Under the pieces are notes generated by a model. The model searched no databases and was not told the DNA's origin. It saw only the letters and a program-made list of their open reading frames with translations. From Patescibacteria group bacterium (GTDB lineage: Bacteria; Patescibacteriota; Microgenomatia; 0-14-0-10-38-17): DNA of 64,000 bases. Shown here piece after piece: positions 1 to 64,000 of this stretch (the stretch's first letter is position 1; the number at the start of each line of letters is the position of its first letter). The stretch covers positions 25,992-89,991 of the forward strand of contig JBMNVW010000003.1 in NCBI GenBank assembly GCA_050947035.1. Reading direction: 5' to 3'. The position numbers were made by a program, and so were the translations under genes.

Positions 1-169
1 TCGACTCTAAAAAGGTGGCCTCAATTTCTTCTTGAATATTGATTAAGTTTTCTCTGGCTTCTTCCTCTTCAAGTAAAAACTTGATTTTTTCCCAAGAATC
101 AGGGTTATTTTTTTCCAAGAAAAAAGATCGAGAAGGCAAGTTTTTTGTTTTTTTCTTTGGCTGAGTCAT
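1..169 (-). CDS. hypothetical protein, partial (N-terminus MTQPKKKTKNLPSRSFFLEKNNPDSWEK...), runs off the window start
   Basis: ATG at 169-167 on the minus strand is the first start after an in-frame stop and is preceded by AGGAA; the frame stays open to position 1. Truncated, so absent from the ORF track. Confidence 0.3.
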   Translation of the reverse strand, partial: MTQPKKKTKNLPSRSFFLEKNNPDSWEKIKFLLEEEEARENLINIQEEIEATFLES

Positions 170-251
170 TTCCTACCAAGGATTGTATCAATTTTATAAT
201 TTTCAAGCAAGAAAAAAAGTTGTGGGGTGATGATTTTTTGTTTCGGGCTTT

Positions 252-328
252 TGGTCGGGGATGCCGGACTCGAACCGGCGGCCTCACGCACCCCATGCGC
301 GCGCGCTAGCCATCTGCGCCAATCCCCG
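252..328 (-). tRNA. tRNA-Pro (anticodon GGG), CCA encoded
   Basis: Reverse complement folds as acceptor CGGGGAT/ATCCCCG, D-arm GCGC-AGATGGCTA-GCGC, anticodon stem CGCGC/GCGTG with loop AUGGGGU (U33, GGG, G37), T-arm GCCGG-TTCGAGT-CCGGC and ACCA tail. Close to the E. coli tRNA-Pro pattern CGGnGATTGGCGCAG. Confidence 0.85.
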
Positions 329-577
329 ATAATATTAACTTGCCAGACTCAATATCTTTATTAATCAAATCATGGCTTTTTTTATATTTTTTCTCAAATT
401 TAGCCGCTTCCTTGATTGTTTTAAACTTTCTATAGGCATATAGGACCGGGGGTCTTCGATATTTGGTTGAGAAAACCCGTCCATTATTGTGTTGTTTTAA
501 TCTCTTGCCAAGATTAATGGTTGAACCAATATATTTTTTGCTATCTTTCAGATTTTTAATATATAAGTATAGGACAT
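306..577 (-). CDS. GIY-YIG nuclease family protein (small COG2827/YhbQ-like type). Apparent 1-nt frameshift in an A5 run near the N-terminus, and the 3' end overlaps tRNA-Pro
   Basis: Frame A reads ATG(577) MSYTYILKI then stop. The +1 frame continues ...NLKDSKKYIGSTINLGKRLKQHNNGRVFSTKYRRPPVLYAYRKFKTIKEAAKFEKKYKKSHDLINKDI... to TAG at 306-308, which lies inside the tRNA D-loop. Motifs Y-YILK, YIGST-NL-RL--HN-G, RRP, E-F---EA and KK-S match GIY-YIG. No canonical in-frame start exists for the long frame, so it is not in the ORF track. Confidence 0.6.
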
Positions 578-590
578 ATTAAAAATTTCA

Positions 591-700
591 CACTCGCGCA
601 CCCCGTCGGGCAGAGCCGTCAGCTGAAAAGCCTTTAGCTGGTAGCCTTCTGGGCGGCGCCCATGCGCGCGCTAAGCTAAATAATTGCGCCACATCCCGTT
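591..700 (-). other. degenerate tRNA-Pro-like 5' half (pseudo-tRNA fragment) with a ~52-nt insertion at the anticodon-loop position; no T-arm or 3' acceptor
   Basis: Minus-strand GGGATGTGGCGCA..GCGCGCGCATGGG[52-nt insert]GGGGTGCGCGAGTG is collinear with tRNA-Pro CGGGGATTGGCGCA..GCGCGCGCGCATGGGGTGCGTGAGG. The GCGCGCGCATGGG and GGGGTGCG blocks are shared. Confidence 0.45.
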
Positions 701-759
701 TACTTTTTTTAGAGCAAGTTGTATTTTAGCAAAACTTATGTCACAATAAAAGACAAGAT

Positions 760-1779
760 ATGAGCAAGTCTAAAGGAAAAAAAGGGAAAAAATCCTCTTC
801 TTCTCCCCGATTGGAGGCGGTAAAATTGGCGATGGAGCAAATACAGAAGCAATATGGTCAGGGTTCGATTATGAAAATGGGGAAAAATGATGTTGTCAAA
901 GATGTTCCGGCTATTCCTACTGGCTGTTTATCTTTGGACCGGGCTTTGGGAATAGGGGGGATTCCTAAAGGACGAGTTACCGAAATTTATGGTCCTGAAG
1001 CCTCAGGCAAAACCACGCTTTGTTTGCATATTATTGCCGAAGCCCAAAAGCAGGGTGGAGTGGCGGCTTTTGTTGATGTTGAGCATGCTCTCGACCCAGC
1101 CAGAGCCAAAGAAATTGGCGTTGACATAGACGAATTATTAATTTCTCAACCAGATACGGGCGAACAAGCCTTGGAAATTGTTGAAACACTGGTTCGTTCT
1201 GGGGGAATAGATGTGGTGGTTTTAGATTCAGTGGCCGCTTTGGTCCCTCGGGCCGAAATTGAGGGCGAAATGGGCGATGCCCAAGTTGGTGTTCAAGCTC
1301 GATTGATGAGCCAGGCTTTGAGAAAGTTAACGGGGGCAATTTCTAAATCTCACACGGCAGTAATTTTTACCAATCAAATTCGACACAAAATTGGGGTCAT
1401 GTTTGGCAATCCGGAAACTACTTCCGGAGGTTTGGCGTTAAAGTTTTATTCTTCGGTTAGGATTGATATTAGAAAAATCGGCACGATTAAGGAAAAAGAT
1501 GAAATAATCGGCTCTCATCATCGAGCTAGGATTAAAAAAAATAAGGTTGCTCCACCATTTAAAGAAGCAGAGTTTGACATTATGAATAAAGGGGGAATTT
1601 CTTTGGCCGGTGATATTTTAGATTTAGCGGTTGACTTAGATTTGATAGAAAAGTCGGGCGCTTTTTATAAGCAAGACGGTGAAGTTTTGGCTCAAGGGAG
1701 AGAAGCAACCAAAAAATATTTAGAAGATAATCCTAAAGTGGCCAAAAAAATTGTTTCGGCGATCAAGAAAGCTTCTTAA
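760..1779 (+). CDS. recA: recombinase RecA
   Basis: Full-length RecA with Walker [10 protein letters not shown] and the conserved L2 region; 339 aa. Confidence 0.97.
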
Positions 1780-1791
1780 AAAAAGATTAAA

Positions 1792-2412
1792 GTGCCCCAA
1801 GTTACTGCTATAAAAACTCAAAAAAAGGACCCTAGTCGGGTTAGCCTTTATCTTGATGGTAAATTTGCTTTTGGTTTAGGCCGGGACCTATCAACTAAAG
1901 CGGGTTTAGTAGTGGGAAAAAAATTGTCCGAGGAGACCATCGAGAACCTCAAGGGGCAATCTGAAGAAGAAAAGTTTCTTAATTTGACCTATCGCTATCT
2001 TTCTTATCGGCCCCGATCAGAAAAAGAGGTAGTTAATCATTTAACCAAGAAAAAAGTTAATAAAAAAACTATTGCCAAAATTATTAGTCGATTAAAAAAG
2101 CAAGATTATTTAGATGATGAAGAATTTGCCCTTTGGTGGATCGATCAACGTCAACGTTTTCGTCCCAGAAGCCGGTATTTTTTAAAAAGCGAATTAATAA
2201 AAAAGGGCGTTGAAAGAAAAATAATTGATCAAGCTTTGACAAAAGTAGATGAGGAGGCTCTGGTGGATAAGATAATTCTTAAAAGAAAGTCACGATTAAA
2301 GAATCTTGAGCCGTTTCAAGCCAGAAAAAAATTAATTGGCTATTTACAGCGACGAGGCTTTTCTTGGGAGATAATTAAAAAGGGCTTGGGAAAAGCCAAA
2401 ATTTTTGACTAA
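1792..2412 (+). CDS. recX: recombination regulator RecX
   Basis: GTG start 13 nt after the recA stop. Basic helical-repeat protein of RecX size in the canonical position after recA. Confidence 0.75.
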   Translation: MPQVTAIKTQKKDPSRVSLYLDGKFAFGLGRDLSTKAGLVVGKKLSEETIENLKGQSEEEKFLNLTYRYLSYRPRSEKEVVNHLTKKKVNKKTIAKIISRLKKQDYLDDEEFALWWIDQRQRFRPRSRYFLKSELIKKGVERKIIDQALTKVDEEALVDKIILKRKSRLKNLEPFQARKKLIGYLQRRGFSWEIIKKGLGKAKIFD

Positions 2413-2576
2413 AAAAGCCCAAGGGGTTACAATAAGGTTTAGCAAAAGCGTTTTATGAAAACAAGAAAGAAAGACAGCCATCCTCTTAGGTGATAAGCTT
2501 TTTCTTGATTTTTTTAACTCTTCTTGTTTTTCTTTGATGTTTTTTGCTTTCTTAAAATAGATTATTATTATCCTTT

Positions 2577-3752
2577 ATGACTAAAAAAGATCCAAAAAAA
2601 TTAACAGAAAAAGTTAACCAACTAGAAAAAGAGAACAAGGCCCTTAAAGAAAAGCTTCTTTTAGAATTAGACCAAGAGCTAAAAGCCAAGGTTGCTAAAA
2701 AAATCGCTAAGGCCGAAGAAGAGATTAAGTTAACTTCCGAGGAGAAAGCTAAGCAAATTTTGGTTGAGGCGATGAAACACGGGGCAACTGATATTACCGC
2801 TGAATATACCGCTTCTTCAGTTAAGCTTCCTTCAGAAGATATTAAAGGGAAAATTATTGGCCGAGAAGGGCGAAATATTCGTGTTTTTGAACGGGTAACC
2901 GGAGTAGATCTAGACCTAGACGAAGAGGGAGAAATTCGCCTTTCTTCTTTTGATTCTCAAAGAAGAGAAGTAGCCAAAAGAGCCTTAAAAAAGCTAATTC
3001 GTGATGGGCGAATTCAACCTAATCGAATTGAAGAAGTAGTTGATCAGGTTAAAAAAGAGGTCGATAAAATTATTTTGGAAGAAGGCAATAAGCTCTGCCA
3101 AGCGGTGGGGGTTTATGATTTACCCTTAGAGTTAGTGAAGATGATTGGTAAGTTTAAGTTTCGCTTTTCTTACGGCCAAAACCTCCTGGTTCATACTTTA
3201 GAAGAAACTAAAATCGGCATGGAAATTGCCCGTCAATTAAAGGCGGATGTTGAAGTTGTTCGTTTGGGCTGTTTGCTTCACGATATTGGCAAAATAGCCA
3301 GTGACCGCAAAGGTTCTCATGTTGATTTGGGAGTGGAGATTGCCAGAAAACACGATATGCCAAAAAAGGTAATTGCCGCCATTGCCGAGCACCATGAGGA
3401 TAAACCCTTTTCCTCAATTGAATCGGCAATTATTTGGATTGCTGATGCTATTTCCGGCTCTCGACCGGCGGCTCGTTACGAACCCCATGAAGACTATGTT
3501 GAGCGTATGAGCAAGATTGAAGAAGTGGCCAAGTCGTTTTCTGGAGTAGTTGACGTGGCCGCTTATCAAGCAGGAAGAGAGGTTCGAGTGGTGGTTGAGC
3601 CGGATGAAATATCAGATGATGAAGTAACAATTTTAGCTCATGAGATTGCGGAGAAGCTAGAAGAAATGGCTCGTTGGGCCGGTCGAATTAGGGTAACCGT
3701 AATTAGAGAAATTAGGGCCCAAGAAACTGCCCCCTTAACAGAAGAAGACTAA
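2577..3752 (+). CDS. rny: ribonuclease Y (KH + HD domains; short form without a long N-terminal region)
   Basis: KGKIIGREGRNIRVFERVTGVDL (KH GxxG) and LLHDIGK..GSHVDLGVEIARKH..HH (HD) align closely with B. subtilis Rny. The C-terminus AGREVRVVVEP..VTVIRE is conserved. Confidence 0.9.
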   Translation: MTKKDPKKLTEKVNQLEKENKALKEKLLLELDQELKAKVAKKIAKAEEEIKLTSEEKAKQILVEAMKHGATDITAEYTASSVKLPSEDIKGKIIGREGRNIRVFERVTGVDLDLDEEGEIRLSSFDSQRREVAKRALKKLIRDGRIQPNRIEEVVDQVKKEVDKIILEEGNKLCQAVGVYDLPLELVKMIGKFKFRFSYGQNLLVHTLEETKIGMEIARQLKADVEVVRLGCLLHDIGKIASDRKGSHVDLGVEIARKHDMPKKVIAAIAEHHEDKPFSSIESAIIWIADAISGSRPAARYEPHEDYVERMSKIEEVAKSFSGVVDVAAYQAGREVRVVVEPDEISDDEVTILAHEIAEKLEEMARWAGRIRVTVIREIRAQETAPLTEED

Positions 3753-3869
3753 TCTTGACAGCTCGGCCTTAATCGGCTATTCTGTTTCTTGCTTGCCAAA
3801 AAAAACGATAATAATAACCCTTAATTTTAAGTAATATTTTAAATCCATTAAAGGGAGGTGGAAAAGAGA

Positions 3870-4145
3870 ATGATTAAAAGTCAAATTGTTGAAGAAGTCG
3901 CCAAAAAAGCCGACACTACTAAGAAAAATGCTCGAGAAGTGGTTGATATTTTTTTGGATGAAATTCAAAAAGCTTTAGCTCGAGGAGAGTCTAAAGTGGT
4001 AATTTCCGGGTTTGGCACTTTCCGAACCACCATGGTTAAGGAAAAAACAGTCACTGTTCCGGGAACTAACGAGACTGTTAAGGTTAAGGCTCATCGAGCC
4101 GCCCGCTTCAGTCCCGGAAAAGCTTTAAAAAGAGCGGTCAAATAA
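3870..4145 (+). CDS. hup: DNA-binding protein HU
   Basis: MIKSQIVEEVAKKADTTKKNAREVVD...GFGTF..R.AR.GRNP HU fold. The ATG at 3870 with GGGAGGTG 9 nt upstream is preferred over the track GTG at 3858. Confidence 0.85.
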   Translation: MIKSQIVEEVAKKADTTKKNAREVVDIFLDEIQKALARGESKVVISGFGTFRTTMVKEKTVTVPGTNETVKVKAHRAARFSPGKALKRAVK

Positions 4146-4170
4146 GGCCGTTTTTTTAAAGAAATAAAAA

Positions 4171-4196
4171 GCGCTCATTTTTTAGAGCGCTTTTTT
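4171..4196. terminator. bidirectional rho-independent terminator between hup (+) and tatD (-)
   Basis: GCGCTC-attttta-GAGCGC perfect 6-bp stem flanked by an A-run upstream and a T-run downstream. Confidence 0.6.
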
Positions 4197-4217
4197 ATTT
4201 TTGATCACCTTGGGGTA

Positions 4218-5045
4218 TTACACTTTTAAGGTGGAAACTGGAAGGTGTAAGGGGGAGAAAATTTGTTTGGCGTTGGTGGTGGTTTGTTTGGCTATTGTTC
4301 TTAGGGGAAGATTTTTTATTTTAGCCGCAAATTCGGCAATATATTTTAAATTCCTGGGTTCATTGGGAAAGGGTTTTTCTTTTTTGATTGGCTCTGGTGT
4401 TAGATAAGGGCTATCGGTTTCTAAAACCAGCATTTCCAGGGGAACAGTTTTGATAAAGCGAGCCTTTTTGTTCCAATAGGTGATATCACCGTCGACACCA
4501 ATAAAAATTTGGTGTTTTTGGGCAAAAGTTAACAGTTCTTCATCGGGTTCGCAACAATGAAAAACAGCCCGGCCCTCAAAGCCTTTGTGCCAATGTTTTT
4601 TTATTATTGCCAGCATATCTTCTTTGGCCTCACGGTTATGAAAGATGATTGGTTTTTGATATTTTTGGGCGAGTTTTATTTGTTTGATAAATAGGGCCTG
4701 TTGGTTTTTTTTAAATTGGCCATTAATTTGATAATTTTCGTATTTTGTGTTTTGGTATTGGTGGTAGTCAAGGCCGATTTCGCCTACGGCGGTTGTTTTT
4801 GTTTTTTTTATTAAATCTTCTAATTTTTCGAGGTCAATTTTACTTTGAGCGTGGTGAGGATGAATGCCGATAGCAGCAAAAACATTTTTATATTTTTTGG
4901 CTAATTGAAGAGCTTTTTGGGAAGTGGTCATATTTGATCCAGGAACCAAGAAATAATTAATTCCGGCCTTGGAGGCTCGATTAATAATTTCTCTTTCTTG
5001 GTTTTTGAAAACAGCAAAATTAAGGTGGCAATGAGTGTCGAACAT
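4218..5045 (-). CDS. tatD: TatD-family metal-dependent DNase/hydrolase
   Basis: N-terminal MFDTHCHL, internal HxH and D motifs typical of TatD/YcfH; 275 aa. Confidence 0.88.
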   Translation of the reverse strand: MFDTHCHLNFAVFKNQEREIINRASKAGINYFLVPGSNMTTSQKALQLAKKYKNVFAAIGIHPHHAQSKIDLEKLEDLIKKTKTTAVGEIGLDYHQYQNTKYENYQINGQFKKNQQALFIKQIKLAQKYQKPIIFHNREAKEDMLAIIKKHWHKGFEGRAVFHCCEPDEELLTFAQKHQIFIGVDGDITYWNKKARFIKTVPLEMLVLETDSPYLTPEPIKKEKPFPNEPRNLKYIAEFAAKIKNLPLRTIAKQTTTNAKQIFSPLHLPVSTLKV

Positions 5046-5138
5046 AAATTAATTATAACTGATTTACCAGGAGAAGAATTTTTACCAAAAGAAGCTCTTA
5101 CTTTTCAAAGTTTAATTTGCTAAACTGTTTGACAACTT

Positions 5139-6074
5139 ATGAAAAAGCCCAGTTGGGAAAAGCTGAAGAAGTATGATTGGTTTTTTTGTGCTATAGTTAT
5201 TGCCTTAGTAGTTTTGTTTTACAGCCTTCTCATTGGCTATGCGAAATATTCGTTTGAAAAAAAGCTTTCTGAGGCGACCGCTCTTCATCTAAATAGGATT
5301 GTTGCCCTAAGTCAGGTAGAACAAGAAAAACTTTTTAGTAAAGCGCATTTACTACTTGATTCTTTTGCTAAAGAAGATGAGGCGATTTTTTCTTCTCCCA
5401 AACAGTGTCAGGAGGTGGCCAAAAAGATTGTTCATTTTTCCCCGGATTTCTACACTTTGGGTGCTGCCTCGTTAGAGGGAAAAGTGATTTGTGATGCTCT
5501 TTCTTTTGAGGGCGAGATTGATGTTTCTGACCGGAGCTATATTCAGGAAGCAATAGAGAGCAAGGAATTTTCGATCGGCCAATATCAGATTGGTAAAGTT
5601 TCCCATAAGCCCTCCCTTAATTTTGGTTATCCGGTTTTGGATCAGCAAGGCCAGGTTAAGCGGGTTCTGGTTGCCTCTTTAAGCCTTGAGTGGCTGGACC
5701 CTTTTATTAAAGAATTAGATTTGCCAGTCGGCGCTGATGTTTTTGTTTTTGATCGTAAAGGGCGAATTTTATATCATTATTCTGATACAGGCCTAATTGG
5801 CGAATTTGGTTTAGAAACTTCTCTGTTTGCGGCTATTTTAGCTGAGCCCGACGGAACAGCCATGATTACTACCGATGACGGTATTGAAAAGATTTTTGCC
5901 TTTACTCCCATTAAGGGAGAGCAAATGTCTGACACTATCATTGCTCTTGGTGTTCCCAAAGAGGCAGTTTTTTCTAAGTATGGAGTATCTTGGCAGATGG
6001 TTTGGTTGGTTCATGTCGGTATTGCTCTATTTTTGCTAGGGGCCGTTTTTTACTCTCATTATCGTCACCAATAA
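5139..6074 (+). CDS. membrane protein with an extracytoplasmic sensor-like (Cache-like) domain between two TM helices; no output domain
   Basis: N-terminal TM (FFCAIVIALVVLFYSLLIGY), ~240-aa periplasmic region, C-terminal TM (MVWLVHVGIALFLLGAVFY). The domain call is by architecture only. Confidence 0.35.
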   Translation: MKKPSWEKLKKYDWFFCAIVIALVVLFYSLLIGYAKYSFEKKLSEATALHLNRIVALSQVEQEKLFSKAHLLLDSFAKEDEAIFSSPKQCQEVAKKIVHFSPDFYTLGAASLEGKVICDALSFEGEIDVSDRSYIQEAIESKEFSIGQYQIGKVSHKPSLNFGYPVLDQQGQVKRVLVASLSLEWLDPFIKELDLPVGADVFVFDRKGRILYHYSDTGLIGEFGLETSLFAAILAEPDGTAMITTDDGIEKIFAFTPIKGEQMSDTIIALGVPKEAVFSKYGVSWQMVWLVHVGIALFLLGAVFYSHYRHQ

Positions 6075-6129
6075 ACTTTCTTTAAAAGATAAAGCTTCTT
6101 GAAAAAACAGGGAGTGATAAAATAGGTTA

Positions 6130-7203
6130 ATGGCGCTTAAAGTCGGAATAGTGGGCTTGCCCAATGCTGGCAAATCAACTTTATTTAATGCCCTTTTGGG
6201 GCGACAGGTGGCTCGAGCCGAAAATTATCCTTTTTGTACTATTGAGCCCAATGTTGGTGTGGTAGAAGTCCCAGACAACAAATTACCTCTTTTGGCTAAA
6301 ATTGAAAAAAGTCAAAACATTGTCCCGGCAGTGGTGGAGTTTGTTGATATTGCCGGTTTAGTTAAAGGAGCGGCAAGGGGTGAGGGCTTAGGTAACAAAT
6401 TTTTGGCCCACGTTAGAGAAGTTGATCTGATTTGTTATGTTTTACGTGCTTTTGATGATGATAATGTTGATCGAGCTGGTTCGGTTAGTCCTCGGGAAGA
6501 CTTGGCGGTTTTAAGAACGGAAATGGCCTTAAAAGATTTGGAGACTTTAGAAAAAATTTTAACTAAGAATCCCAAGGATGAGGAAGAGGCGCTGCGTTTT
6601 CGAACAGCCCAAAAGGCAAAAGAGTTTCTAGAATTTGACCAGCGTCTTATTGATAAGGATTTTACCAAGGAAGAAAAAGAGGCTTTGGCTAGCTTTTTTT
6701 TGCTAACTGGTAGGCCAGAAATTATTACTCTGAATGTTGCCGAAGAAAATTTGACAGAACTTAGCAGTTGGTTGGATGATTTTTCTGATCTTAACCCGAT
6801 TATTATTTGTGCTAGGCTTGAAGAAGAGCTTTTTTCTCTTACCCCAAAAGAACAAAGAGAATATTTGGACAACTTAAAGATCAAACAGTCGGGACTAGAA
6901 AGGCTGATAAAGCAAGCATATAAAAAACTAGGGTTAGTTAGTTTTTATACTGCCGGTGAAAAAGAGGCTCGGGCTTGGACAGTTGAAAAAGGGACATCTG
7001 CTTCTCGAGCGGCTGGAGTAATTCATACTGATTTTGAAAAGAACTTTATCAAAGCAGAAGTGGTTGGTTTTGATGATTTTGTTCAATTTGGCGGTTGGAC
7101 CAAGTGTCGTTCTTTAGGGAAAACCAGGTTTGAAGGCCAAGACTATCAATTTGTAGGCGATGAAGTGGTAGAGTTTAAGGTGGGGAAGTCGGAAAAAAGC
7201 TAA
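6130..7203 (+). CDS. ychF: ribosome-binding ATPase YchF (Obg-like GTPase family)
   Basis: [22 protein letters not shown]...[11 protein letters not shown]...; C-terminal TGS domain. Confidence 0.95.
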
Positions 7204-7211
7204 ATTCTAAA

Positions 7212-7254
7212 GGTCCGAAGCTGTTTGACCCTAAGGGTCGGATAGCTTCGGACC
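7212..7254 (+). terminator. two-tier stem-loop downstream of ychF (terminator-like, lacks a clean U-tract)
   Basis: GGTCCGAAGC...GCTTCGGACC outer stem enclosing GACCC-TAA-GGGTC. Confidence 0.4.
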
Positions 7255-7290
7255 TTCGTTAAAGAGGCTTGTGCTATACTAAAAAAAGAG

Positions 7291-7812
7291 ATGAAGAAGA
7301 TTGCAGAGGCGATTAGAAAGCGGCGTAGTATTCGAGTTTTTCAAGATAGGCCGGTTGAGCAAGAAAAGATAGAGGCAATTTTAGGGGCGGCCCAGTTTGC
7401 TCCTTCGGCCAATCATAAAAATCCTTGGCAATTTTGGGTGGTAAGAGATGAAGAAGTTTTGGAAAAGCTGGCCCAAAGCACCCCTTGGGGATCATTTATT
7501 GCTCAAGCGCCGATCGCTATTGTTGTCGGGGCCGATCAGGGCTTGTCTTCGGAATGGCTAGAAGACGCCTCAATTGCTGGGGCCCATATTTATTTGGAAA
7601 CAACTAACCAAGGCTTGGGAACTTGTTGGGTTCAGAATAGAGGGGCAAAAACTCCTCATGGCGAGGACAGCGAAAATTATGTTAAAAATTTGCTTAATAT
7701 TTCTGAGGATCTTCGTATTGTGGCTACTTTCCCGATTGGCTATCCTAATGAAGAAAAAGCTCCTCATTCTGATCAGAATTATCAAAAAGACAAAGTTCAT
7801 CTTATTGACTGA
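7291..7812 (+). CDS. nitroreductase family protein
   Basis: RRSIRVF near the N-terminus and the overall NADH nitroreductase fold pattern. TGcTATACT extended -10 upstream. Confidence 0.75.
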   Translation: MKKIAEAIRKRRSIRVFQDRPVEQEKIEAILGAAQFAPSANHKNPWQFWVVRDEEVLEKLAQSTPWGSFIAQAPIAIVVGADQGLSSEWLEDASIAGAHIYLETTNQGLGTCWVQNRGAKTPHGEDSENYVKNLLNISEDLRIVATFPIGYPNEEKAPHSDQNYQKDKVHLID

Positions 7813-7882
7813 TCTTAATTTCTCCCCTGCCCTCTTCAATGATAAAATTTAGCCAGATTTATTTTGGATAAAAATATAAACA

Positions 7883-8977
7883 ATGATTCCTAGCCAAGCC
7901 AAAACCTATTATATTAAAACCTTTGGTTGCCAAGCCAATGTGGCCGATTCGGAAAAAATTGCCGGTTTTTTGGCCCAGGCTGGTCTAAAAAAAGCCAAAA
8001 CGATTGATAAGGCTGACATTATTGTTATTAATTCTTGCGCCGTTCGTCAATCGGCTGAAGATCGGGCCATTGGTTTAGCTCATAATTTAAGCCAAAAAAA
8101 GAGCTTGGGGCTAGTTATTGTTACCGGTTGTCTTCTCTATCATAAGAAAAAATATTTGCAAGAAAAGCTAAAAGAGAAGGTCGATCTGATGGTTAAAACA
8201 AAGGACTGGCCGAAATTTATTCTGGATAACTGGTCAATTAAAGTCAAAGATCAACCATTAAGAGACACTCAAGAAATAGCCCATATTCCTATTATGGAGG
8301 GGTGTAATAATTTTTGTACTTATTGTGTTGTCCCCCATGCTCGTGGTCGGGAGCGATCAGTTTTGCCAGAAGAAGTAGTTTGCCAAGTAAGTCGAGCAAT
8401 AAAGCTTGGTTATCGGGAGGTTTTACTTTTGGGTCAAAACGTTAACAGTTATGGCAAAGATCAAACCGCTAAGTCTTGGGAGAAATTAAAAAAGGAAACC
8501 GGCTTTGATACCCCCCTGGCTGGTTTATTAGTCAAGTTAAGCCGTTTTAATAAGCTTAAGAAAATTTCTTTTTTGACTTCTAATCCACAAGATTTGGATG
8601 ATGACATTATTCAAGCGATGAGGGGAGAAAAAATTGATCGTCAGCTTCACCTACCAGTTCAATCTGGTGATGATGAGATTTTGGCAGCTATGAATAGAAA
8701 ATATACTACTGTTCAATATATTGAACTAGTGAAAAAAATTAGAAAGAAAATTCCTGAGATCAAAATAAGCACCGATATTATTGTTGGTTTCCCCGGAGAA
8801 ACTAAAAAACAATTTCAAAAAACCGTCGACCTTTGTCAAAAAATTGGCTTTAATAAAGCTTATATAAATAAATATTCTCCCCGACCCCAAACTGCTGCTT
8901 CCAAATTGGTTGATAATGTTTCTCATTCAGAAAAAAAGCGCCGCTGGCGTATTTTGGACAAGATGATTAATAATTAG
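7883..8977 (+). CDS. MiaB-family radical-SAM methylthiotransferase (MTTase N domain + radical SAM; short C-terminus)
   Basis: FGCQAN...INSCAVR N-terminal MTTase cysteines, CxxxCxxC radical-SAM motif EGCNNFCTYCVVP. Confidence 0.8.
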   Translation: MIPSQAKTYYIKTFGCQANVADSEKIAGFLAQAGLKKAKTIDKADIIVINSCAVRQSAEDRAIGLAHNLSQKKSLGLVIVTGCLLYHKKKYLQEKLKEKVDLMVKTKDWPKFILDNWSIKVKDQPLRDTQEIAHIPIMEGCNNFCTYCVVPHARGRERSVLPEEVVCQVSRAIKLGYREVLLLGQNVNSYGKDQTAKSWEKLKKETGFDTPLAGLLVKLSRFNKLKKISFLTSNPQDLDDDIIQAMRGEKIDRQLHLPVQSGDDEILAAMNRKYTTVQYIELVKKIRKKIPEIKISTDIIVGFPGETKKQFQKTVDLCQKIGFNKAYINKYSPRPQTAASKLVDNVSHSEKKRRWRILDKMINN

Positions 8978-8998
8978 TTTTTATGATAAGGTTGTCTT

Positions 8999-10405
8999 AT
9001 GAGTGGATTGTTTGGGGTTGTTGCTGAGAAAAATTGTCCCGAGATTTTATTTTATGGTACTGATTACCATTCCCACTTGGGAGCAAAGCGGGCCGGTTTG
9101 GCTGTTTTAAATAATAAAATTGAGAGAAGTATTCATAATATTAGCACCTCTCAGTTTAAATCAAAATTTATTGACGAGTTACCCCAGCTAAAAGGTGGCG
9201 CTGGTATTGGTGTTATCAGCGATTCTGAGCCTCAGCCGATTATTATTAGTTCTTCTTTCGGAACTTTTGGGCTAGTTTTTAATGGTCTTTTGGCTAACAA
9301 AGACAAGTTGGCTAAGGACCTGATGAGGAAAGGAAAAAGCTTTTCGGAAATGTCCAATGGTCAGATTAATTCTGTCGAGGTAGCCGGCAAAATGATTGCC
9401 AGTCAAAAAAATATCTTGGCCGGAATTAATCATTTTTTTGATAAGATGACCGGTTCCGCCTCGATGCTTGTTTTGGCTAGGGAGGGTGTTTATGCCATTC
9501 GTGATAAATTGGGAAGAACCCCTTTAGTGGTTGCTAAAAATGCCCGTCAGTTAGCGGTGGCCTCCGAGAATAGTGCTTTTGCCAATTTAGGTTTTGAGTC
9601 GATCAAAGAGCTGCTTCCTGGAGAAGTGGTCTTGTTGACAAAAAAAGGGGTAAAAACAAAGATAGCGGGAAAAGAGAATGAGAAAATTTGTGCCCTTTTA
9701 TGGATTTATAATGGTTTTCCGACCTCTTCTTATGATGGCCAGTCGGTTGAATTGGTTCGAGAGCGATCTGGTAAAAATTTAGCCAAAAATGATCAAGTAG
9801 AGGCAGATTTAGTTTCTGGTGTGCCCGACTCCGGTATTGCCCATGCTCTAGGGTACGCTAGGGCATCGGGTATTCCTTATCGGCGGCCGCTGGTAAAATA
9901 TACTCCTGGTTACGGTCGAAGTTATACTCCTTTGAGGCAAGCAACCAGAGACCAAATCGCTAAAATGAAGCTAATTGCCAACAAAGAGGTTATTAAGGGG
10001 AAACGGATTATTATTTGTGACGACTCGATTGTCAGAGGAACCCAGCTTAAGAATCAAGGGGTCAAGAAGTTGTGGCAGGCTGGGGCAAAAGAAATTCACG
10101 GCCGAATTGCTTGTCCGCCCCTAATGTTTCCTTGTCAATATTGCCTAGCAACTAGAACAAGAAAAGAATTAATAACAAGACGGGTTTTGGCGCAATTGGT
10201 TGGAAAAAAAGTTGGTGACGATCAGGCTAAAAAATATAGCGACGATAAGAGCAAAGAACACCAAAAGATGGTTTCCCTGATTGGCAAAGAATTAGGATTG
10301 ACCTCATTAAAGTACCAAACGGTTGATGATATGGTTGCTGCGATTGGCTTACCCAGGGAAAGGCTTTGTTTGGAGTGCTGGCTGGGAAGGGGGGGACAAA
10401 AATGA
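8999..10405 (+). CDS. amidophosphoribosyltransferase-like protein (PurF family) with Ser in place of the N-terminal catalytic Cys
   Basis: N-terminal MSGLFGV (PurF has MCGI(V/F)G), PRTase motif RIIICDDSIVRGTQ, C-terminal Cys cluster CPPLMFPCQYC. Confidence 0.6.
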   Translation: MSGLFGVVAEKNCPEILFYGTDYHSHLGAKRAGLAVLNNKIERSIHNISTSQFKSKFIDELPQLKGGAGIGVISDSEPQPIIISSSFGTFGLVFNGLLANKDKLAKDLMRKGKSFSEMSNGQINSVEVAGKMIASQKNILAGINHFFDKMTGSASMLVLAREGVYAIRDKLGRTPLVVAKNARQLAVASENSAFANLGFESIKELLPGEVVLLTKKGVKTKIAGKENEKICALLWIYNGFPTSSYDGQSVELVRERSGKNLAKNDQVEADLVSGVPDSGIAHALGYARASGIPYRRPLVKYTPGYGRSYTPLRQATRDQIAKMKLIANKEVIKGKRIIICDDSIVRGTQLKNQGVKKLWQAGAKEIHGRIACPPLMFPCQYCLATRTRKELITRRVLAQLVGKKVGDDQAKKYSDDKSKEHQKMVSLIGKELGLTSLKYQTVDDMVAAIGLPRERLCLECWLGRGGQK

Positions 10406-11400
10406 AGAAGATTTTAGTAGTTTGCGGTCCGACCGCAACCGGGAAAACGGCCCTGGGCTTGAAGTTGGCAGAAAAGTTTAAGGGAGAGCTGGTGAACGCT
10501 GATTCCCGGCAGGTTTATCGGGGTATGGATATTGGGACCGGGAAGGAAGTTGACAAATTTTCAATTTTCAATTTTCAATTTTCAATTGGAGAGAAAAAAG
10601 TTGGCTATCGGCGTATTGCCGATATTCCGATTTGGCTATTGGATGTGGTTTGGCCCGATTATCGTTTTAGCGTGGCTGATTATATTAAGGTGGCAGTTCC
10701 AGTAATAAAGGACATTTGGCAAAGAAATAAGTTGCCCATTTTAGTTGGCGGAACAGGTTTTTATCTTCGAGCCTTGTTGGGGGGAATAGAAACGATTGGC
10801 GTTGCTCCTGATTGGGATTTACGAAGAGAATTGGGAAAATTAACTGTAATTAAATTACAGAAAAAGCTAAAAAAGATAAGTCCTGATCGATTTAATAGAA
10901 TGAATCATTCCGATCAAAACAACCCCAGGCGCCTGATTCGGGCAATTGAAATAGCCAGTGAAAATAATAAGGACAACCCGAATAAAATAGCGACTTTCAG
11001 TTTGACAAAAGAGGCTGTTTTTTGGTTAGGATTAAAGTTACCCCTCGAAAAACTAGATAAAAAAATTGCCCAAAGAGTAGAAAAAAGATTATCGGCGGGG
11101 GCAGAAAAGGAAATAGAAGAACTTTTAAAAAAGTTTAGTTTTGCTGACAGTGTTTTGGGGGAAACGATTGGTTATCAAGAATGGGAAAGATATTTTTCTT
11201 CTTCCCAAGAGGAAAGAGGGGAAATATTACCAGAAATAATCGACAATTGGCGAAGAGCTGAGCGTCAATACGCTAGACGCCAAATGGTTTGGTTTAAGAA
11301 AAATAAGCAAATTAATTGGTTCCTTGCTGATCAAAAAGATTTGTTTTCCAGGGTAGCCAAGAAGGTCGGGCAGTGGTATATTAAAAGCAACAATGATTAA
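10402..11400 (+). CDS. miaA: tRNA dimethylallyltransferase MiaA
   Basis: MKKILVVCGPTATGKT P-loop, DSRQVYRGMDIGTGK. The ATG at 10402 with a G-rich SD is preferred over the upstream track start. Confidence 0.88.
   Translation: MKKILVVCGPTATGKTALGLKLAEKFKGELVNADSRQVYRGMDIGTGKEVDKFSIFNFQFSIGEKKVGYRRIADIPIWLLDVVWPDYRFSVADYIKVAVPVIKDIWQRNKLPILVGGTGFYLRALLGGIETIGVAPDWDLRRELGKLTVIKLQKKLKKISPDRFNRMNHSDQNNPRRLIRAIEIASENNKDNPNKIATFSLTKEAVFWLGLKLPLEKLDKKIAQRVEKRLSAGAEKEIEELLKKFSFADSVLGETIGYQEWERYFSSSQEERGEILPEIIDNWRRAERQYARRQMVWFKKNKQINWFLADQKDLFSRVAKKVGQWYIKSNND
10557..10584 (+). repeat. (ATTTTCA)x4 perfect heptanucleotide tandem repeat inside miaA
   Basis: attttca attttca attttca attttca, encoding FSIFNFQFSI within an insertion relative to canonical MiaA. 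Confidence 0.9.
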
Positions 11401-12379
11401 GAAAGTAGAGGTTTCTCACAAAACGATTTTTTTTGCTTTAGCAGTTTTATTTATTTTATGGTTTGCTTATTTAATTTGTGATATTATTCTTCTTTTTTAT
11501 ATTGGCCTGTTGTTGATGTTGGCCCTGGATCCGGGAATTGATCGATTAGAGAGTTGGGGATTACCAAGGTTTTTGGCAATTTTATTAAATTATTTGGGCT
11601 TTTTTTCTTTAGTTGGCTTGTCTATTTTTCTTTTGGCTGGGCCCTTGTTGCAGCAAAGTGGTTTGCTTTTACAGCAAATTGTTAAATTGGCGGAAGCGGC
11701 TGGAGCTGGGGATTGGCTTTCCGAGATCCTTCGTGATCCACTAAAAAATATTTTACCTCTTTCTGGTAATATTTTTCGAGTAACTCAAACAATTTTCAAC
11801 AATCTGGTCCAAGTTTTTTCAGTTTTTGTTGTTAGTTTTTATTTAGTTTTAGATAGAAAAAAGCTACCCAATCGTTTAGAGCAGTTTTTCGGTAAAAAGA
11901 GAATAAGAAAAATAGAGCGAGTTATTGAGGGGGCGGAAAAAGAAGTTGGCCATTGGCTTTGGGGCCAAGTGTTATTAATGGTAATTGTGGCAATTTTAAC
12001 TTATTTAGTTTTATTGCTATTAAATCTTCCCTATGCCCTGCCCTTGGCTTTTTTAGCCGGATTATTGGAAATATTGCCTAATATTGGGCCGGTTTTGGCG
12101 GCCATTCCGGCCGTTATTATTGGTTTTACCATCAATCCGGCGATGGGGTTTTTGGTTGTTTTGGCTTTTGTTGTCGTTCAACAATTAGAAAGTAATTTTA
12201 TTACTCCGAAAGTAATGCAAGGAGTAACTGGAGTCAGCCCAATTGTTACTCTTTTGGGTTTAATGATTGGTTTTCGTTTAGCCGGAGCCGTGGGAGCAAT
12301 ATTTGCTTTACCGACAATTTTAATTATCAAGGTTTTGCTTGGCGAGTTGGTTTTACCCCGAATTAAAAGGATAAATTAG
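11393..12379 (+). CDS. AI-2E family transporter (PerM/YhhT-like permease)
   Basis: Eight predicted TM helices and the conserved LLEILPNIGPVLAAIP and ALPTILIIKVL regions typical of UPF0118/AI-2E. Confidence 0.75.
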   Translation: MIKKVEVSHKTIFFALAVLFILWFAYLICDIILLFYIGLLLMLALDPGIDRLESWGLPRFLAILLNYLGFFSLVGLSIFLLAGPLLQQSGLLLQQIVKLAEAAGAGDWLSEILRDPLKNILPLSGNIFRVTQTIFNNLVQVFSVFVVSFYLVLDRKKLPNRLEQFFGKKRIRKIERVIEGAEKEVGHWLWGQVLLMVIVAILTYLVLLLLNLPYALPLAFLAGLLEILPNIGPVLAAIPAVIIGFTINPAMGFLVVLAFVVVQQLESNFITPKVMQGVTGVSPIVTLLGLMIGFRLAGAVGAIFALPTILIIKVLLGELVLPRIKRIN

Positions 12380-12411
12380 TAATTTAATCCCCTTTTTGCT
12401 ATAATATCTTT

Positions 12412-12747
12412 GGCCCTTGAAAGAAGGATGGATACTGTAAACCAATATGGTTTTATAGAGGAAAGTCCAGGCAACAGGAAGCACGGTGCCCCAATTAAGG
12501 TTTGGGGGACCCGCCCGTTTTTGGGTGGGGACAGTGAGAGCCACAGAGACGAGTTCTTGCCTTTTTTAAATAAAAGGCAGAGGTGAAACGATCGCTAAAA
12601 AACGATACGCCCGCCCTTGGCGGACGGGGCAATCCTCCCGGTTGCAATCCAGAGTGAAGATGACCGCTTTCGTCATAATCTTCAAGTTTGGAGCGTTAGA
12701 TAGATTTCCATCAAAAACAGAACCTGGCTTATTTTCTTTTAAGGGCC
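12412..12747 (+). ncRNA. rnpB: RNase P RNA (bacterial type A, compact)
   Basis: GAGGAAAGTCCAGGC (CR-I/P4), AGGCAGAGGTGAAACG (GNRA/P14 region), ACAGAACCTGGCTTA (CR-V/P4') and a P1 pairing GGCCCTTGAAAGAA/TTCTTTTAAGGGCC. TGcTATAAT -10 at 12397-12405. Confidence 0.85.
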
Positions 12748-12803
12748 CTTTTTTTATCAAAACCTTGACGACCGGCTTTTTTTTAGAGTAATCTATCGTT
12801 AAT

Positions 12804-14321
12804 ATGTTGGCCAAGGTTACTTCGGCAGCAATTTTGGGTTTAGAGGCCGTTGGGGTCGATATTGAGGTTGATGTCTCTAATCGAGGTCTACCAAGCTTTA
12901 CCGTTGTTGGTTTAGCTGATAAGGCAGTAGAAGAAGCCAAAGAAAGAGTTAGAAGTGCTATCAAAAACTCTGGTTTTGATTTCCCCGGACACAAGACGAT
13001 TATTAATTTAGCCCCGGCCGATATTCCTAAAATGGGGACATTTTATGATTTACCAATTGCTTTGGGAATATTAAAGGCTTCTGGTCAACTAAAAGGAAAA
13101 TTATCCGGTCTTTTTTTAGGAGAATTATCTTTAAATGGTGATCTTCGTCAGGTTAAGGGTTGCTTGTCAACAGCCCTTTATGCCAGAGAAAGAAAAATAG
13201 AAAAGGTTTTTGTCCCCCACAATAATTATAATGAAGTGGCCATTATTAAAGGAATAGGAATTTTTCCAGTTAGAAACTTAAAAGATTTAATGCTTCATTT
13301 TAATAAAGTTAAGGAAATTAAACCAGGGAAAATTAATAAAAAATTAGCCGATCCTTCTTTTGAGCCAGAATTAGACTTTTCTGATATTAATGGTCAATCT
13401 CAGGCGAAGAGGGCCCTAGAAATTGCCGCTGCCGGTGGACACAATTTGTTTTTTTTCGGTCCGCCAGGATCTGGAAAGACACTTTTGGCTCGAGCCTTAC
13501 CGGGAATAATGCCGATTATGACTGAAGAGGAAGTTTTGGAGGTAACCAGGATTTATTCTGTCTCCGGTAATCTAAAGGGGAAGCTAGTTAATTATCGTCC
13601 GTTTAGAAGCCCTCACCATAGCGTCTCTCGAGTTGGATTAATTGGCGGGGGTAGCTTTCCCTTGCCAGGAGAAGTGTCATTGGCTCATCGGGGAACACTT
13701 TTTTTGGACGAGTTACCAGAATTCCCTCGTCATGTTTTAGAAGCTTTACGGCAGCCAATGGAAGACGGCTTTGTTACTATCGCTCGATCTCGGGGGCGTT
13801 TTTCATATCCGGCCCAATTTAATTTGGTGGCGGCCTCTAATCCTTGTCCTTGTGGTTTTTATGGTGATCCTAAAAACGCTTGTCGTTGTTCTTCGGCAGA
13901 GATTAATCGATACCAAAAACGGCTTTCCGGACCGCTAATGGATAGAATCGATATTCATGTCGAAGTGCCGGCAGTACCAGCCAAAAAATTGGTTCAAAAA
14001 ACTACCGGTCAATCTTCAAAACAAATTCGGGTTAGAGTAGAGGCGGCCAGGCGAAGGCAGCGTCGTCGCTTTAACGAAAGCCGGTTAACTTGTAACGCTG
14101 AAATGGGTAGTCGAGAGGTAAAAAAATATTGTCAAATGGAAAATTCTTCTTGGCAAAAACTGATTGATTCTTCGGAAAAGCTTGGTCTTTCAGCTCGAGG
14201 GTTCTATCGGGTGGTTAAAGTGGCCCAAACAGTGGCCGACCTTGCCGGCAAAGATAAGATTGACCAGGAACATCTTATTGAAGCTCTTAATTTTCGTTCA
14301 AAAGGCCTTTCTTATCATTAA
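12804..14321 (+). CDS. comM: Mg-chelatase-like AAA+ ATPase ComM/YifB
   Basis: N-terminal Lon-like domain, Walker A GPPGSGKT, and the typical ComM C-terminal zinc-finger region. Confidence 0.88.
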   Translation: MLAKVTSAAILGLEAVGVDIEVDVSNRGLPSFTVVGLADKAVEEAKERVRSAIKNSGFDFPGHKTIINLAPADIPKMGTFYDLPIALGILKASGQLKGKLSGLFLGELSLNGDLRQVKGCLSTALYARERKIEKVFVPHNNYNEVAIIKGIGIFPVRNLKDLMLHFNKVKEIKPGKINKKLADPSFEPELDFSDINGQSQAKRALEIAAAGGHNLFFFGPPGSGKTLLARALPGIMPIMTEEEVLEVTRIYSVSGNLKGKLVNYRPFRSPHHSVSRVGLIGGGSFPLPGEVSLAHRGTLFLDELPEFPRHVLEALRQPMEDGFVTIARSRGRFSYPAQFNLVAASNPCPCGFYGDPKNACRCSSAEINRYQKRLSGPLMDRIDIHVEVPAVPAKKLVQKTTGQSSKQIRVRVEAARRRQRRRFNESRLTCNAEMGSREVKKYCQMENSSWQKLIDSSEKLGLSARGFYRVVKVAQTVADLAGKDKIDQEHLIEALNFRSKGLSYH

Positions 14322-14340
14322 AAAAAATAATTAAACCTAA

Positions 14341-15330
14341 GTGAATATTTTTAAAAATAAAAATTTTTACTGGCTGATTTTTCTCTGGCTGATTTTGGGG
14401 TTTATTTTTTGGAGAAGTGATTTTATTGGTTCTTATTTTTCAATTAAGCCCCATGATCAAAGAGAAAATGATCGAACCACTTCTTCAGAAGAGCCGGCCC
14501 CCACTATTAAAATTCTCTTTGGTGGGGATCTGATGTTTGATCGTCATATTCGTTTTTTTGCCGACAAAGAAGGCGGCTATGATTTTGTTTTGGCCGATTT
14601 AAAAAATCTTTTTTTTGATTATGACCTAGTTATAGCTAATTTAGAAGGACCGATAACGAACAATAATTCTATTAGTTTAGGAACTGTACCCGGAACACCC
14701 AATAATTTTATTTTTACTTTTGATCCTCAAGTTGCTCAAGCCTTGTTCGATCATAATATTAGGTTAGTTAATTTAGGCAATAACCATATTTTAAACTTTG
14801 CCCAGTCAGGTCTGGTTTCAACTAGGCAATATTTACTTGACGCTGGAGTAGATTATTTTGGTTTTGCCGGTGATGATCAGAATCGAACCTTTAGCAGAAA
14901 AATAGACGGGGTAACCCTGGGTTTTGTTAATTACAATCAATTTATAGAAGGGGGTTTAGTGGCCGCCAAAGAAGATATTGACTCTCTTGCGGGCATGGTT
15001 GATTGGCTGATTCTTTACGCTCATTGGGGGAGTGAATATCAGCCTCAAGCGGGAGCCTCCCTTAAGGAGTTGGCTAAAAATTTTGTTGATCGGGGGGTAG
15101 ATTTGATTATTGGCTCTCACCCTCATGTTGTCGGAGAAAAAGAAACTTATCAGGGCCGGACCATTTATTATTCTTTGGGCAATTTTGTTTTTGATCAGTA
15201 TTTTTCTTCTGAGGTAATGACTGGGCTTTTGTTGGGAATAGAAATTGATAAGAAAACAAAAAAGATTGTTGATATCCAAGAATGGTCAATTAAAATGGTT
15301 TCTGATGGAAGGACAATTCTTGATTCTTAA
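14341..15330 (+). CDS. CapA/PgsA-family metallophosphatase (poly-gamma-glutamate synthesis-type)
   Basis: N-terminal TM, GGD.MFDR, NLEGP, GNNH, HWG.E, GSHPHV motifs of the CapA family. GTG start. Confidence 0.7.
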   Translation: MNIFKNKNFYWLIFLWLILGFIFWRSDFIGSYFSIKPHDQRENDRTTSSEEPAPTIKILFGGDLMFDRHIRFFADKEGGYDFVLADLKNLFFDYDLVIANLEGPITNNNSISLGTVPGTPNNFIFTFDPQVAQALFDHNIRLVNLGNNHILNFAQSGLVSTRQYLLDAGVDYFGFAGDDQNRTFSRKIDGVTLGFVNYNQFIEGGLVAAKEDIDSLAGMVDWLILYAHWGSEYQPQAGASLKELAKNFVDRGVDLIIGSHPHVVGEKETYQGRTIYYSLGNFVFDQYFSSEVMTGLLLGIEIDKKTKKIVDIQEWSIKMVSDGRTILDS

Positions 15331-15423
15331 TTTACTTCGGGGCTTTTTTTAATTTCAAAAGGGGACAAGACACCAAAAAACCCACCTGTCTTAACTTAAA
15401 AAAAAGTTCAAATTAAGCAAGTG

Positions 15424-15456
15424 AGTTGTTTTGGTTGTTTGAAAAGAAACAACTCG
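15424..15456 (-). terminator. stem-loop downstream of the minus-strand zinc-ribbon gene
   Basis: GAGTTGTTT...AAACAACTC perfect 9-bp stem. Confidence 0.45.
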
Positions 15457-15462
15457 AGCCGT

Positions 15463-15606
15463 TTATGCCATGGGCAAAACTCGGTACATACCAGTTCCAC
15501 AAGTGGGACAATTGGCTTTAGCGGCGCGGCGGCCGTTTTTCCAAGTAACGGTTTCGTAGTTGTCAACTTCTTTCTTTTCGCGACATTTAACGCAATAAAA
15601 GGTCAT
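15463..15606 (-). CDS. small zinc-ribbon protein (CxxC...CxxC; DUF5679-like), 47 aa from the internal Met
   Basis: MTFYCVKCREKK..ANCPTCGTGMYRV. AAGGAGGTG SD 6 nt upstream of the ATG at 15606. The track start at 15657 has no SD. Confidence 0.5.
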   Translation of the reverse strand: MTFYCVKCREKKEVDNYETVTWKNGRRAAKANCPTCGTGMYRVLPMA

Positions 15607-15670
15607 TCTTGTCACCTCCTTCCGGGCAGATTGATAAAAATTTAAATTAACTGACAAATTTTAGCCTTAT

Positions 15671-15877
15671 CTACAGTTGCCAGTATAGCACAAGCTGAAA
15701 GACAAGGACAAGTAAGGCTAAAAAAAGGCTTTTGGCTAAGTCTTTTTTTACCCATAAAGTTTCTGAGGAAATTAATTTAGTTTCTGACTGGTTTGCCGAG
15801 GAAGACAATTTAGAAGAAAATAGGGCTTTTTTTCTTAGATCGGAGGCTTGTTTTTCTTTTTTAGTTTTCTTAACCAT
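15671..15877 (-). CDS. possible small membrane-anchored protein (Lys-rich N-terminus, C-terminal TM); doubtful
   Basis: ORF only. Weak SD, and it lies in a repeat/structured intergenic zone. Confidence 0.2.
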   Translation of the reverse strand: MVKKTKKEKQASDLRKKALFSSKLSSSANQSETKLISSETLWVKKDLAKSLFLALLVLVFQLVLYWQL

Positions 15878-15956
15878 TAGCCTTATCTTAGCCTAAGTGT
15901 GGCTAGTTTGCAAGAAGCAAGAGAAAAAAAACTGTCTTGTTCCAACCGAGAAAAGA

Positions 15957-15995
15957 CGAGATCCTTCGGCCGCTTGAGGCGATCTCAGGATGAGG
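15957..15995 (+). repeat. half copy (3' arm) of the GTCATCCTGA..CGAAGGATC hairpin repeat family
   Basis: GAGATCCTTCGgccgcttgaggcgaTCTCAGGATGAGgg aligns with the 3' halves of the copies at 25381 and 55888. Confidence 0.4.
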
Positions 15996-16175
15996 GAAAA
16001 GAAAGGTGCCAAGTCAGACCTGACTACTTTGAACAATGGAATAGCGAACTTGTGCCGTGTACCCTTTGTGGCACTGCGGTTAGTTCGTGCTAGTTATATA
16101 ACCATATAACCATCTAGCCATTATTCTTTTTTTTTATTGACATTATCATCATGAGAAAGTTATTATAAGGTTGAG

Positions 16176-16646
16176 ATGATTGAGGAGAATTTTTTATCTA
16201 GCCTTAATTTTGTTTGGCTGGTGGTTTTTATTTGGTTGTCAATAATAACCATTTTATTAATTTTGGCCATCAAGCGCTATCGAAAGCTAACCAAAGGAGT
16301 CAAATCAGGAAGCCTGGATAAGATTATTCAAAAATTAATCGCCGATCAAGAAAAAAATCAAAAAGATTTTACCGCCACACAAGAAGAACTCTCCCAGCTG
16401 CAAGAAAAAATCCAGTTTCATTTTCAAAAAAAAGCTTTAGTAAGATATAATCCCTTTAACCAAACTGGCGGTAATCAGAGTTTCTCTTTGGCCTTGTTAG
16501 ATGGAAAAAACAATGGTATAGTTATTTCTAGTTTTCATAGCCGAGAAGGAACAAGACTTTATGCTAAAACCGTGGTGTTAGGAAAGGCAGACAATTCCTT
16601 TTCCAAGGAAGAAAAGTCGGCAATAAAAGAAGCGGTTAAAAAATAA
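16176..16646 (+). CDS. membrane-anchored hypothetical protein (single N-terminal TM; DUF4446-like)
   Basis: ORF with an N-terminal hydrophobic helix. Putative TTGACA promoter at 16135. Confidence 0.4.
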   Translation: MIEENFLSSLNFVWLVVFIWLSIITILLILAIKRYRKLTKGVKSGSLDKIIQKLIADQEKNQKDFTATQEELSQLQEKIQFHFQKKALVRYNPFNQTGGNQSFSLALLDGKNNGIVISSFHSREGTRLYAKTVVLGKADNSFSKEEKSAIKEAVKK

Positions 16647-16649
16647 TTT

Positions 16650-17840
16650 ATGAGTAAAGCAAAGAAAATCCTTATCATTGGGGGAGTAGGCTTATATTTG
16701 ATTGCTACTAGTATTTCTTGGGCAGTTTTTGCTTATTTTAATCAAGACACGGTGGTAATATCCCCTGATAACAGGGATGATTTAGAAACAGTTGAGGCCT
16801 TGGGGCCGCGAGACCAGGAATGTCCGATTAATGGAGCTTATTTTACTAAAACGGAGAGAGAAATTTGGGAAACTCGTCGTCCTCTGACAATAACAGTAGA
16901 AAATCATCTTGACTCTCGACCGCAATCTGGTCTGTCTCGAGCAGATGTTGTTTATGAGGCTGTCGCTGAGGGAGGAATTACTCGGTTTTTGGCGGTTTTT
17001 TATTGTGGGGCCGCTCTTCCTGGGGAGCAAAAATATGATATCGGTCCGGTTCGTTCCGCCCGGACTTATTTCTTAGATTGGGTTTCTGAATACGGTGATT
17101 ATCCTCTTTATGTTCATGTTGGCGGAGCCGGTGAATGCGCTGATCCGACTGTTTATGAGGAGGCTAAGGCTCTATGCCAAATTCGCCAGTATGGCTGGAT
17201 GAATGAGGGCACCTGGGGTGATTTAAATCAATTCTCTCTTTCTTATGAAGAATGTCGTCGGGATACGCGCTTGGGAACCAATGTGGCGACGGAGCATACA
17301 ATGTATTGCGATACAGTTACTCTTTGGGAAAAAGTAGCAGAAAATCGGGGCCTAACAGCCAAAACAGCGGCTTCAGGGGATAGTTGGGACAAGAATTTCC
17401 GTTCTTGGCTATTTAAAGAAGAGGCCAAGTTGGCTGATCGTGGCGAAACTGACGAGATTGGTCTTTACTTTTGGAAAAACCAACCCAATTATAATGTTAC
17501 TTGGCGGTATGATCGAGAAAATAATATTTATCAGCGTTATCAGGGTGAAGTTGCTCATAAAGATCTGGTAGCTGATGATATTTTAGCGGCCAAAACGGTA
17601 ATTGTCCAATTCGTTAAAGAAAGAGGTCCGGTTGATGAAAAAAAGCACCTTCTCTATGAGACGATTGGCTCTGGTCGGGTTTTAATTTTCCAGGATGGTC
17701 AAGTTGAAGAAGGGGTTTGGGAAAAAGAGGCTCGCACCAGCCGAACTCGTTTTTATGACAGTTCAGGAGCAGAAATTCGTCTAAATCGGGGATTAATTTG
17801 GGTGGAGATTGTTCCAGCCGGCAACCAAATCGATTTTTAA
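16650..17840 (+). CDS. secreted/membrane-anchored DUF3048-like protein (YerB-like)
   Basis: N-terminal signal anchor and the long conserved extracytoplasmic domain RP.SGLS.ADVVYEA.AEGGITRF. Confidence 0.5.
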   Translation: MSKAKKILIIGGVGLYLIATSISWAVFAYFNQDTVVISPDNRDDLETVEALGPRDQECPINGAYFTKTEREIWETRRPLTITVENHLDSRPQSGLSRADVVYEAVAEGGITRFLAVFYCGAALPGEQKYDIGPVRSARTYFLDWVSEYGDYPLYVHVGGAGECADPTVYEEAKALCQIRQYGWMNEGTWGDLNQFSLSYEECRRDTRLGTNVATEHTMYCDTVTLWEKVAENRGLTAKTAASGDSWDKNFRSWLFKEEAKLADRGETDEIGLYFWKNQPNYNVTWRYDRENNIYQRYQGEVAHKDLVADDILAAKTVIVQFVKERGPVDEKKHLLYETIGSGRVLIFQDGQVEEGVWEKEARTSRTRFYDSSGAEIRLNRGLIWVEIVPAGNQIDF

Positions 17841-17844
17841 TTTT

Positions 17845-18420
17845 ATGCTTCGCCAACTTTTTGTTTCTAAGGTAAGGGTTAAACTGCTAAAAACCTATTT
17901 TGCCAATCCTGACAAGCCTCACTATGGTCGACAGTTGTCTCGCCAGTTAGAGGAACAAATTAACGCTATCCGTCGAGAACTAGACAACTTGAAAACGATT
18001 GGGTTGTTAGAAAGTGAAAAAAGAGGCAACAGAATTTATTTTTATTTAAACCACGATTTTATTCACTACGAGGCCCTGTTATTATTATTTTTAAAATCTA
18101 CTGATTTAGGTGGGGCAATAATTAAAAATCGGTCTCGTTTGGGAAAATTAAAATGGGTCTTTTTTTCAAAAAGTTTTGCCGAAGGCAAAGCCAGTCAAAA
18201 AGAGGCGATTGATATTTTTGTGGTTGGGGAAGTTATTTTGCCAGAATTATCGGCTCTTGTAGCTCAAGAAGAGAAGAAAAGAGGCCAAGAAATTAATTAC
18301 TCAGTTATGGATGAGGCTGAGTTTCGTTTTCGTTATTCAGGCAAAGACCCCTTTTTAACCCGCCTGCTCATGTTGCCCCGATTTACAATTTTGGGAAATG
18401 AAGACCACCTTTTAAATTAA
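17845..18420 (+). CDS. putative winged-helix transcriptional regulator
   Basis: The N-terminal ~70 aa look like a wHTH (KLLKTYFANPDKPHYGRQLSRQL..IRRELDNLKTIGLL). Start moved to the ATG at 17845. Confidence 0.35.
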   Translation: MLRQLFVSKVRVKLLKTYFANPDKPHYGRQLSRQLEEQINAIRRELDNLKTIGLLESEKRGNRIYFYLNHDFIHYEALLLLFLKSTDLGGAIIKNRSRLGKLKWVFFSKSFAEGKASQKEAIDIFVVGEVILPELSALVAQEEKKRGQEINYSVMDEAEFRFRYSGKDPFLTRLLMLPRFTILGNEDHLLN

Positions 18421-18430
18421 GTTTTTTTAA

Positions 18431-19762
18431 ATGAAACCAGTTAAAAATTTTCTTATTATTCTTTTTTTAACCCTTTTTTGCCTTTATCTTAATTTACCCG
18501 ATCAACTGTCTTGGCCGAAAAATTTTTTGGGTCAAAATTTTGATGGGCAGATTAACATCCCTCATCCAACCCTATCTTTGGCCGGATGGCAAATTCCTAC
18601 CCGCTACCCTTTGCGTTTAGGTCTAGATTTGGCCGGCGGCAGTCATTTAGTTTTTGAAGCTCAAACTCAAGATTTACCGGAGGAGGAAAAAAGCCGCCTA
18701 TCGGAATCGTTGATAGAAAATATTAGAAGAAGAATTGATATTTATGGTGTTTCTGAAAGCCTGGTTCAATCAGCCTGGGAGGAGGAGTCTTTAAGGGTTA
18801 TTGTTGAATTACCGGGGGTTGAGGATACCCAAGAGGCAATTAATTTAGTTGGTCAAACTGCCCAACTTGATTTTCGTCGTCAAATTGATGAGGCCTCTGC
18901 CTCCGCCGGTTTTGTATCTACTGATTTGACCGGGGCGGATTTAGAATCGTCGGGGGTTGATTTTAATCCTAACACTAATCAGCCGGTAGTAACCTTAGAG
19001 TTTACTAGTCAGGGAAAAGATAAATTTGCTCAAATTACCCAAGAGGTTAGGGGCCAAATTTTGGCTATTTTTTTGGATGAAGTGCCCTTGTCTTTTCCAG
19101 TGGTAGAAGAACCAATTACTCAGGGCCAGGCCTTAATTAGTGGCGACTTTAGCCTTGAAGAGGCAAAAAAACTTTCGGCCCAACTTAACGCTGGGGCTTT
19201 GCCAGTTTCTTTGGATTTAATTAGTCAAAAAACCGTTGAGGCAACCTTGGGTAACCAGGCGATTCAAAAAAGCATTCGGGCCGGTATGGTTGGCTTGGCG
19301 GCGGTGCTAATTTTTATTTTAGCCTTTTACGGTAAATTGGGCCTTTTGACTTGTTTTTCTTTATTTATTTATACCTTAGTTTCTTTTTTCTTGTATCGGG
19401 CTATTCCCATTACTCTGACTTTACCGGGAATTGCTGGTTTTGTTCTTTCGGTGGGAATGGCGGTTGACTCTAATATTGTTATTTTCGAAAGAATAAGGGC
19501 CCAAAAACGGTCTGGCAAAAGCGGTCGAGTTGCCCAAGAGCTGGCTTTTGGCAAGGCCTGGGAGTCTATTAAAGATGCCAATATTTGCACCCTTATTGTT
19601 GGTTTTGTCTTGTTTAATCCTTTTGATTGGTCTTTTTTACCCCTAGCTGGAATGGTTCGCGGCTTTGCTTTAACCCTAAGCTTGGGGGTAATTGTTTCTT
19701 TATTTACGGGGATTATTGTTACTAGGAATTTAATGAGAGTATTTTCGAGGAACACGAATTGA
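18431..19762 (+). CDS. secD: protein translocase subunit SecD
   Basis: LGLDLAGGSHLVFEA, six C-terminal TM helices. Confidence 0.9.
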   Translation: MKPVKNFLIILFLTLFCLYLNLPDQLSWPKNFLGQNFDGQINIPHPTLSLAGWQIPTRYPLRLGLDLAGGSHLVFEAQTQDLPEEEKSRLSESLIENIRRRIDIYGVSESLVQSAWEEESLRVIVELPGVEDTQEAINLVGQTAQLDFRRQIDEASASAGFVSTDLTGADLESSGVDFNPNTNQPVVTLEFTSQGKDKFAQITQEVRGQILAIFLDEVPLSFPVVEEPITQGQALISGDFSLEEAKKLSAQLNAGALPVSLDLISQKTVEATLGNQAIQKSIRAGMVGLAAVLIFILAFYGKLGLLTCFSLFIYTLVSFFLYRAIPITLTLPGIAGFVLSVGMAVDSNIVIFERIRAQKRSGKSGRVAQELAFGKAWESIKDANICTLIVGFVLFNPFDWSFLPLAGMVRGFALTLSLGVIVSLFTGIIVTRNLMRVFSRNTN

Positions 19763-19796
19763 ACGAATTTAATCACTAATTAAACGAATAAATAGA

Positions 19797-20654
19797 ATGA
19801 ATTTTATCAGATATCGATTTGTTAGTTTTATTTTTTCGGGTTTGTTAATTTTGGCCTCAATTTATGGTTTGGCCCGTTTTGGTCTACTTTTAGGAGTGGA
19901 TTTTACTGGTGGCTCATTAGTGGAGGTTTTGTCAGAGGAAGACAAGGATCAACTTAAAAAGGAGCTTGAGGAAGTTGGCCTAGTTGTTGATCAAATTCAA
20001 GAAACAGGTAGTGGCAGCTTGCTGATTCGCCTTGAAGGGGCCTGGCAGGAAAAAGATGACTTGATTTCTTTTTTTGAAAATAGAGAGGCTCAGATTTTAC
20101 GTTTTGAGACCGTGGGGCCTACTTTTGGCCAAGAATTATTCAAAAAAGCCCTAACCGCAATTGGTTTGACAATAGTTCTGATTCTTGCTTTTATTGCCTG
20201 GCGATTTGGCGATTTTAATTTTGGTTTAGTGGCAATTATTGCCATGATTCATGATAATCTGGTTCTTTTGGGGGCTTTTTCTTTTTTGGGCCAATTTTTG
20301 CTGGCCCCGGTGGACTCTTTGTTTATTACCGCTGCCCTAACCACCTTGGCCACTTCAGTTTATGATACGGTAGTTACTTTTGGTTATATTGGTGATCAAT
20401 TAAAGCATTCTTTTTCCTCGACCAATATTGAAGAAGCGGCCAATGAAGCTATTAATGCTACGGTGGTAAGAAATATTAATAACTCCTGGACAATTATTTT
20501 TATGTTAATAGCAATTTTGCTTTTAGGGGGAGAGACAGTAAGCTGGTTTGCCGCCGCTTTATTGATAGGGACAATTTTAGGGACTTATTCCTCAACTTTT
20601 TTGGCTGTGCCCCTTTTGGTAGTTTGGCAAAAGGCAAGGGCGAAAGAAAAATAA
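19797..20654 (+). CDS. secF: protein translocase subunit SecF
   Basis: GVDFTGGSLVEV, SecF TM bundle, immediately after secD. Confidence 0.9.
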   Translation: MNFIRYRFVSFIFSGLLILASIYGLARFGLLLGVDFTGGSLVEVLSEEDKDQLKKELEEVGLVVDQIQETGSGSLLIRLEGAWQEKDDLISFFENREAQILRFETVGPTFGQELFKKALTAIGLTIVLILAFIAWRFGDFNFGLVAIIAMIHDNLVLLGAFSFLGQFLLAPVDSLFITAALTTLATSVYDTVVTFGYIGDQLKHSFSSTNIEEAANEAINATVVRNINNSWTIIFMLIAILLLGGETVSWFAAALLIGTILGTYSSTFLAVPLLVVWQKARAKEK

Positions 20655-20659
20655 ATAGC

Positions 20660-22051
20660 CTATTCTTGGGTCTTAGAGGAAGAAGAGAACTGCTTTTCCA
20701 GCTTCTCTAATAAGGCTTTTTTATTGTTGGGGATTTGACCTTCTTCAACTTGATTAAAAAGAGCCGATAGAATTTCCCCCACTCGAGGGCCAGGAGGAAT
20801 ATTTAATTTTTCCATAACGTCATGACCGTTAATTTTTAGGTCTTTAATTGAAAAGGGTTCTTTTTGGACCTCAACTAATCTTTTTTTGAATAATTCCGTT
20901 CGCCAGGAAGTTTGTTTGGCGCCACTGCCTAGGCGATCGCCAGTACGAAGGGAAAGCATATCAGGGACATCCTTTTTGCCGACTCGACGAATAAATCTTT
21001 TAATGGCTTTATCAGTTTGTTTTTCAGAAACAGAAAATTGATGGTGGCGGACCAATTTTGTTAGACGATCTTGATCTTTTTTGGACAGCTTTAGTCTTTT
21101 ACCAATTTGACGAGCCAGCGAAGCCCCGACCACCTCGTGATTATGGAAAGTTCTTTGGCCATTTTTATCTTCAACAACAATGGGTTTACCGACATCATGA
21201 ATGAGGGCGGCTAGTTTAACAACAGGGTCTTGGCTGGGGCAGTATTGGGCGGATAAAAGAGAGTGTTTCCAAACTCCCCAAATATGATGGCCTTTTTGCT
21301 CCATTTGATAGCCCTTAATTAACTCTGGTAAAAGATAATTAATTAGGTCAGTTTTTCTTAGAGTTTCGAAAGCTGATTCAATCTGATCAGTAAGAAGAAT
21401 TTTGAATAATTCTTGGCGAATTCTTTCCCAAGAAACATTTTTAATTAATGAGGCTTGGTTTTTAATGGCCGATAAGGTTTTTTTTTCGATTTTAAAATTA
21501 AGTTGGGCTGATAGACGAACGGCTCGCAATAATCGCAAGGCATCTTCAGCAAAGCGCTTTTGAGGTTCACCCACGGTCCTGATTAGGCCGGCTTGTAAAT
21601 CTTTTTGACTAGAAAATTCATCGACTAGTTTTGGCTGAAAAGATTTTTGTTTAGCCCAAACCCCCAAAGCCAGAGCGTTGATAGTAAAGTCCCGTCGGGA
21701 GAGATCTTCCTCAATGCTTTTTCCCCAGGTAATTTGGTTGGGGTGGCGGTGGTCTTGATAGCCAGATTCGGATCGGAAAGTGGTAATTTCGATTTGTCTT
21801 TTTTTTTGGGCAATTTTAACCGTACCATAGGTATTATCATAAAAGCTTTTCGGGAAAAGTTCTTGAGTTTTTTCTGGTGGGGCTGATGTGGCCAGGTCCA
21901 AATCTTCTATCGGCCGATCAAGCAAAAGATCTCGAACTGCCCCGCCGACCAAAAAAATATCAAAACCGGCTTGATAGAATATTTTTAATATGGGCAGTAT
22001 TTCTTTGGGAAGTTTTTTAAGTAGGTTTTTGGTAATTGTGTCTTTTTTCAT
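20660..22051 (-). CDS. cca: CCA-adding tRNA nucleotidyltransferase with C-terminal HD domain
   Basis: FLVGGAVRDLLLDRPIEDLDLAT head domain motif. HD domain HDVGKP. Confidence 0.9.
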   Translation of the reverse strand: MKKDTITKNLLKKLPKEILPILKIFYQAGFDIFLVGGAVRDLLLDRPIEDLDLATSAPPEKTQELFPKSFYDNTYGTVKIAQKKRQIEITTFRSESGYQDHRHPNQITWGKSIEEDLSRRDFTINALALGVWAKQKSFQPKLVDEFSSQKDLQAGLIRTVGEPQKRFAEDALRLLRAVRLSAQLNFKIEKKTLSAIKNQASLIKNVSWERIRQELFKILLTDQIESAFETLRKTDLINYLLPELIKGYQMEQKGHHIWGVWKHSLLSAQYCPSQDPVVKLAALIHDVGKPIVVEDKNGQRTFHNHEVVGASLARQIGKRLKLSKKDQDRLTKLVRHHQFSVSEKQTDKAIKRFIRRVGKKDVPDMLSLRTGDRLGSGAKQTSWRTELFKKRLVEVQKEPFSIKDLKINGHDVMEKLNIPPGPRVGEILSALFNQVEEGQIPNNKKALLEKLEKQFSSSSKTQE

Positions 22052-22099
22052 TATAATAAAAAAAAGAATTACTGTTTATATTAACAAACTCATTCTATC

Positions 22100-23782
22100 A
22101 TGAAAGACTGGCAAGTTAAGTTTAGGCCTCTTGGTCAAACGACCAAAAAGCGTCAAAAAGAAATAATTGATTTTTTGTTAGCTGATCGAGGAATTATGAA
22201 GGAAAAGGATTTTTTTTCTCCTCCTCGTCCGACTAATATTTTGCCCCAAGATGTGGGTATCAATCCTAAGAAGATTGATCAGGCGATTAAAATAATTTTA
22301 GCGACTAAAAAATCGGGTCAGAAAGTTCTAATTTGGGGAGATTATGATGCTGACGGCATTGTCGGCACCAGTCTTCTCTGGGAGGCTTTGTGGAAATCAG
22401 GAATTGAAGCAATTCCTTTTATTCCCGACCGATCGGAGGGTTATGGTCTTAGTTTTTCCTCTTTTAAAAAAATTTATCAAGAAAATCCCGATATTAATTT
22501 AGTAATTACGGTTGACAATGGTATCGTTGCCCACAGTGAGGTTGATAAGATTGCCTCTTTGGGACCAAAAGTTATTATCACTGATCATCATACCAAGGGA
22601 AAAAAACTTCCTTTGGCCAAGACCATTGTTTGGAGTGACCAGGTTTGTGGAGCGACAGTGGCTTGGTTTTTAGCGCGAAAAATAGTCGACCAGGATGATT
22701 ATGGCTTAGATTTAGTTGCCTTAGCGACAGTGGCCGATATGATGCCCCTTTTGGGGCCAAATCGAAGTCTAGTTAAGTTCGGTCTAGACTATTTGGCTAA
22801 AACTGATCGGCCAGGCCTAAAGGCTTTGATGAAGCAAGCCGGAATTGATAGTCGCCAAGGCCTATCAGTCTATCATTTAGGATTTTTGCTTGGGCCCCGG
22901 CTTAATGCCATGGGTCGGCTTTATAATGCTTTGGATTCGGTTCGCCTTCTTTGTACCATCGATTCAGATCGAGCCCAGAAATTAGCCGAAAAATTAGATT
23001 TAGCTAATCGTAAGCGGCAAACCATGACCACCAAGGCCCTAGAGATTGCCAAAAAATCTTTGCCGGAAAAGATTGATCAAGAAAAACTAATTTTTGTTCA
23101 TCATCCCTCTTTTCATCCTGGAATTATTGGCTTAGTGGCTGGAAAGTTAACCGAAAGTTTTTATCGGCCCAGCGTAGTTTTGGCCGAAGAAGATGGCTTT
23201 TGTCGGGCCTCTTGTCGATCGGTTAAGGGTTTTAATATTATCAAGGCCCTAAAAGATCTCGATGGACTAATTGATGTTGGCGGTCACCCTTTGGCCGCCG
23301 GATTTACTATTAAAAAGAAGGATTTGGCTAAAGTAAAGAAACAACTTTTATCTTTGGCCCAAAAAAGGATTAAGGCCAAAGCACTTCAACCAGCCTTGAC
23401 TATTGACGCTAAGGTTAATTTTCCCGATCTTAATTATGGTTTTTGGAAAAAATTGAATCGTTTTGCCCCTTTTGGTCTTGGTAACCCGGAACCGGTTTTT
23501 TACACCTCCCAAGCTATTATTAAAAGTCTAAGGCGGGTGGGGCGAAACGGTGATCATTTGAAATTAATTCTTGATGATAGCCAAACCAAGAAGGTAGAGA
23601 AAACTCCGGCCCAATTTGATATTGGCCAACAATTATTGCCAGGAATTGGTTTTGGTTTAGGTCAGGAAGATCTACAGGTTGGTGATCAGGTTGATTTGGC
23701 CTTTAACCTAATTCTTAATCGCTATCGAGGTCAGGAAAACTTAGAATTGAAAATAAAAGGAATAAAAAAATATGAAGGCTGA
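22100..23782 (+). CDS. recJ: single-stranded-DNA-specific exonuclease RecJ
   Basis: DHH motifs (GDYDADGI, ITDHH), DHHA1 domain GGHPLAAG. Confidence 0.9.
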   Translation: MKDWQVKFRPLGQTTKKRQKEIIDFLLADRGIMKEKDFFSPPRPTNILPQDVGINPKKIDQAIKIILATKKSGQKVLIWGDYDADGIVGTSLLWEALWKSGIEAIPFIPDRSEGYGLSFSSFKKIYQENPDINLVITVDNGIVAHSEVDKIASLGPKVIITDHHTKGKKLPLAKTIVWSDQVCGATVAWFLARKIVDQDDYGLDLVALATVADMMPLLGPNRSLVKFGLDYLAKTDRPGLKALMKQAGIDSRQGLSVYHLGFLLGPRLNAMGRLYNALDSVRLLCTIDSDRAQKLAEKLDLANRKRQTMTTKALEIAKKSLPEKIDQEKLIFVHHPSFHPGIIGLVAGKLTESFYRPSVVLAEEDGFCRASCRSVKGFNIIKALKDLDGLIDVGGHPLAAGFTIKKKDLAKVKKQLLSLAQKRIKAKALQPALTIDAKVNFPDLNYGFWKKLNRFAPFGLGNPEPVFYTSQAIIKSLRRVGRNGDHLKLILDDSQTKKVEKTPAQFDIGQQLLPGIGFGLGQEDLQVGDQVDLAFNLILNRYRGQENLELKIKGIKKYEG

Positions 23783-25277
23783 TAAACAAAAAGAAATTAC
23801 CATTGACCAATTGGTTGAAAAAATAGCCGGTTATCATCCCAAGTCAAATAAGAAGCTAATCGAGCGGGCTTATGATTTTGCCAATCGTTATCATCAGGGC
23901 CAAAAAAGACTTTCTGGTGAACCAGTAATCAACCATAGCTTATCAGTTGCCGATATTGTGGTTGATTGGCGGTTAGATTCGGCCTCAGTCGCGGCCGCCT
24001 TACTACATGACGTGGTCGAAGATACTCCAGCCAAGATCGAGACTATCAAGAAAAAATTTGGTCGAGAAATGGCTAATTTGGTAGATGGTCTAACTAGAGT
24101 TAGTCGGGTAAGATTGCGCGGCTCTAACAATGAACAATTTATCGAAAACTTAAGAAAGATGTTTTTAGCCATGTCACGGGATTTGCGAGTGGTGTTTGTT
24201 AAATTGGCTGATCGTTATCATAATATGCAAACTTTGGAGCATCTTCCGCCCGATAAACAGTTTGGCATTGCCGAAGAGACTTTAGAGGTTTATGCCCCTT
24301 TGGCGGAGCGGTTAGGGATGGGTCGGGCTAAGGGAGTCTTAGAGGACTTGGCCTTTATGTATTGTCACCCGGCCGACTATGAGTGGCTGATTGATTATTC
24401 AGCCTCCTATTATAAGAAAGCGGAGAAGAGAATTAAAAAGTTAAAGAGAACTATTCTTAAAGAGTTGGCTCAAGAAGGGGTTCGAGTCAAGGTCGATGGT
24501 CGAGCCAAACACCTTTACAGCCTGTGGCGGAAGTTATTGCGGCCGGAAAACGAGAAAGATATTAATAATATTCACGACTTAATGGCCCTAAGAATTATAA
24601 CTTCTGATATTAATGAATGTTATTTGGCTCTAGGTTTGGTTCATAAGTTGTGGCGCCCGGTGCCCCATTTGGGAGTTCGAGACTGGATTGCCCAGCCCAA
24701 ACCCAACGGTTATCGATCAATTCATACCAATGTTTTTTTGGGTGATGGTCAAATTATTGAGATTCAAATTAGGACGGAGGAAATGCACGAACAGGCCGAA
24801 CACGGAGCAGCGGCCCATTGGCATTTGGCAGAAATTAAATCTAAAAATAAAATAGACTCTCAAGGAATTGATCAAGGAAAATTTTTTTCTCCAACTCAAA
24901 AAATGGCTTGGGTTAAACAGCTGGCGGCCTGGCAAGATGAAATTATTGATTCGGGTGATTTTATTGCCTCAGTTAAATTTGATGCTCTAAAGCATCGGAT
25001 TTTTGTTTTTTCTCCCAAGGGCGATGCCTTTGATTTGCCTGATGGGGCCACTCCGGTTGATTTTGCCTACAAGATTCACACCAAAATGGGTCATCAGGCT
25101 TGTGGGGCCAAGGTTAATGGTCGGATGGCGAGCTTAGACTATCAGCTTAAAAATGGAGAAATTGTGGAGATTTTACTTGACCGTAACCGAAAAGGACCGG
25201 CTTCTTCTTGGTTGGATTTTGTCAAAACCCGCTTGGCAAAGAGGAAAATTAAATCGGCCCTGAGAACTAGCATCTAG
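23772..25277 (+). CDS. rel: bifunctional (p)ppGpp synthetase/hydrolase, RelA/SpoT family (short form)
   Basis: HD hydrolase domain (HSLSVA..HDVVEDT), synthetase domain (RAKHLYSLWRK, YRSIHT), TGS region. Confidence 0.9.
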   Translation: MKADKQKEITIDQLVEKIAGYHPKSNKKLIERAYDFANRYHQGQKRLSGEPVINHSLSVADIVVDWRLDSASVAAALLHDVVEDTPAKIETIKKKFGREMANLVDGLTRVSRVRLRGSNNEQFIENLRKMFLAMSRDLRVVFVKLADRYHNMQTLEHLPPDKQFGIAEETLEVYAPLAERLGMGRAKGVLEDLAFMYCHPADYEWLIDYSASYYKKAEKRIKKLKRTILKELAQEGVRVKVDGRAKHLYSLWRKLLRPENEKDINNIHDLMALRIITSDINECYLALGLVHKLWRPVPHLGVRDWIAQPKPNGYRSIHTNVFLGDGQIIEIQIRTEEMHEQAEHGAAAHWHLAEIKSKNKIDSQGIDQGKFFSPTQKMAWVKQLAAWQDEIIDSGDFIASVKFDALKHRIFVFSPKGDAFDLPDGATPVDFAYKIHTKMGHQACGAKVNGRMASLDYQLKNGEIVEILLDRNRKGPASSWLDFVKTRLAKRKIKSALRTSI

Positions 25278-25380
25278 TATTTAACATTCAGTATTTAGTA
25301 TCTGGTATTTAGGTTAAAGGTTTAACAGGGGAAAAACTAGATCTTTTTATTTCTTGTCTTGAGATTGCTTTTTTTACTTT

Positions 25381-25508
25381 GTCATCCTGAGCCCTTAGGC
25401 GAAGGATCCCGTGCTTGGCTGCCTTTTCGGTTGGGATTCTTCTGTCGCCTGAGGCGGCCTCAGAATGACGGGGGAAAGACCCCTTAGAATAAAAAACAAT
25501 TTAACAAT
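25381..25508 (+). repeat. full copy of a ~90-nt nested inverted-repeat (hairpin) element plus the conserved downstream AAAAACAATTTAACAAT box
   Basis: GTCATCCTGAG..CGAAGGATCC..GGGATTCTTC..CTCAGAATGAC. The same architecture recurs at 55888. Confidence 0.7.
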
Positions 25509-25534
25509 TTAGCCATTGAATAATTTTTCCTTAT

Positions 25535-25610
25535 TTGGAATTTAGAAAATTGGAATTTGTTTGGAAATTGGGTTAATTGGAAATTGAAAATTTTCTTGAG
25601 GTGTTATAAT
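25535..25610 (+). promoter_or_regulatory. four direct repeats TTGGAA(A)TT(T)G followed by TTGAAA -35-like and a TGtTATAAT extended -10 immediately upstream of aspS
   Basis: Repeats at 25535, 25550, 25561 and 25577. TATAAT at 25605-25610. Confidence 0.4.
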
Positions 25611-25616
25611 TTAACT

Positions 25617-26999
25617 ATGTTGGCAGAACGAACCCTAATCGGCGAAACAGTGGATAAGGTTGGTCAGGAAGTAACTCTTTATGGCTGGGTTAACAGCGTT
25701 CGTGATCATGGCAAATTGGTTTTTTTTGATCTTCGCGATCGATCCGGCCTAATTCAGGTGGTAGGGGATAAAGAGCTTTTTGGTGAGGTCAAGAATGAGT
25801 TTGTTTTAGTTGTTAGGGGAGAAGTAAAAAAACGACCCGAACGCTTGGTTAATGACAAAATTGCCACCGGCAAGGTCGAAATAGAGGCCAAAAAGGTGAC
25901 CGTTTTGGCCAAAGCCAAAGATTTACCCTTTGATATTTACGGTTCAGGCAAAAAAATAAACGATGATCTTCGTTTGCGTTATCGATATCTTGATCTAAGA
26001 CGACCCAGACTGAAGAAGAACTTAGAGTTTCGTCACCGATTAATGCAGGCGGTGCGTCAATCATTATCAAATCGTGGTTTTTGGGAAATAGATACTCCTA
26101 ATTTATCTAAATCAACCCCGGAGGGGGCGCGGGATTTTTTAGTTCCCTCTCGCCTTCATCAGGGTAAGTTTTATGCCTTGCCTCAATCACCCCAGCAATA
26201 CAAACAATTGTTAATGGTGGCGGGAATAGAAAAATATTTTCAGATTGCCACCTGTTTTCGCGATGAGGATTTACGGGCTGATCGAGGCTTGGAGTTTAAA
26301 CAAATTGATATAGAGATGTCATTTGTTTCTCGAGACGAAATGTTAACTTTGGTTGAGGAGATTATTATTGAAGTAGTGGAGAAGGCCTTGGGTAAAAAAA
26401 TAAGCCAAAAACCCTTTCCAAAAATTTCTTATCAAGAGGCAAGAGAAAAGTATCAAACCGATAAGCCGGATTTAAGAAAAGACTCTAGTGATCCCCAGGA
26501 GCTGGCTTTTGCTTGGATTGTTGATTTCCCTCTTTTTGAAAAAACAGCCACTCGCCAAATTAATCCGATGCACCACCCTTTTACCAGCCCCAATCCGGAA
26601 GATTTAGATAAATTAACTACCGAGCCGCTAGCTGTTCGATCTTGGCAATACGATTTAGTTCTTAATGGTCAGGAAATTGCTGGTGGCAGTATTAGGATTA
26701 CTGATCCAGTTGTTCAAAAACAGGTTTTTAAAGTTTTGGGCCACAAGGACAAAGAAATAGCAGACCGGTTTGGCCATCTTTTGGAAGCTTTTACTTATGG
26801 GGTGCCGCCTCATGGGGGAATTGCTTTTGGGTTTGATCGTTTGGCGGCAATTTTATCAGGAGAAGACAGCATTCGGGAAGTAATTGCTTTTCCGGTTAAT
26901 TCTTCTGGTCGAACTTCGGTTATGGCGGCTCCTTCTGGGGTTAGCCCCTCTCAGCTGAAGGAGTTGGGTTTAGAAATTATTGATGAAGATACGGATTAA
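25617..26999 (+). CDS. aspS: aspartate--tRNA ligase (compact form)
   Basis: Class II motifs FRDEDLRADR, GGSIR, GFDRL. The ATG at 25617 directly after the -10 is preferred. Confidence 0.9.
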   Translation: MLAERTLIGETVDKVGQEVTLYGWVNSVRDHGKLVFFDLRDRSGLIQVVGDKELFGEVKNEFVLVVRGEVKKRPERLVNDKIATGKVEIEAKKVTVLAKAKDLPFDIYGSGKKINDDLRLRYRYLDLRRPRLKKNLEFRHRLMQAVRQSLSNRGFWEIDTPNLSKSTPEGARDFLVPSRLHQGKFYALPQSPQQYKQLLMVAGIEKYFQIATCFRDEDLRADRGLEFKQIDIEMSFVSRDEMLTLVEEIIIEVVEKALGKKISQKPFPKISYQEAREKYQTDKPDLRKDSSDPQELAFAWIVDFPLFEKTATRQINPMHHPFTSPNPEDLDKLTTEPLAVRSWQYDLVLNGQEIAGGSIRITDPVVQKQVFKVLGHKDKEIADRFGHLLEAFTYGVPPHGGIAFGFDRLAAILSGEDSIREVIAFPVNSSGRTSVMAAPSGVSPSQLKELGLEIIDEDTD

Positions 27000-27963
27000 A
27001 CTGCCCAGGATTTCTTTAAAAAAAGAAAAGATTAAAAAGGTTTTTTCTTGGCCCTTTTGGCCCCTTTTTATTGCCCTGTCTTTTTTGTTTTTGCCGGGAA
27101 ATTCTTTTTATGAGACCCTAGATCTTTCTTCTGGTGTTGTCGCCCTAGATGAGAAAAATAAAAGCTTACCTTCTTTACCCGATCTCCAGGTTAAGGTTCT
27201 TTCCGGTGAGCCCCAAATTGCCGCCCGATCAGCTCTTTTGGCTGATTATGATTCCGGCCAAGTTTTATACCAAAAAAATATTAATCAGGCTTTACCTATG
27301 GCCTCGTTAACTAAAATTATGACTGCCTTAATTATTTTGGAGGAGATTCCCGAAGAAGAAATTATTACTGTTGGTCAAGTTTGGACAGAGGGAAAAAGTG
27401 TCGGCCTATCAGCCGGTGAACAGTTTTTGGTTTCTGATCTTGTTTATGCTCTTTTAGTCATGTCAGGAAACGACGTGGCCGAAGTTTTAGCTCAAAACTA
27501 TCCTGGTGGTCGAATTGCTTTTATGGCCCGGATGAACGAAAAAGCTAGGCAGTTGGGTCTTGTTGATACTTCTTTTGTTAATCCTCATGGCCTGGACCAG
27601 GTGGGTCATTATAGCAGCGCCCGAGACCTGTTTGCTTTAACTAACTATGCCCTAAAAAATGATCTTTTTAGGGAAATTATCAAGAAAGATAATGGTTTGA
27701 TTTGCGATTTGACAGGAAATAGTTGTTATCAGATCGAAGCCACTAACGAATTAATTAATTTTCCTGGTGTTTTGGGGGTAAAAACTGGTTATACCGATCA
27801 GGCGGGAGGGTGTTTTGTTGGTTTTTGGGAACAAGAAGACCGGCGATTTTTAAGTGTTGTTTTGGGGTCAAACAATCGATTTTGGGAAACCCAAAACTTA
27901 TTAGGTTGGGGCATGGTTAGCTTTTTACCAGAAGAGGTTAATTTGCTTGATTTTCTTGACTAA
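26983..27963 (+). CDS. D-alanyl-D-alanine carboxypeptidase (peptidase S11, PBP5-like)
   Basis: SxxK (ASLTKIM), SGN, KTG motifs. N-terminal TM/signal. Confidence 0.8.
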   Translation: MKIRIKLPRISLKKEKIKKVFSWPFWPLFIALSFLFLPGNSFYETLDLSSGVVALDEKNKSLPSLPDLQVKVLSGEPQIAARSALLADYDSGQVLYQKNINQALPMASLTKIMTALIILEEIPEEEIITVGQVWTEGKSVGLSAGEQFLVSDLVYALLVMSGNDVAEVLAQNYPGGRIAFMARMNEKARQLGLVDTSFVNPHGLDQVGHYSSARDLFALTNYALKNDLFREIIKKDNGLICDLTGNSCYQIEATNELINFPGVLGVKTGYTDQAGGCFVGFWEQEDRRFLSVVLGSNNRFWETQNLLGWGMVSFLPEEVNLLDFLD

Positions 27964-29011
27964 CCGCGGAAGGGTCAAGAGCTGGCAGATAAGCTAAAAA
28001 ATTATTTAAGCCCTCAAAAACAAAAATAGGTTGTAAAAAACTTTGCGGCACTTCAGGATCAAAGTAGGCCAGGTAAATATTTCGGATAGTAATTGATTTA
28101 TCCTGGTCATTATCACCTAATCGAGCAATAAAACCTTGGCCAGAGTTTAATTCTTCCCAGGCGGTGACGGAAGATTTGATTGGATAGGTGCCAAAACGGT
28201 CATAGTTAATTGGATAGCGAAGATATTTACCAAAAATAAATTGCTGATAGCCGGACGAGGAAGTAACAATAAAAGAAATGTTGGCTTCATTAGGGTTGGG
28301 AGGCATGATGGGTCGATCATCGAGATCGGCTCGTCTTAAGTTAATTTTTAATAATTGACTTTCCGAAAGAGAAACAGTCTGGATTAATTGTTGTTTTTTA
28401 GAATCGTATTTTAAAAATAAATAGGTGGTTTTTTGGGGATCGATATCCTCAGGCCACATTTTGGCTTTGCCGAGAAGATTTTGGACAGCCCTAAGGGCTT
28501 GGGCCTGGCCTGGCCCTTGAGAGTTTACAAAAAAAGGTTTATTTTCCCAGGGGTAGTTAATCTCAAAATTATTATTAATAGTGTCAATTTTTAGAGTGGC
28601 CCCCGTTTCTTTGTTGCTAAAAGCAAACCGGGTTGAACTGATTTTTCCCAGTTCTCTACTAAAACCAAGGGCGGCAGCAGTTTCCCTGGTTTTATCTTCA
28701 TCGAAAAACTTTGGTCCTAAAATAGGAATAAAATAAACTCTTGCTTGAGTGCCGAGGTTGGGCAAATTACCATCAATAGTTTGCAATGAAAAAGAAAGAT
28801 CGTCCTTTTGATATTTTTCTGATCCAAAATTAAGGGAGGGAATTTTGCCTAAGGCTAAGTTGGGAGGCGGAGGTGGTTGGGGGTGACGCTCTTCCCAATA
28901 AGAACGAAAAGCTCTAGTGGCAGGAACAAGAATAATAATCGCCGCCAGACCAATAAGAGAAAATTTAATGAACTTTCGGGCATAGTGGGCAGTTTGGCTT
29001 AGTTGACTCAT
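27938..29011 (-). CDS. membrane-anchored hypothetical protein with a proline-rich segment
   Basis: ORF with N-terminal TM and a PQPPPPPN linker. No recognised domain. Confidence 0.3.
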   Translation of the reverse strand: MSQLSQTAHYARKFIKFSLIGLAAIIILVPATRAFRSYWEERHPQPPPPPNLALGKIPSLNFGSEKYQKDDLSFSLQTIDGNLPNLGTQARVYFIPILGPKFFDEDKTRETAAALGFSRELGKISSTRFAFSNKETGATLKIDTINNNFEINYPWENKPFFVNSQGPGQAQALRAVQNLLGKAKMWPEDIDPQKTTYLFLKYDSKKQQLIQTVSLSESQLLKINLRRADLDDRPIMPPNPNEANISFIVTSSSGYQQFIFGKYLRYPINYDRFGTYPIKSSVTAWEELNSGQGFIARLGDNDQDKSITIRNIYLAYFDPEVPQSFLQPIFVFEGLNNFLAYLPALDPSAVSQENQAN

Positions 29012-29076
29012 TTATTCGGCAGTGGATGATTTTCATGTTTGAGTATAGCATTGGCAAGTGATAAAATTCAAACCAA

Positions 29077-30493
29077 GATGAAACCTGTTCGTGTTCGTTT
29101 TGCCCCCTCACCCACTGGTGTTCCTCATATTGGCAATACCAGAACGGCTCTTTTTGCCTGGCTACTAGCTCGTCAAACCGGCGGCCAATTTATTGTTAGA
29201 GTGGAGGACACTGACCAAAAAAGATACCAAGAAAAATCTTTAGAAAAAATTTTAGCGATTTTAGAATTTTTAGATCTTTTCTGGGATGAGGGGCCAAAGG
29301 TTGGCGGTCCCCACCAACCCTACTTTCAGTCTCAGCGTCTAAAGCGCTACCAAGAAGTGGCTCAAAAACTGGTTGATAAGGGGGTTGCTTATTATTGTTT
29401 CTGTTCTTCGGCTCGGTTAAAAAATCTTCGCCAAGAACAAAAAGCCACTGGTAAAATTCCCAAATATGATCGCCATTGTTTGTCCTTATCAAAGTCAGAA
29501 ATTGAAAAGAAGAAAAAAACTACCCCCTATGTTATTAGATTGAAGATGCCCGATAATCAGGATTTTACCTGGAAGGATTTAGTCCAGGGTGAAATTACCA
29601 TTAATTCTAAAGATTTAGATGATCAGGTCTTGCTAAAATCAGACGGTTTTCCCACCTATCACTTAGGTGTAGTTGTTGATGATCACGATATGGAAATTAC
29701 CCACATTATTAGGGGAGTAGAATGGATTTCCTCGACTCCCAAACACCTCTTGCTGTATCAAGCTTTGGGTTGGGAGGTGCCCCAGATTATGCACCTGCCG
29801 CTTATTTTGGGGCCAGATAAGAGCAAATTGTCCAAAAGGCATGGAGCTAAGTCAATTCTTGATTATCGGGATGAGGGTTATTTAAAAGAAGCTCTGATTA
29901 ATTTTATGGCTTATCTTGGCTGGTCTTATCAAGATAACTCCCAACTGCTTTCCCTAGAAGAATTAGTAGGGGTTTTTGATTATAAAAAGATCCAAAAACA
30001 AAATGCTGTTTTTGATATTAAAAAACTAGATTGGTTTAATGCTCAATATATTAGAATGAAGAGCGATAAAGAATTAACTAAATTATTAAAACCCTTTGCT
30101 CCCGAAGAGGCGGATAAAGAGTTATTGATTAAAATTGTCCCTCTAGTTAAGGATCGGATGACGAAATTATCAGAATTTAGAAATTTAGCCGGGTTCTTTT
30201 TTGAGACTCCAAAAGTAGAAGAGACCCTTTTAGTCGAGAATGTTAAGGGGGATTATAAGAATTATTTGGCTAAAGCCATTGAGGCTCTTCAACCTATTAA
30301 AGAATGGCAGGAAAAAGAAATAACCCCAAGGTTAATGGATTTGATTGAAGAAAATGATTGGCCAACGGGCGATTTTTTTATGAGTTTGCGGATTGCTATT
30401 GCTGGTTCTCGTTATACCCCGCCGATTAACGAGTCAATGGAAATTTTAGGTAAGGAGGAAGCCTTAAAGAGAATAAAAAAACTACTTGACTGA
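29077..30493 (+). CDS. gltX: glutamate--tRNA ligase
   Basis: RFAPSPTGVPHIGN (HIGH), KLSKR (KMSKS). The ATG at 29077 is preferred. Confidence 0.9.
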
Positions 30494-30543
30494 TTTTTTT
30501 CCCCTCTTTTGATAAAATAGCATTGTTTATTGTTTTATTCTAT

Positions 30544-30615
30544 TGCCGGGTGGAGTAATGGTAGTCTCATCGCGCTCTGAACGCGAAGATCTAGGTTCGA
30601 GTCCTAGCCCGGCAA
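30544..30615 (+). tRNA. tRNA-Gln (anticodon CUG), CCA not encoded
   Basis: U1-A72 acceptor TGCCGGG/CCCGGCA, 3-bp D-stem, anticodon stem TCGCG/CGCGA with loop CUCUGAA, T-arm CTAGG-TTCGAGT-CCTAG. Confidence 0.8.
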
Positions 30616-30845
30616 CATTAGTTGCTGGGCTTAGACGAGAACCTAGTAAAGGCTCTGATTAACAAGACGAAAAAGCCGGTCGAGCTGTTGTTATATTAAT
30701 TAACAAGGCAAGAATACGGTCCTTGTCGTCTTCGAGTCCTAGCCGGGCAACATTAGTTGCTGGGTTTAGACGAGAACCTAGTAAAGGCTCTGATTAACAA
30801 GACGAAAAAGACAATCGTGTTGTTGTTATCTCAACCAAGCTATCA
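30597..30845 (+). repeat. ~134-nt tandem direct duplication (about 1.9 copies) beginning inside the tRNA-Gln T-loop
   Basis: TTCGAGTCCTAGCCCGGCAACATTAGTTGCTGGGCTTAGACGAGAACCTAGTAAAGGCTCTGATTAACAAGACGAAAAAG at 30597-30675 is repeated at 30731-30810 with 2 substitutions. The following ~30 nt are also similar. Confidence 0.75.
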
Positions 30846-30920
30846 CCTCAGGGTTTCCACCTTAAAGGTGTCAAAAGGGTTTTTTTTGAATAATAGAGGA
30901 CAAGGGGTTAAAATATAGCT

Positions 30921-31904
30921 ATGGTCAGAAAAGATATTCGTCAAGGACTTGGCCAAATCTCAAAAGAAACGGGGGCGCCAGTAAAGAAAATTTTGGACTT
31001 GTTGTTTATTTTAAAAGACGGCAAGGCGATTGAGAATAATCAACTGGTTTGCAAAATTGGCCTGTCTAGAAATGTTTTGAACCAGATAAAAGAAAGGTTG
31101 ACCTCAATCTTAGAGCCGGTATCAAAAAACACCCAGCTTAATGTTAATCAAACTAAACCAGTGCAAGCGCTTTTTGAGGCTAATTATAAACCCGAAGAGG
31201 TTCTTTGGGATGTTTTTGAGGGAGAGGCCTATAAGGGATTGGTCGCCTTTTTAAAAACTGTTGACAAGAAAAGACCATCGCCGGAAAGAAAATACGACCA
31301 ATTTGGGGCCACCATAGAAACAATTGCTCGTCGAGCCTGTTTACTTCAGTTTTTTGGTGATATTCAAAATAAAAGGCTCTTGTTTATTGGCGATGATGAT
31401 TTTGTTTCGGTTGCCGTTGCTAAAATGGGAGGGGCAGAAAATATAACCGTTGTCGATATCGACAAGCGAATTTTGGGCAGAATAAATTTTCTTTCAGATG
31501 AGAAGGGTTTAGGGATTAAGACCTTCCATTATGATGCTAGAAAAAAACTACCCGCCGACCTTGAGAAAAAATTTGACGTTGTTTTTACTGATCCTCCATA
31601 TACCCCGGAGGGTATTAGACTTTTTATTTCTCGAGCGATAGAGTCCTTGGACGGGGATAATAGGGCGGCCAGAATATACTTTTGCTATGGTAATAGCGAC
31701 AAAGCCAAAGAAAGATTTTTACCGATTTATGAAATTTTAATCAATTCGGGCCTGATGGCCAGATGGATATTTGATAAATTTAATCGATATCAAGGGGCAG
31801 AATCAATCGGCAGCGCCAGCTCTTTATTTATTGCCGAAACCACCCCTCAAACAAAATTATTAATTAAGGGAAATTATGACAAACTCATCTACACCAATAA
31901 TTAA
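30921..31904 (+). CDS. DUF43/BpsA-like aminopropyltransferase (branched-chain polyamine synthase family) with an N-terminal winged-helix-like domain
   Basis: GDDDF and DPPYT motifs, and translational coupling to a SAM decarboxylase gene. Assignment from motif memory, not a search. Confidence 0.5.
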   Translation: MVRKDIRQGLGQISKETGAPVKKILDLLFILKDGKAIENNQLVCKIGLSRNVLNQIKERLTSILEPVSKNTQLNVNQTKPVQALFEANYKPEEVLWDVFEGEAYKGLVAFLKTVDKKRPSPERKYDQFGATIETIARRACLLQFFGDIQNKRLLFIGDDDFVSVAVAKMGGAENITVVDIDKRILGRINFLSDEKGLGIKTFHYDARKKLPADLEKKFDVVFTDPPYTPEGIRLFISRAIESLDGDNRAARIYFCYGNSDKAKERFLPIYEILINSGLMARWIFDKFNRYQGAESIGSASSLFIAETTPQTKLLIKGNYDKLIYTNN

Positions 31905-32229
31905 TCAATACGTTGCCCTAGTCAAGCTTGATTCCGAAGTTGCTTTGTGGGATCAAGTCGAGAGGGTTGCTAAAGATTTAATTATTGGCCTTAATCTTAA
32001 TGTTGTTAAAAAAACAGGCTATTCGTTTCATCCTGAGGGAATTACTCTTGCCTATATTTTGTCTGAATCTCATCTTTTAATCCACACTTGGCCGGAATCA
32101 GGGCTAATTCATATTGACCTGGTCACTTGTAGTTATCGTAGTAAAGAAGAATTTAAAAAATCTTTGGAAAAAGCCTTTTCCGAATACAATGTGGTTTCAA
32201 TTAAGATAAAAGAGGTTGTCTTTGACTAG
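31876..32229 (+). CDS. speH: S-adenosylmethionine decarboxylase proenzyme (small pyruvoyl-dependent SpeH type)
   Basis: ILSESHLLIHTWPE self-cleavage (ES) motif, ~117 aa, HIDLVTC. Confidence 0.8.
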   Translation: MTNSSTPIINQYVALVKLDSEVALWDQVERVAKDLIIGLNLNVVKKTGYSFHPEGITLAYILSESHLLIHTWPESGLIHIDLVTCSYRSKEEFKKSLEKAFSEYNVVSIKIKEVVFD

Positions 32230-32263
32230 TAAGAAGGTTATTTATTTACCTAAAAGATTAGCT

Positions 32264-33061
32264 CTAAATAGCAAAAATTGGGTCTTGGCCGCATTCTTCT
32301 CGATATAAACCCCAGTTTTTTAATTGGCTTAAAATTATCCCCAAAGAAAAATAAACATCATTTATTTTCAAAGAAGATAGGGTTTCTTGAGCCCTTCCTC
32401 CTTGGCCGACAAGAGCACCAAAGCGGAGACGATGATATTCGGATAGTCTTTGGGCGCCGAAGGCAAGCTCTTGGTGGTATTGGCTGTTTTCTTGGGGCGG
32501 GACAATTGCTTCAGTATCGTATTTAATTTTTAGAGCCTCAGCACTAAGAGTGCGCCAATCAACTCGATGGTCATTTTCTGAAGAAGAAAAGCTTATTGGC
32601 TGGGGAATAATTTCTGGCGGCTCAATAGGAAGGCTGATTTGGGGAGTTTTTTTAAATAATTTAAGAAAATCCAAACCCAAATTTCCGGCCTGGGATTGAT
32701 ATAGTTTTGGAGATTCTGACAAATCCTTTTCTTTTGGCAAAATAAGGGGGATAACTAGCCGGGAGACTTTATTTAAGGAGTTTCCTCTTAGACCGTTCAT
32801 TTTTTTAATTGAAGCGGTGGTGGCTCCTAAAATTGACCATCTTTGGCTAATTTCTTCCAAGGTATCTTGAGGATAAACGGAGATAAAAACACGGGATTTT
32901 CTAAGACCTTCTTGATTGGGCGGCCTCTCTTTGGATAAAGAAAGGCCTGATTCTTTTAAACTGGCCCCCGCGGCGATTAGGGCTAATTTATAGGAAAAAG
33001 ATAAAAACTTTCTTCGATTAATTTTATTTTGAAAATTTTTACCAGTTTCGGCGCCAACCAT
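32264..33061 (-). CDS. secreted LysM-domain protein with a twin-arginine-like signal
   Basis: RRKFLSFSYKLALIAAGA N-terminus. LysM-like YPQDTLEEISQRW...NSLNKVSRLVIP. Confidence 0.45.
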   Translation of the reverse strand: MVGAETGKNFQNKINRRKFLSFSYKLALIAAGASLKESGLSLSKERPPNQEGLRKSRVFISVYPQDTLEEISQRWSILGATTASIKKMNGLRGNSLNKVSRLVIPLILPKEKDLSESPKLYQSQAGNLGLDFLKLFKKTPQISLPIEPPEIIPQPISFSSSENDHRVDWRTLSAEALKIKYDTEAIVPPQENSQYHQELAFGAQRLSEYHRLRFGALVGQGGRAQETLSSLKINDVYFSLGIILSQLKNWGLYREECGQDPIFAI

Positions 33062-33232
33062 TTGTTAATATTATACCCATAATAATTGAATTTGTTAAAG
33101 ACAATTCTAAAGCGTTTAGGATGAGAAAGTTAACTGTAAAGATAGAAGTATGGTCTTATTTTTGCGGTTATATTGGCCAAATTGCATTAAAGGATCTAGT
33201 AGTTAATGATATAATAAGATTAAGTTAGCTTT

Positions 33233-33442
33233 ATGAATAAAGAATCTCGCCCTTTTGACCAGGAGAAAGACTTCAATCGAGTCATGTCAGAGTTGGAGGA
33301 GTTAAGAAGAGAAGGGCGAAATGTTGCTTCGGTTGAAAAAGATATTTGGCAAAAACGTCAAAAGCAAATTAACGATTTTCATTCGGAGAAGAATAAAGCT
33401 CCTTCTGTTTTTGAGGAAAATAACCAAGGAAAAATAAAATAA
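33233..33442 (+). CDS. small charged hypothetical protein
   Basis: ORF only. Confidence 0.2.
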   Translation: MNKESRPFDQEKDFNRVMSELEELRREGRNVASVEKDIWQKRQKQINDFHSEKNKAPSVFEENNQGKIK

Positions 33443-33526
33443 GAAGAAAGCTGGGAAATTATTAATTTTTTACTTGGTTTTTTCTTTTCTGATAGTTAAT
33501 TAGGAATATAATAATAAGTATTAATT

Positions 33527-34396
33527 ATGCCCGATCGTTATAGCGCTGTTTGGTTGTCCCATTCGGCAATTGCTGATTTTCAAAACTGTCCTCGAGCTTA
33601 TTTTTTGAAACATGTTTACCGGGATCCCAAAACTGGTCATAAAATAAAGTTAGTTTCTGCCCCCTTAACCTTAGGCCAAGTAGTTCACGAAACAATCGAG
33701 GAGATTTCTATTCTTCCTAAAGAGAAAAGATTTAACCAGCCCTTGATGAGTCGCTTTGAAGAAATTTGGCAAAAATTTTCTGGCCTCCGGGGTGGATTTG
33801 CTAACCTAGAAATAGAAAATCGTTATCAGCAGCGAGGCAGGGAGATGATTGCTCGTTTGACCAAACACCCTGGCCCCCTAAAAGAGTTGGCCGTAAAAAT
33901 TGATTTGGATTTACCCCACTTTTGGCTTTCTAAAGAAGACAATTTAATGCTTTGTGGCAAGATTGACTGGTTAGAGTATTTACCGGATGATGATGCCGTT
34001 GGCATTATTGATTTTAAAACTGGCAAAGGAACAGAAGAGGGCGACTCATTACAGTTGCCGATTTATCAATTAATTGCTCAAAAGTGTCAAGAAAGACCAG
34101 TAAAGCGAGCCGCGTTTTGGTATTTAGAACGGCAAGATTATCCTCAAGAGGTGGAGTTGCCAGACGAGAAAGAAACGAAAAAAAGGTTAATAAAAATCGG
34201 CAAGAAAATTCGCCTTGGTCGGCAAATGGATCGTTTTCCTTGTCCCAAAGGCGAGGCTGGTTGTCGGTATTGTTCTTCTCTTGAAGCCGTGGTTGCCGGT
34301 CAGGGAAAACTGGTCGGAACGGATGACTTTGGGGCTGATCTTTATTTTCTAGAAGAAAGCAGAACAAAAAAAACTCCCCAAAGCCGGATTCTTTAA
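33527..34396 (+). CDS. PD-(D/E)XK nuclease with a Cas4/RecB-like four-Cys cluster
   Basis: N-terminal Cys (FQNCPRAYFL), motifs GIIDFKTGK and QLPIYQL, C-terminal C..C.YC..L cysteines. Confidence 0.6.
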   Translation: MPDRYSAVWLSHSAIADFQNCPRAYFLKHVYRDPKTGHKIKLVSAPLTLGQVVHETIEEISILPKEKRFNQPLMSRFEEIWQKFSGLRGGFANLEIENRYQQRGREMIARLTKHPGPLKELAVKIDLDLPHFWLSKEDNLMLCGKIDWLEYLPDDDAVGIIDFKTGKGTEEGDSLQLPIYQLIAQKCQERPVKRAAFWYLERQDYPQEVELPDEKETKKRLIKIGKKIRLGRQMDRFPCPKGEAGCRYCSSLEAVVAGQGKLVGTDDFGADLYFLEESRTKKTPQSRIL

Positions 34397-34450
34397 TAAC
34401 TGTCTTCTTCCCCTTGACTAAACAAGGGGAGTTTTTGTATAGTTTTACCC

Positions 34451-34855
34451 ATGGCCCAACAAGACAATAAAGATCAGACTTCCGCCTTGGCTTTAGAGAA
34501 AAAAATTAGACGAACCCACAATTTAATTAAAGATGCCAAAGATAAACTAAAGGAGCAAAGAGACATGTTCAAAGATGCTTTTGAAAATGACTCTGTTTAT
34601 CAAGACCATCAGACCAAGTATGACGAAGCTAGGAATATTCTTTCGGCAACTAAAAAACAAATTTTAAAAGATCCGGCGGTGGGGGCTATGGATGAAAGGG
34701 TCAAAGAAATGCGCTTGGCCATAAGACAGCTGCAAGATTCTTTGTCTTCTGATTTGCAACAATATCAAAGTTTAACTGGTGAAAAAGTTATCGAAACAGA
34801 CGAGGGGCGATTAATGGAGATTGTTAGTAAGGCAAAGTTAGTTCGACGTTCCTGA
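34451..34855 (+). CDS. hypothetical coiled-coil protein
   Basis: ORF only. Confidence 0.25.
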   Translation: MAQQDNKDQTSALALEKKIRRTHNLIKDAKDKLKEQRDMFKDAFENDSVYQDHQTKYDEARNILSATKKQILKDPAVGAMDERVKEMRLAIRQLQDSLSSDLQQYQSLTGEKVIETDEGRLMEIVSKAKLVRRS

Positions 34856-34859
34856 TTTT

Positions 34860-35600
34860 ATGAAAAAGCAAAGTTTGGCTTTGGGAGTTATTATTTTGTT
34901 GATTTTGGCTGGAGCGGGCTTTGCTTTGCGGCCTCAGGGTGAAAAAATTCCTGGCCAAGGTGATTTTTTAACCGATGAGCTTGGTCTTGAGGAGAACAAC
35001 ACTACTGATGACAATCTAAATTTAGCCAAGAATAATTCTTATCAAGAGAAGCAAGAAACGGAAATGGAGAATAAGCAAAAACAAACTAGCTGGTCTTCCC
35101 CACCATCCCAGATTATTGATCCAGGCCGGAACTATCAGGCGGTTTTGACCACCTCGGTTGGTCAGATCACTATTGATCTGCTGGAAAAAGAGACTCCAAT
35201 AACGGTTAATAATTTTGTTTTTTTGGCTAATGAGGATTTTTATGAAGGAGTTATTTTTCATCGAGCAATCGAGGGCTTTATGATTCAGGGGGGTTGCCCT
35301 AAAGGCGATGGCACCGGTGGTCCGGGTTATCAGTTTGCTGATGAACCGTTTGAGGGTCAATATACTCGAGGAACGGTGGCCATGGCCAATTCCGGCCCCA
35401 ACACCAATGGCAGTCAATTTTTTATTATGCATCAGGATTATCAGCTTCCTCCTGATTATGTTATTTTTGGTCAGGTAGTTTCCGGAATGGAAACGGTTGA
35501 CAAGATTGCCTCAAGCCCGGTTAAGAGCAGCCCCAACGGCGAGGCTTCATTGCCGGTTGATCCGGTTACGATCACTAATATAGAAATTATTACCCGCTAA
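34860..35600 (+). CDS. ppiB: secreted cyclophilin-type peptidyl-prolyl cis-trans isomerase
   Basis: FHRAIEGFMIQGG, GPNTNGSQFFI. N-terminal signal/TM. Confidence 0.9.
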   Translation: MKKQSLALGVIILLILAGAGFALRPQGEKIPGQGDFLTDELGLEENNTTDDNLNLAKNNSYQEKQETEMENKQKQTSWSSPPSQIIDPGRNYQAVLTTSVGQITIDLLEKETPITVNNFVFLANEDFYEGVIFHRAIEGFMIQGGCPKGDGTGGPGYQFADEPFEGQYTRGTVAMANSGPNTNGSQFFIMHQDYQLPPDYVIFGQVVSGMETVDKIASSPVKSSPNGEASLPVDPVTITNIEIITR

Positions 35601-35611
35601 TCTATTTTTTA

Positions 35612-35659
35612 TTTACACCCCGGGGGTGTCGTGCCTAAAACACCCCCGGGGTGTAAAAG
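35612..35659 (+). terminator. long perfect hairpin after ppiB
   Basis: TTTACACCCCGGGGGTGT..ACACCCCCGGGGTGTAAAA, an 18-bp stem. Confidence 0.6.
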
Positions 35660-35695
35660 GGCCTTTGGGTATTATTTGCTATACTAATAAGTATT

Positions 35696-36169
35696 ATGGT
35701 TTTGGGTATTGATCCGGGTTTGGCTTCTTGTGGTTGGGCGATTTTGCCTGATAGTAAAACCCTTTCTTATTGCGGTTGTTTAGAAACAAAAAAAGCTGAT
35801 AGCTTGGCTAATCGCTTGGGTCAAATTTATGATCAAGTTATTGACCTTTGCCAAAAACACCAGGTTGAGGAACTAGCCATTGAGTCGCTTTTTTTTGCCA
35901 AAAACACCAAAACAGCTCTTTTAGTGGCCCAAGCCATGGGAGCAATTAAAGCGGCTGCTTATAAAAAGGGAGTAAGGGTTTTTGAATATACCCCCTTGCA
36001 AATTAAAATTGCCATTACCGGTTATGGTCGAGCCGAAAAAGATCAAGTTATTAGTATGATTAAGGAGGAGTTGGGGAATAACCAGCAGTTAAATAATAAT
36101 CATGCCGCCGATGCGGTAGCTGCCGCCCTGACCCATTTTTTTACCCTTAAAAAGGAGGTCTTGTCATGA
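35696..36169 (+). CDS. ruvC: Holliday junction resolvase RuvC
   Basis: MVLGIDPGL..GWAI, catalytic D/E pattern. Confidence 0.9.
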   Translation: MVLGIDPGLASCGWAILPDSKTLSYCGCLETKKADSLANRLGQIYDQVIDLCQKHQVEELAIESLFFAKNTKTALLVAQAMGAIKAAAYKKGVRVFEYTPLQIKIAITGYGRAEKDQVISMIKEELGNNQQLNNNHAADAVAAALTHFFTLKKEVLS

Positions 36170-36741
36170 TTAGTGCTTTAAACGGAACAATAAGTTTTAA
36201 AAATTTATCAGGAGTAGAGGTTCGAGCCGGCCAGGTTGGTTATTGGGTTTTGGTCCCAGCCGGACTATTGGCTGATTTGGCCCTTGGGGAAAAGGTAACT
36301 CTTTATACCAATTTAATAGTTAGCGAGAAGATGGTAGAAATTTATGGCTTTTCCTCTAGAAATGAAGTGAGAATTTTTAAAATGTTAACTTCTGTTTCTG
36401 GCGTTGGCCCCAAAACCGCTTTGCAAATTTTTAATAACCATCAAGGGGAAGAAGTTGAGCAAGCAATTGATAAGGCCGATGTCGCCTTTTTTCAATCGAT
36501 TAAGGGGATTGGTAAAAAAACCGCCCAAAGATTAATTGTTGACCTGAGATCAGTTTTAGACCAGGATCGGGTTCGAGAGGAAAAAGAAGCGGAAAGTAAA
36601 GAGCCAACTGTTTATCAGGCCTTAACCCAACTTGGTTTTAGTAAAGAAGAGATTCGTTTGGTAATTGATAAGATTAATCCCGACCAAAAAGAAGAAGAGA
36701 AAATTTCTCAAGCCTTAAGGTTTTTATCTGCTGATGACTAA
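36166..36741 (+). CDS. ruvA: Holliday junction helicase subunit RuvA
   Basis: Overlaps ruvC (ATGA). HhH motifs [19 protein letters not shown]. Confidence 0.9.
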
Positions 36742-37741
36742 AAAAAAGAGTCTCGACCAGGACCGATCAGAAAAAGACCTTCTTAATAGTCTGCGTCCTA
36801 AAAATTTGTCTGGTTTTATTGGCCAAAATTCATTAAAAAAACAATTAAAAATTTTTATTAAGGCGGCTAAGCAAAGAGAGGACCCCTTGGAGCATGTTTT
36901 GTTTTATGGTCCGCCCGGTTTAGGCAAAACTACCTTGGCTTGTATTTTGGCTCACGAAATGGCCACTGATATTAAAATTATTTCCGGACCAACCCTTTCT
37001 CGAGCTGGTGATTTGGCTTCGATTTTAACCAACCTTAAAGAAGGAGATATCTTGTTTATTGATGAGGTTCATCGTCTTAACAAGATAGTCGAGGAGACTC
37101 TTTATCCGGCCATGGAAGATTATGCTCTAGATATTATTGTTGGCAAAGGCCCATCAGCCCGGTCAATTAGACTAAAACTAAAACGTTTTACTGTGGTGGG
37201 GGCGACCACCCGAATTGGTCTTATCTCTTCGCCGATGAGGGATCGTTTTGGCCTGGTTCACAAATTAGGCTTTTATCAGTCGGAGAGCTTAATGGAGATT
37301 ATTACCAATTCGGCCAAAGTTTTATCAATTGATATTGATTCTAGTGGGGCCTTAGAAATTGCTCGTCGCTCTCGAGGGACGCCCAGAATTGCTAATCGTC
37401 TATTAAAAAGGGTTCGTGATTTTGCTCAAGTTAAAGGTAATGGCAAAATTGATAAAAAGACCGCCAAAAAAGCCCTTTCCGATTTGGGTATTGATAAAAT
37501 TGGCTTAACCGGTGTTGATCGAAAATTATTACGCTTGATTATTAAGAATTATCAAGGTGGTCCGGTGGGAATTGATAATTTAGGGGCGGGATTAATTGAA
37601 GATACGGGGACGATTGTTGATGTTTATGAGCCGTATTTAATGAAATTGGGTTTTTTGAAAAGAACTCCTCGAGGACGAATAGCCACCGATCGGGCTCGAG
37701 AACATTTGGGTCTATCGGTCGATCAAAAAAAGCTTGTTTAG
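36734..37741 (+). CDS. ruvB: Holliday junction helicase subunit RuvB
   Basis: [24 protein letters not shown], sensor motifs. Confidence 0.95.
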
Positions 37742-37786
37742 ATTTTTTCCTCTTCTTGTTGGGGGAGTGGTACAATAGCCAAAAAC

Positions 37787-38821
37787 ATGTCTTTCTGGAA
37801 AAACCCCACCCCCATTATTGGTCTTGCCCCAATGGATGGGATAACCGATGCGCCAATGCGGCAAATTACCGCTCATTACGGCCAGCCGGAGGTTATTTTT
37901 ACTGAGTTTATTAACGTTGAATATGCCGCCGCTCGGCCAAAGAAGCTTTTTTGTCGTTTTTGGTATTCTTCTGATCAACGACCCATCGTTGCCCAACTTT
38001 CTGGAGTTAATACCGACCTTTTTTATCAATTTGCCCTAATTGCCGCTGAATTAGGTTTTGATGGGGTTGATATTAATATGGGTTGTCCGGCCAAAAGTGT
38101 TACCGCTCGAGGTGGTGGAGCCAAATTGATTGGTAATAAGAAATTGGCCGAAGAGTTGGTTTTATCGGTTAAAAAAGGCCTTGACGATTGGCAGAAAGGA
38201 AAAGGCCTTGACGATTTAGATAAGAGCTTGCTCTTGGGTTTAGAAAAAACCAAACAAACAAATCGGCAGTGGGGAGGGGTAAAAAAGGCTAAAAAGTCCC
38301 CCCCGGCTTTATCGATAAAAACAAGACTAGGGGTTGATCGGCCTCTAATTAAAGATTGGTTGGAATTTTTATTCTCTTTACCGATTGAGGCCTTAATCGT
38401 TCATGGTCGTCTGGTAAGCCAAGGCCATTCTGGGCCGGTGGATTGGGCTAGTTTGGGTAAGGTGGCTGACCTTGCTGGTCAGAAAAACAAGGTGTTGATT
38501 GGTAATGGCGGGATTGGTTCTTTTGAGGAAGCCAAAGAAACTTGCCAAAAATATAATCTGGGGGGGGTTTTGATTGGACAAAGAGCCTTGGGTAACCCTT
38601 GGGTTTTTACCGACCAGGCAGTAACGAAGGAGAAAAAGCTTTTAGTGATGATGGAGCATGCTCGTTGTTTTGTTGATTTATTTGGTGAGGAGAATTTTAT
38701 TGTTTTGCGCAAACACCTAGCTTGGTATGCGGCTGGTTTTCCGGGAGCTAAAAAATTAAGAATCAAACTGGTTAGAGCTAGCCGCTTGTCTGAGGTAGAG
38801 GAAATAATAAATAATTTCTAA
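37787..38821 (+). CDS. dus: tRNA-dihydrouridine synthase
   Basis: LAPMDGITD, GVDINMGCP, catalytic region of the Dus family. Confidence 0.85.
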   Translation: MSFWKNPTPIIGLAPMDGITDAPMRQITAHYGQPEVIFTEFINVEYAAARPKKLFCRFWYSSDQRPIVAQLSGVNTDLFYQFALIAAELGFDGVDINMGCPAKSVTARGGGAKLIGNKKLAEELVLSVKKGLDDWQKGKGLDDLDKSLLLGLEKTKQTNRQWGGVKKAKKSPPALSIKTRLGVDRPLIKDWLEFLFSLPIEALIVHGRLVSQGHSGPVDWASLGKVADLAGQKNKVLIGNGGIGSFEEAKETCQKYNLGGVLIGQRALGNPWVFTDQAVTKEKKLLVMMEHARCFVDLFGEENFIVLRKHLAWYAAGFPGAKKLRIKLVRASRLSEVEEIINNF

Positions 38822-38912
38822 TGAAGATCATTTATAATGAAACAAAACAACAAATTTTATCGTTAGCTTCTTCTTGAATACTAATGCCTGAAGGGTTATT
38901 ATTAGACTCGTT

Positions 38913-39491
38913 ATGGCCAAACTTTCTATTGCCGATTTTAAACCCGGAGAAGTCCTAATCTTTCGTGGTGAACCCTTTGTGATTTTGTCGATTAGATCCA
39001 AACATTTGGGTCGGGGTGGAGCAATTTATCGCACTAAGATGAAAGGTTTAAAAAGTGGGACAGTTTTGGAAGAAGCTTTTCGGCCAACCGATAAATTTGC
39101 TACAGTTGATCTGTCTTTGGAAACCATGAATTTCATGTATCGGGCCGGCGATGAGGCTTTTTTTATGCACCCTCGCACCTATGAGCAAATTAATTTGTCG
39201 ATAAAAAAGATTGGTGATTTTTCTCGATTTTTGAAAGAAGGGGAAAAATATCGTTTGCAGTTTGTGGCCGATGAGCTAGTGGGAATTCTGCCTCCGGCTA
39301 AGGTTAAGCGTCGAGTTGTCCGAGCGCCTGAGGCGGTGGCGGGCAATACGGCCGTTTCGGCCACCAAGAAGGTGATGGTTGAGGGTAATATTGAAGTGGA
39401 GACACCTCTTTTTATTAAAACCGGCGATACTATTATTATCAGAACCGAAGACGAAACTTATGTTAGCAAAGCCCAAGAGGAGAAAAAATAA
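38913..39491 (+). CDS. efp: elongation factor P (Arg-type loop: SKHLGRGGA)
   Basis: EF-P three-domain pattern. The loop carries Arg where Lys34 sits in E. coli. Confidence 0.88.
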   Translation: MAKLSIADFKPGEVLIFRGEPFVILSIRSKHLGRGGAIYRTKMKGLKSGTVLEEAFRPTDKFATVDLSLETMNFMYRAGDEAFFMHPRTYEQINLSIKKIGDFSRFLKEGEKYRLQFVADELVGILPPAKVKRRVVRAPEAVAGNTAVSATKKVMVEGNIEVETPLFIKTGDTIIIRTEDETYVSKAQEEKK

Positions 39492-39502
39492 CCCCATCTA
39501 TT

Positions 39503-40717
39503 ATGGATTATAAAGACTTAACCGGTCAGGTTTTATCAGTTGCCCAATTTAACAAATTAATTAATGAGATTATTTCTCCTCTTCAGGTTGTTGTTGAGGG
39601 AGAACTGGCTCAAATTAATACTAGCTCTGGTCGTTGGTTTTTTGCCACCCTAAAAGACGATCAGGCCAGTGTTAATCTTTTTTCTCCCCAAGATCGTCTT
39701 CCCAACTGGCAAGTATTACAAGAGGGAATGAGGGTTAGGGTAGATGGCTGGCCAAGACTTTATCAAAAAAATGGCCGTTTTTCTTTATTTGCTCGATCAA
39801 TCCAGCCGGCCGGAAAAGGAGCCCTGAAAGAAGCTTATGAGAAATTAAAAAAGGAATTGGCGCTTTTGGGATATTTTGATCCGGCCAGAAAAAGAAAGCC
39901 CCCTCGTTTTATTAGAAAAATTGGCTTAATTACTGCCCCTGATTCTCGAGCCTATTCTGATTTTGTTACCGTTTTAGCCAACCAGCCGGCCGGGATAGAA
40001 GTTAATTTTTATCCTGTTTTAGTTCAAGGAGATAAGGCGATTGATCAAATTAGGCAGGCCCTGACCTTTTTTAATAATCACAAGCCCTTAGAGTATGATC
40101 TTTTAATTTTGACTCGAGGTGGTGGTAGTCTGGAAGATTTATTACCCTTTAACAGTCGGGCCCTAGTTGAGGCCATTTATGGGAGCAGGATTCCTGTTTT
40201 AGCGGCGATTGGCCATGAGGCTGATGACTGTTTAGTTGATTTGGTGGCCGATTTACGGGCCCCGACGCCAACGGCCGCCGCTGAGATAATCAACCAGTAT
40301 AATAAAGAAAATCTTTTAGAAATTGACAACTTGTCCTCTTCCTTAGTTGATTCTTACCAGGAGATAATTTTTTTACAAAAAAATAATTTGATAAGATTGG
40401 TTAATTCTCTAAATCTTTTTTATCAAACCCAATTTCAAGAAACAGCTTTATTGTTAAGTCGTTTTGCTAATGGCATTGGTTCTTTTTTGAGCCAAATCCA
40501 ATATCAAAAAAAGGCTCTTTATTCGCTAGAGAAGTTGCTATTAAGTTTTGATCACCAAGCCATTTTAAAGCGAGGGTTTAGCCTGACCCTAAACAATCGT
40601 GCTAAAATAATTAAGAGTTCTGATCAGGTTTCTTTAGGGGAAGAAATTATTACTCGGTTTTGGCAAGGACAGATAACCTCAGAAATTAAGAAAAAAAATG
40701 ACAACCAAGAAAGTTAA
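39503..40717 (+). CDS. xseA: exodeoxyribonuclease VII large subunit
   Basis: OB-fold N-terminus, catalytic core GLITAPDS..RGGGS. Confidence 0.88.
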   Translation: MDYKDLTGQVLSVAQFNKLINEIISPLQVVVEGELAQINTSSGRWFFATLKDDQASVNLFSPQDRLPNWQVLQEGMRVRVDGWPRLYQKNGRFSLFARSIQPAGKGALKEAYEKLKKELALLGYFDPARKRKPPRFIRKIGLITAPDSRAYSDFVTVLANQPAGIEVNFYPVLVQGDKAIDQIRQALTFFNNHKPLEYDLLILTRGGGSLEDLLPFNSRALVEAIYGSRIPVLAAIGHEADDCLVDLVADLRAPTPTAAAEIINQYNKENLLEIDNLSSSLVDSYQEIIFLQKNNLIRLVNSLNLFYQTQFQETALLLSRFANGIGSFLSQIQYQKKALYSLEKLLLSFDHQAILKRGFSLTLNNRAKIIKSSDQVSLGEEIITRFWQGQITSEIKKKNDNQES

Positions 40718-40916
40718 CCAGCAAGACTTATCAGAAGCCTTTGGCAAATTAGAAAAAATTGCCGAGGAGTTTGAGAAAGGGGAAGTTGATCTAGAAGAGG
40801 GGATTGCCAAACTTGAGACAGGCTTGGAGCTGGCCGCCTTTTTGAAAAAACAATTGTCTAAGATGGAAAATAAAGTGACTAAGATTAAAGAAAAATACCA
40901 GGAAATTGACGATTAG
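40698..40916 (+). CDS. xseB: exodeoxyribonuclease VII small subunit
   Basis: 72-aa helical protein overlapping the xseA end. LEE.I..LE.G.L.LEE. Confidence 0.8.
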   Translation: MTTKKVNQQDLSEAFGKLEKIAEEFEKGEVDLEEGIAKLETGLELAAFLKKQLSKMENKVTKIKEKYQEIDD

Positions 40917-41025
40917 CAGTTTTTATGTTAGACTGCTAAATAACTCATTAAATTAGCCTCTTTTGTCTTAATCTTCTAAAAAAGAGAGCAAATTTTAAAA
41001 CGAATTTTTATAAAATAATTTTTTT

Positions 41026-43410
41026 ATGTCTCTGATTTTAAAACCAGAAAAGAAAAACCAAGAACAAAAAGAAATGACCGTTGTTGCTCTTAGAGATACG
41101 GTTATTTTCCCTCGTACCGAGGCAACGCTTACCTTTGGCCGACCTCAATCAGTAGCGGCAGTTAATCAGGCTTATAAAGAGAAAAAGGCTGTTTTGTTAG
41201 TTTGCCAAAAAAACCCTCGAGTTAATAATCCCGACCAAGACGACCTTTATCAAATTGGCACTATTGCTAAAATTGATAATATCTTAAAGTCTGGTAAGGC
41301 TATTTATGTTATTGTCAGAGGGGAAAGTCGGGCTCGTCTAGAAAGTCTTTCTCAGAAAAAACCCTTTTTAGCCGGACAAATTAGCTCCTTACCAAAAGGG
41401 AAAATTGCCTCTGGAAAAGATATTAATGTTTTGGCTGGGCTTTTAATTGAGCAGTTAAAGAAAGCGATGAGTTTGGGTAAACCGGTTGATCCTCAAGCTT
41501 TGGGTAATTTGTCTTCAGATGACCCTCAGGAACTGGTTAATCGAATTGCCATGGTGGTGGAGATTTCTGGTAAAGACAAACAGTCTTTATTGGAAATTGA
41601 TGATTTGGCCAAGCGAGCCAAAAAAGTGGTTGAATATTTGGTCCAAGAGATTAAAATTTTGGAGCTTGATCAAAAGATTAGTTCTAAGGCCCAAGACAAG
41701 TTTGATAAGTCAATGAGGGAGGCAATTTTAAAACAGCGTCGAGAGATGATTGATCGGGAATTAGGGAAAATAGGCTCTAAGTCCGGTAACCCCGAAATTG
41801 AAAAATTAAGAAAAAAAATCTCGGCCAGTAAGATGCCCAAAAAAATTGCCAAAAAAGCCAAATCGGAGCTGTCTCGATTGGCCAAAATGTCGCCCATGAA
41901 CCCGGAAAGTGGCTATATTCATTCTTATTTAGAGTGGTTAACCGACATTCCTTGGGTTAAAAAATCTAAAAGCAACCTTGATATTAAAAAGGCCAAAAAA
42001 ATTCTTGATCAAGACCATTATGGTTTAAAAAAAATTAAAGAGAGAATTTTAGAGCACTTGGCGGTAATTCAGTTGCAAAATAAACAAAAAGAAGAAGCTT
42101 GTTCACCGACCATTCTTTGTTTTATTGGCCCCCCCGGAGTAGGAAAAACTTCGGTTGGTAAGTCAATCGCTCGAGCAATGGGAAGAGAGTTTGTTCGTAT
42201 TTCTTTGGGGGGCTTGCGAGATGAAGCCGAAATTAGAGGTCATAGAAGGACTTATGTTGGTGCTTTGCCGGGGCGCTTGATTCAGGGCATGAAAGAGGCG
42301 GGGACAATTAATCCGGTTTTTATGTTGGATGAGATCGACAAGGTGGGCAATGATTTTCGTGGCGACCCGTCGGCGGCCCTATTGGAAGCTTTGGATCCAG
42401 AGCAAAACAAGGAGTTTTCCGATCATTATTTGGGAGTGCCCTATGATTTGTCCCAAGTCTTTTTTATTACTACCGGCAATGTTTTAGACACTATTCCGCC
42501 GGCTCTTCGAGATCGAATGGAAATAATTCGTTTTCCCGGCTATACCGGTGAAGAAAAATACCATATTGCCAAAGACTATCTTTGGTCCAAAGAGACCCAA
42601 AACCGTGGGTTAGGCAAAAATAAATTTAAATTAACAACAAAAGCCTATTACGAAATTATCGATCGTTATACTAAAGAAGCTGGAGTTCGTCAGTTGCAAA
42701 GAGAGATGGCTCGTTTAGCTAGAAAATTGGCTAGAGAAATTGCTGAAGGAAAAAAGATGGAGGAAAAGATTGGCGTTAATCGGGTCCGTTCTTTGTTCGG
42801 GCCAGCCCAATTTTCTAAAACTGCTGCCGATAGTCAGGATGAGATTGGTAAGGCCACTGGTTTGGCTTGGACTCAGGCAGGAGGAGAAATTTTGTTTATC
42901 GAAGTGGCTCTAATGCCCGGCAAAGGGAAAGTTTTATTAACGGGGAAATTGGGCGATGTGATGAAGGAATCTTGTCGAGCGGCTATTTCTTACGTCCGCT
43001 CCCATTGGCAGATCTATAAGCTAAAGAAGGATTTTGCCGAAAAAATTGATATTCATGTTCACGTGCCAGAGGGGGCGGTTTCTAAGGATGGTCCCTCAGC
43101 TGGTGTGGCTATTGCCTCGGCGGTTGTTTCGGCTTTAACCAAAAAACCCCTAAAGCACGAAATCGGCATGACCGGAGAGATCACCCTTCGCGGACGAGTT
43201 TTGGAGATTGGTGGGGTAAAGGAAAAGGTTTTAGCTGCCCACAGAGCTGGTCTAAAAACAATAATTTTGCCCAAGAGTAATAAAAAGGACCTGGAAGATA
43301 TTCCTTCTCGAATCAAGAAAGAGTTAGAGTTTATTTTTGCTGAACATCTAAGTCAGGTTCTTGATCAAGCTTTGGTAAAGAAAAAACCTGACAAAACAAA
43401 GTCTTCTTAA
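41026..43410 (+). CDS. lon: ATP-dependent protease Lon
   Basis: LON N domain, GPPGVGKTS, catalytic PKDGPSAG..KEK dyad region. Confidence 0.95.
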   Translation: MSLILKPEKKNQEQKEMTVVALRDTVIFPRTEATLTFGRPQSVAAVNQAYKEKKAVLLVCQKNPRVNNPDQDDLYQIGTIAKIDNILKSGKAIYVIVRGESRARLESLSQKKPFLAGQISSLPKGKIASGKDINVLAGLLIEQLKKAMSLGKPVDPQALGNLSSDDPQELVNRIAMVVEISGKDKQSLLEIDDLAKRAKKVVEYLVQEIKILELDQKISSKAQDKFDKSMREAILKQRREMIDRELGKIGSKSGNPEIEKLRKKISASKMPKKIAKKAKSELSRLAKMSPMNPESGYIHSYLEWLTDIPWVKKSKSNLDIKKAKKILDQDHYGLKKIKERILEHLAVIQLQNKQKEEACSPTILCFIGPPGVGKTSVGKSIARAMGREFVRISLGGLRDEAEIRGHRRTYVGALPGRLIQGMKEAGTINPVFMLDEIDKVGNDFRGDPSAALLEALDPEQNKEFSDHYLGVPYDLSQVFFITTGNVLDTIPPALRDRMEIIRFPGYTGEEKYHIAKDYLWSKETQNRGLGKNKFKLTTKAYYEIIDRYTKEAGVRQLQREMARLARKLAREIAEGKKMEEKIGVNRVRSLFGPAQFSKTAADSQDEIGKATGLAWTQAGGEILFIEVALMPGKGKVLLTGKLGDVMKESCRAAISYVRSHWQIYKLKKDFAEKIDIHVHVPEGAVSKDGPSAGVAIASAVVSALTKKPLKHEIGMTGEITLRGRVLEIGGVKEKVLAAHRAGLKTIILPKSNKKDLEDIPSRIKKELEFIFAEHLSQVLDQALVKKKPDKTKSS

Positions 43411-43416
43411 AGCAAA

Positions 43417-43445
43417 TTGATTAATGTTAACTTCCGAGGTATAAT
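43417..43445 (+). promoter_or_regulatory. near-consensus sigma70-type promoter (TTGATT-17-TATAAT) immediately after the lon stop
   Basis: TTGATT 43417-43422, 17-nt spacer, TATAAT 43440-43445. Confidence 0.4.
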
Positions 43446-43579
43446 ATTAGCTATAGGTCTTATTTCAAGAGACCGTTTTCATTCTTAAAAACAAAAAACC
43501 AAGCTGATAAGCCAGCGACTGTTTTTTTGTTTTGAACTTTTATAAACAGGCGGTAGGAAGTTTCTTCTAGGAGGAAAAA

Positions 43580-43957
43580 ATGAAGAAAAGAGGAAGAACC
43601 GGGTGTTGGTTTGTTTTTTTGATTTTGTTATTTATTGTTTGCTACGTGTTTATTAACACCTTTTGGCAACCCCTCTCGGAAGGAACGAGGGTAAAAATTA
43701 ACGGCAAGGGTTATTTTAATCCCCTTTGCTGCGGCGATTATCCGTTCGAGAACTGGAGTGGAAGCCAGCGCCGGCAGTGGTGTTGGAACAGAGCCACTCT
43801 AGTGGAAGAAACCATTGGAGTGATTGAGGCCGGAGGGGATTATGAAACCCACTACAGTAGCCGGGGAGGATCGGCCTATAGAGTGGTTTTCACCACTACT
43901 TTAGGTAATCAGAGAACCTTGTGGTTCTCGGTTGATTCTCTAGAAAAGATTGACTAG
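43580..43957 (+). CDS. Cys/Trp-rich membrane-anchored hypothetical protein
   Basis: AGGAGG SD. N-terminal TM. Confidence 0.35.
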   Translation: MKKRGRTGCWFVFLILLFIVCYVFINTFWQPLSEGTRVKINGKGYFNPLCCGDYPFENWSGSQRRQWCWNRATLVEETIGVIEAGGDYETHYSSRGGSAYRVVFTTTLGNQRTLWFSVDSLEKID

Positions 43958-43964
43958 GCTTGTA

Positions 43965-44004
43965 GGGGGTCGTGTTCAAAATTTTGCGTTTTAACGCGAC
44001 CCCC
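43965..44004 (+). terminator. GC-rich hairpin terminator
   Basis: GGGGGTCGTG..CGCGACCCCC, a 10-bp stem, then ATTTTT. Confidence 0.5.
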
Positions 44005-44062
44005 CCAGCCATTTTTCAATTCTTCCTACCGCCCCTTTTCTTTCCCCAAAGCCTTCTTTTGG

Positions 44063-44080
44063 AGAGATCCTGGATCTATC
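44063..44080. repeat. copy of the GATAGATCCTGGATCTATC palindrome family (imperfect left arm)
   Basis: agAGATCCTGGATCTATC. Confidence 0.7.
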
Positions 44081-44202
44081 ACGGCTTATTGTGAGGGTTA
44101 TTTTTGAGGTTCTGGTAAACTCGGCCCAGTTTCAAGCGATCCGGTTTCTTTAGAAATTGATTTTTGTTTCACCAGGATATTTTTTTAGGCTATGGGACTA
44201 AG

Positions 44203-44290
44203 GATAAATACGACACCGTATTTATTAATAAAAGAATAAAAATATTATTTATCGCTTTATCCTGACAAGTAAATACTTTACCGTATTTAG
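44203..44290. promoter_or_regulatory. bipartite palindrome pair: GATAAATACGACACCGTATTTATT, then TAAATACTTTACCGTATTTA 65 nt downstream
   Basis: Same two-site arrangement and spacing as at 61163-61249 and 61800-61887. Confidence 0.6.
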
Positions 44291-44350
44291 AAAGAAGAGT
44301 TTACAAATATCCGCTAACAATTTTCTATCGGAATTTTATTTAATGGTTTT

Positions 44351-44373
44351 AAGTAGCCCCAACCAGATTCGAA
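44351..44373 (-). repeat. 23-bp direct repeat of the tRNA-Glu 3' end (T-loop + acceptor 3' strand + 3 nt), 110 nt downstream of the tRNA
   Basis: AAGTAGCCCCAACCAGATTCGAA is identical at 44351-44373 and 44481-44503. Confidence 0.8.
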
Positions 44374-44483
44374 GATGACACGGACCATTTTCTTGCCGTG
44401 AGGGTTGGTGTAATGACAGCGCGGTTGTTTTTCTTGTTTTGATTGTCAGAATTCTTGACCAGTTCGGATCCGATTGGGCCAAG

Positions 44484-44555
44484 TAGCCCCAACCAGATTC
44501 GAACTGGTATTACTAGGATGAGAACCTAGCGTCCTAACCATTAGACGATGGGGCC
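44484..44555 (-). tRNA. tRNA-Glu (anticodon CUC), CCA not encoded
   Basis: Reverse complement: GGCCCCA-TC-GTC-TAATGGTTAG-GAC-G-CTAGG-TTCTCAT-CCTAG-TAAT-ACCAG-TTCGAAT-CTGGT-TGGGGCT-A. G1-U72 wobble. Confidence 0.8.
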
Positions 44556-44720
44556 TTGAGAAAAATTCCTAATTTTTAATGATTTAAATGGCCTAATTAC
44601 TTTTTTTGAAATTTGGGACTTGGGATTTATTTAGAATAATTAAAAACTATTTTCTTAATTATACTAAACCAGCCCCAATTTTACCAAAAAATCGATTTTT
44701 GACTAATCCCAGATTTTAAT

Positions 44721-44749
44721 TTGACAATTGTCAATAAGAATAATATAAT
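44721..44749 (+). promoter_or_regulatory. perfect consensus sigma70 promoter (TTGACA-17-TATAAT); its -35 lies in the 14-bp palindrome TTGACAATTGTCAA
   Basis: TTGACA 44721-44726, spacer 17, TATAAT 44744-44749, ~110 nt upstream of greA. Confidence 0.5.
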
Positions 44750-44860
44750 TTTCTTCACTGTTTTGTGACGCACCCCCTAAAAGGGTCCATTTAATCGGGA
44801 TTTTTCCTTACCTCTTTTTAGTGTTTTTAACAAAAAGATTATTTAATTAAAAATTATTGT

Positions 44861-45322
44861 ATGAATCAAAAAAAGCTAATTACCAAACAAGGACTAGCCG
44901 ATCTTAAGGACAAGCTGGCTAAGCTTGAGGCTCGGCGACCCAAGGTGGTTGATCGAGTAGAAACGGCCAGACAAATGGGCGATTTAAGAGAAAATAGCGA
45001 ATATCATGCCGCCAGAGAGGATTTGGTTCTTTTAGATACTCAAGTTAATGAGCTAAAAGAAATTTTACTTAATGCTAAGGTTGTTGATAAAAATAACGGA
45101 TCATCTTTTGTTTCTTTGGAGAGTCTGGTTACCGTTAAGAACGGTCAAAACAAGAAAATAGATTATCGTGTTGTTGGCGAGCACGAATCTGATCCACTAA
45201 AGGGCAAGATTTCTTATACTTCTCCCTTGGGCCAGGCTCTGATGAATAAAAAAGTTGGTGAAAAGGTGGCTGTTAAAACCCCCAAGGGTAAGAGTAAATA
45301 TGAAATTGTGGCCATTAAATAA
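44861..45322 (+). CDS. greA: transcription elongation factor GreA
   Basis: Coiled-coil N-terminus with ARQMGDLRENSEYHAARE. FKBP-like C-terminus. Confidence 0.9.
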   Translation: MNQKKLITKQGLADLKDKLAKLEARRPKVVDRVETARQMGDLRENSEYHAAREDLVLLDTQVNELKEILLNAKVVDKNNGSSFVSLESLVTVKNGQNKKIDYRVVGEHESDPLKGKISYTSPLGQALMNKKVGEKVAVKTPKGKSKYEIVAIK

Positions 45323-45352
45323 GTCTTCTTTGTATGATAAACTAATAGCCAA

Positions 45353-46798
45353 ATGGCTGGTCGTTTAGAAAACATTAAAGAAGAAAGGATTGCCAAACTT
45401 AAAAGGCTTCGTTCTTTAGGAATTGATCCTTATCCTCCCCGCTCTCCAAAACATGATTTAATTATTAAGGCCCGGAAAAAAACCGGTCAAAAAACGACCG
45501 TAGTAGGAAGAGCGATGGCCTGGCGGGCTCATGGTGGGATGACCTTTGCCGATTTAAAAGATAGTTCAGGCCAGATTCAGCTGGCTTTTTTTTCTGATGA
45601 TTTGCCAGAAAAAGCCTATCAACAACTCGAGTTGTTGGATATTGGTGATTTTTTGGCCGTTTCCGGTTTGGTTTTTAAGACTAAACGAGGCGAAATAACC
45701 GTGCGAGTCTCCTCTTGGCAAATTTTGGCCAAATCGCTAAGGCCGCTGCCCAATAAGTGGGAGGGGCTGCAAGATGTTGAAACTCGTTCGCGTAAAAGAT
45801 ATTTAGATCTTCTTGTTAACGAACAGTCACGAAAAACCTTTATTTTAAGAAGCCAAATCGTTAGGGCAATGAGAGAAATTCTAGACGATGAGGGCTTTAT
45901 GGAAGTAGAAACTCCCACTCTTCAACCAATTTATGGTGGCGCCTCGGCCCAGCCTTTTGTTACTCACCACAATACCCTTGACGCCGATCTTTATTTAAAA
46001 ATTTCTGACGAGCTTTATTTGAAACGCTTGATTATTGGTGGCTTAGATAAAGTTTATGAAATTGATCATAATTTTAGAAATGAGGGGGTTGATAAAAGTC
46101 ATAATCCGGAATTTACTCTGATGGAATGCTATTGGGCTTATGCTGATTACAACGATATGATGGATTTGACGGAAAAGATTTATTCTCAAATTGCCCAAAA
46201 AGTTTTAGGAACAACAAAAATTGTTTTTGGGAAACAAAAAATTGATCTTAAAACCCCTTGGCCCAGGCTGTCGATGTTTGCGGCGATCGAAAAATATTTG
46301 GGTTGGAATCCAGAAGAAATCTCTGACCAGGAACTAAAAGAAAAGCTGGCCCAGAAAGGAGAAGAGCTGGTTAATGGTTATAATCGGGGCTTGGCGATAG
46401 CCAAAATTTTTGAGGAAGTTGAACCCCAATTAAAGGGGCCAATTTTTATTACCGATTTTCCTAAAGAGACCACTTCTCTTTGCAAGCTAAAACCGGATAA
46501 CCCGGATTTAGTTGAGCGTTTTGAACCTTACATCGCCGGTTTTGAGATTGGCAATGCTTATTCAGAGCTAAATGATCCGCTTTTACAACGTCAGTTTTTT
46601 GAGGAGCAAGTAAAAATGCGAGAAGCCGGCGATAAAGAAGCCTCACCCATGGATGAAGATTTTTTGGAAGCGATGGAGCATGGTATGCCTCCAACTGGAG
46701 GCTTGGGCCTGGGCGTTGATCGATTAGTGATGCTTTTGACCGGTCAGGAAAATATTCGCGATGTAATTCTTTTTCCCACTCTTAAGCCAAAAAAATGA
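45353..46798 (+). CDS. lysS: lysine--tRNA ligase (class II)
   Basis: OB anticodon-binding domain, motifs 1-3 (FRNEG, GGLGLGVDRL). Confidence 0.95.
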   Translation: MAGRLENIKEERIAKLKRLRSLGIDPYPPRSPKHDLIIKARKKTGQKTTVVGRAMAWRAHGGMTFADLKDSSGQIQLAFFSDDLPEKAYQQLELLDIGDFLAVSGLVFKTKRGEITVRVSSWQILAKSLRPLPNKWEGLQDVETRSRKRYLDLLVNEQSRKTFILRSQIVRAMREILDDEGFMEVETPTLQPIYGGASAQPFVTHHNTLDADLYLKISDELYLKRLIIGGLDKVYEIDHNFRNEGVDKSHNPEFTLMECYWAYADYNDMMDLTEKIYSQIAQKVLGTTKIVFGKQKIDLKTPWPRLSMFAAIEKYLGWNPEEISDQELKEKLAQKGEELVNGYNRGLAIAKIFEEVEPQLKGPIFITDFPKETTSLCKLKPDNPDLVERFEPYIAGFEIGNAYSELNDPLLQRQFFEEQVKMREAGDKEASPMDEDFLEAMEHGMPPTGGLGLGVDRLVMLLTGQENIRDVILFPTLKPKK

Positions 46799-47355
46799 AC
46801 AGAGACCAAATTTTAGCGATTATTAAGCGTCGAGTTGATAACGAAAATATTATTAAGCACATGTTGGCCATGGAGGCTTTTATGAGAGGTTTGGCCCGGC
46901 ATTTGGACAAGGATGAGAAAGCTTGGGGTTTGGCCGGTCTAGTTCATGATATAGACTATAATGACCAAACTTCCCCCCAAGAACATGGCTTAAAAACAAG
47001 AGAAATTTTAGCTGAAGAAAAAATAGATTTGTCAGGCGATATTCTTCAAGCCGTTGCGGCCCATAATTGGCACAATAATGGAGTTAAACCAAAGACCCTA
47101 ATGGATTGGGCCTTGTTTTGTGGCGACTCATTAACAGGCTTGGTTGTTGCTTGTGCTCTGGTAAGACCGGATAAAAAATTATCCTCGGTTACGGTGGAAT
47201 CAGTTTTAAAAAAATTTCCTCAAAAGCGTTTTGCCGCTGGCACCAGAAGAGAAGACATTAAAATGTGCCAGGATAAATTAGGGATTTCTTTGAAAGAATT
47301 TGTTAAAATTGCTCTTGAATCAATGCAAGAAATAAGTGAAGAGTTAGGTTTATAA
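46795..47355 (+). CDS. HD-domain phosphohydrolase
   Basis: HMLAMEAFMRGLA...LVHDIDY...AHNWH. HD superfamily. Confidence 0.6.
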   Translation: MNRDQILAIIKRRVDNENIIKHMLAMEAFMRGLARHLDKDEKAWGLAGLVHDIDYNDQTSPQEHGLKTREILAEEKIDLSGDILQAVAAHNWHNNGVKPKTLMDWALFCGDSLTGLVVACALVRPDKKLSSVTVESVLKKFPQKRFAAGTRREDIKMCQDKLGISLKEFVKIALESMQEISEELGL

Positions 47356-47388
47356 AAAACTATAGGAAATTCAGCCTAAGATTATTAA

Positions 47389-47407
47389 TAGATCCTGGAT
47401 CTCTATC
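47389..47407. repeat. copy of the GATAGATCCTGGATCTATC palindrome family, 7 nt upstream of the serS start
   Basis: TAGATCCTGGATCTCTATC. Confidence 0.7.
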
Positions 47408-47413
47408 AATATT

Positions 47414-48685
47414 ATGCTCGATATTAATTTCATCCGCCGGAATCAAGAGCTAGTTAAGAAGGCGGCTCGTGACAAACAAATGAACGAGGGGATAGTTGAT
47501 AAGCTTATTATTGTTGATGATAAACGTCGAGAGCTTATTAAAGCCATAGATGACCTGCGGGCCAAAAGAAACGAGGCGGCCAAGAACAAAGACATTCCTT
47601 TGGGAAAAGAGGTTAAGGTTAAGCTTAAAAAGCTAGAACCGCAGCTAAGAGAAGTTCAAGACCAGTATCGACAGTTAATGCTTCAAGTTCCCAACTTGCC
47701 ATCCGATGACACCCCAATTGGTAAAACTAGTGAAGATAATCAAGAGATTGAGACATGGGGGAAAATACCCGAATTTGATTTTCCTGTTCAGGACCATATT
47801 GCTTTGGGAGAAAAATTAGATTTAATTGATTTGGAAAAGGGGGCGCAAACAGCCGGTTTTAGAGGCTATTATTTAAAAAATGCCGCGGCCAAACTTCATT
47901 TTGCTGTTCTTTTTTACGCTTGGCAAAAGATAATTGAGGCTGGTTTTACTCCCATGGTGCCGCCAACAATTTTACGAGAATTTGCCCTGGTCGGTAGTGG
48001 CCATTTTCCTTTTGGCAAAGAAGACGTTTATCAAATTGCCAACCCCTCTCGTCTTGCTTCAGGTGAAGAATCAGGAGAACCAGAATATTTGGCCGGGACG
48101 GCTGAACCATCCCTATTGGCTTATTTTGCCAATACCACCTTGGAAGAAAAGGATTTACCAGTTATGGTCGCCGGCTGGACCCCCTGTTATCGGTCAGAGG
48201 CGGGTAGTTACGGTAAGGACACCCAAGGGATTTATCGGATTCACGAATTTTCTAAGGTCGAACAGGTGGTTCTTTGTCAGGCCGATAATCAAGTTTCTGA
48301 TCAGTGGTTAGAAAAGATGAAAGATGTTTCGGTTGGGATTTTACAAGATTTTGGGCTTCCCTATCGAGTGGTTAAGGTTTGTACCGGTGATATGGGAGCA
48401 GGAAAGCGGAAAATGTATGATGTTGAGACCTGGATGCCGTCTCGAAAAGGCTATGGTGAAACCCACTCAGACTCAAACCTGACCGATTGGCAATCGCGGC
48501 GGTTAAATATTTCCTATAAAAACAAAAAAGGTCGAAAAACACTTGTTCACGCTTTAAATAATACCGTTTTGGCTAGCCCCAGGATTTTAATTGCTATTTT
48601 AGAAAACAATCAACAAAAGGATGGTTCTGTTATTATCCCCAAAGTATTAAGAAGCTTGGTTGGCCTTAACAAAATTACCCCATAA
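47414..48685 (+). CDS. serS: serine--tRNA ligase
   Basis: N-terminal coiled-coil. Class II motifs including TPCYRSEAGSYGKDT. Confidence 0.95.
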   Translation: MLDINFIRRNQELVKKAARDKQMNEGIVDKLIIVDDKRRELIKAIDDLRAKRNEAAKNKDIPLGKEVKVKLKKLEPQLREVQDQYRQLMLQVPNLPSDDTPIGKTSEDNQEIETWGKIPEFDFPVQDHIALGEKLDLIDLEKGAQTAGFRGYYLKNAAAKLHFAVLFYAWQKIIEAGFTPMVPPTILREFALVGSGHFPFGKEDVYQIANPSRLASGEESGEPEYLAGTAEPSLLAYFANTTLEEKDLPVMVAGWTPCYRSEAGSYGKDTQGIYRIHEFSKVEQVVLCQADNQVSDQWLEKMKDVSVGILQDFGLPYRVVKVCTGDMGAGKRKMYDVETWMPSRKGYGETHSDSNLTDWQSRRLNISYKNKKGRKTLVHALNNTVLASPRILIAILENNQQKDGSVIIPKVLRSLVGLNKITP

Positions 48686-49990
48686 AAACTTGTCTTCAGA
48701 ATCGATTATTTTAACAGGAAGGATTTCACCGATTAAATCTTTTTTCTTGTTTTCTTTAGTCTTGATTTTGGTTGGCCAATAGTTATCAGAAAGCCCCCAC
48801 CAACCGTAAGAAGTAGGTTTTAAAATTAATATTTTTCTGGTTGTGCCAAGCAAAAAGTTTCTTTCTTTTTTTCGATTTTTCTTGATGAGGGTAAGAAGTT
48901 TATTTCTTCGTTTCTTTTTGATTTGATCAGAAATTTTGGACCAGGCTTTATTTTTAACCATTTTTTTAGCTTTAGTTTGCGGACGAGGAGAATAAGAAAA
49001 AAGATGGCCAAAGGAAAATCGGTTTTTTTTAATAAATTCTTGAGTTTGGTCAAATTCTTGATCGGTTTCGCCGGGAAAACCAATCATAATGTCGGCCCGA
49101 AGAGTAAAATAAGGAAGAATTTCTTTAATATAATGTAGCGATTGGCTCAATTGTTTTAAATTGGTCTGGCGGTTCATGCGCTCTAAAACCGTTTCTGATC
49201 CGGACTGAAGGGCCAAATGCCAATATGAAGATAAGCGTTGATTTTTTTCTTGATCGGTAATAAAAATATTGATTAGTTTTTGATCGATTAATTTGGGGGT
49301 TAGTGAGCTTAGTGACAATCGGGGGATTTTAGTTTTTTTTAAGATTTCCTCAATTAAATCGGCAAAAGTAGTCGGCGAATCAAGATCCTGACCAAAAAGA
49401 GAAAGATTGATACCACAAATAATAGCCTCTTTTGCTCCGGCCTGATGAGCCTGATTAATTTCTTTGACGATTTGTTTTGGTTTTTTACTAGTTTGCTTTG
49501 TTCTTAAATAGGGAACAATACAATAAGAACAAAAATGGTTACAACCATCCTGAATTTTAACAAAAGCTCGCTTGATAGATCCTGGATCTATCAGAGCCTT
49601 TTGTATAGGGAGATCCTGGATCTGGCAAGAAAAAGCGAAGTGTTTGGTAATAATTTTAGGGATGGTTGATTTTTTTTCGTTGGTAATGAATAAATCAGCC
49701 GGTGGTAATTGCTTTTTTTTAGAAACTTTGAGCCAGAGGTTGGCCGCACAACCGGTAGCGATTAAGAAACAATTAGGGTAAATTTTTTTAAAATGGCGAA
49801 TGGCTTTAGCGCTTTCTCGTTCTCCTTTTTGGGTAATAACGCAGGTATTGATAATAACAATATCGGGTGACTGGCCATCTTTGGCCTTCTGATAACCAAG
49901 GTTGATAAGCTGATTACTGATTTTTTTAGTTTCGGCTTGGTTAACTCGGCAACCTAAGGTTTGGGTTAAAAAAGTAGCTTTGGCGGACAT
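48647..49990 (-). CDS. MiaB-family radical-SAM methylthiotransferase (MtaB/RimO-like, with a C-terminal TRAM-like region)
   Basis: TLGCRVNQAE..INTCVIT, IQDGCNHFCSYCIVP radical-SAM motif. Confidence 0.8.
   Translation of the reverse strand: MSAKATFLTQTLGCRVNQAETKKISNQLINLGYQKAKDGQSPDIVIINTCVITQKGERESAKAIRHFKKIYPNCFLIATGCAANLWLKVSKKKQLPPADLFITNEKKSTIPKIITKHFAFSCQIQDLPIQKALIDPGSIKRAFVKIQDGCNHFCSYCIVPYLRTKQTSKKPKQIVKEINQAHQAGAKEAIICGINLSLFGQDLDSPTTFADLIEEILKKTKIPRLSLSSLTPKLIDQKLINIFITDQEKNQRLSSYWHLALQSGSETVLERMNRQTNLKQLSQSLHYIKEILPYFTLRADIMIGFPGETDQEFDQTQEFIKKNRFSFGHLFSYSPRPQTKAKKMVKNKAWSKISDQIKKKRRNKLLTLIKKNRKKERNFLLGTTRKILILKPTSYGWWGLSDNYWPTKIKTKENKKKDLIGEILPVKIIDSEDKFLWGNFVKANQAS
49574..49623. 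repeat. two copies of the GATAGATCCTGGATCTATC-family palindrome inside the MTTase CDS (perfect 19-mer at 49574-49592, AGATCCTGGATCT at 49611-49623)
   Basis: These encode ..CQIQDLPIQKALIDPGSIKRAF.. in the minus-strand protein linker. Confidence 0.8.
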
Positions 49991-50049
49991 GGATTAATTA
50001 TATAATATGATTTTTGATTTTTAGTATGGATTGCTATAATTAGAAAGAC

Positions 50050-52791
50050 ATGAAAAATATTTTGACGAAATTGTTTTCTTCTCAAAAACGAGAACTGGCT
50101 CGTCTTCAGGACTTGGTAGATAAGATTAACGGTTGGGAAAAAAATTTAGAGAAATTAACCAATAAACAGATTGAAAAAAAGAGCCGAGAGTTAAAAAAAA
50201 GATTAAAAAAAGAAAAGCCGGAGGCTCTTTTGCCAGAAGCCTTTGCTTTGGTTAGGGAAGCGGCCAAAAGAACTATTGGCCAGCGGCACTTTGATGTTCA
50301 AATGATAGCCGCCATTGCTCTTTTTGAGGGTAAGGCGATTGAACAAAAAACCGGCGAGGGTAAAACCCTGGCAGCTACTCCGGCTCTTTTTTTACGGGCC
50401 CTAGAGGGTAGGGGAGTTCATTTGGTGACGGTCAATGATTATTTGGCCAGGCGAGATGCCGGTTGGATGGGACAAATTTTTAATCTTTTGGGTTTGTCAA
50501 CAGGCGGCATAATTCATGACCAGGCCTTTATTTACGATCCTGAATTTAGTCAGAAAGCCGATGATGATCGTTTGCGCCACCTGCGGCCAGTAGAGAGAAG
50601 GGCAGCCTATCAGGCTGATATTACTTACGGGACCAATAATGAATTTGGTTTTGATTATCTTCGTGATAATATGGCTCATAATTTGGCCGATAAAGTTCAG
50701 CGGCCCCATTATTTTGCCATTGTTGATGAAGTTGATTTTGCCTTAATCGACGAGGCTCGGACCCCGTTGATTATTTCTTCTCCCGAAGCCGAACCAACGG
50801 AAAAATATTATCAATTTGCTCGCCTAATCCGTTCACTTTCTTCTCAAACCGATTATTCGATTGATGAGGAATCGCGAAGCGTTTCCTTAACCGATCACGG
50901 TATTACCAAGATAGAAAAATCTTTGGGGGTGGATAATCTTTACGAAAAGGATTTCGAAACCATTCACCATATTGAAAATGCCCTAAAAGCCAAAGAGCTT
51001 TTTCGTTTAGATAGAGATTATGTTGTTAAAGAGGGGGAAATTGTTATTGTTGACGAGTTTACTGGCCGGTTAATGTTTGGTCGGCGTTGGTCCGGGGGCT
51101 TGCATCAAGCCGTAGAAGCCAAGGAGGGAGTCGAAATAAAGCAAGAGTCTAAGACTTTGGCCACTATTTCTTTTCAAAATTATTTTCGTCTTTATCAACA
51201 TCTTTCGGGTATGACCGGGACGGCCATGACCTCGGCGGAGGAATTTCGAAAAATTTATCATTTAGAAACTTTGGCCATCCCCACCAATCGGCCGGTAATT
51301 AGAAAAGATTATGAAGACGCTATTTTTAAAAATCAACGAGCCAAATATACGGCTGTTGCCAATGAGGTGGCTCAATACCACCAAAAAGGTCAACCGGTTT
51401 TGGTGGGGACTACCTCAATTGAAAAAAACGAAATTGTTTCCCGGCTGTTAAAACATAAAAAAATTCCTCATCAGGTTCTTAATGCCAAAAATCATGAAAA
51501 AGAAGCTTCAGTTTTGGCCCAAGCCGGAGCCAAGGGGGCAGTGACCGTGGCTACCAACATGGCCGGGCGGGGGGTGGACATTGTTTTAGGGGGAGAAGAG
51601 CCGAAACAAGCTCGAAGTTCAAAGTCCAAAAATCAAAGTAATTATGAAAAAGTCCGCCAGGCCTGGCAAAAGAAACATGATGAGGTGGTCGCCCTGGGGG
51701 GTTTGCATGTTATCGGAACCGAAAGGCATGAGGCCAGAAGGATTGATGACCAACTTCGGGGTCGGGCTGGCCGTCAAGGCGATCCTGGTTCTAGTCGATT
51801 TTTTATCGCCCTAGATGACGATATGATGCGGGTATTTGGCGGCCAACAAATTGCTTCTTTGATGAATCGATTTAATTTTCCTGATGATGTCCCGATAGAA
51901 AACCGATTTATTTCTCGCTCGATTGAGCAAATTCAGTCTAAGGTAGAAGGAGTTCATTTTGATGCTCGAAAGCGGTTGGTGGAATATGATGATGTGGCCA
52001 ACAAACAAAGAGAAATTGTCTATCGACTTCGTGACCAAATTTTAACTTTAGCCGATCAAGAAAAATTCGAAAGCTTGAAAAATAATTTATTAGGCCGGAT
52101 TAATGAAGAAGTTGATAGTTTGGTTGAGGCTAATTTTATTACTGTTCCTAATTCTGAAGCGGATGAAAAAAAGGTTAATTTTGAGGCCTTGATTCGTGAA
52201 TTTGCCGAGATTTTACCCCTTGACAACGATTCCCAGCAAAAGTTAATAAAAACCCTAGCCGGAAAGGAAAAGGCGGGTGTAAGGGAATATCTTAAAAATA
52301 TGGCCAAGAAATTTTTTCAAGAACTGACCGAAAAGTTGGGTGAGCGAAGAATGATTGAGGTTGGCAAGTTGGTTTTGTTGGGGACTATTGATCGTCTTTG
52401 GGTTGATCATTTAGACCAAATGGAAGAATTAAGAGAGGGGGTAGCCGTCCGTTCTTATGGCCAACAAGACCCCTTATCAATTTATCGTCATGAGGCTTTT
52501 GATCAATTTGAGCAGTTAATGGGCCAGATCGATTATCAGGTGGCGAGAAAAATTTTCCGGGTTCAGTTTGCTGGTTCGGCTCGGCCATCATTTTTCCAAA
52601 GTGCCCAAACCAACGTTGACAGTCAAGACGGGATGGGTTTGGTTGGCAATCAAAACCTTCTCGGTCAGGAAAGAAAAAAAACCAAAGTTAAAACCGTGGT
52701 TAACAAAGTGAAGTCGCCGGGTCGCAATGATCCCTGCCCCTGTGGGAGCGGAAAAAAATATAAGAAATGTTGCTACCCAAAATATGGTTGA
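50050..52791 (+). CDS. secA: preprotein translocase ATPase SecA
   Basis: DEAD motor motifs, PPXD, C-terminal zinc finger CPCGSGKKYKKCC. Confidence 0.97.
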   Translation: MKNILTKLFSSQKRELARLQDLVDKINGWEKNLEKLTNKQIEKKSRELKKRLKKEKPEALLPEAFALVREAAKRTIGQRHFDVQMIAAIALFEGKAIEQKTGEGKTLAATPALFLRALEGRGVHLVTVNDYLARRDAGWMGQIFNLLGLSTGGIIHDQAFIYDPEFSQKADDDRLRHLRPVERRAAYQADITYGTNNEFGFDYLRDNMAHNLADKVQRPHYFAIVDEVDFALIDEARTPLIISSPEAEPTEKYYQFARLIRSLSSQTDYSIDEESRSVSLTDHGITKIEKSLGVDNLYEKDFETIHHIENALKAKELFRLDRDYVVKEGEIVIVDEFTGRLMFGRRWSGGLHQAVEAKEGVEIKQESKTLATISFQNYFRLYQHLSGMTGTAMTSAEEFRKIYHLETLAIPTNRPVIRKDYEDAIFKNQRAKYTAVANEVAQYHQKGQPVLVGTTSIEKNEIVSRLLKHKKIPHQVLNAKNHEKEASVLAQAGAKGAVTVATNMAGRGVDIVLGGEEPKQARSSKSKNQSNYEKVRQAWQKKHDEVVALGGLHVIGTERHEARRIDDQLRGRAGRQGDPGSSRFFIALDDDMMRVFGGQQIASLMNRFNFPDDVPIENRFISRSIEQIQSKVEGVHFDARKRLVEYDDVANKQREIVYRLRDQILTLADQEKFESLKNNLLGRINEEVDSLVEANFITVPNSEADEKKVNFEALIREFAEILPLDNDSQQKLIKTLAGKEKAGVREYLKNMAKKFFQELTEKLGERRMIEVGKLVLLGTIDRLWVDHLDQMEELREGVAVRSYGQQDPLSIYRHEAFDQFEQLMGQIDYQVARKIFRVQFAGSARPSFFQSAQTNVDSQDGMGLVGNQNLLGQERKKTKVKTVVNKVKSPGRNDPCPCGSGKKYKKCCYPKYG

Positions 52792-53578
52792 CGAAGATCT
52801 AACCGTTTTTTCTTTTAATTTTGCCGGCTTGCCGTTAATAACCAAAAACTATCGGAGCCGGTTAAAATATTTACTTGATCTTTTGCCTAAAGTTGGTGCC
52901 GATGTTTTTTGTTTTCAAGAAGTTTGGTCAAAAAGAGCCCAGAAGAAAATAATTGCCTGCCTTGAAGATAATAATTTTCCCTATCATTATCGGGTTTCCG
53001 GTTTTTGTTTTAACGGTCTATTGATAGTTTCTCGTTATCCGATAAAAAAAGGCCAGTTTTATCCAATTAAGGGCTATTTTTATGATCTTAAGCGGTTTAT
53101 TATGGAGCTGCCTCTTTTTTCTAAAGGCTATCAGGTGGTGGATTTGGTTTTGCCCAAAACAGAAATTAAATTGTTTAATATTCACCTTCGAATTGACTGG
53201 AGTCAGGAGTTATGGCGAGAAAGTAAGCCTAAAGTTGTCAATCGTCAGGCAGTTGCCAACCTGATTAATCATGTTAATCTTTTGGGGAGAAAAAAGGTTG
53301 TTTTGGCCGGAGATTTTAATATTCGACCTGGGGATGAGCTTTATAAACAGCTTGTTGATTTGGCTGGACTTGGACCCGTTAGTCCTGTTGAGGGCCAAAT
53401 AGTTTTGCCGCTTATTTTCCGTTGGCCAATTGCTTCCGGGGTGGGAATTAGTGATCATATTTTCGCCAAAAACTTTTTTGATCTTAGCTATCAGGCGCAA
53501 ATTGTTGCCAATCAGCCAATTAAAAATGGGGTTTATTTATCAGACCACGCGGCTATTTTAACCAAAATATCTTGGTGA
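52784..53578 (+). CDS. endonuclease/exonuclease/phosphatase (EEP) family protein
   Basis: FSFNFAGL, CFQEVW, GDFN and SDH motifs. The ATG at 52784 overlaps the secA stop (ATGGTTGA). Confidence 0.6.
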   Translation: MVDEDLTVFSFNFAGLPLITKNYRSRLKYLLDLLPKVGADVFCFQEVWSKRAQKKIIACLEDNNFPYHYRVSGFCFNGLLIVSRYPIKKGQFYPIKGYFYDLKRFIMELPLFSKGYQVVDLVLPKTEIKLFNIHLRIDWSQELWRESKPKVVNRQAVANLINHVNLLGRKKVVLAGDFNIRPGDELYKQLVDLAGLGPVSPVEGQIVLPLIFRWPIASGVGISDHIFAKNFFDLSYQAQIVANQPIKNGVYLSDHAAILTKISW

Positions 53579-53691
53579 AAATAGTCATTTTTCTTGGCTA
53601 GATTGAAGGCATGTTATAATTTACTAGGGTAAAACTTCTTTTAGATAGAAGCTCTTTTTGGGGCCCTTCTTTTAATTTAGCAAAGTTTTTT

Positions 53692-55428
53692 ATGAGAATT
53701 TTTTCTTTATTTTTCCAGTTCCTGTGGCGCTATAAAAAGCGTTTTATTTTTTTTATTTTTGTTTTGCTGGCTGGCTCGGTTTTAACGGCCATTCAACCTT
53801 ATTTTTACAAAATTTTTGTTGATAATTTACCCTCGTTAGATTATTCGTTTCTTTTGAAAACTTTGGCCGCTTATATTGGTATTAGGCTGTTGGACAATTT
53901 GGTTTCAGTGGTGACTCACTTTTTAGCAGACAAAGTTTTAATTCCTGTTGCCCGTGATGCTCGATTAAAAGTTTTTGCTCAGGTTCAAGACCTCGACTTT
54001 GCTTATCATACCGAGAAAAACACCGGCTCATTAATCAGTGCCTTTAAAAGAGGCGACAACGCTCTTTTTGACATCTTTCATAACGGCATGAGCCTTTTTC
54101 GAATTATGGTTATTTTTATTGTCATGTTGTTCTTTTTTGTTGATGTTGACTATTGGGTAACTTTGCCCTTGGTTTTAGTGGTTATTATTAATCTTCTTTT
54201 AATTTATCGATTGATTTTGATAAACATGGATAGGCGCAAAGAGTTTAATGATGCCGAAGACAAGGTTTCGGCAATTATTACTGACAACTTGATTAATTTT
54301 GAAACAGTTAAGTATTTTGCTAAAGAAAACTGGGAGCGTTGGCGTTTGAAAAAAACTTTTCGATCCTGGTCTGATAAGCTTTGGCGGTTTTCCAACTCTT
54401 TTCGCTTAATGGACATTTCTTTAGGAAGTGTTTCTAATTTGGGGGTGGGGATAATTTTGTTGATCGCCCTAAGGCGTTTAGTGGCTGGTCAAATTGGCCC
54501 GGGCGATTTTGTTTTAGTGTTGGGTTTTATCAATAGCTTTTTTCCGCGCCTTTTTGAAATCTTTTTTAATTTGAGAAGTTTAACTTCTCGTCATGTTGAC
54601 CTAAGGCGTTATTTTGAAGTTTTAACCAAGCCGGTTTTAGTCAAAGATCCGGTTAAGCCAGCCTCTCTTAAAAATGTTAAGGGAGAAATTGTTTTTTCTG
54701 ATGTTGATTTTTCTTATCCAGGCGGCAAAGAGGGGGCGGTGGCTGATCTTGACTTAACCATTAGGCCGGGGGAAACAATTGCCTTTGTGGGGGCTTCCGG
54801 GGCTGGTAAATCAACAATAGTCAAGCTCTTGATGCGTTTTTATGATGTTGATCAGGGAAAAATTTTGATTGACGGGATTAATATTAAAAAAATTACCAAG
54901 AGCGATTTACGTTCTTTGATTGGCATTGTCCCTCAAGAGCCAATTCTTTTTAACGATACCATTGCTTACAACATTGGTTATGGCTTAGAAAAAGAAGATT
55001 TAGAAAAAATTAAAAAGGCGGCAAAAATGGCCAATTTGGCTGAATTTATTAATTTATTACCTAAAAAATATCAAACAATGGTTGGGGAAAGAGGGGTAAA
55101 ATTATCCGGTGGTCAAAAACAGCGATTAGCTATTGCTCGAATGATTTTAACCAATCCCCAAATTATTGTTTTTGATGAAGCCACTTCTCAATTAGATTCG
55201 GACTCGGAAAAATTGATTCAAAAATCTTTTTGGCAGGCAAAAAGAGGCAAAACGGCCATTATTATTGCTCATCGCCTTTCGACGGTAAGGCGGGCCGATA
55301 GAATAGTGGTTTTAAAAAATGGCCGGATCGTGGAAACCGGCAGTCATAAAAACTTACTTCGTCGACAAAAAGGTATTTATCGACGGCTTTGGCAAATTCA
55401 AACCCAAGCAGAAGAGGGCCATAAGTAA
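53692..55428 (+). CDS. ABC exporter, fused permease/ATP-binding protein (MsbA-like)
   Basis: Six-TM domain followed by Walker A GASGAGKST, LSGGQKQR, Walker B and H-loop. Confidence 0.9.
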   Translation: MRIFSLFFQFLWRYKKRFIFFIFVLLAGSVLTAIQPYFYKIFVDNLPSLDYSFLLKTLAAYIGIRLLDNLVSVVTHFLADKVLIPVARDARLKVFAQVQDLDFAYHTEKNTGSLISAFKRGDNALFDIFHNGMSLFRIMVIFIVMLFFFVDVDYWVTLPLVLVVIINLLLIYRLILINMDRRKEFNDAEDKVSAIITDNLINFETVKYFAKENWERWRLKKTFRSWSDKLWRFSNSFRLMDISLGSVSNLGVGIILLIALRRLVAGQIGPGDFVLVLGFINSFFPRLFEIFFNLRSLTSRHVDLRRYFEVLTKPVLVKDPVKPASLKNVKGEIVFSDVDFSYPGGKEGAVADLDLTIRPGETIAFVGASGAGKSTIVKLLMRFYDVDQGKILIDGINIKKITKSDLRSLIGIVPQEPILFNDTIAYNIGYGLEKEDLEKIKKAAKMANLAEFINLLPKKYQTMVGERGVKLSGGQKQRLAIARMILTNPQIIVFDEATSQLDSDSEKLIQKSFWQAKRGKTAIIIAHRLSTVRRADRIVVLKNGRIVETGSHKNLLRRQKGIYRRLWQIQTQAEEGHK

Positions 55429-55467
55429 AATTAGACCGGTCTTAATCGATTGTATTATAATGGGCCT

Positions 55468-55863
55468 ATGGCGAAGTCTTGGTTTTTTAAGCTTCTTATT
55501 TTAGTTATTTTGATAGGCGCTTTAGCCTATTTTTTTGATTCCAATTTGGTTAAAAATTGGTTTGGCTATTCTCAGGTGTTAGGAGAGGAGGCCGGCCCGA
55601 TTTTTGAAGAAAAATTATTATCACCGGCCAAAGATGTTGTCAATCGTCATTTTCGTTGGCCTCAAAAAGAAGACCTGGAACCCCTGCCAAGGTTAGTTGT
55701 CGAAGAAAAAAACCAAGAATCTCCCCCCAGTCAGGCTGAGTTTGATCAGTCTTTGGAAACCCTAACCGAAGAAATTAAGAAACTGCCCCAACAACAGTTA
55801 ATAAAAGTTAAAGAACAGTTAATTAAGGAAATTTTTCCCGATTGTCATTGTGTGTGCGAATAG
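55468..55863 (+). CDS. membrane-anchored hypothetical protein
   Basis: ORF with N-terminal TM. TATTATAAT box ends 7 nt before this ATG, so the start is uncertain (track start 55450 is TTG). Confidence 0.3.
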   Translation: MAKSWFFKLLILVILIGALAYFFDSNLVKNWFGYSQVLGEEAGPIFEEKLLSPAKDVVNRHFRWPQKEDLEPLPRLVVEEKNQESPPSQAEFDQSLETLTEEIKKLPQQQLIKVKEQLIKEIFPDCHCVCE

Positions 55864-55887
55864 GAAAGAAGCTTGTTCTTTTTTTTC

Positions 55888-56022
55888 GTCATCCTGAAGG
55901 AGCGGCAAACGACCGAAGGATCTCTTTTTTGAGCAAAAGGATGGGATCCTTCGCCTAAAGGCTCAGGATGACAGGGGTAGAGGTTGGTCTAAAAACAACA
56001 TTTAAAAAAACAATTTAACAAT
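55888..56022 (+). repeat. full copy of the ~90-nt nested hairpin element plus the downstream AAAAACAA..TTTAACAAT box, upstream of prfB
   Basis: GTCATCCTGA..CGAAGGATC..GGATCCTTCG..TCAGGATGAC. The outer 10-bp and inner 9-10-bp stems are both perfect. Confidence 0.75.
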
Positions 56023-56042
56023 ATAGTAATTAGATTTTATTT

Positions 56043-57059
56043 ATGGACAAGCAAGAACTAGAGAAAAAACTAGCGGTTATTTTTCAAAAATTAGCGATTG
56101 AGGAGAAAACCAAGAAATTGGCGAAACTAAAAGAAAAAATTAAAGATCAATCTTTTTGGGATGATCACAGGGCGGCCAGCCAGGTTATGCAAGAAATTTC
56201 CACTTTGGAAGCCCTTATTGATCGGGTGACCATGGCCCAACTTTTAGTTGAAGAGGAGAATTGGCCAAAGGCTCGGAAAATAATTAAAACTCTAGAGAGA
56301 GAGCTTTATTTTTCTGGCAAGTATGATTCGGGTCCGGCCATTATGACAATTCAGGCTGGTCAAGGAGGAACCGAGGCGATGGATTGGGCCTCGATGTTAG
56401 TAAGAATGTACCAACGCTTTTTTGAAAGAAAGGGCTGGCAGTATCGAATTTTGGATCGTTCTGCCGGAGATGAGGCTGGTATTAAAAACCTTACTATGAA
56501 GATTGATGGCCCCAACGCTTATGGTTTGTTAAAATTTGAACAAGGAGCTCATCGTTTGGTTCGTCAGTCCCCTTTTAACGCCGATAATCTAAGACAGACC
56601 TCTTTTGCTCGAGTTGAAGTGTTACCGGTTTTACCGGAAGCCGATTTTACTCTAAACGAAGACGAGATTGAGTTTGAGGCCTTTCGAGCTGGTGGTCATG
56701 GCGGTCAAAACGTTAACAAGGTGGCCACAGCGGTTCGTTTGCGTCATAAACCAAGCGGAATCGTGGTTACTTCTCAATCAGAAAGACGGCAATTGCAAAA
56801 TCGCAAAATTGCCCTTGATCTATTAAGAAACAAGCTTTGGGCGCTGGCTGAAGAAGAAAGAGAAAAAACTGCCGCTCAGGTTCGCGGAGAGTATCGCCCC
56901 GCTTCCTGGGGAAATCAGATTCGTTCTTATGTTTTACATCCTTATAAAATGATTAAAGACTTACGAACCAATCAAGAAACCTCGGATGTTGAGAGTTTTT
57001 TAGATGGTGATTTAGAAACTTTTCTTGAGGCTAACCTTAGGCTCTTGGCAACAGTTTAG
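56043..57059 (+). CDS. prfB: peptide chain release factor 2 (no programmed frameshift)
   Basis: SPF and GGQ motifs. Continuous ORF from M1. Confidence 0.9.
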   Translation: MDKQELEKKLAVIFQKLAIEEKTKKLAKLKEKIKDQSFWDDHRAASQVMQEISTLEALIDRVTMAQLLVEEENWPKARKIIKTLERELYFSGKYDSGPAIMTIQAGQGGTEAMDWASMLVRMYQRFFERKGWQYRILDRSAGDEAGIKNLTMKIDGPNAYGLLKFEQGAHRLVRQSPFNADNLRQTSFARVEVLPVLPEADFTLNEDEIEFEAFRAGGHGGQNVNKVATAVRLRHKPSGIVVTSQSERRQLQNRKIALDLLRNKLWALAEEEREKTAAQVRGEYRPASWGNQIRSYVLHPYKMIKDLRTNQETSDVESFLDGDLETFLEANLRLLATV

Positions 57060-57092
57060 GGTTTATGATATAGTGAATAAAGTCTTACCTAT

Positions 57093-57590
57093 ATGATTGA
57101 AGAAATTAATCTTGACAACCAGACCTCAAAAGACAAAAATTTAGCCAATAAGCCCGGCAAATCTTTTAGTTGGCCCTCTTTTTTATCAAAGAAAAATTTA
57201 ACGATTGGTTTAGGTAGTTTAGCCATAGTTGGCTTGGGGGTTTTCTCTGGCTGGTTTTTATCTGGGGCTGGTTCCTTAGGTCAGGGGAGACCAATTCAAA
57301 CTGAAGTGAGTCAAGGCGAAAAACCCGAAAAAGGGGAAGAATTTGGTGTTCAGGACAAGGACACTTTTTCTGATCATGCCGTTGGCGAAGTGGCCGAGGG
57401 GGGGGTCAACGGTGAGGGCACCCATCATCTTTTAAGAGAAGGCGGGCCATCACAAACAGTTTTTTTGTTTTCCTCTGTTTTGAATCTTGATGATTTTGTC
57501 GGTCGTAAAGTCGAGGTTTGGGGAGAAACCTTTAGTGCCGAAAAAGCCGGTTGGTTAATGGATGTTGGTAAATTAAAAGTCCTAGATTAG
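57093..57590 (+). CDS. membrane-anchored hypothetical protein
   Basis: ORF with one TM. Confidence 0.3.
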   Translation: MIEEINLDNQTSKDKNLANKPGKSFSWPSFLSKKNLTIGLGSLAIVGLGVFSGWFLSGAGSLGQGRPIQTEVSQGEKPEKGEEFGVQDKDTFSDHAVGEVAEGGVNGEGTHHLLREGGPSQTVFLFSSVLNLDDFVGRKVEVWGETFSAEKAGWLMDVGKLKVLD

Positions 57591-57607
57591 AAAAATGAAA
57601 TTTTTTT

Positions 57608-58324
57608 ATGGCAAAAAAGACGCCTATACTCTCTCTAAAAGAAGTTACTAAAAAGTTTGGTCAAGAAACAATTTTAGACTCAGTTAGTTTTGATTTGACC
57701 CCAAAAGAGACTGTTTTTTTGGTTGGACCCTCAGGAGCGGGCAAAACGACCCTATTTCGCCTTTTGTCTTGCGAATTTCTCCCAACTTCAGGAGAAATTC
57801 ATTTTTTAGAAGAAAAAATTTCTGATCGTTTGTCCAACCGGCGAATAGTCTGGCTACGACGACAAATTGGCCGAGTTTTTCAAGATTTAAAATTAATTGC
57901 TGACCGGACCATTAAAGAGAACATCGAGATTTCTTTTGATATTTTTGCTACCCCTCACCAGACCTTAGAAGAGGTTTTGGCCTTAGTTGGTTTAGAAAAT
58001 AAGGCCAACCTTTTTCCGGCTCAACTGTCAGAAGGAGAAAAGCAACGAGTCGGAATTGCCCGGGCCTTAATTTATCAACCCAAAATTTTATTAGTTGATG
58101 AGCCAACCAGCAATTTGGATCCAGCCAATTCTTGGCAAATAATTAAACTATTAAAGAAAGTTAACCAAGAAGGAACAACGTTGATGATTGCCACCCATGA
58201 TGAAGATGTGGTTAACTCTTTACAAGCCCGAGTGATTGAAATTGATCAAGGGAAAGTTGTTCGAGATGAGGCCGAATCAAAATATCAAAAAACCCCTTCC
58301 CAGGAAGATAAAAAAGACCAATGA
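57608..58324 (+). CDS. ftsE: cell-division ABC ATPase FtsE
   Basis: GPSGAGKTT, LSEGEKQRV, overlaps ftsX. Confidence 0.85.
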   Translation: MAKKTPILSLKEVTKKFGQETILDSVSFDLTPKETVFLVGPSGAGKTTLFRLLSCEFLPTSGEIHFLEEKISDRLSNRRIVWLRRQIGRVFQDLKLIADRTIKENIEISFDIFATPHQTLEEVLALVGLENKANLFPAQLSEGEKQRVGIARALIYQPKILLVDEPTSNLDPANSWQIIKLLKKVNQEGTTLMIATHDEDVVNSLQARVIEIDQGKVVRDEAESKYQKTPSQEDKKDQ

Positions 58325-59214
58325 AAACGATAAAAGTTGCCCTAAGCCATATTAGACGATCTCCCTACCAATCGTTGTTGGTGGTAATGGTTTTGTCTTT
58401 TGCCTTTTTCTTAATTTCCTCTTTTGCTACCCTGTCTTTTATTTCTCAGCGGGTATTAACCTTTTTTGAAAGCCGGCCCCAAGTTATTGCTTATTTAAAA
58501 GATTCAGCCGAAAAGGAAGAAATTGATAATTTAATTTCTCGCTTGGAGGCAACCGGCAAAATTGACGAAGTAACTTATATTTCCAAAGAAGAAGCGTTAG
58601 AAATTTATCAAGAGGCCAATAAAGATAATCCTCTGCTTTTGGAAATGGTTAGCGCCGAAATTTTACCAGCCAGTATTGAAATTTCAACTTTAAAAATTGA
58701 TTATTTGAGAGAAGTGGCGGATATTTTAGAAGAAGAGGCGATTATTTCCGTTTCTGAGGGGGGTAGAAAAGAGATTGATTTTGCCGAAAGCATTGCCGAT
58801 TCTCTAAGAGATTGGACGCAAGCAATCAGACGGGTGGGTTTGGGGGGAGGAGCATTGTTGGTGGTTCAAACCTTATTATTAATGATTGTGGTTACCTCAA
58901 TGAAAATTGCTTTAAGAAAAGACGAGGTGGAAATTTTAAAGCTTTTAGGCGCTTCGTCTTGGCAGACTCGTTCGCCGTTTTTGGTGGAGGGAATAATTTA
59001 TGGTCTTTGGGGAGCAGTTCTTGGTTTTGGCGGGATGTATTTGGCTCTGACTCAATTGGGCCAGGCCCTAATTGGCTTTTCTTTTTTTGCCGATATTGGT
59101 GTTTTCCCGGTTGATCAAAACTTCTTGTTGCTTCTTTTAGGAGGTGTGGCCTTCTTTTCTTCTTTTATTTGTGGTTTAGGCAGCTACATTGCCACTCGTC
59201 GCTATTTGCGATAA
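58321..59214 (+). CDS. ftsX: cell-division ABC permease-like protein FtsX
   Basis: One N-terminal TM, extracellular domain, three C-terminal TMs. Directly after ftsE. Confidence 0.85.
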   Translation: MKTIKVALSHIRRSPYQSLLVVMVLSFAFFLISSFATLSFISQRVLTFFESRPQVIAYLKDSAEKEEIDNLISRLEATGKIDEVTYISKEEALEIYQEANKDNPLLLEMVSAEILPASIEISTLKIDYLREVADILEEEAIISVSEGGRKEIDFAESIADSLRDWTQAIRRVGLGGGALLVVQTLLLMIVVTSMKIALRKDEVEILKLLGASSWQTRSPFLVEGIIYGLWGAVLGFGGMYLALTQLGQALIGFSFFADIGVFPVDQNFLLLLLGGVAFFSSFICGLGSYIATRRYLR

Positions 59215-59234
59215 TCTAGAAAGGGGAAGCTTTT

Positions 59235-60428
59235 ATGAGAAAAAAAATATTTTGGGGACTAATTGTCTTGGGTTTTTTAGCTAGTTTATTGTGGCGGCCC
59301 CTAACTTGGGCGGTCTCCTCGGATGATTTAGAAAAAATTCAGCAGGAAATAAAAGAGCTAGAAGAAAAGGTGGCCCAAACCAGGGAACAAAAACAAACCC
59401 TATCTTCGCAAATTGCCCAAATGAATCAACAGATTCAGCTGGCGACTTTAAGAATTGCCCAAACCGAGACCAGTATTGTCGTTTTGGAAGAAGAAATTGC
59501 TTCATTATCAGAAAAAATCGATAAGCTTGATCTTTCTTTGGATAAAATTTCCCAGGTTTTGCTGCGGCGAATTGTGGCTACTTATAAAGGCTCCCAGATT
59601 GACCCGGCTTTTTATTGGTTGACAACGGATAGCGCTGAGGATTTTATCAGGAATCAACAGTATCTGAAAGTGGCCCAAAAGCATGACAAGATGTTGATGA
59701 TGGCCGTTGAGGAAGCCAAGCAAGATTTTGATCGCCAAAAGAGCCTAAAGGAGGAAAAACAGGCCGCTCTGGAAGGCTTAAGGGTCCAACTGAAAGAACA
59801 AAATATTGCTCTTGATTTACAGAAAAAAGAAAAAGAACGACTTCTGGAGGTGACTAAAAATAATGAGGTTCGCTACCAGCAGTTATTAGCTCAGGCCCAA
59901 AGAGAGCTGACTAGCCTTCTTTCTTTTACCAGGACCAGGGTTGGAATAGCTGGCTCAACTTGTGCTGGCGAATTTTCCTCTGGAAATACGGGGTGGTTTT
60001 TTAGTCAGCGAGATTCTCGTTGGTGTAATAGTTTAATTGGTCATTCTGATATGACAATTGGCCAGGTGGGTTGTCTTATCAATAGTGTGGCCATGGTTAA
60101 TAAAAGTAAAGGGGTCGATATTACCCCTCTTGGAATAGCCAATAACTCTTCTTTCTTTTTTTTAAACACCGCCTATATGCTTCTTCCTTTTCCTTCTTTT
60201 GTTGACCAAAATTTTGTGGAGATATCAAAGGCCTCTATCGATGGTGAATTAGCCAAAGACAATCCGGTTATTGTTCATCTTGGTTTGGGCGGTGATGGCC
60301 ATTGGGTCGTTTTAGTTAAAAAAGATGGTGATGATTATATTATTAACGATCCCTGGTACGGTCCGGATAAAAAATTAACCGATTACTATAGTTGGGGGCT
60401 AGTAGGAAGGCCATATGTTTTAAAGTAG
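59235..60428 (+). CDS. secreted coiled-coil protein with a C-terminal papain-like cysteine-peptidase domain (C39-like/CHAP-like); candidate FtsEX-controlled cell-wall hydrolase
   Basis: Signal/TM, ~200 aa of heptad-rich coiled coil, C-terminal Cys (GQVGCLINS), His (GHWVVL) and Asp (NDPWYG). Confidence 0.5.
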   Translation: MRKKIFWGLIVLGFLASLLWRPLTWAVSSDDLEKIQQEIKELEEKVAQTREQKQTLSSQIAQMNQQIQLATLRIAQTETSIVVLEEEIASLSEKIDKLDLSLDKISQVLLRRIVATYKGSQIDPAFYWLTTDSAEDFIRNQQYLKVAQKHDKMLMMAVEEAKQDFDRQKSLKEEKQAALEGLRVQLKEQNIALDLQKKEKERLLEVTKNNEVRYQQLLAQAQRELTSLLSFTRTRVGIAGSTCAGEFSSGNTGWFFSQRDSRWCNSLIGHSDMTIGQVGCLINSVAMVNKSKGVDITPLGIANNSSFFFLNTAYMLLPFPSFVDQNFVEISKASIDGELAKDNPVIVHLGLGGDGHWVVLVKKDGDDYIINDPWYGPDKKLTDYYSWGLVGRPYVLK

Positions 60429-60445
60429 TTATGATAAAGAGGTTT

Positions 60446-60466
60446 TTTACACCTTAAAGGTGTAAA
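60446..60466. terminator. perfect 21-bp palindrome between convergent genes
   Basis: TTTACACCTTAAAGGTGTAAA. A related CACCTTAAAGGTG core occurs at 30860. Confidence 0.45.
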
Positions 60467-60533
60467 TCGGAAGGTGTCAGAAAGGTCTTAGGGAAAAACA
60501 CCGGACGAACAAGAATTTTAAACTTTAATTAAA

Positions 60534-61046
60534 CTATTTTTTAGAGTCAGGCTCTATTTTTTCTTGCCAATATTTTTGCCAGCGGCGAAATTCGGTTTTA
60601 GACAGAAAGTAGCTTTTTAAAGGGTCATTATTTTTTTGTCGGGAATCATTAAAACAGTTAACTCGGGCGCTGAAATCATTGACAGCCTGGTAAAGAGTTT
60701 GGATTCTTGGCCCGGATAAGGGCTCATTGTTGATAATTTTTTCGTTTCTATTTTCAAAAAATTGGCAGACTTGGCTGGTCAATTCCCTGCTATTGGCTAA
60801 TGTTTCTATTAGGCCTCTAAGAGAAGCCCTCTTCCAAAAACCAACCTGCCCTTTTCGATAATAACGATTGGCCTTAGCAATTCTTTCAGCCAAAAAGGAA
60901 CAAGCTGCCCCCATTTCCTTTTCTTCAAGATTAAGATGTTTTTTAAGGTTTATTGTTTTGGCGATTTTTTTAGAGTGAGCAAGAATATAGTCGGCATAAA
61001 TTTCGAGAAAGGGATTAGACCAGGTTTCTCTTTCTTTTTTAACCAT
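60534..61046 (-). CDS. hypothetical protein
   Basis: ORF only. Divergent from the TrpR-like gene across an operator-bearing intergenic region. Confidence 0.3.
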   Translation of the reverse strand: MVKKERETWSNPFLEIYADYILAHSKKIAKTINLKKHLNLEEKEMGAACSFLAERIAKANRYYRKGQVGFWKRASLRGLIETLANSRELTSQVCQFFENRNEKIINNEPLSGPRIQTLYQAVNDFSARVNCFNDSRQKNNDPLKSYFLSKTEFRRWQKYWQEKIEPDSKK

Positions 61047-61162
61047 CTTAATCTAATTATACAATAGCCTATATTTATTTTTTTCAACTTATTTTATTAA
61101 GTTTTATCAGAACAAAGCATTTTTTTTGAAAAAAATGATAAAAAAAAGACTGATTTCAAGCC

Positions 61163-61249
61163 TTAAATACGGTACCGTATTTAAAAAATTAGGTATCTTT
61201 TTTAAAAAAATGCCGAGATATTAGTATTTAAATACTTTACCGTATTTAA
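61163..61249. promoter_or_regulatory. bipartite palindrome pair: perfect 22-bp palindrome TTAAATACGGTACCGTATTTAA, then variant TTAAATACTTTACCGTATTTAA 65 nt downstream
   Basis: Lies in the divergent promoter region between the 60534 (-) and 61337 (+) genes. Confidence 0.65.
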
Positions 61250-61336
61250 ATAGCAAATGGGGTTGAAAAACTATTTCAGTTTGGGGTAGGATTAAGTTAT
61301 TAATTTTTAGTTTGCCAAATTGGCCAATCTGCCCAA

Positions 61337-61780
61337 GTGACCAAGTTACCCAAAAAACCGTTATCGATAAAAAAGGAAAAAGAAATCTTGGCTAATTTTG
61401 ATCAGTTTTTAGGGGCGATTGATAAAAAAGACGATTGGCAAATAATTTGTGAAAGTCTCTTAACCCCCACCGAAAGGTTAGTTTTGGCCAAAAGACTGCA
61501 AATGGGAATTTTGCTTCTTAAAGGCTATTCTTATCAAAAAATTGAACAAGAACTAGACACCAGCTCTACCACCATTGCCAAAATTGCCAATATTTTTTCT
61601 CGCCAGACCCGATTAGCGGACCTAGTTCATTTCATTTTTCTTTATCCAGAAGAAAATAAACCGCCGAAAGAAAAACTTTCCCCTCATCCTAAAGTAAACC
61701 GGGCCCTAAAAATGATGGGTTTTAAAGAAAAAACTTTTTATGAAAAGTTAGGCCAAAAAGAGAAAGAAAAAAGGGGCTAA
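61337..61780 (+). CDS. TrpR-like/YerC-YecD-family DNA-binding protein
   Basis: LLTPTERLVLAKRLQMGILLLKGYSYQKIEQELDTSSTTIAKIAN HTH region. Confidence 0.5.
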   Translation: MTKLPKKPLSIKKEKEILANFDQFLGAIDKKDDWQIICESLLTPTERLVLAKRLQMGILLLKGYSYQKIEQELDTSSTTIAKIANIFSRQTRLADLVHFIFLYPEENKPPKEKLSPHPKVNRALKMMGFKEKTFYEKLGQKEKEKRG

Positions 61781-61799
61781 ATTTTTAAGAGGAGTTGAA

Positions 61800-61887
61800 G
61801 ATAAATACGGTACCGTATTTATCAGAAAAATAAATGATTTTAAAAAAAGGGCTATGTTTAGGCTTTTAAATACTTTACCGTATTTAA
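61800..61887. promoter_or_regulatory. bipartite palindrome pair: perfect 24-bp palindrome GATAAATACGGTACCGTATTTATC, then TTAAATACTTTACCGTATTTAA 66 nt downstream
   Basis: Immediately upstream of the 61915 gene. Confidence 0.65.
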
Positions 61888-61914
61888 AATTTGGTAAAAA
61901 ATTAAGATTTTTTT

Positions 61915-63213
61915 ATGAAAAAGCTTTTTTACTTTTTGGTTAGTTTAGGAATATTTTTCTTTGGGGGTGGGGTTTATTGGCCGGTTCGGGCGATTACCTT
62001 ATCGTTGACAAATGTTCCGGAAACAATTACCTTTGATCAAGAGTTTTTGGTCCAAGTTTATTTTGAAATTAATGCCCAAAATACCACCTATTATCTCCGG
62101 CCTTGTTTTTATCCTCAGGGAAGCACAAGATATTTTGGTTGTATTAAGGTGGGGGGAAACTTTATTTGTGACAGCCAGGGGGATAAAACCGCCTATTTAC
62201 CCATCACCACTGATGATCAGGGTATTTGGCAGGGGGAAATACTAGTTCTGGTTGGTCGTGAGGAGACAGGAGAGTTTAATTTTAAAGTTCGCCGCTATAC
62301 GGCTGGAGGCAGTGTTTTTGACTCTGAGTCGGTAGTGGTTAATTTGGTTGCTCCTGTTTTGGAAACAACACCAACACCTTCATCGATCCTCAGTCCAAGC
62401 CCCGTACCAGTTCCGACTGTATCCGGTTCGACGATAACACCAATCGTCTCACCAACACCGGTCCCCACTCCCACTCTGACCTCTTTACCGACCCCGACAC
62501 CGACTCCAACTCCAACATCGCAAAACTCTACTCCTACCAACCCGCCCCAAGATTATAACAACATTTTTCTTAATGAGGTGATGGCTAACCCCAGCGAGGG
62601 GCCAGAATGGGTGGAATTTTATAATGCTAATAGTTTTACTGTTGATTTAGAAAACTGGTTTTTAGATGATTTGGTTGATGGCGGCAGTGCTTGGCAGGAG
62701 TTTTCTCTAAGAATAGCCCCCTACGGTTACGGGGTTGTTAATTTGAGTAAAAATATTTTTAATAATACCGGCGATGAGGTTCGGTTGGTTAACCCCCCTG
62801 GAGAGGAAAAAGACATCTTTTCTTACTCTAAAACGGTGTCTGGTCAAAGCTGGGGCAAGGACGAGGATGGTAGTTGGTGTTTGCAGGAGCCCACCCCTCA
62901 GAAAATTAATTTGACTTGTTTTCCCCCTAACCCAACCATAATGCCGACACCAATAGTTGAAAACCAGACAACTGATCAAGAAGATCAAGAAAAAAGTAAA
63001 ATTTTAGGAAATTATCAACACTATCAAATTAACCAAACCCCTCCGTCTCTTGAAACTTATTTAATAGCAGAAGATCACCCTAAGGAAAAGTTAAGAAAAG
63101 AGCAGACCCCTTTACCTAGGAAAAATTGGCTACCGGACTGGCTATTATTATCCGGTGGGTTGTTAAATTTTGGGGTGGGACTATTAAGGGTTTTTAAAAG
63201 AATGACACCTTAG
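61915..63213 (+). CDS. secreted protein: N-terminal beta-rich domain, Pro/Thr/Ser-rich linker, lamin-tail domain (LTD), C-terminal TM anchor
   Basis: Signal anchor, PTP(S/T) repeats, LTD-like NEVMANPSEGPEWVEFYNANSFTVDLENWFLDD...GDEVRLVN, C-terminal hydrophobic segment plus basic tail. Confidence 0.55.
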   Translation: MKKLFYFLVSLGIFFFGGGVYWPVRAITLSLTNVPETITFDQEFLVQVYFEINAQNTTYYLRPCFYPQGSTRYFGCIKVGGNFICDSQGDKTAYLPITTDDQGIWQGEILVLVGREETGEFNFKVRRYTAGGSVFDSESVVVNLVAPVLETTPTPSSILSPSPVPVPTVSGSTITPIVSPTPVPTPTLTSLPTPTPTPTPTSQNSTPTNPPQDYNNIFLNEVMANPSEGPEWVEFYNANSFTVDLENWFLDDLVDGGSAWQEFSLRIAPYGYGVVNLSKNIFNNTGDEVRLVNPPGEEKDIFSYSKTVSGQSWGKDEDGSWCLQEPTPQKINLTCFPPNPTIMPTPIVENQTTDQEDQEKSKILGNYQHYQINQTPPSLETYLIAEDHPKEKLRKEQTPLPRKNWLPDWLLLSGGLLNFGVGLLRVFKRMTP

Positions 63214-63270
63214 GTTTTTCCACCCCCGAGGTGGGTTAGGAATATGCAGGAGGAAGGATGATACGCTATA

Positions 63271-63696
63271 ATGACTGTTATGAAAAAAGCCTTAAGGGTA
63301 ATTATTTTTTGGCTGCCGCCCCTAGCTCTAATGGGGTTAATTTTTTACCTTTCTTCTCAACCCGCTTTTGCCGTTAGTCCCAAAGATTGGCTTAATTTTC
63401 TTGTTTTTAAAAGTTTACACTTTCTAGAATATGCTCTGCTTTTTATTCTTTGGCATCGAGCCCTTAAGAACACTATTGATAAACCCTCTTCTTTTTTGTG
63501 GTCGGCCCTAATAGCTTTTACTTGGGCGGTAATTGATGAAATTCATCAGCTTTATGTTCCCACCAGACAAGGAAGTCTAAGGGATATTATAATTGATTCT
63601 TTGGGAATTTTGTTTGGCGTACTTTGCTTATGGATTATCTTACCCAAAGCGCCCAAGAGACTAAAACTCTGGGCCGAAAAATTGGCACTAATTTAA
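63271..63696 (+). CDS. VanZ-like family membrane protein
   Basis: Four TM helices. DEIHQLYVPTRQGSLRDIIIDSLGILFG motif. Confidence 0.6.
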   Translation: MTVMKKALRVIIFWLPPLALMGLIFYLSSQPAFAVSPKDWLNFLVFKSLHFLEYALLFILWHRALKNTIDKPSSFLWSALIAFTWAVIDEIHQLYVPTRQGSLRDIIIDSLGILFGVLCLWIILPKAPKRLKLWAEKLALI

Positions 63697-64000
63697 AACC
63701 CGGCACCACGATCGCTTTATACGGAGATTTGGGTGGAGGCAAAACCACCTTTTTACAAGGACTGGCTGAAGGGTTGGGGATAAAGGAGCCAATTTTGAGC
63801 CCCACTTTTATTATTGCTCGTGATTATCCCCTAAAGAACGGCGGCCGTTTTTATCATTTTGACTGGTACCGAATTGATAATGAGAAACAGGCCCGAGCCT
63901 TAGGCATGGAGGAGCTTTTTGATAATGATAACATTGTGGCCATTGAGTGGGCTGATCAAGCTCCCAAAATATTGCCTAAAAAAAGGCTTGATATATACTT
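63630..64000 (+). CDS. tsaE: tRNA threonylcarbamoyladenosine biosynthesis protein TsaE (YjeE), partial, runs off the window end
   Basis: ATG at 63630 in the +2 frame inside the vanZ-like 3' end. LGRKIGTNLKPGTTIALYGDLGGGKTTF P-loop. Confidence 0.7.
   Translation, partial: MDYLTQSAQETKTLGRKIGTNLKPGTTIALYGDLGGGKTTFLQGLAEGLGIKEPILSPTFIIARDYPLKNGGRFYHFDWYRIDNEKQARALGMEELFDNDNIVAIEWADQAPKILPKKRLDIY

Follow-up and report, generated by a model that had tools for sequence, protein, structure and literature searches.

Six exact copies of the palindrome TAAATAC-N6-GTATTTA, arranged as three pairs and all intergenic, lie in the window, the 64-kb stretch of DNA analysed here. We consider it likely, at a probability of about 0.7, that these six boxes are operators for the product of the gene at 61337-61780, a protein of the TrpR/YerC family that would control itself and its neighbours. 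The gene belongs to a Microgenomates (CPR) bacterium and has a pair of boxes on either side. Protein and boxes are linked by a comparison of homologous loci, in which no gene other than the TrpR-like one stays beside the palindromes throughout, and the palindrome changes with the protein lineage. Self-regulating switches are familiar, but a two-sided bracket of this sort is unusual in them. To our knowledge, almost no regulation has been characterised in the CPR/Patescibacteria, which are uncultured and have small genomes, and our literature searches turned up no account of TrpR-like regulators from the CPR or of the sites they use. Within the TrpR family, a large branch enriched in the CPR thereby gains a concrete candidate for a regulator with its operator.

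Paired palindromes in the window

The window was scanned for TAAATAC-N6-GTATTTA with up to two mismatches allowed, and 100 shuffles served as controls. The scan returned six sites only, each with no mismatches, while the shuffles gave 0.67 ± 0.78 sites and none of the 100 reached six. A preliminary description of this DNA had reported bipartite palindromes at three loci, and all of its sequences were found in their places. When three mismatches were allowed, seven more matches appeared, which is chance level (6.4 expected); weaker or degenerate copies of the box thus show no excess over chance in the 64-kb window. The boxes, and the tract between the boxes of pair 1, are as follows.

44203-44226, no strand: orphan box A3, GATAAATACGACACCGTATTTATT; centre GACACC here, GGTACC in relatives
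44270-44289, no strand: orphan box B3, TAAATACTTTACCGTATTTA, 65 nt after A3
61163-61184, no strand: box A1, TTAAATACGGTACCGTATTTAA, perfect 22-bp palindrome with its 20-bp core at 61164-61183
61198-61210, no strand: T6A7 tract in the middle of the 45-nt spacer of pair 1, from inspection and comparison with relatives
61228-61249, no strand: box B1, TTAAATACTTTACCGTATTTAA, 65 nt after A1
61800-61823, no strand: box A2, GATAAATACGGTACCGTATTTATC, perfect 24-bp palindrome
61866-61887, no strand: box B2, TTAAATACTTTACCGTATTTAA, 65 nt after A2

Measured from start to start, the two boxes of every pair (44205/44270, 61164/61229 and 61802/61867) are exactly 65 nt apart, which corrects the 65-66 nt given at first. 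Box B does not differ between the three pairs, and all six sites have the same right half, ACCGTATTTA. Box A1 is kept as box A in eight relatives. The arms of box B1 are palindromic as far as 61225-61252, around an asymmetric centre, TTTACC. Pairs 1 and 2 lie on either side of the TrpR-like gene, 638 bp apart; the centre of box A2 is 31.5 nt past the stop codon of that gene, and box B2 is 28 nt 5' of the ATG of the LTD gene, a distance that differs among relatives.

The A/T-rich spacers had been called similar. For pairs 1 and 2 this stands, since the two spacers have 23 of 45 positions in common (fixed register) and the T-run/A7 recurs at a matching offset in pair 2 (61838-61848). For the orphan spacer it does not, as only 15 and 19 of the 45 positions agree with the other two spacers. 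The T/A tract is kept in both the upstream and the downstream pairs of relatives, and may form an intrinsic bend between the two boxes. Neither by eye nor by promoter scan was a promoter common to all three spacers found; a sigma-70-like site occurs in the orphan spacer only.

Two kinds of element were rejected for the boxes. They are not intrinsic (Rho-independent) terminators: the stems are A/T-rich and weak, with single-stranded DNA folding at -5.4 to -5.6 kcal/mol, no T-run consistent across 20 loci follows the 3' copies, and the terminator scan reported none of the box DNA. Nor do they represent a known structured RNA, as no covariance-model match over the boxes was obtained with Rfam 15 at the gathering score across the whole window, or in the Rfam search of relatives.

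The TrpR-like protein, its gene and its neighbours

The genes and the promoter-like sequence around pairs 1 and 2 are listed here.

60534-61046, minus strand: open reading frame of 170 aa, divergent, on the intergenic region of pair 1
61263-61292, plus strand: TTGAAA-N18-TAGGAT, from the promoter scan; conserved in 8/8 relatives
61337-61780, plus strand: TrpR/YerC-fold helix-turn-helix gene, 147 aa, from Pfam PF01371, PDB profiles and AF2/Foldseek
61915-63213, plus strand: LTD-domain gene, 432 aa, with an N-terminal hydrophobic segment (PF00932, E 3.8e-12)

The 61337 protein matches PF01371 (Trp_repressor) over residues 24-87 with E 5.7e-9 and 36.4 bits (cut-off 27), and PF01371 is present in all of its homologs. 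Its PDB profile matches are 3KOR, 3FRW, 3G1C and TrpR; among solved structures it is nearest to those of TrpR and of proteins of the YerC/HisR type. The AF2 model has a pLDDT of 78.9, with about 90 over helices 11-106 and a low-confidence C-terminal extension of about 40 aa. When this model was searched with Foldseek, the top 27 PDB hits were all TrpR or TrpR-like (3KOR, 2OZ9, 1TRR, 3FRW, 3G1C), with target TM values of 0.64-0.81. The protein is a member of the TrpR/YerC superfamily (PF01371 fold), and the earlier view of a TrpR-like gene bracketed by two instances of the palindrome, pairs 1 and 2, is borne out. The family is large, with 2,792 clusters at E<=1e-10, is CPR-enriched, and has members of typically about 145 aa.

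Two more specific assignments were rejected. The protein is not TrpR proper, as the NCBIfam equivalog TIGR01321 gave 26.1 bits, below the cut-off of 67.25, and trp or aro genes flank none of the loci examined. It is also not YerC/YecD (= HisR), for TIGR02531 gave 21.7 bits, below the cut-off of 42.2, the length is 147 aa vs about 100, and there are no his neighbours.

That the gene at 61915 encodes an LTD protein, as first described, is confirmed by the PF00932 match. This gene is probably a regulated neighbour of the TrpR-like regulator; in the clade with the ACATGC operator, a different operator, an LTD gene is likewise the downstream neighbour (L019, PF00932 E 9e-15). As a predicted target, the LTD surface protein may bear on cell-surface or host-contact functions. 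The product of the divergent gene at 60534 matched no Pfam family, and single-sequence AF2 of its 170 aa gave a pLDDT of 40. A gene of like size and orientation occurs in L019, L020 and L023, and homology with these ACATGC-clade counterparts is only weakly suggested, with an E of 0.45 in BLASTP and of 0.005, at a probability of 7%, in hhalign.

TTGAAA-N18-TAGGAT may be the sigma-70 promoter from which the TrpR-like gene is transcribed. In L001 and L013-16 TAGGAT lies 7 nt before a TTG start, and an alternative candidate role for it is to carry the Shine-Dalgarno sequence of an ancestral TTG start. If 61263-61292 is the promoter, the boxes would be centred near -60 and -125, positions typical of activators as much as of looping repressors.

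Palindromes on both sides of the gene in homologous loci

A comparison of homolog neighbourhoods had been proposed in the preliminary description. We compared the 150 nt upstream of the TrpR-like gene with the 150 nt downstream in 24 distinct homolog loci, with 209 control genes. In 19 of the 24 loci an exact word of 14-24 nt is common to both flanks, and the word is the palindrome; among the controls a common word of at least 12 nt was seen in only 5 of 209 genes (mean 8.3). The two-sided arrangement is absent in 5 of the 24 loci. It is found in every close-clade locus examined and in most distant-clade loci. We know of no TrpR, HisR or other autoregulator for which an operator is kept on both sides of its own gene.

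The bracketing palindrome is lineage-specific. It is ATAC-N6-GTAT in the clade of the window, down to 38% identity, and ACATGC-N6-GCATGT, TGTATCA-N6-TGATACA, ATGTTTCGAAACAT, ATGATTCGAATCAT, ATATATCGATATAT, AATGATTTAAATCATT or TATGATAC-N6-GTATCATA in other clades; the Daviesbacteria locus L159 has TATGATACTCTAGTCTATCATA. Between operator clades the recognition helix differs, and the flanking genes differ too; the palindrome thus follows the lineage of the protein and not the neighbour genes. L001, L011-L016 and L152, and the orphan pairs of L153-155, all retain the 64-65 bp between boxes A and B. Because the operators are lineage-specific and lie beside the gene, the specificity rules of the family may be readable straight from metagenomes.

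These observations bear on the idea that some other factor binds the boxes and that the TrpR-like gene just happens often to be its target or to lie nearby. The link between protein and boxes does come from sequence comparison, which gives the idea some room; but the TrpR-like gene is the sole consistent neighbour, the palindrome follows its lineage, and the boxes have the geometry of TrpR-family operators. We regard a role for another factor as very improbable.

In distant clades the centre of the upstream palindrome lies 9.5-21.5 nt before the ATG (L029, L030, L033, L036, L159), and in the same five loci the palindrome holds a -10-like TATGAT or TATCAT, which is followed by 6-7 nt and the ATG. 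In L159 a -35-like TTGCTT is found 18 nt further upstream. The position over a -10-like hexamer points to autorepression. The original suggestion that the palindromes are operators of the adjacent regulator, in a small autoregulated unit, is supported by this overlap along with the 19 brackets, the co-variation with lineage and the 7+6+7 geometry of the sites.

On the other side of the gene, the palindrome centre is 12-45 nt past the TrpR-like stop codon in most loci. In L004 and L159 the 3' palindrome is retained although the downstream gene is convergent, and for this reason pair 2 is not explicable solely as an operator of the LTD gene. In the Shapirobacteria STE_48 MAG, which has at least three sites, one lies between convergent ftsZ and tyrS. 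A plain promoter-operator model is opposed by the 3' copy between convergent genes, and by the orphan and ftsZ/tyrS sites, which lie between 3' ends.

Such positions suit a different function for the bound complex, namely that it acts mainly as a roadblock or insulator which brings about protein-dependent termination and shields against convergent or read-through transcription, with the regulator's own gene fenced on both sides. Many of the sites are indeed at gene 3' ends, including those past the TrpR-like stop codon, those between convergent genes in L004, L159 and STE_48, and the orphan pair, which sits between an ORF (43580-43957, plus strand) and the 3' end of a minus-strand tRNA-Glu. 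Since the boxes are not intrinsic terminators, any stop signal there would need a protein. Upstream sites, however, also occur in divergent intergenic regions without a gene end (window pair 1, L008, L019, L020, L162), and the overlap of the distant-clade upstream site with the gene's own -10-like element is the mark of classical repression. Further, we know of no TrpR-family protein that works as a roadblock. We consider termination by the bound complex an unlikely main function. About equally doubtful is a broader proposal, that CPR TrpR-like proteins, with their roughly 2,800 sequence clusters, are boundary factors rather than metabolite-sensing repressors, with private palindromes that fence transcription in packed genomes and arms that are mirrored for hairpin or cruciform formation. 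The palindromes would then mark both ends of the regulator's own gene and a few further intergenic spots, among them ones at convergent genes and at tRNA genes.

Mirrored arms and variable centres

Arm positions outside the core vary between sites yet stay self-complementary. Complementary flank positions numbered 202, vs 142.7 ± 7.1 in permutations, a statistic that is inflated because orthologous sites are not independent. The mirrored outer arms in the window are TT..AA vs GA..TC; in L004 they are TTTTGGAC..GTCCAAAA vs ATTAAAAC..GTTTTAAT; and in L008 they are GCACCG..CGGTGC, around the centre GGCAGC. A dimer that reads duplex DNA does not by itself require self-complementary outer arms. Templated quasi-palindrome correction during replication could mirror flanks without any function.

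The arms also invite the view that the boxes work as hairpins, either as RNA stem-loops at the 5' and 3' ends of the regulator mRNA (stability, processing or termination) or as extruded or single-stranded DNA. The outer arms co-vary in a way that keeps self-complementarity, and the centre hexamer is often asymmetric and loop-like, with only 13 of the 38 distinct centres palindromic. But the strand asymmetry expected of wobble pairing in a sense RNA is missing from the arms (18 G:T vs 16 A:C mismatches), the stems are weak, and T-runs do not follow the 3' copies. Some extended arms, those of L025 and L026, are better read as extra half-sites at 8-bp spacing, as in TrpR tandem binding. Moreover, the distant-clade upstream palindrome, which lies over the -10-like element of an apparently leaderless gene, would not be transcribed. 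A hairpin function is, in our judgement, improbable. Changes in the outer arms of box A are not matched by changes in those of box B, and so there is no attC-like A:B pairing.

The orphan pair at 44.2 kb

The orphan pair is flanked by the plus-strand ORF and the tRNA-Glu unit named above, and its spacer holds one promoter-like sequence.

44268-44241, minus strand: TTGTCA-16-AATATT, promoter-like, from the promoter scan

As first described, the pair has no ORF downstream: no plus-strand ORF of at least 30 aa was found 3' of it. Two related genomes (L153, L154, L155) have the boxes at the orthologous place with their spacing unaltered, while the outer flanks diverge. Because exact spacing and place are kept in these two relatives, the orphan is not the relic of a lost target gene, which had been one of the meanings suggested for it; it may rather be a further conserved target of the 61337 protein. 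An Rfam search of 43950-44600 at E<=10 returned tRNA-Glu only. A second, intron-bearing tRNA beside tRNA-Glu was rejected, as it had no ARAGORN support with introns allowed. Also rejected was a conserved minus-strand protein gene with its start beside the pair, a call made in L154: from genome to genome the similarity shifts between reading frames, and the window counterpart has stops in all three.

Contigs were scanned with TAAATACNNNACCGTATTTA, and among the matches listed (at least 116 stretches) most were chance matches and copies of an unrelated Desulfobacterales element, which is multi-copy and has as its subterminal hairpin a near-identical 20-mer that fits the box pattern by chance. 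The resemblance recalls a mobile or selfish cassette, in which the palindromes would be the ends, as terminal inverted repeats or recombination sites, of a unit containing the TrpR-like gene and the orphan would be a solo end left after excision. The gene and its bracket do occur in different neighbourhoods in different clades, palindromes at its two ends amount in form to inverted repeats, and a solo pair lies elsewhere in the window. Against this, the bracketed product is a 147-aa helix-turn-helix protein with no transposase, integrase or HUH domain; synteny is stable among relatives of 75-95% identity; and copy number is low, with three pairs in 64 kb and degenerate copies at chance level. 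The likeness of the orphan spacer to the others (15 and 19 of 45) is no more than A/T-rich sequence gives, the orphan is kept in place in two relatives, and attC-like pairing of the outer arms is lacking. A cassette of this kind is the least probable of the readings that we considered.

REP/RAYT (REPtron) and IS200/IS605 hairpins are the known elements of this type. Like the boxes, they bracket a gene with cognate short palindromes and have copies elsewhere, and their arms are self-complementary with a loop-like centre; unlike them, the window arrangement has no HUH/Y1 transposase, is of very low copy, shows stable synteny and brackets a TrpR-fold protein. The boxes were rejected as elements of either kind, given the TrpR-fold protein and the presence of just three pairs in 64 kb.

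Proposed mode of action and comparison with known systems

If, as we prefer, the six boxes are operators of the 61337 protein, one helix-turn-helix dimer would bind each 20-bp palindrome, with the arms TAAATAC/GTATTTA in successive major grooves and the 6-bp centre not read directly. The boxes of a pair are 64-65 bp, or about six helical turns, apart, with the T/A tract between them, and this phasing would put two bound dimers on the same face of the DNA, able to bind cooperatively. Pair 1 would act from just upstream of the regulator's promoter region, common with the divergent 170-aa gene, and pair 2 from just past the regulator's stop codon, ahead of the LTD gene. The regulator would control its own synthesis and its neighbours, most likely by repression. 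A copy at each end of the gene would most likely serve contact between the upstream and downstream complexes, with the formation of a DNA loop of about 640 bp, and binding probably responds to a small molecule, as it does for TrpR and HisR. The data show the sites with their spacing and their excess over chance, the fold and family of the protein, the family-wide bracket of lineage-specific palindromes and the conservation of the orphan pair; binding, the dimer or tetramer stoichiometry, repression over activation, looping and the ligand are features that we infer. The two-sided placement points to control by looping or roadblock; should the boxes mediate only ordinary autoregulation, they would add usefully, though modestly, to what is known of such switches.

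Previous work gave 20-bp palindromic operators for both HisR (YerC), cacTTTA-N6-TAAAgtg, and TrpR, TGTAcTnGTnnACnAgTACA; about half of hisR genes are autoregulated, with a site upstream of the own gene, and HisR and TrpR are reported to be <100 aa long (PMC9413887). The window protein has the PF01371 fold of HisR, the Firmicutes histidine repressor (3KOR, 3FRW and 3G1C are of the HisR type), and its predicted operators likewise have 7-bp arms and a 6-bp centre in a 20-bp palindrome, a lineage-specific consensus and a site upstream of the own gene. It differs in being about 45 aa longer and below the YerC/YecD cut-off. Its gene lies beside the LTD gene and the 170-aa gene, not beside histidine genes, and its predicted operators come in pairs, with 65 bp from box to box, both before and after the gene.

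Several TrpR dimers can bind side by side in tandem (PDB 1TRR title), and the nested half-sites of L025 and L026 recall this arrangement. The fold is again similar to that of E. coli TrpR (Foldseek TM up to 0.8), itself a dimeric, autoregulated helix-turn-helix repressor with palindromic operators. The window protein differs from TrpR in its motif, in having no trp or aro genes nearby, and in scoring below the TIGR01321 cut-off. TrpR has one operator region that overlaps each promoter and no copy behind the gene, unlike the window.

For two operators that act together, the precedents are GalR (OE/OI), LacI (O1/O2/O3) and DeoR, where identical operators on either side of a promoter or gene are bridged by an oligomer, as might happen by looping in the window. 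The upstream gal operator is centred at -60.5, which would be the position of box B1 if TTGAAA/TAGGAT is the promoter. The folds of these proteins are unrelated, and their second operator is close to where the transcription unit begins or just within it, whereas that of the window comes after the stop codon of the repressor gene itself.

Paired boxes and the adjacent genes

The 20-bp palindrome TAAATAC-N6-GTATTTA occurs at six sites in the window, all of them exact in a search that tolerated up to two mismatches. Dinucleotide-preserving shuffles of the window (n = 100) gave 0.67 ± 0.78 matches, and six were reached in 0 of the 100. A three-mismatch search of the window added seven matches versus 6.4 expected, i.e., chance level. 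Given six exact matches and zero excess of weaker ones, the motif is sharply defined and rare. All six boxes are intergenic. The boxes, with their start positions, and the neighboring genes are:

44205 and 44270, orphan pair, the 44-kb copy
61164 and 61229, pair 1, upstream of the TrpR-like gene
61802 and 61867, pair 2, between the TrpR-like and LTD genes
60534-61046 (-), divergent gene without known family
61337-61780 (+), TrpR-like gene, PF01371 (Trp_repressor)
61915-63213 (+), LTD gene, LTD domain

As the preliminary description had it, the boxes form three pairs, with positions and sequences where it placed them. Box A is a perfect palindrome centered on GGTACC, but on GACACC at 44 kb; box B is TAAATACTTTACCGTATTTA in all three pairs. 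The spacing, described earlier as 65-66 nt, is indeed constant, the figure being exactly 65 nt from start to start in every pair. The 45-nt spacers, which had been called similar, are not conserved over their full length (at fixed register, 23, 15 and 19 of the 45 positions agree), and what stands of the likeness is a T-run followed by A7 at identical offset in pairs 1 and 2. Three direct copies of the right half-site, (A)GTATTTA, lie with a 14-15-nt period at 25270-25305, directly after the stop of ORF 23772-25277.

The TrpR-like protein

The product of 61337-61780 had been called a TrpR/YerC-like regulator, and both its PF01371 match and its structural matches bear this out. A profile of the family retrieved the YerC/HisR-type structures 3KOR, 3FRW and 3G1C, then E. 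coli TrpR. An AlphaFold model, made with an alignment of 71 sequences, was confident over helices 11-106, the C-terminal ~40 residues being a low-confidence extension, and each of its best 27 PDB matches was a TrpR or TrpR-like chain. Its fold and operator type place the protein in the TrpR/YerC superfamily. It is neither TrpR proper nor HisR/YerC, because it missed the NCBIfam cut-off for TrpR proper as well as that for YerC/YecD, differs in size, and is without nearby amino-acid genes. A full HMMER scan gave 2,792 clusters at E ≤ 1e-10, the top-scoring members being mostly 140-156 aa; homologs with a named source were from Daviesbacteria, Levybacteria and Roizmanbacteria. The nearest protein, from ‘Microgenomates bacterium 39_6’, is 95% identical, and the window therefore derives from a CPR bacterium. 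A literature search on CPR members of the TrpR family found nothing. The window also encodes a bacterial class A RNase P RNA at 12416-12747 (+) (Rfam RF00010, 119 bits).

In a comparative and experimental study, TrpR-family regulators were found to bind 20-bp palindromes, namely cacTTTA-N6-TAAAgtg for HisR, the product of B. subtilis yerC, and TGTAcTnGTnnACnAgTACA for TrpR; the operator consensus was lineage-specific, and about half of hisR genes had a site upstream of themselves (PMC9413887). The window box has the same 7+6+7 geometry.

Palindromes around homologous genes

The surroundings of homologs were taken from assemblies and metagenomes, the L numbers denoting fetched loci or matching contigs. 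Close-clade loci (L001, L011-L016; 73-95% identity) have boxes of the TAAATAC-N6-GTATTTA form in pairs 64-65 nt apart. These boxes lie upstream of the TrpR-like gene at every locus and downstream wherever the contig runs past the gene, the contigs of L015 and L016 ending within it. The center hexamer varies by genome (TATATA, TATATC, TCTAGA and others). A core, ATAC-N6-GTAT, is retained on both sides of the gene in L004 (51% identity) and L008 (38%), and in L010 (44%) it is found three times upstream and not downstream. More remote relatives have other palindromes in an unchanged two-sided layout.

Table. Palindromes in more remote relatives
ACATGC-N6-GCATGT: L019, L020, L023
ATGATTCGAATCAT: L025
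ATGTTTCGAAACAT: L026, L028
ATATATCGATATAT: L030
TGTATCA-N6-TGATACA: L031
ATATGGCGATATATCGCCATAT: L034
TATGATACTCTAGTCTATCATA: L159, Daviesbacteria contig
AATGATTTAAATCATT: L162, Levybacteria contig

As a blind measure, we took the longest exact word, in either orientation, common to the two 150-nt flanks of a gene, upstream and downstream. The shared word was 14-24 nt long in 19 of 24 distinct TrpR-like genes (mean 17.6), whereas among 209 other genes at these loci (mean 8.3) just 5 had one of at least 12 nt. Comparison of homolog neighborhoods, a check proposed in the preliminary description, thus came out in favor of its operators. Neighboring genes vary by clade (rhamnose genes, polysaccharide deacetylase, cation ATPase, DUF2207 and others), the TrpR-like gene is the palindromes’ sole constant partner across clades, and the recognition helix differs among clades with different palindromes. 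Binding of the palindrome by the protein would give such a pattern. That a different protein binds the boxes is unlikely, given that the palindrome co-varies with the TrpR-like lineage. It is likewise unlikely that gene and palindromes travel together as a mobile cassette: no recombinase is present, gene order is stable, copies are few, and the orphan pair has been conserved at its position. The earlier proposal that the palindromes are operators of the adjacent regulator is strengthened by the co-variation, with binding itself predicted: the boxes are very probably sites of the TrpR-like protein, and to the full statement, which includes autoregulation, we give a probability of about 0.7.

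Two other repeats were seen. A dispersed, hairpin-rich element of ~135 nt, TTTCAAGATAGGTGAAAACCACGGC...GGATGAAACCGATA...GGCGAAACG...CCACGGGCTTTGCCCGTGGGAATC, occurs in related genomes (L012 2225-2360; L014 4477-4610; L015 1032-1187; L005 193-328) and not in the window. It has apparent compensatory changes in three hairpins and no Rfam match; three of the four copies lie within ~100 nt of boxes, and that in L014 interrupts the downstream pair. In Desulfobacterales MAGs, a multi-copy repeat (among the matches listed, L043, L047, L059, L063, L067, L073, L074 and at least ~30 more) has TAAATACGTNACCGTATTTA as its subterminal hairpin, with a conserved left flank, ctttaaacttttgcatacatagaatgaataaaccaag, and an end ~17 nt past the hairpin, ...gtacttag; this repeat is unrelated to the CPR boxes.

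Mirrored arms

Beyond the conserved core, arm positions vary by site and keep their self-complementarity: TT..AA versus GA..TC in the window, CTACTTAA..TTAAGTAG, CTAACATAC..GTATGTTAG and TCTCAAAA..TTTTGAGA in relatives, and TTTTGGAC..GTCCAAAA versus ATTAAAAC..GTTTTAAT in L004. Over 38 distinct sites, complementary flank positions numbered 202 versus 142.7 ± 7.1 with right flanks permuted, a figure inflated by orthologous sites; only 13 of these sites have a palindromic center hexamer. The pattern looks like a stem-and-loop constraint. Action as an RNA hairpin is argued against by the sense strand, which has no excess of G:T over A:C mismatches (18 versus 16), by the weakness of the hairpins, and by the upstream copies in distant clades, which would not be transcribed. 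For some long arms (L025, L026), additional half-sites spaced 8 bp apart are the better reading. Mirrored flanks could also arise when quasi-palindromes undergo templated correction during replication. Pairing of box A with box B in the manner of attC was excluded because their outer arms do not match within a pair.

The two-sided layout and control of the regulator

In most loci the 3' palindrome is centered 12-45 nt past the stop codon. Where a co-directional gene follows, the palindrome precedes it by 25-70 nt and can serve as its putative operator; it is nevertheless kept in L004 and L159, where the following gene is convergent. With A/T-rich stems, a folding energy of -5.4 to -5.6 kcal/mol as single-stranded DNA, and no consistent T-run after it, the palindrome is not an intrinsic terminator. 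Because the 3' copy is kept at convergent genes and is not a terminator, we take the bracket to be a property of the regulator’s own control. Its most likely reason would be contact between the two operator sets, 638 bp apart in the window, though such looping is clearly less probable than autoregulation; a roadblock or insulating role of the bound complex is the serious alternative.

In several distant clades the upstream palindrome is centered 9.5-21.5 nt before the ATG, and its right arm holds a -10-like TATGAT or TATCAT, followed after 6-7 nt by the ATG; in L159, TTGCTT lies 18 nt upstream. These consensus matches point to a leaderless gene whose core promoter would be covered by the operator, an arrangement that would give autorepression. 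For the window clade the sign of regulation is harder to read. All eight relatives have a block after box B, GGGGTTGAAAAA...GGGGTAGGAT, that a promoter scan reads as TTGAAA-18-TAGGAT (window 61263-61292); if this is a promoter, boxes B1 and A1 are centered near -60 and -125. Since TAGGAT is 7 nt ahead of a TTG start in L001 and L013-16, it may act as -10 in a leaderless transcript or contain the Shine-Dalgarno sequence, and either sign is therefore possible. Relative to these loci, the window has a 36-nt insertion at 61300-61336, between the conserved TAGGAT and the GTG start, made of ~9-nt units resembling the gene start (TTGCCAAAT TGGCCAATC TGCCCAAG TGACCAAG), as if slippage had shifted the start codon.

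In the window, 28 nt separate the end of box B2 from the LTD start; in relatives this distance varies. The clade with ACATGC-N6-GCATGT also has a downstream LTD gene (L019, PF00932, E 9e-15), and the regulator-LTD pairing thus predates the present operator sequence; divergent genes at the equivalent place in that clade may be homologous to the window’s.

The window system, so read, works like an autoregulated TrpR-family repressor. To our knowledge, three of its features have no counterpart in that family: retention of an operator on each side of the regulator’s own gene, seen in 19 of 24 examined relatives; box pairs with a constant spacing of 64-65 bp and an intervening T/A tract, in the window clade; and the mirrored evolution of the arms.

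The orphan pair and further sites

For the orphan pair, control of a non-coding RNA or a lost target gene had been suggested. Against the latter, it is conserved at the orthologous place, with the 65-nt register and a GGTACC box A center, in two relatives, NPIE01000344.1 (GreA 98% identical) and Microgenomates bacterium 39_6 (GreA 87%); it is not in relatives with GreA at 74-75%. Boxes and spacer are near-invariant across the three genomes while farther flanks diverge, so the pair is being maintained and is not debris. Its neighbors are ORF 43580-43957 (+) on one side and, on the other, the 3' end of a (-) unit of tRNA-Glu and a conserved 137-nt tRNA-like element. A sigma-70-like TTGTCA-16-AATATT is found on the (-) strand within the spacer; were it a promoter, box B would border the -35 on its upstream side and box A would come just past the start. 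A (-) ORF predicted here by a gene caller in one relative was rejected, its reading frame not being conserved.

The 137-nt element (44346-44482, -) is directly 3' of tRNA-Glu(ctc) (44483-44555, -), whose T-arm and acceptor end are repeated in its final 20 nt, TTCGAATCTGGTTGGGGCTA. Conserved in L153 and L154, relatives of the orphan region, it was not recognized as a tRNA by ARAGORN (introns allowed) or Rfam, and could be a tRNA-like RNA, a decayed tRNA copy, or an att-like duplication. A non-coding stretch at 43960-44110, ~90% conserved in three relatives, one of them without boxes, has a G+C-rich hairpin with a T-run, likely the terminator of ORF 43580-43957, then CCAGCCATTTTTCAATTCTTCCTACCGCC...GGAGAGATCCTGGATCTAT; overlapping this stretch is a 38-aa ORF (43896-44012, -) preceded at 9 nt by AGGAAG. 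At 44721-44749 (+), 112 nt upstream of greA, the sigma-70 consensus is matched perfectly (TTGACA-17-TATAAT), and the organism therefore uses canonical promoters.

In the Shapirobacteria MAG JAQVIV01, box-like sites are present on at least three contigs (L106 1459-1478; L152 6176-6195 and 6240-6259; L138 3940-3959), each without a nearby TrpR-like gene. One is between convergent ftsZ and tyrS, and a pair with 64-nt spacing is flanked by an M29 peptidase gene and tRNA-Lys. Further targets thus seem usual in this lineage.
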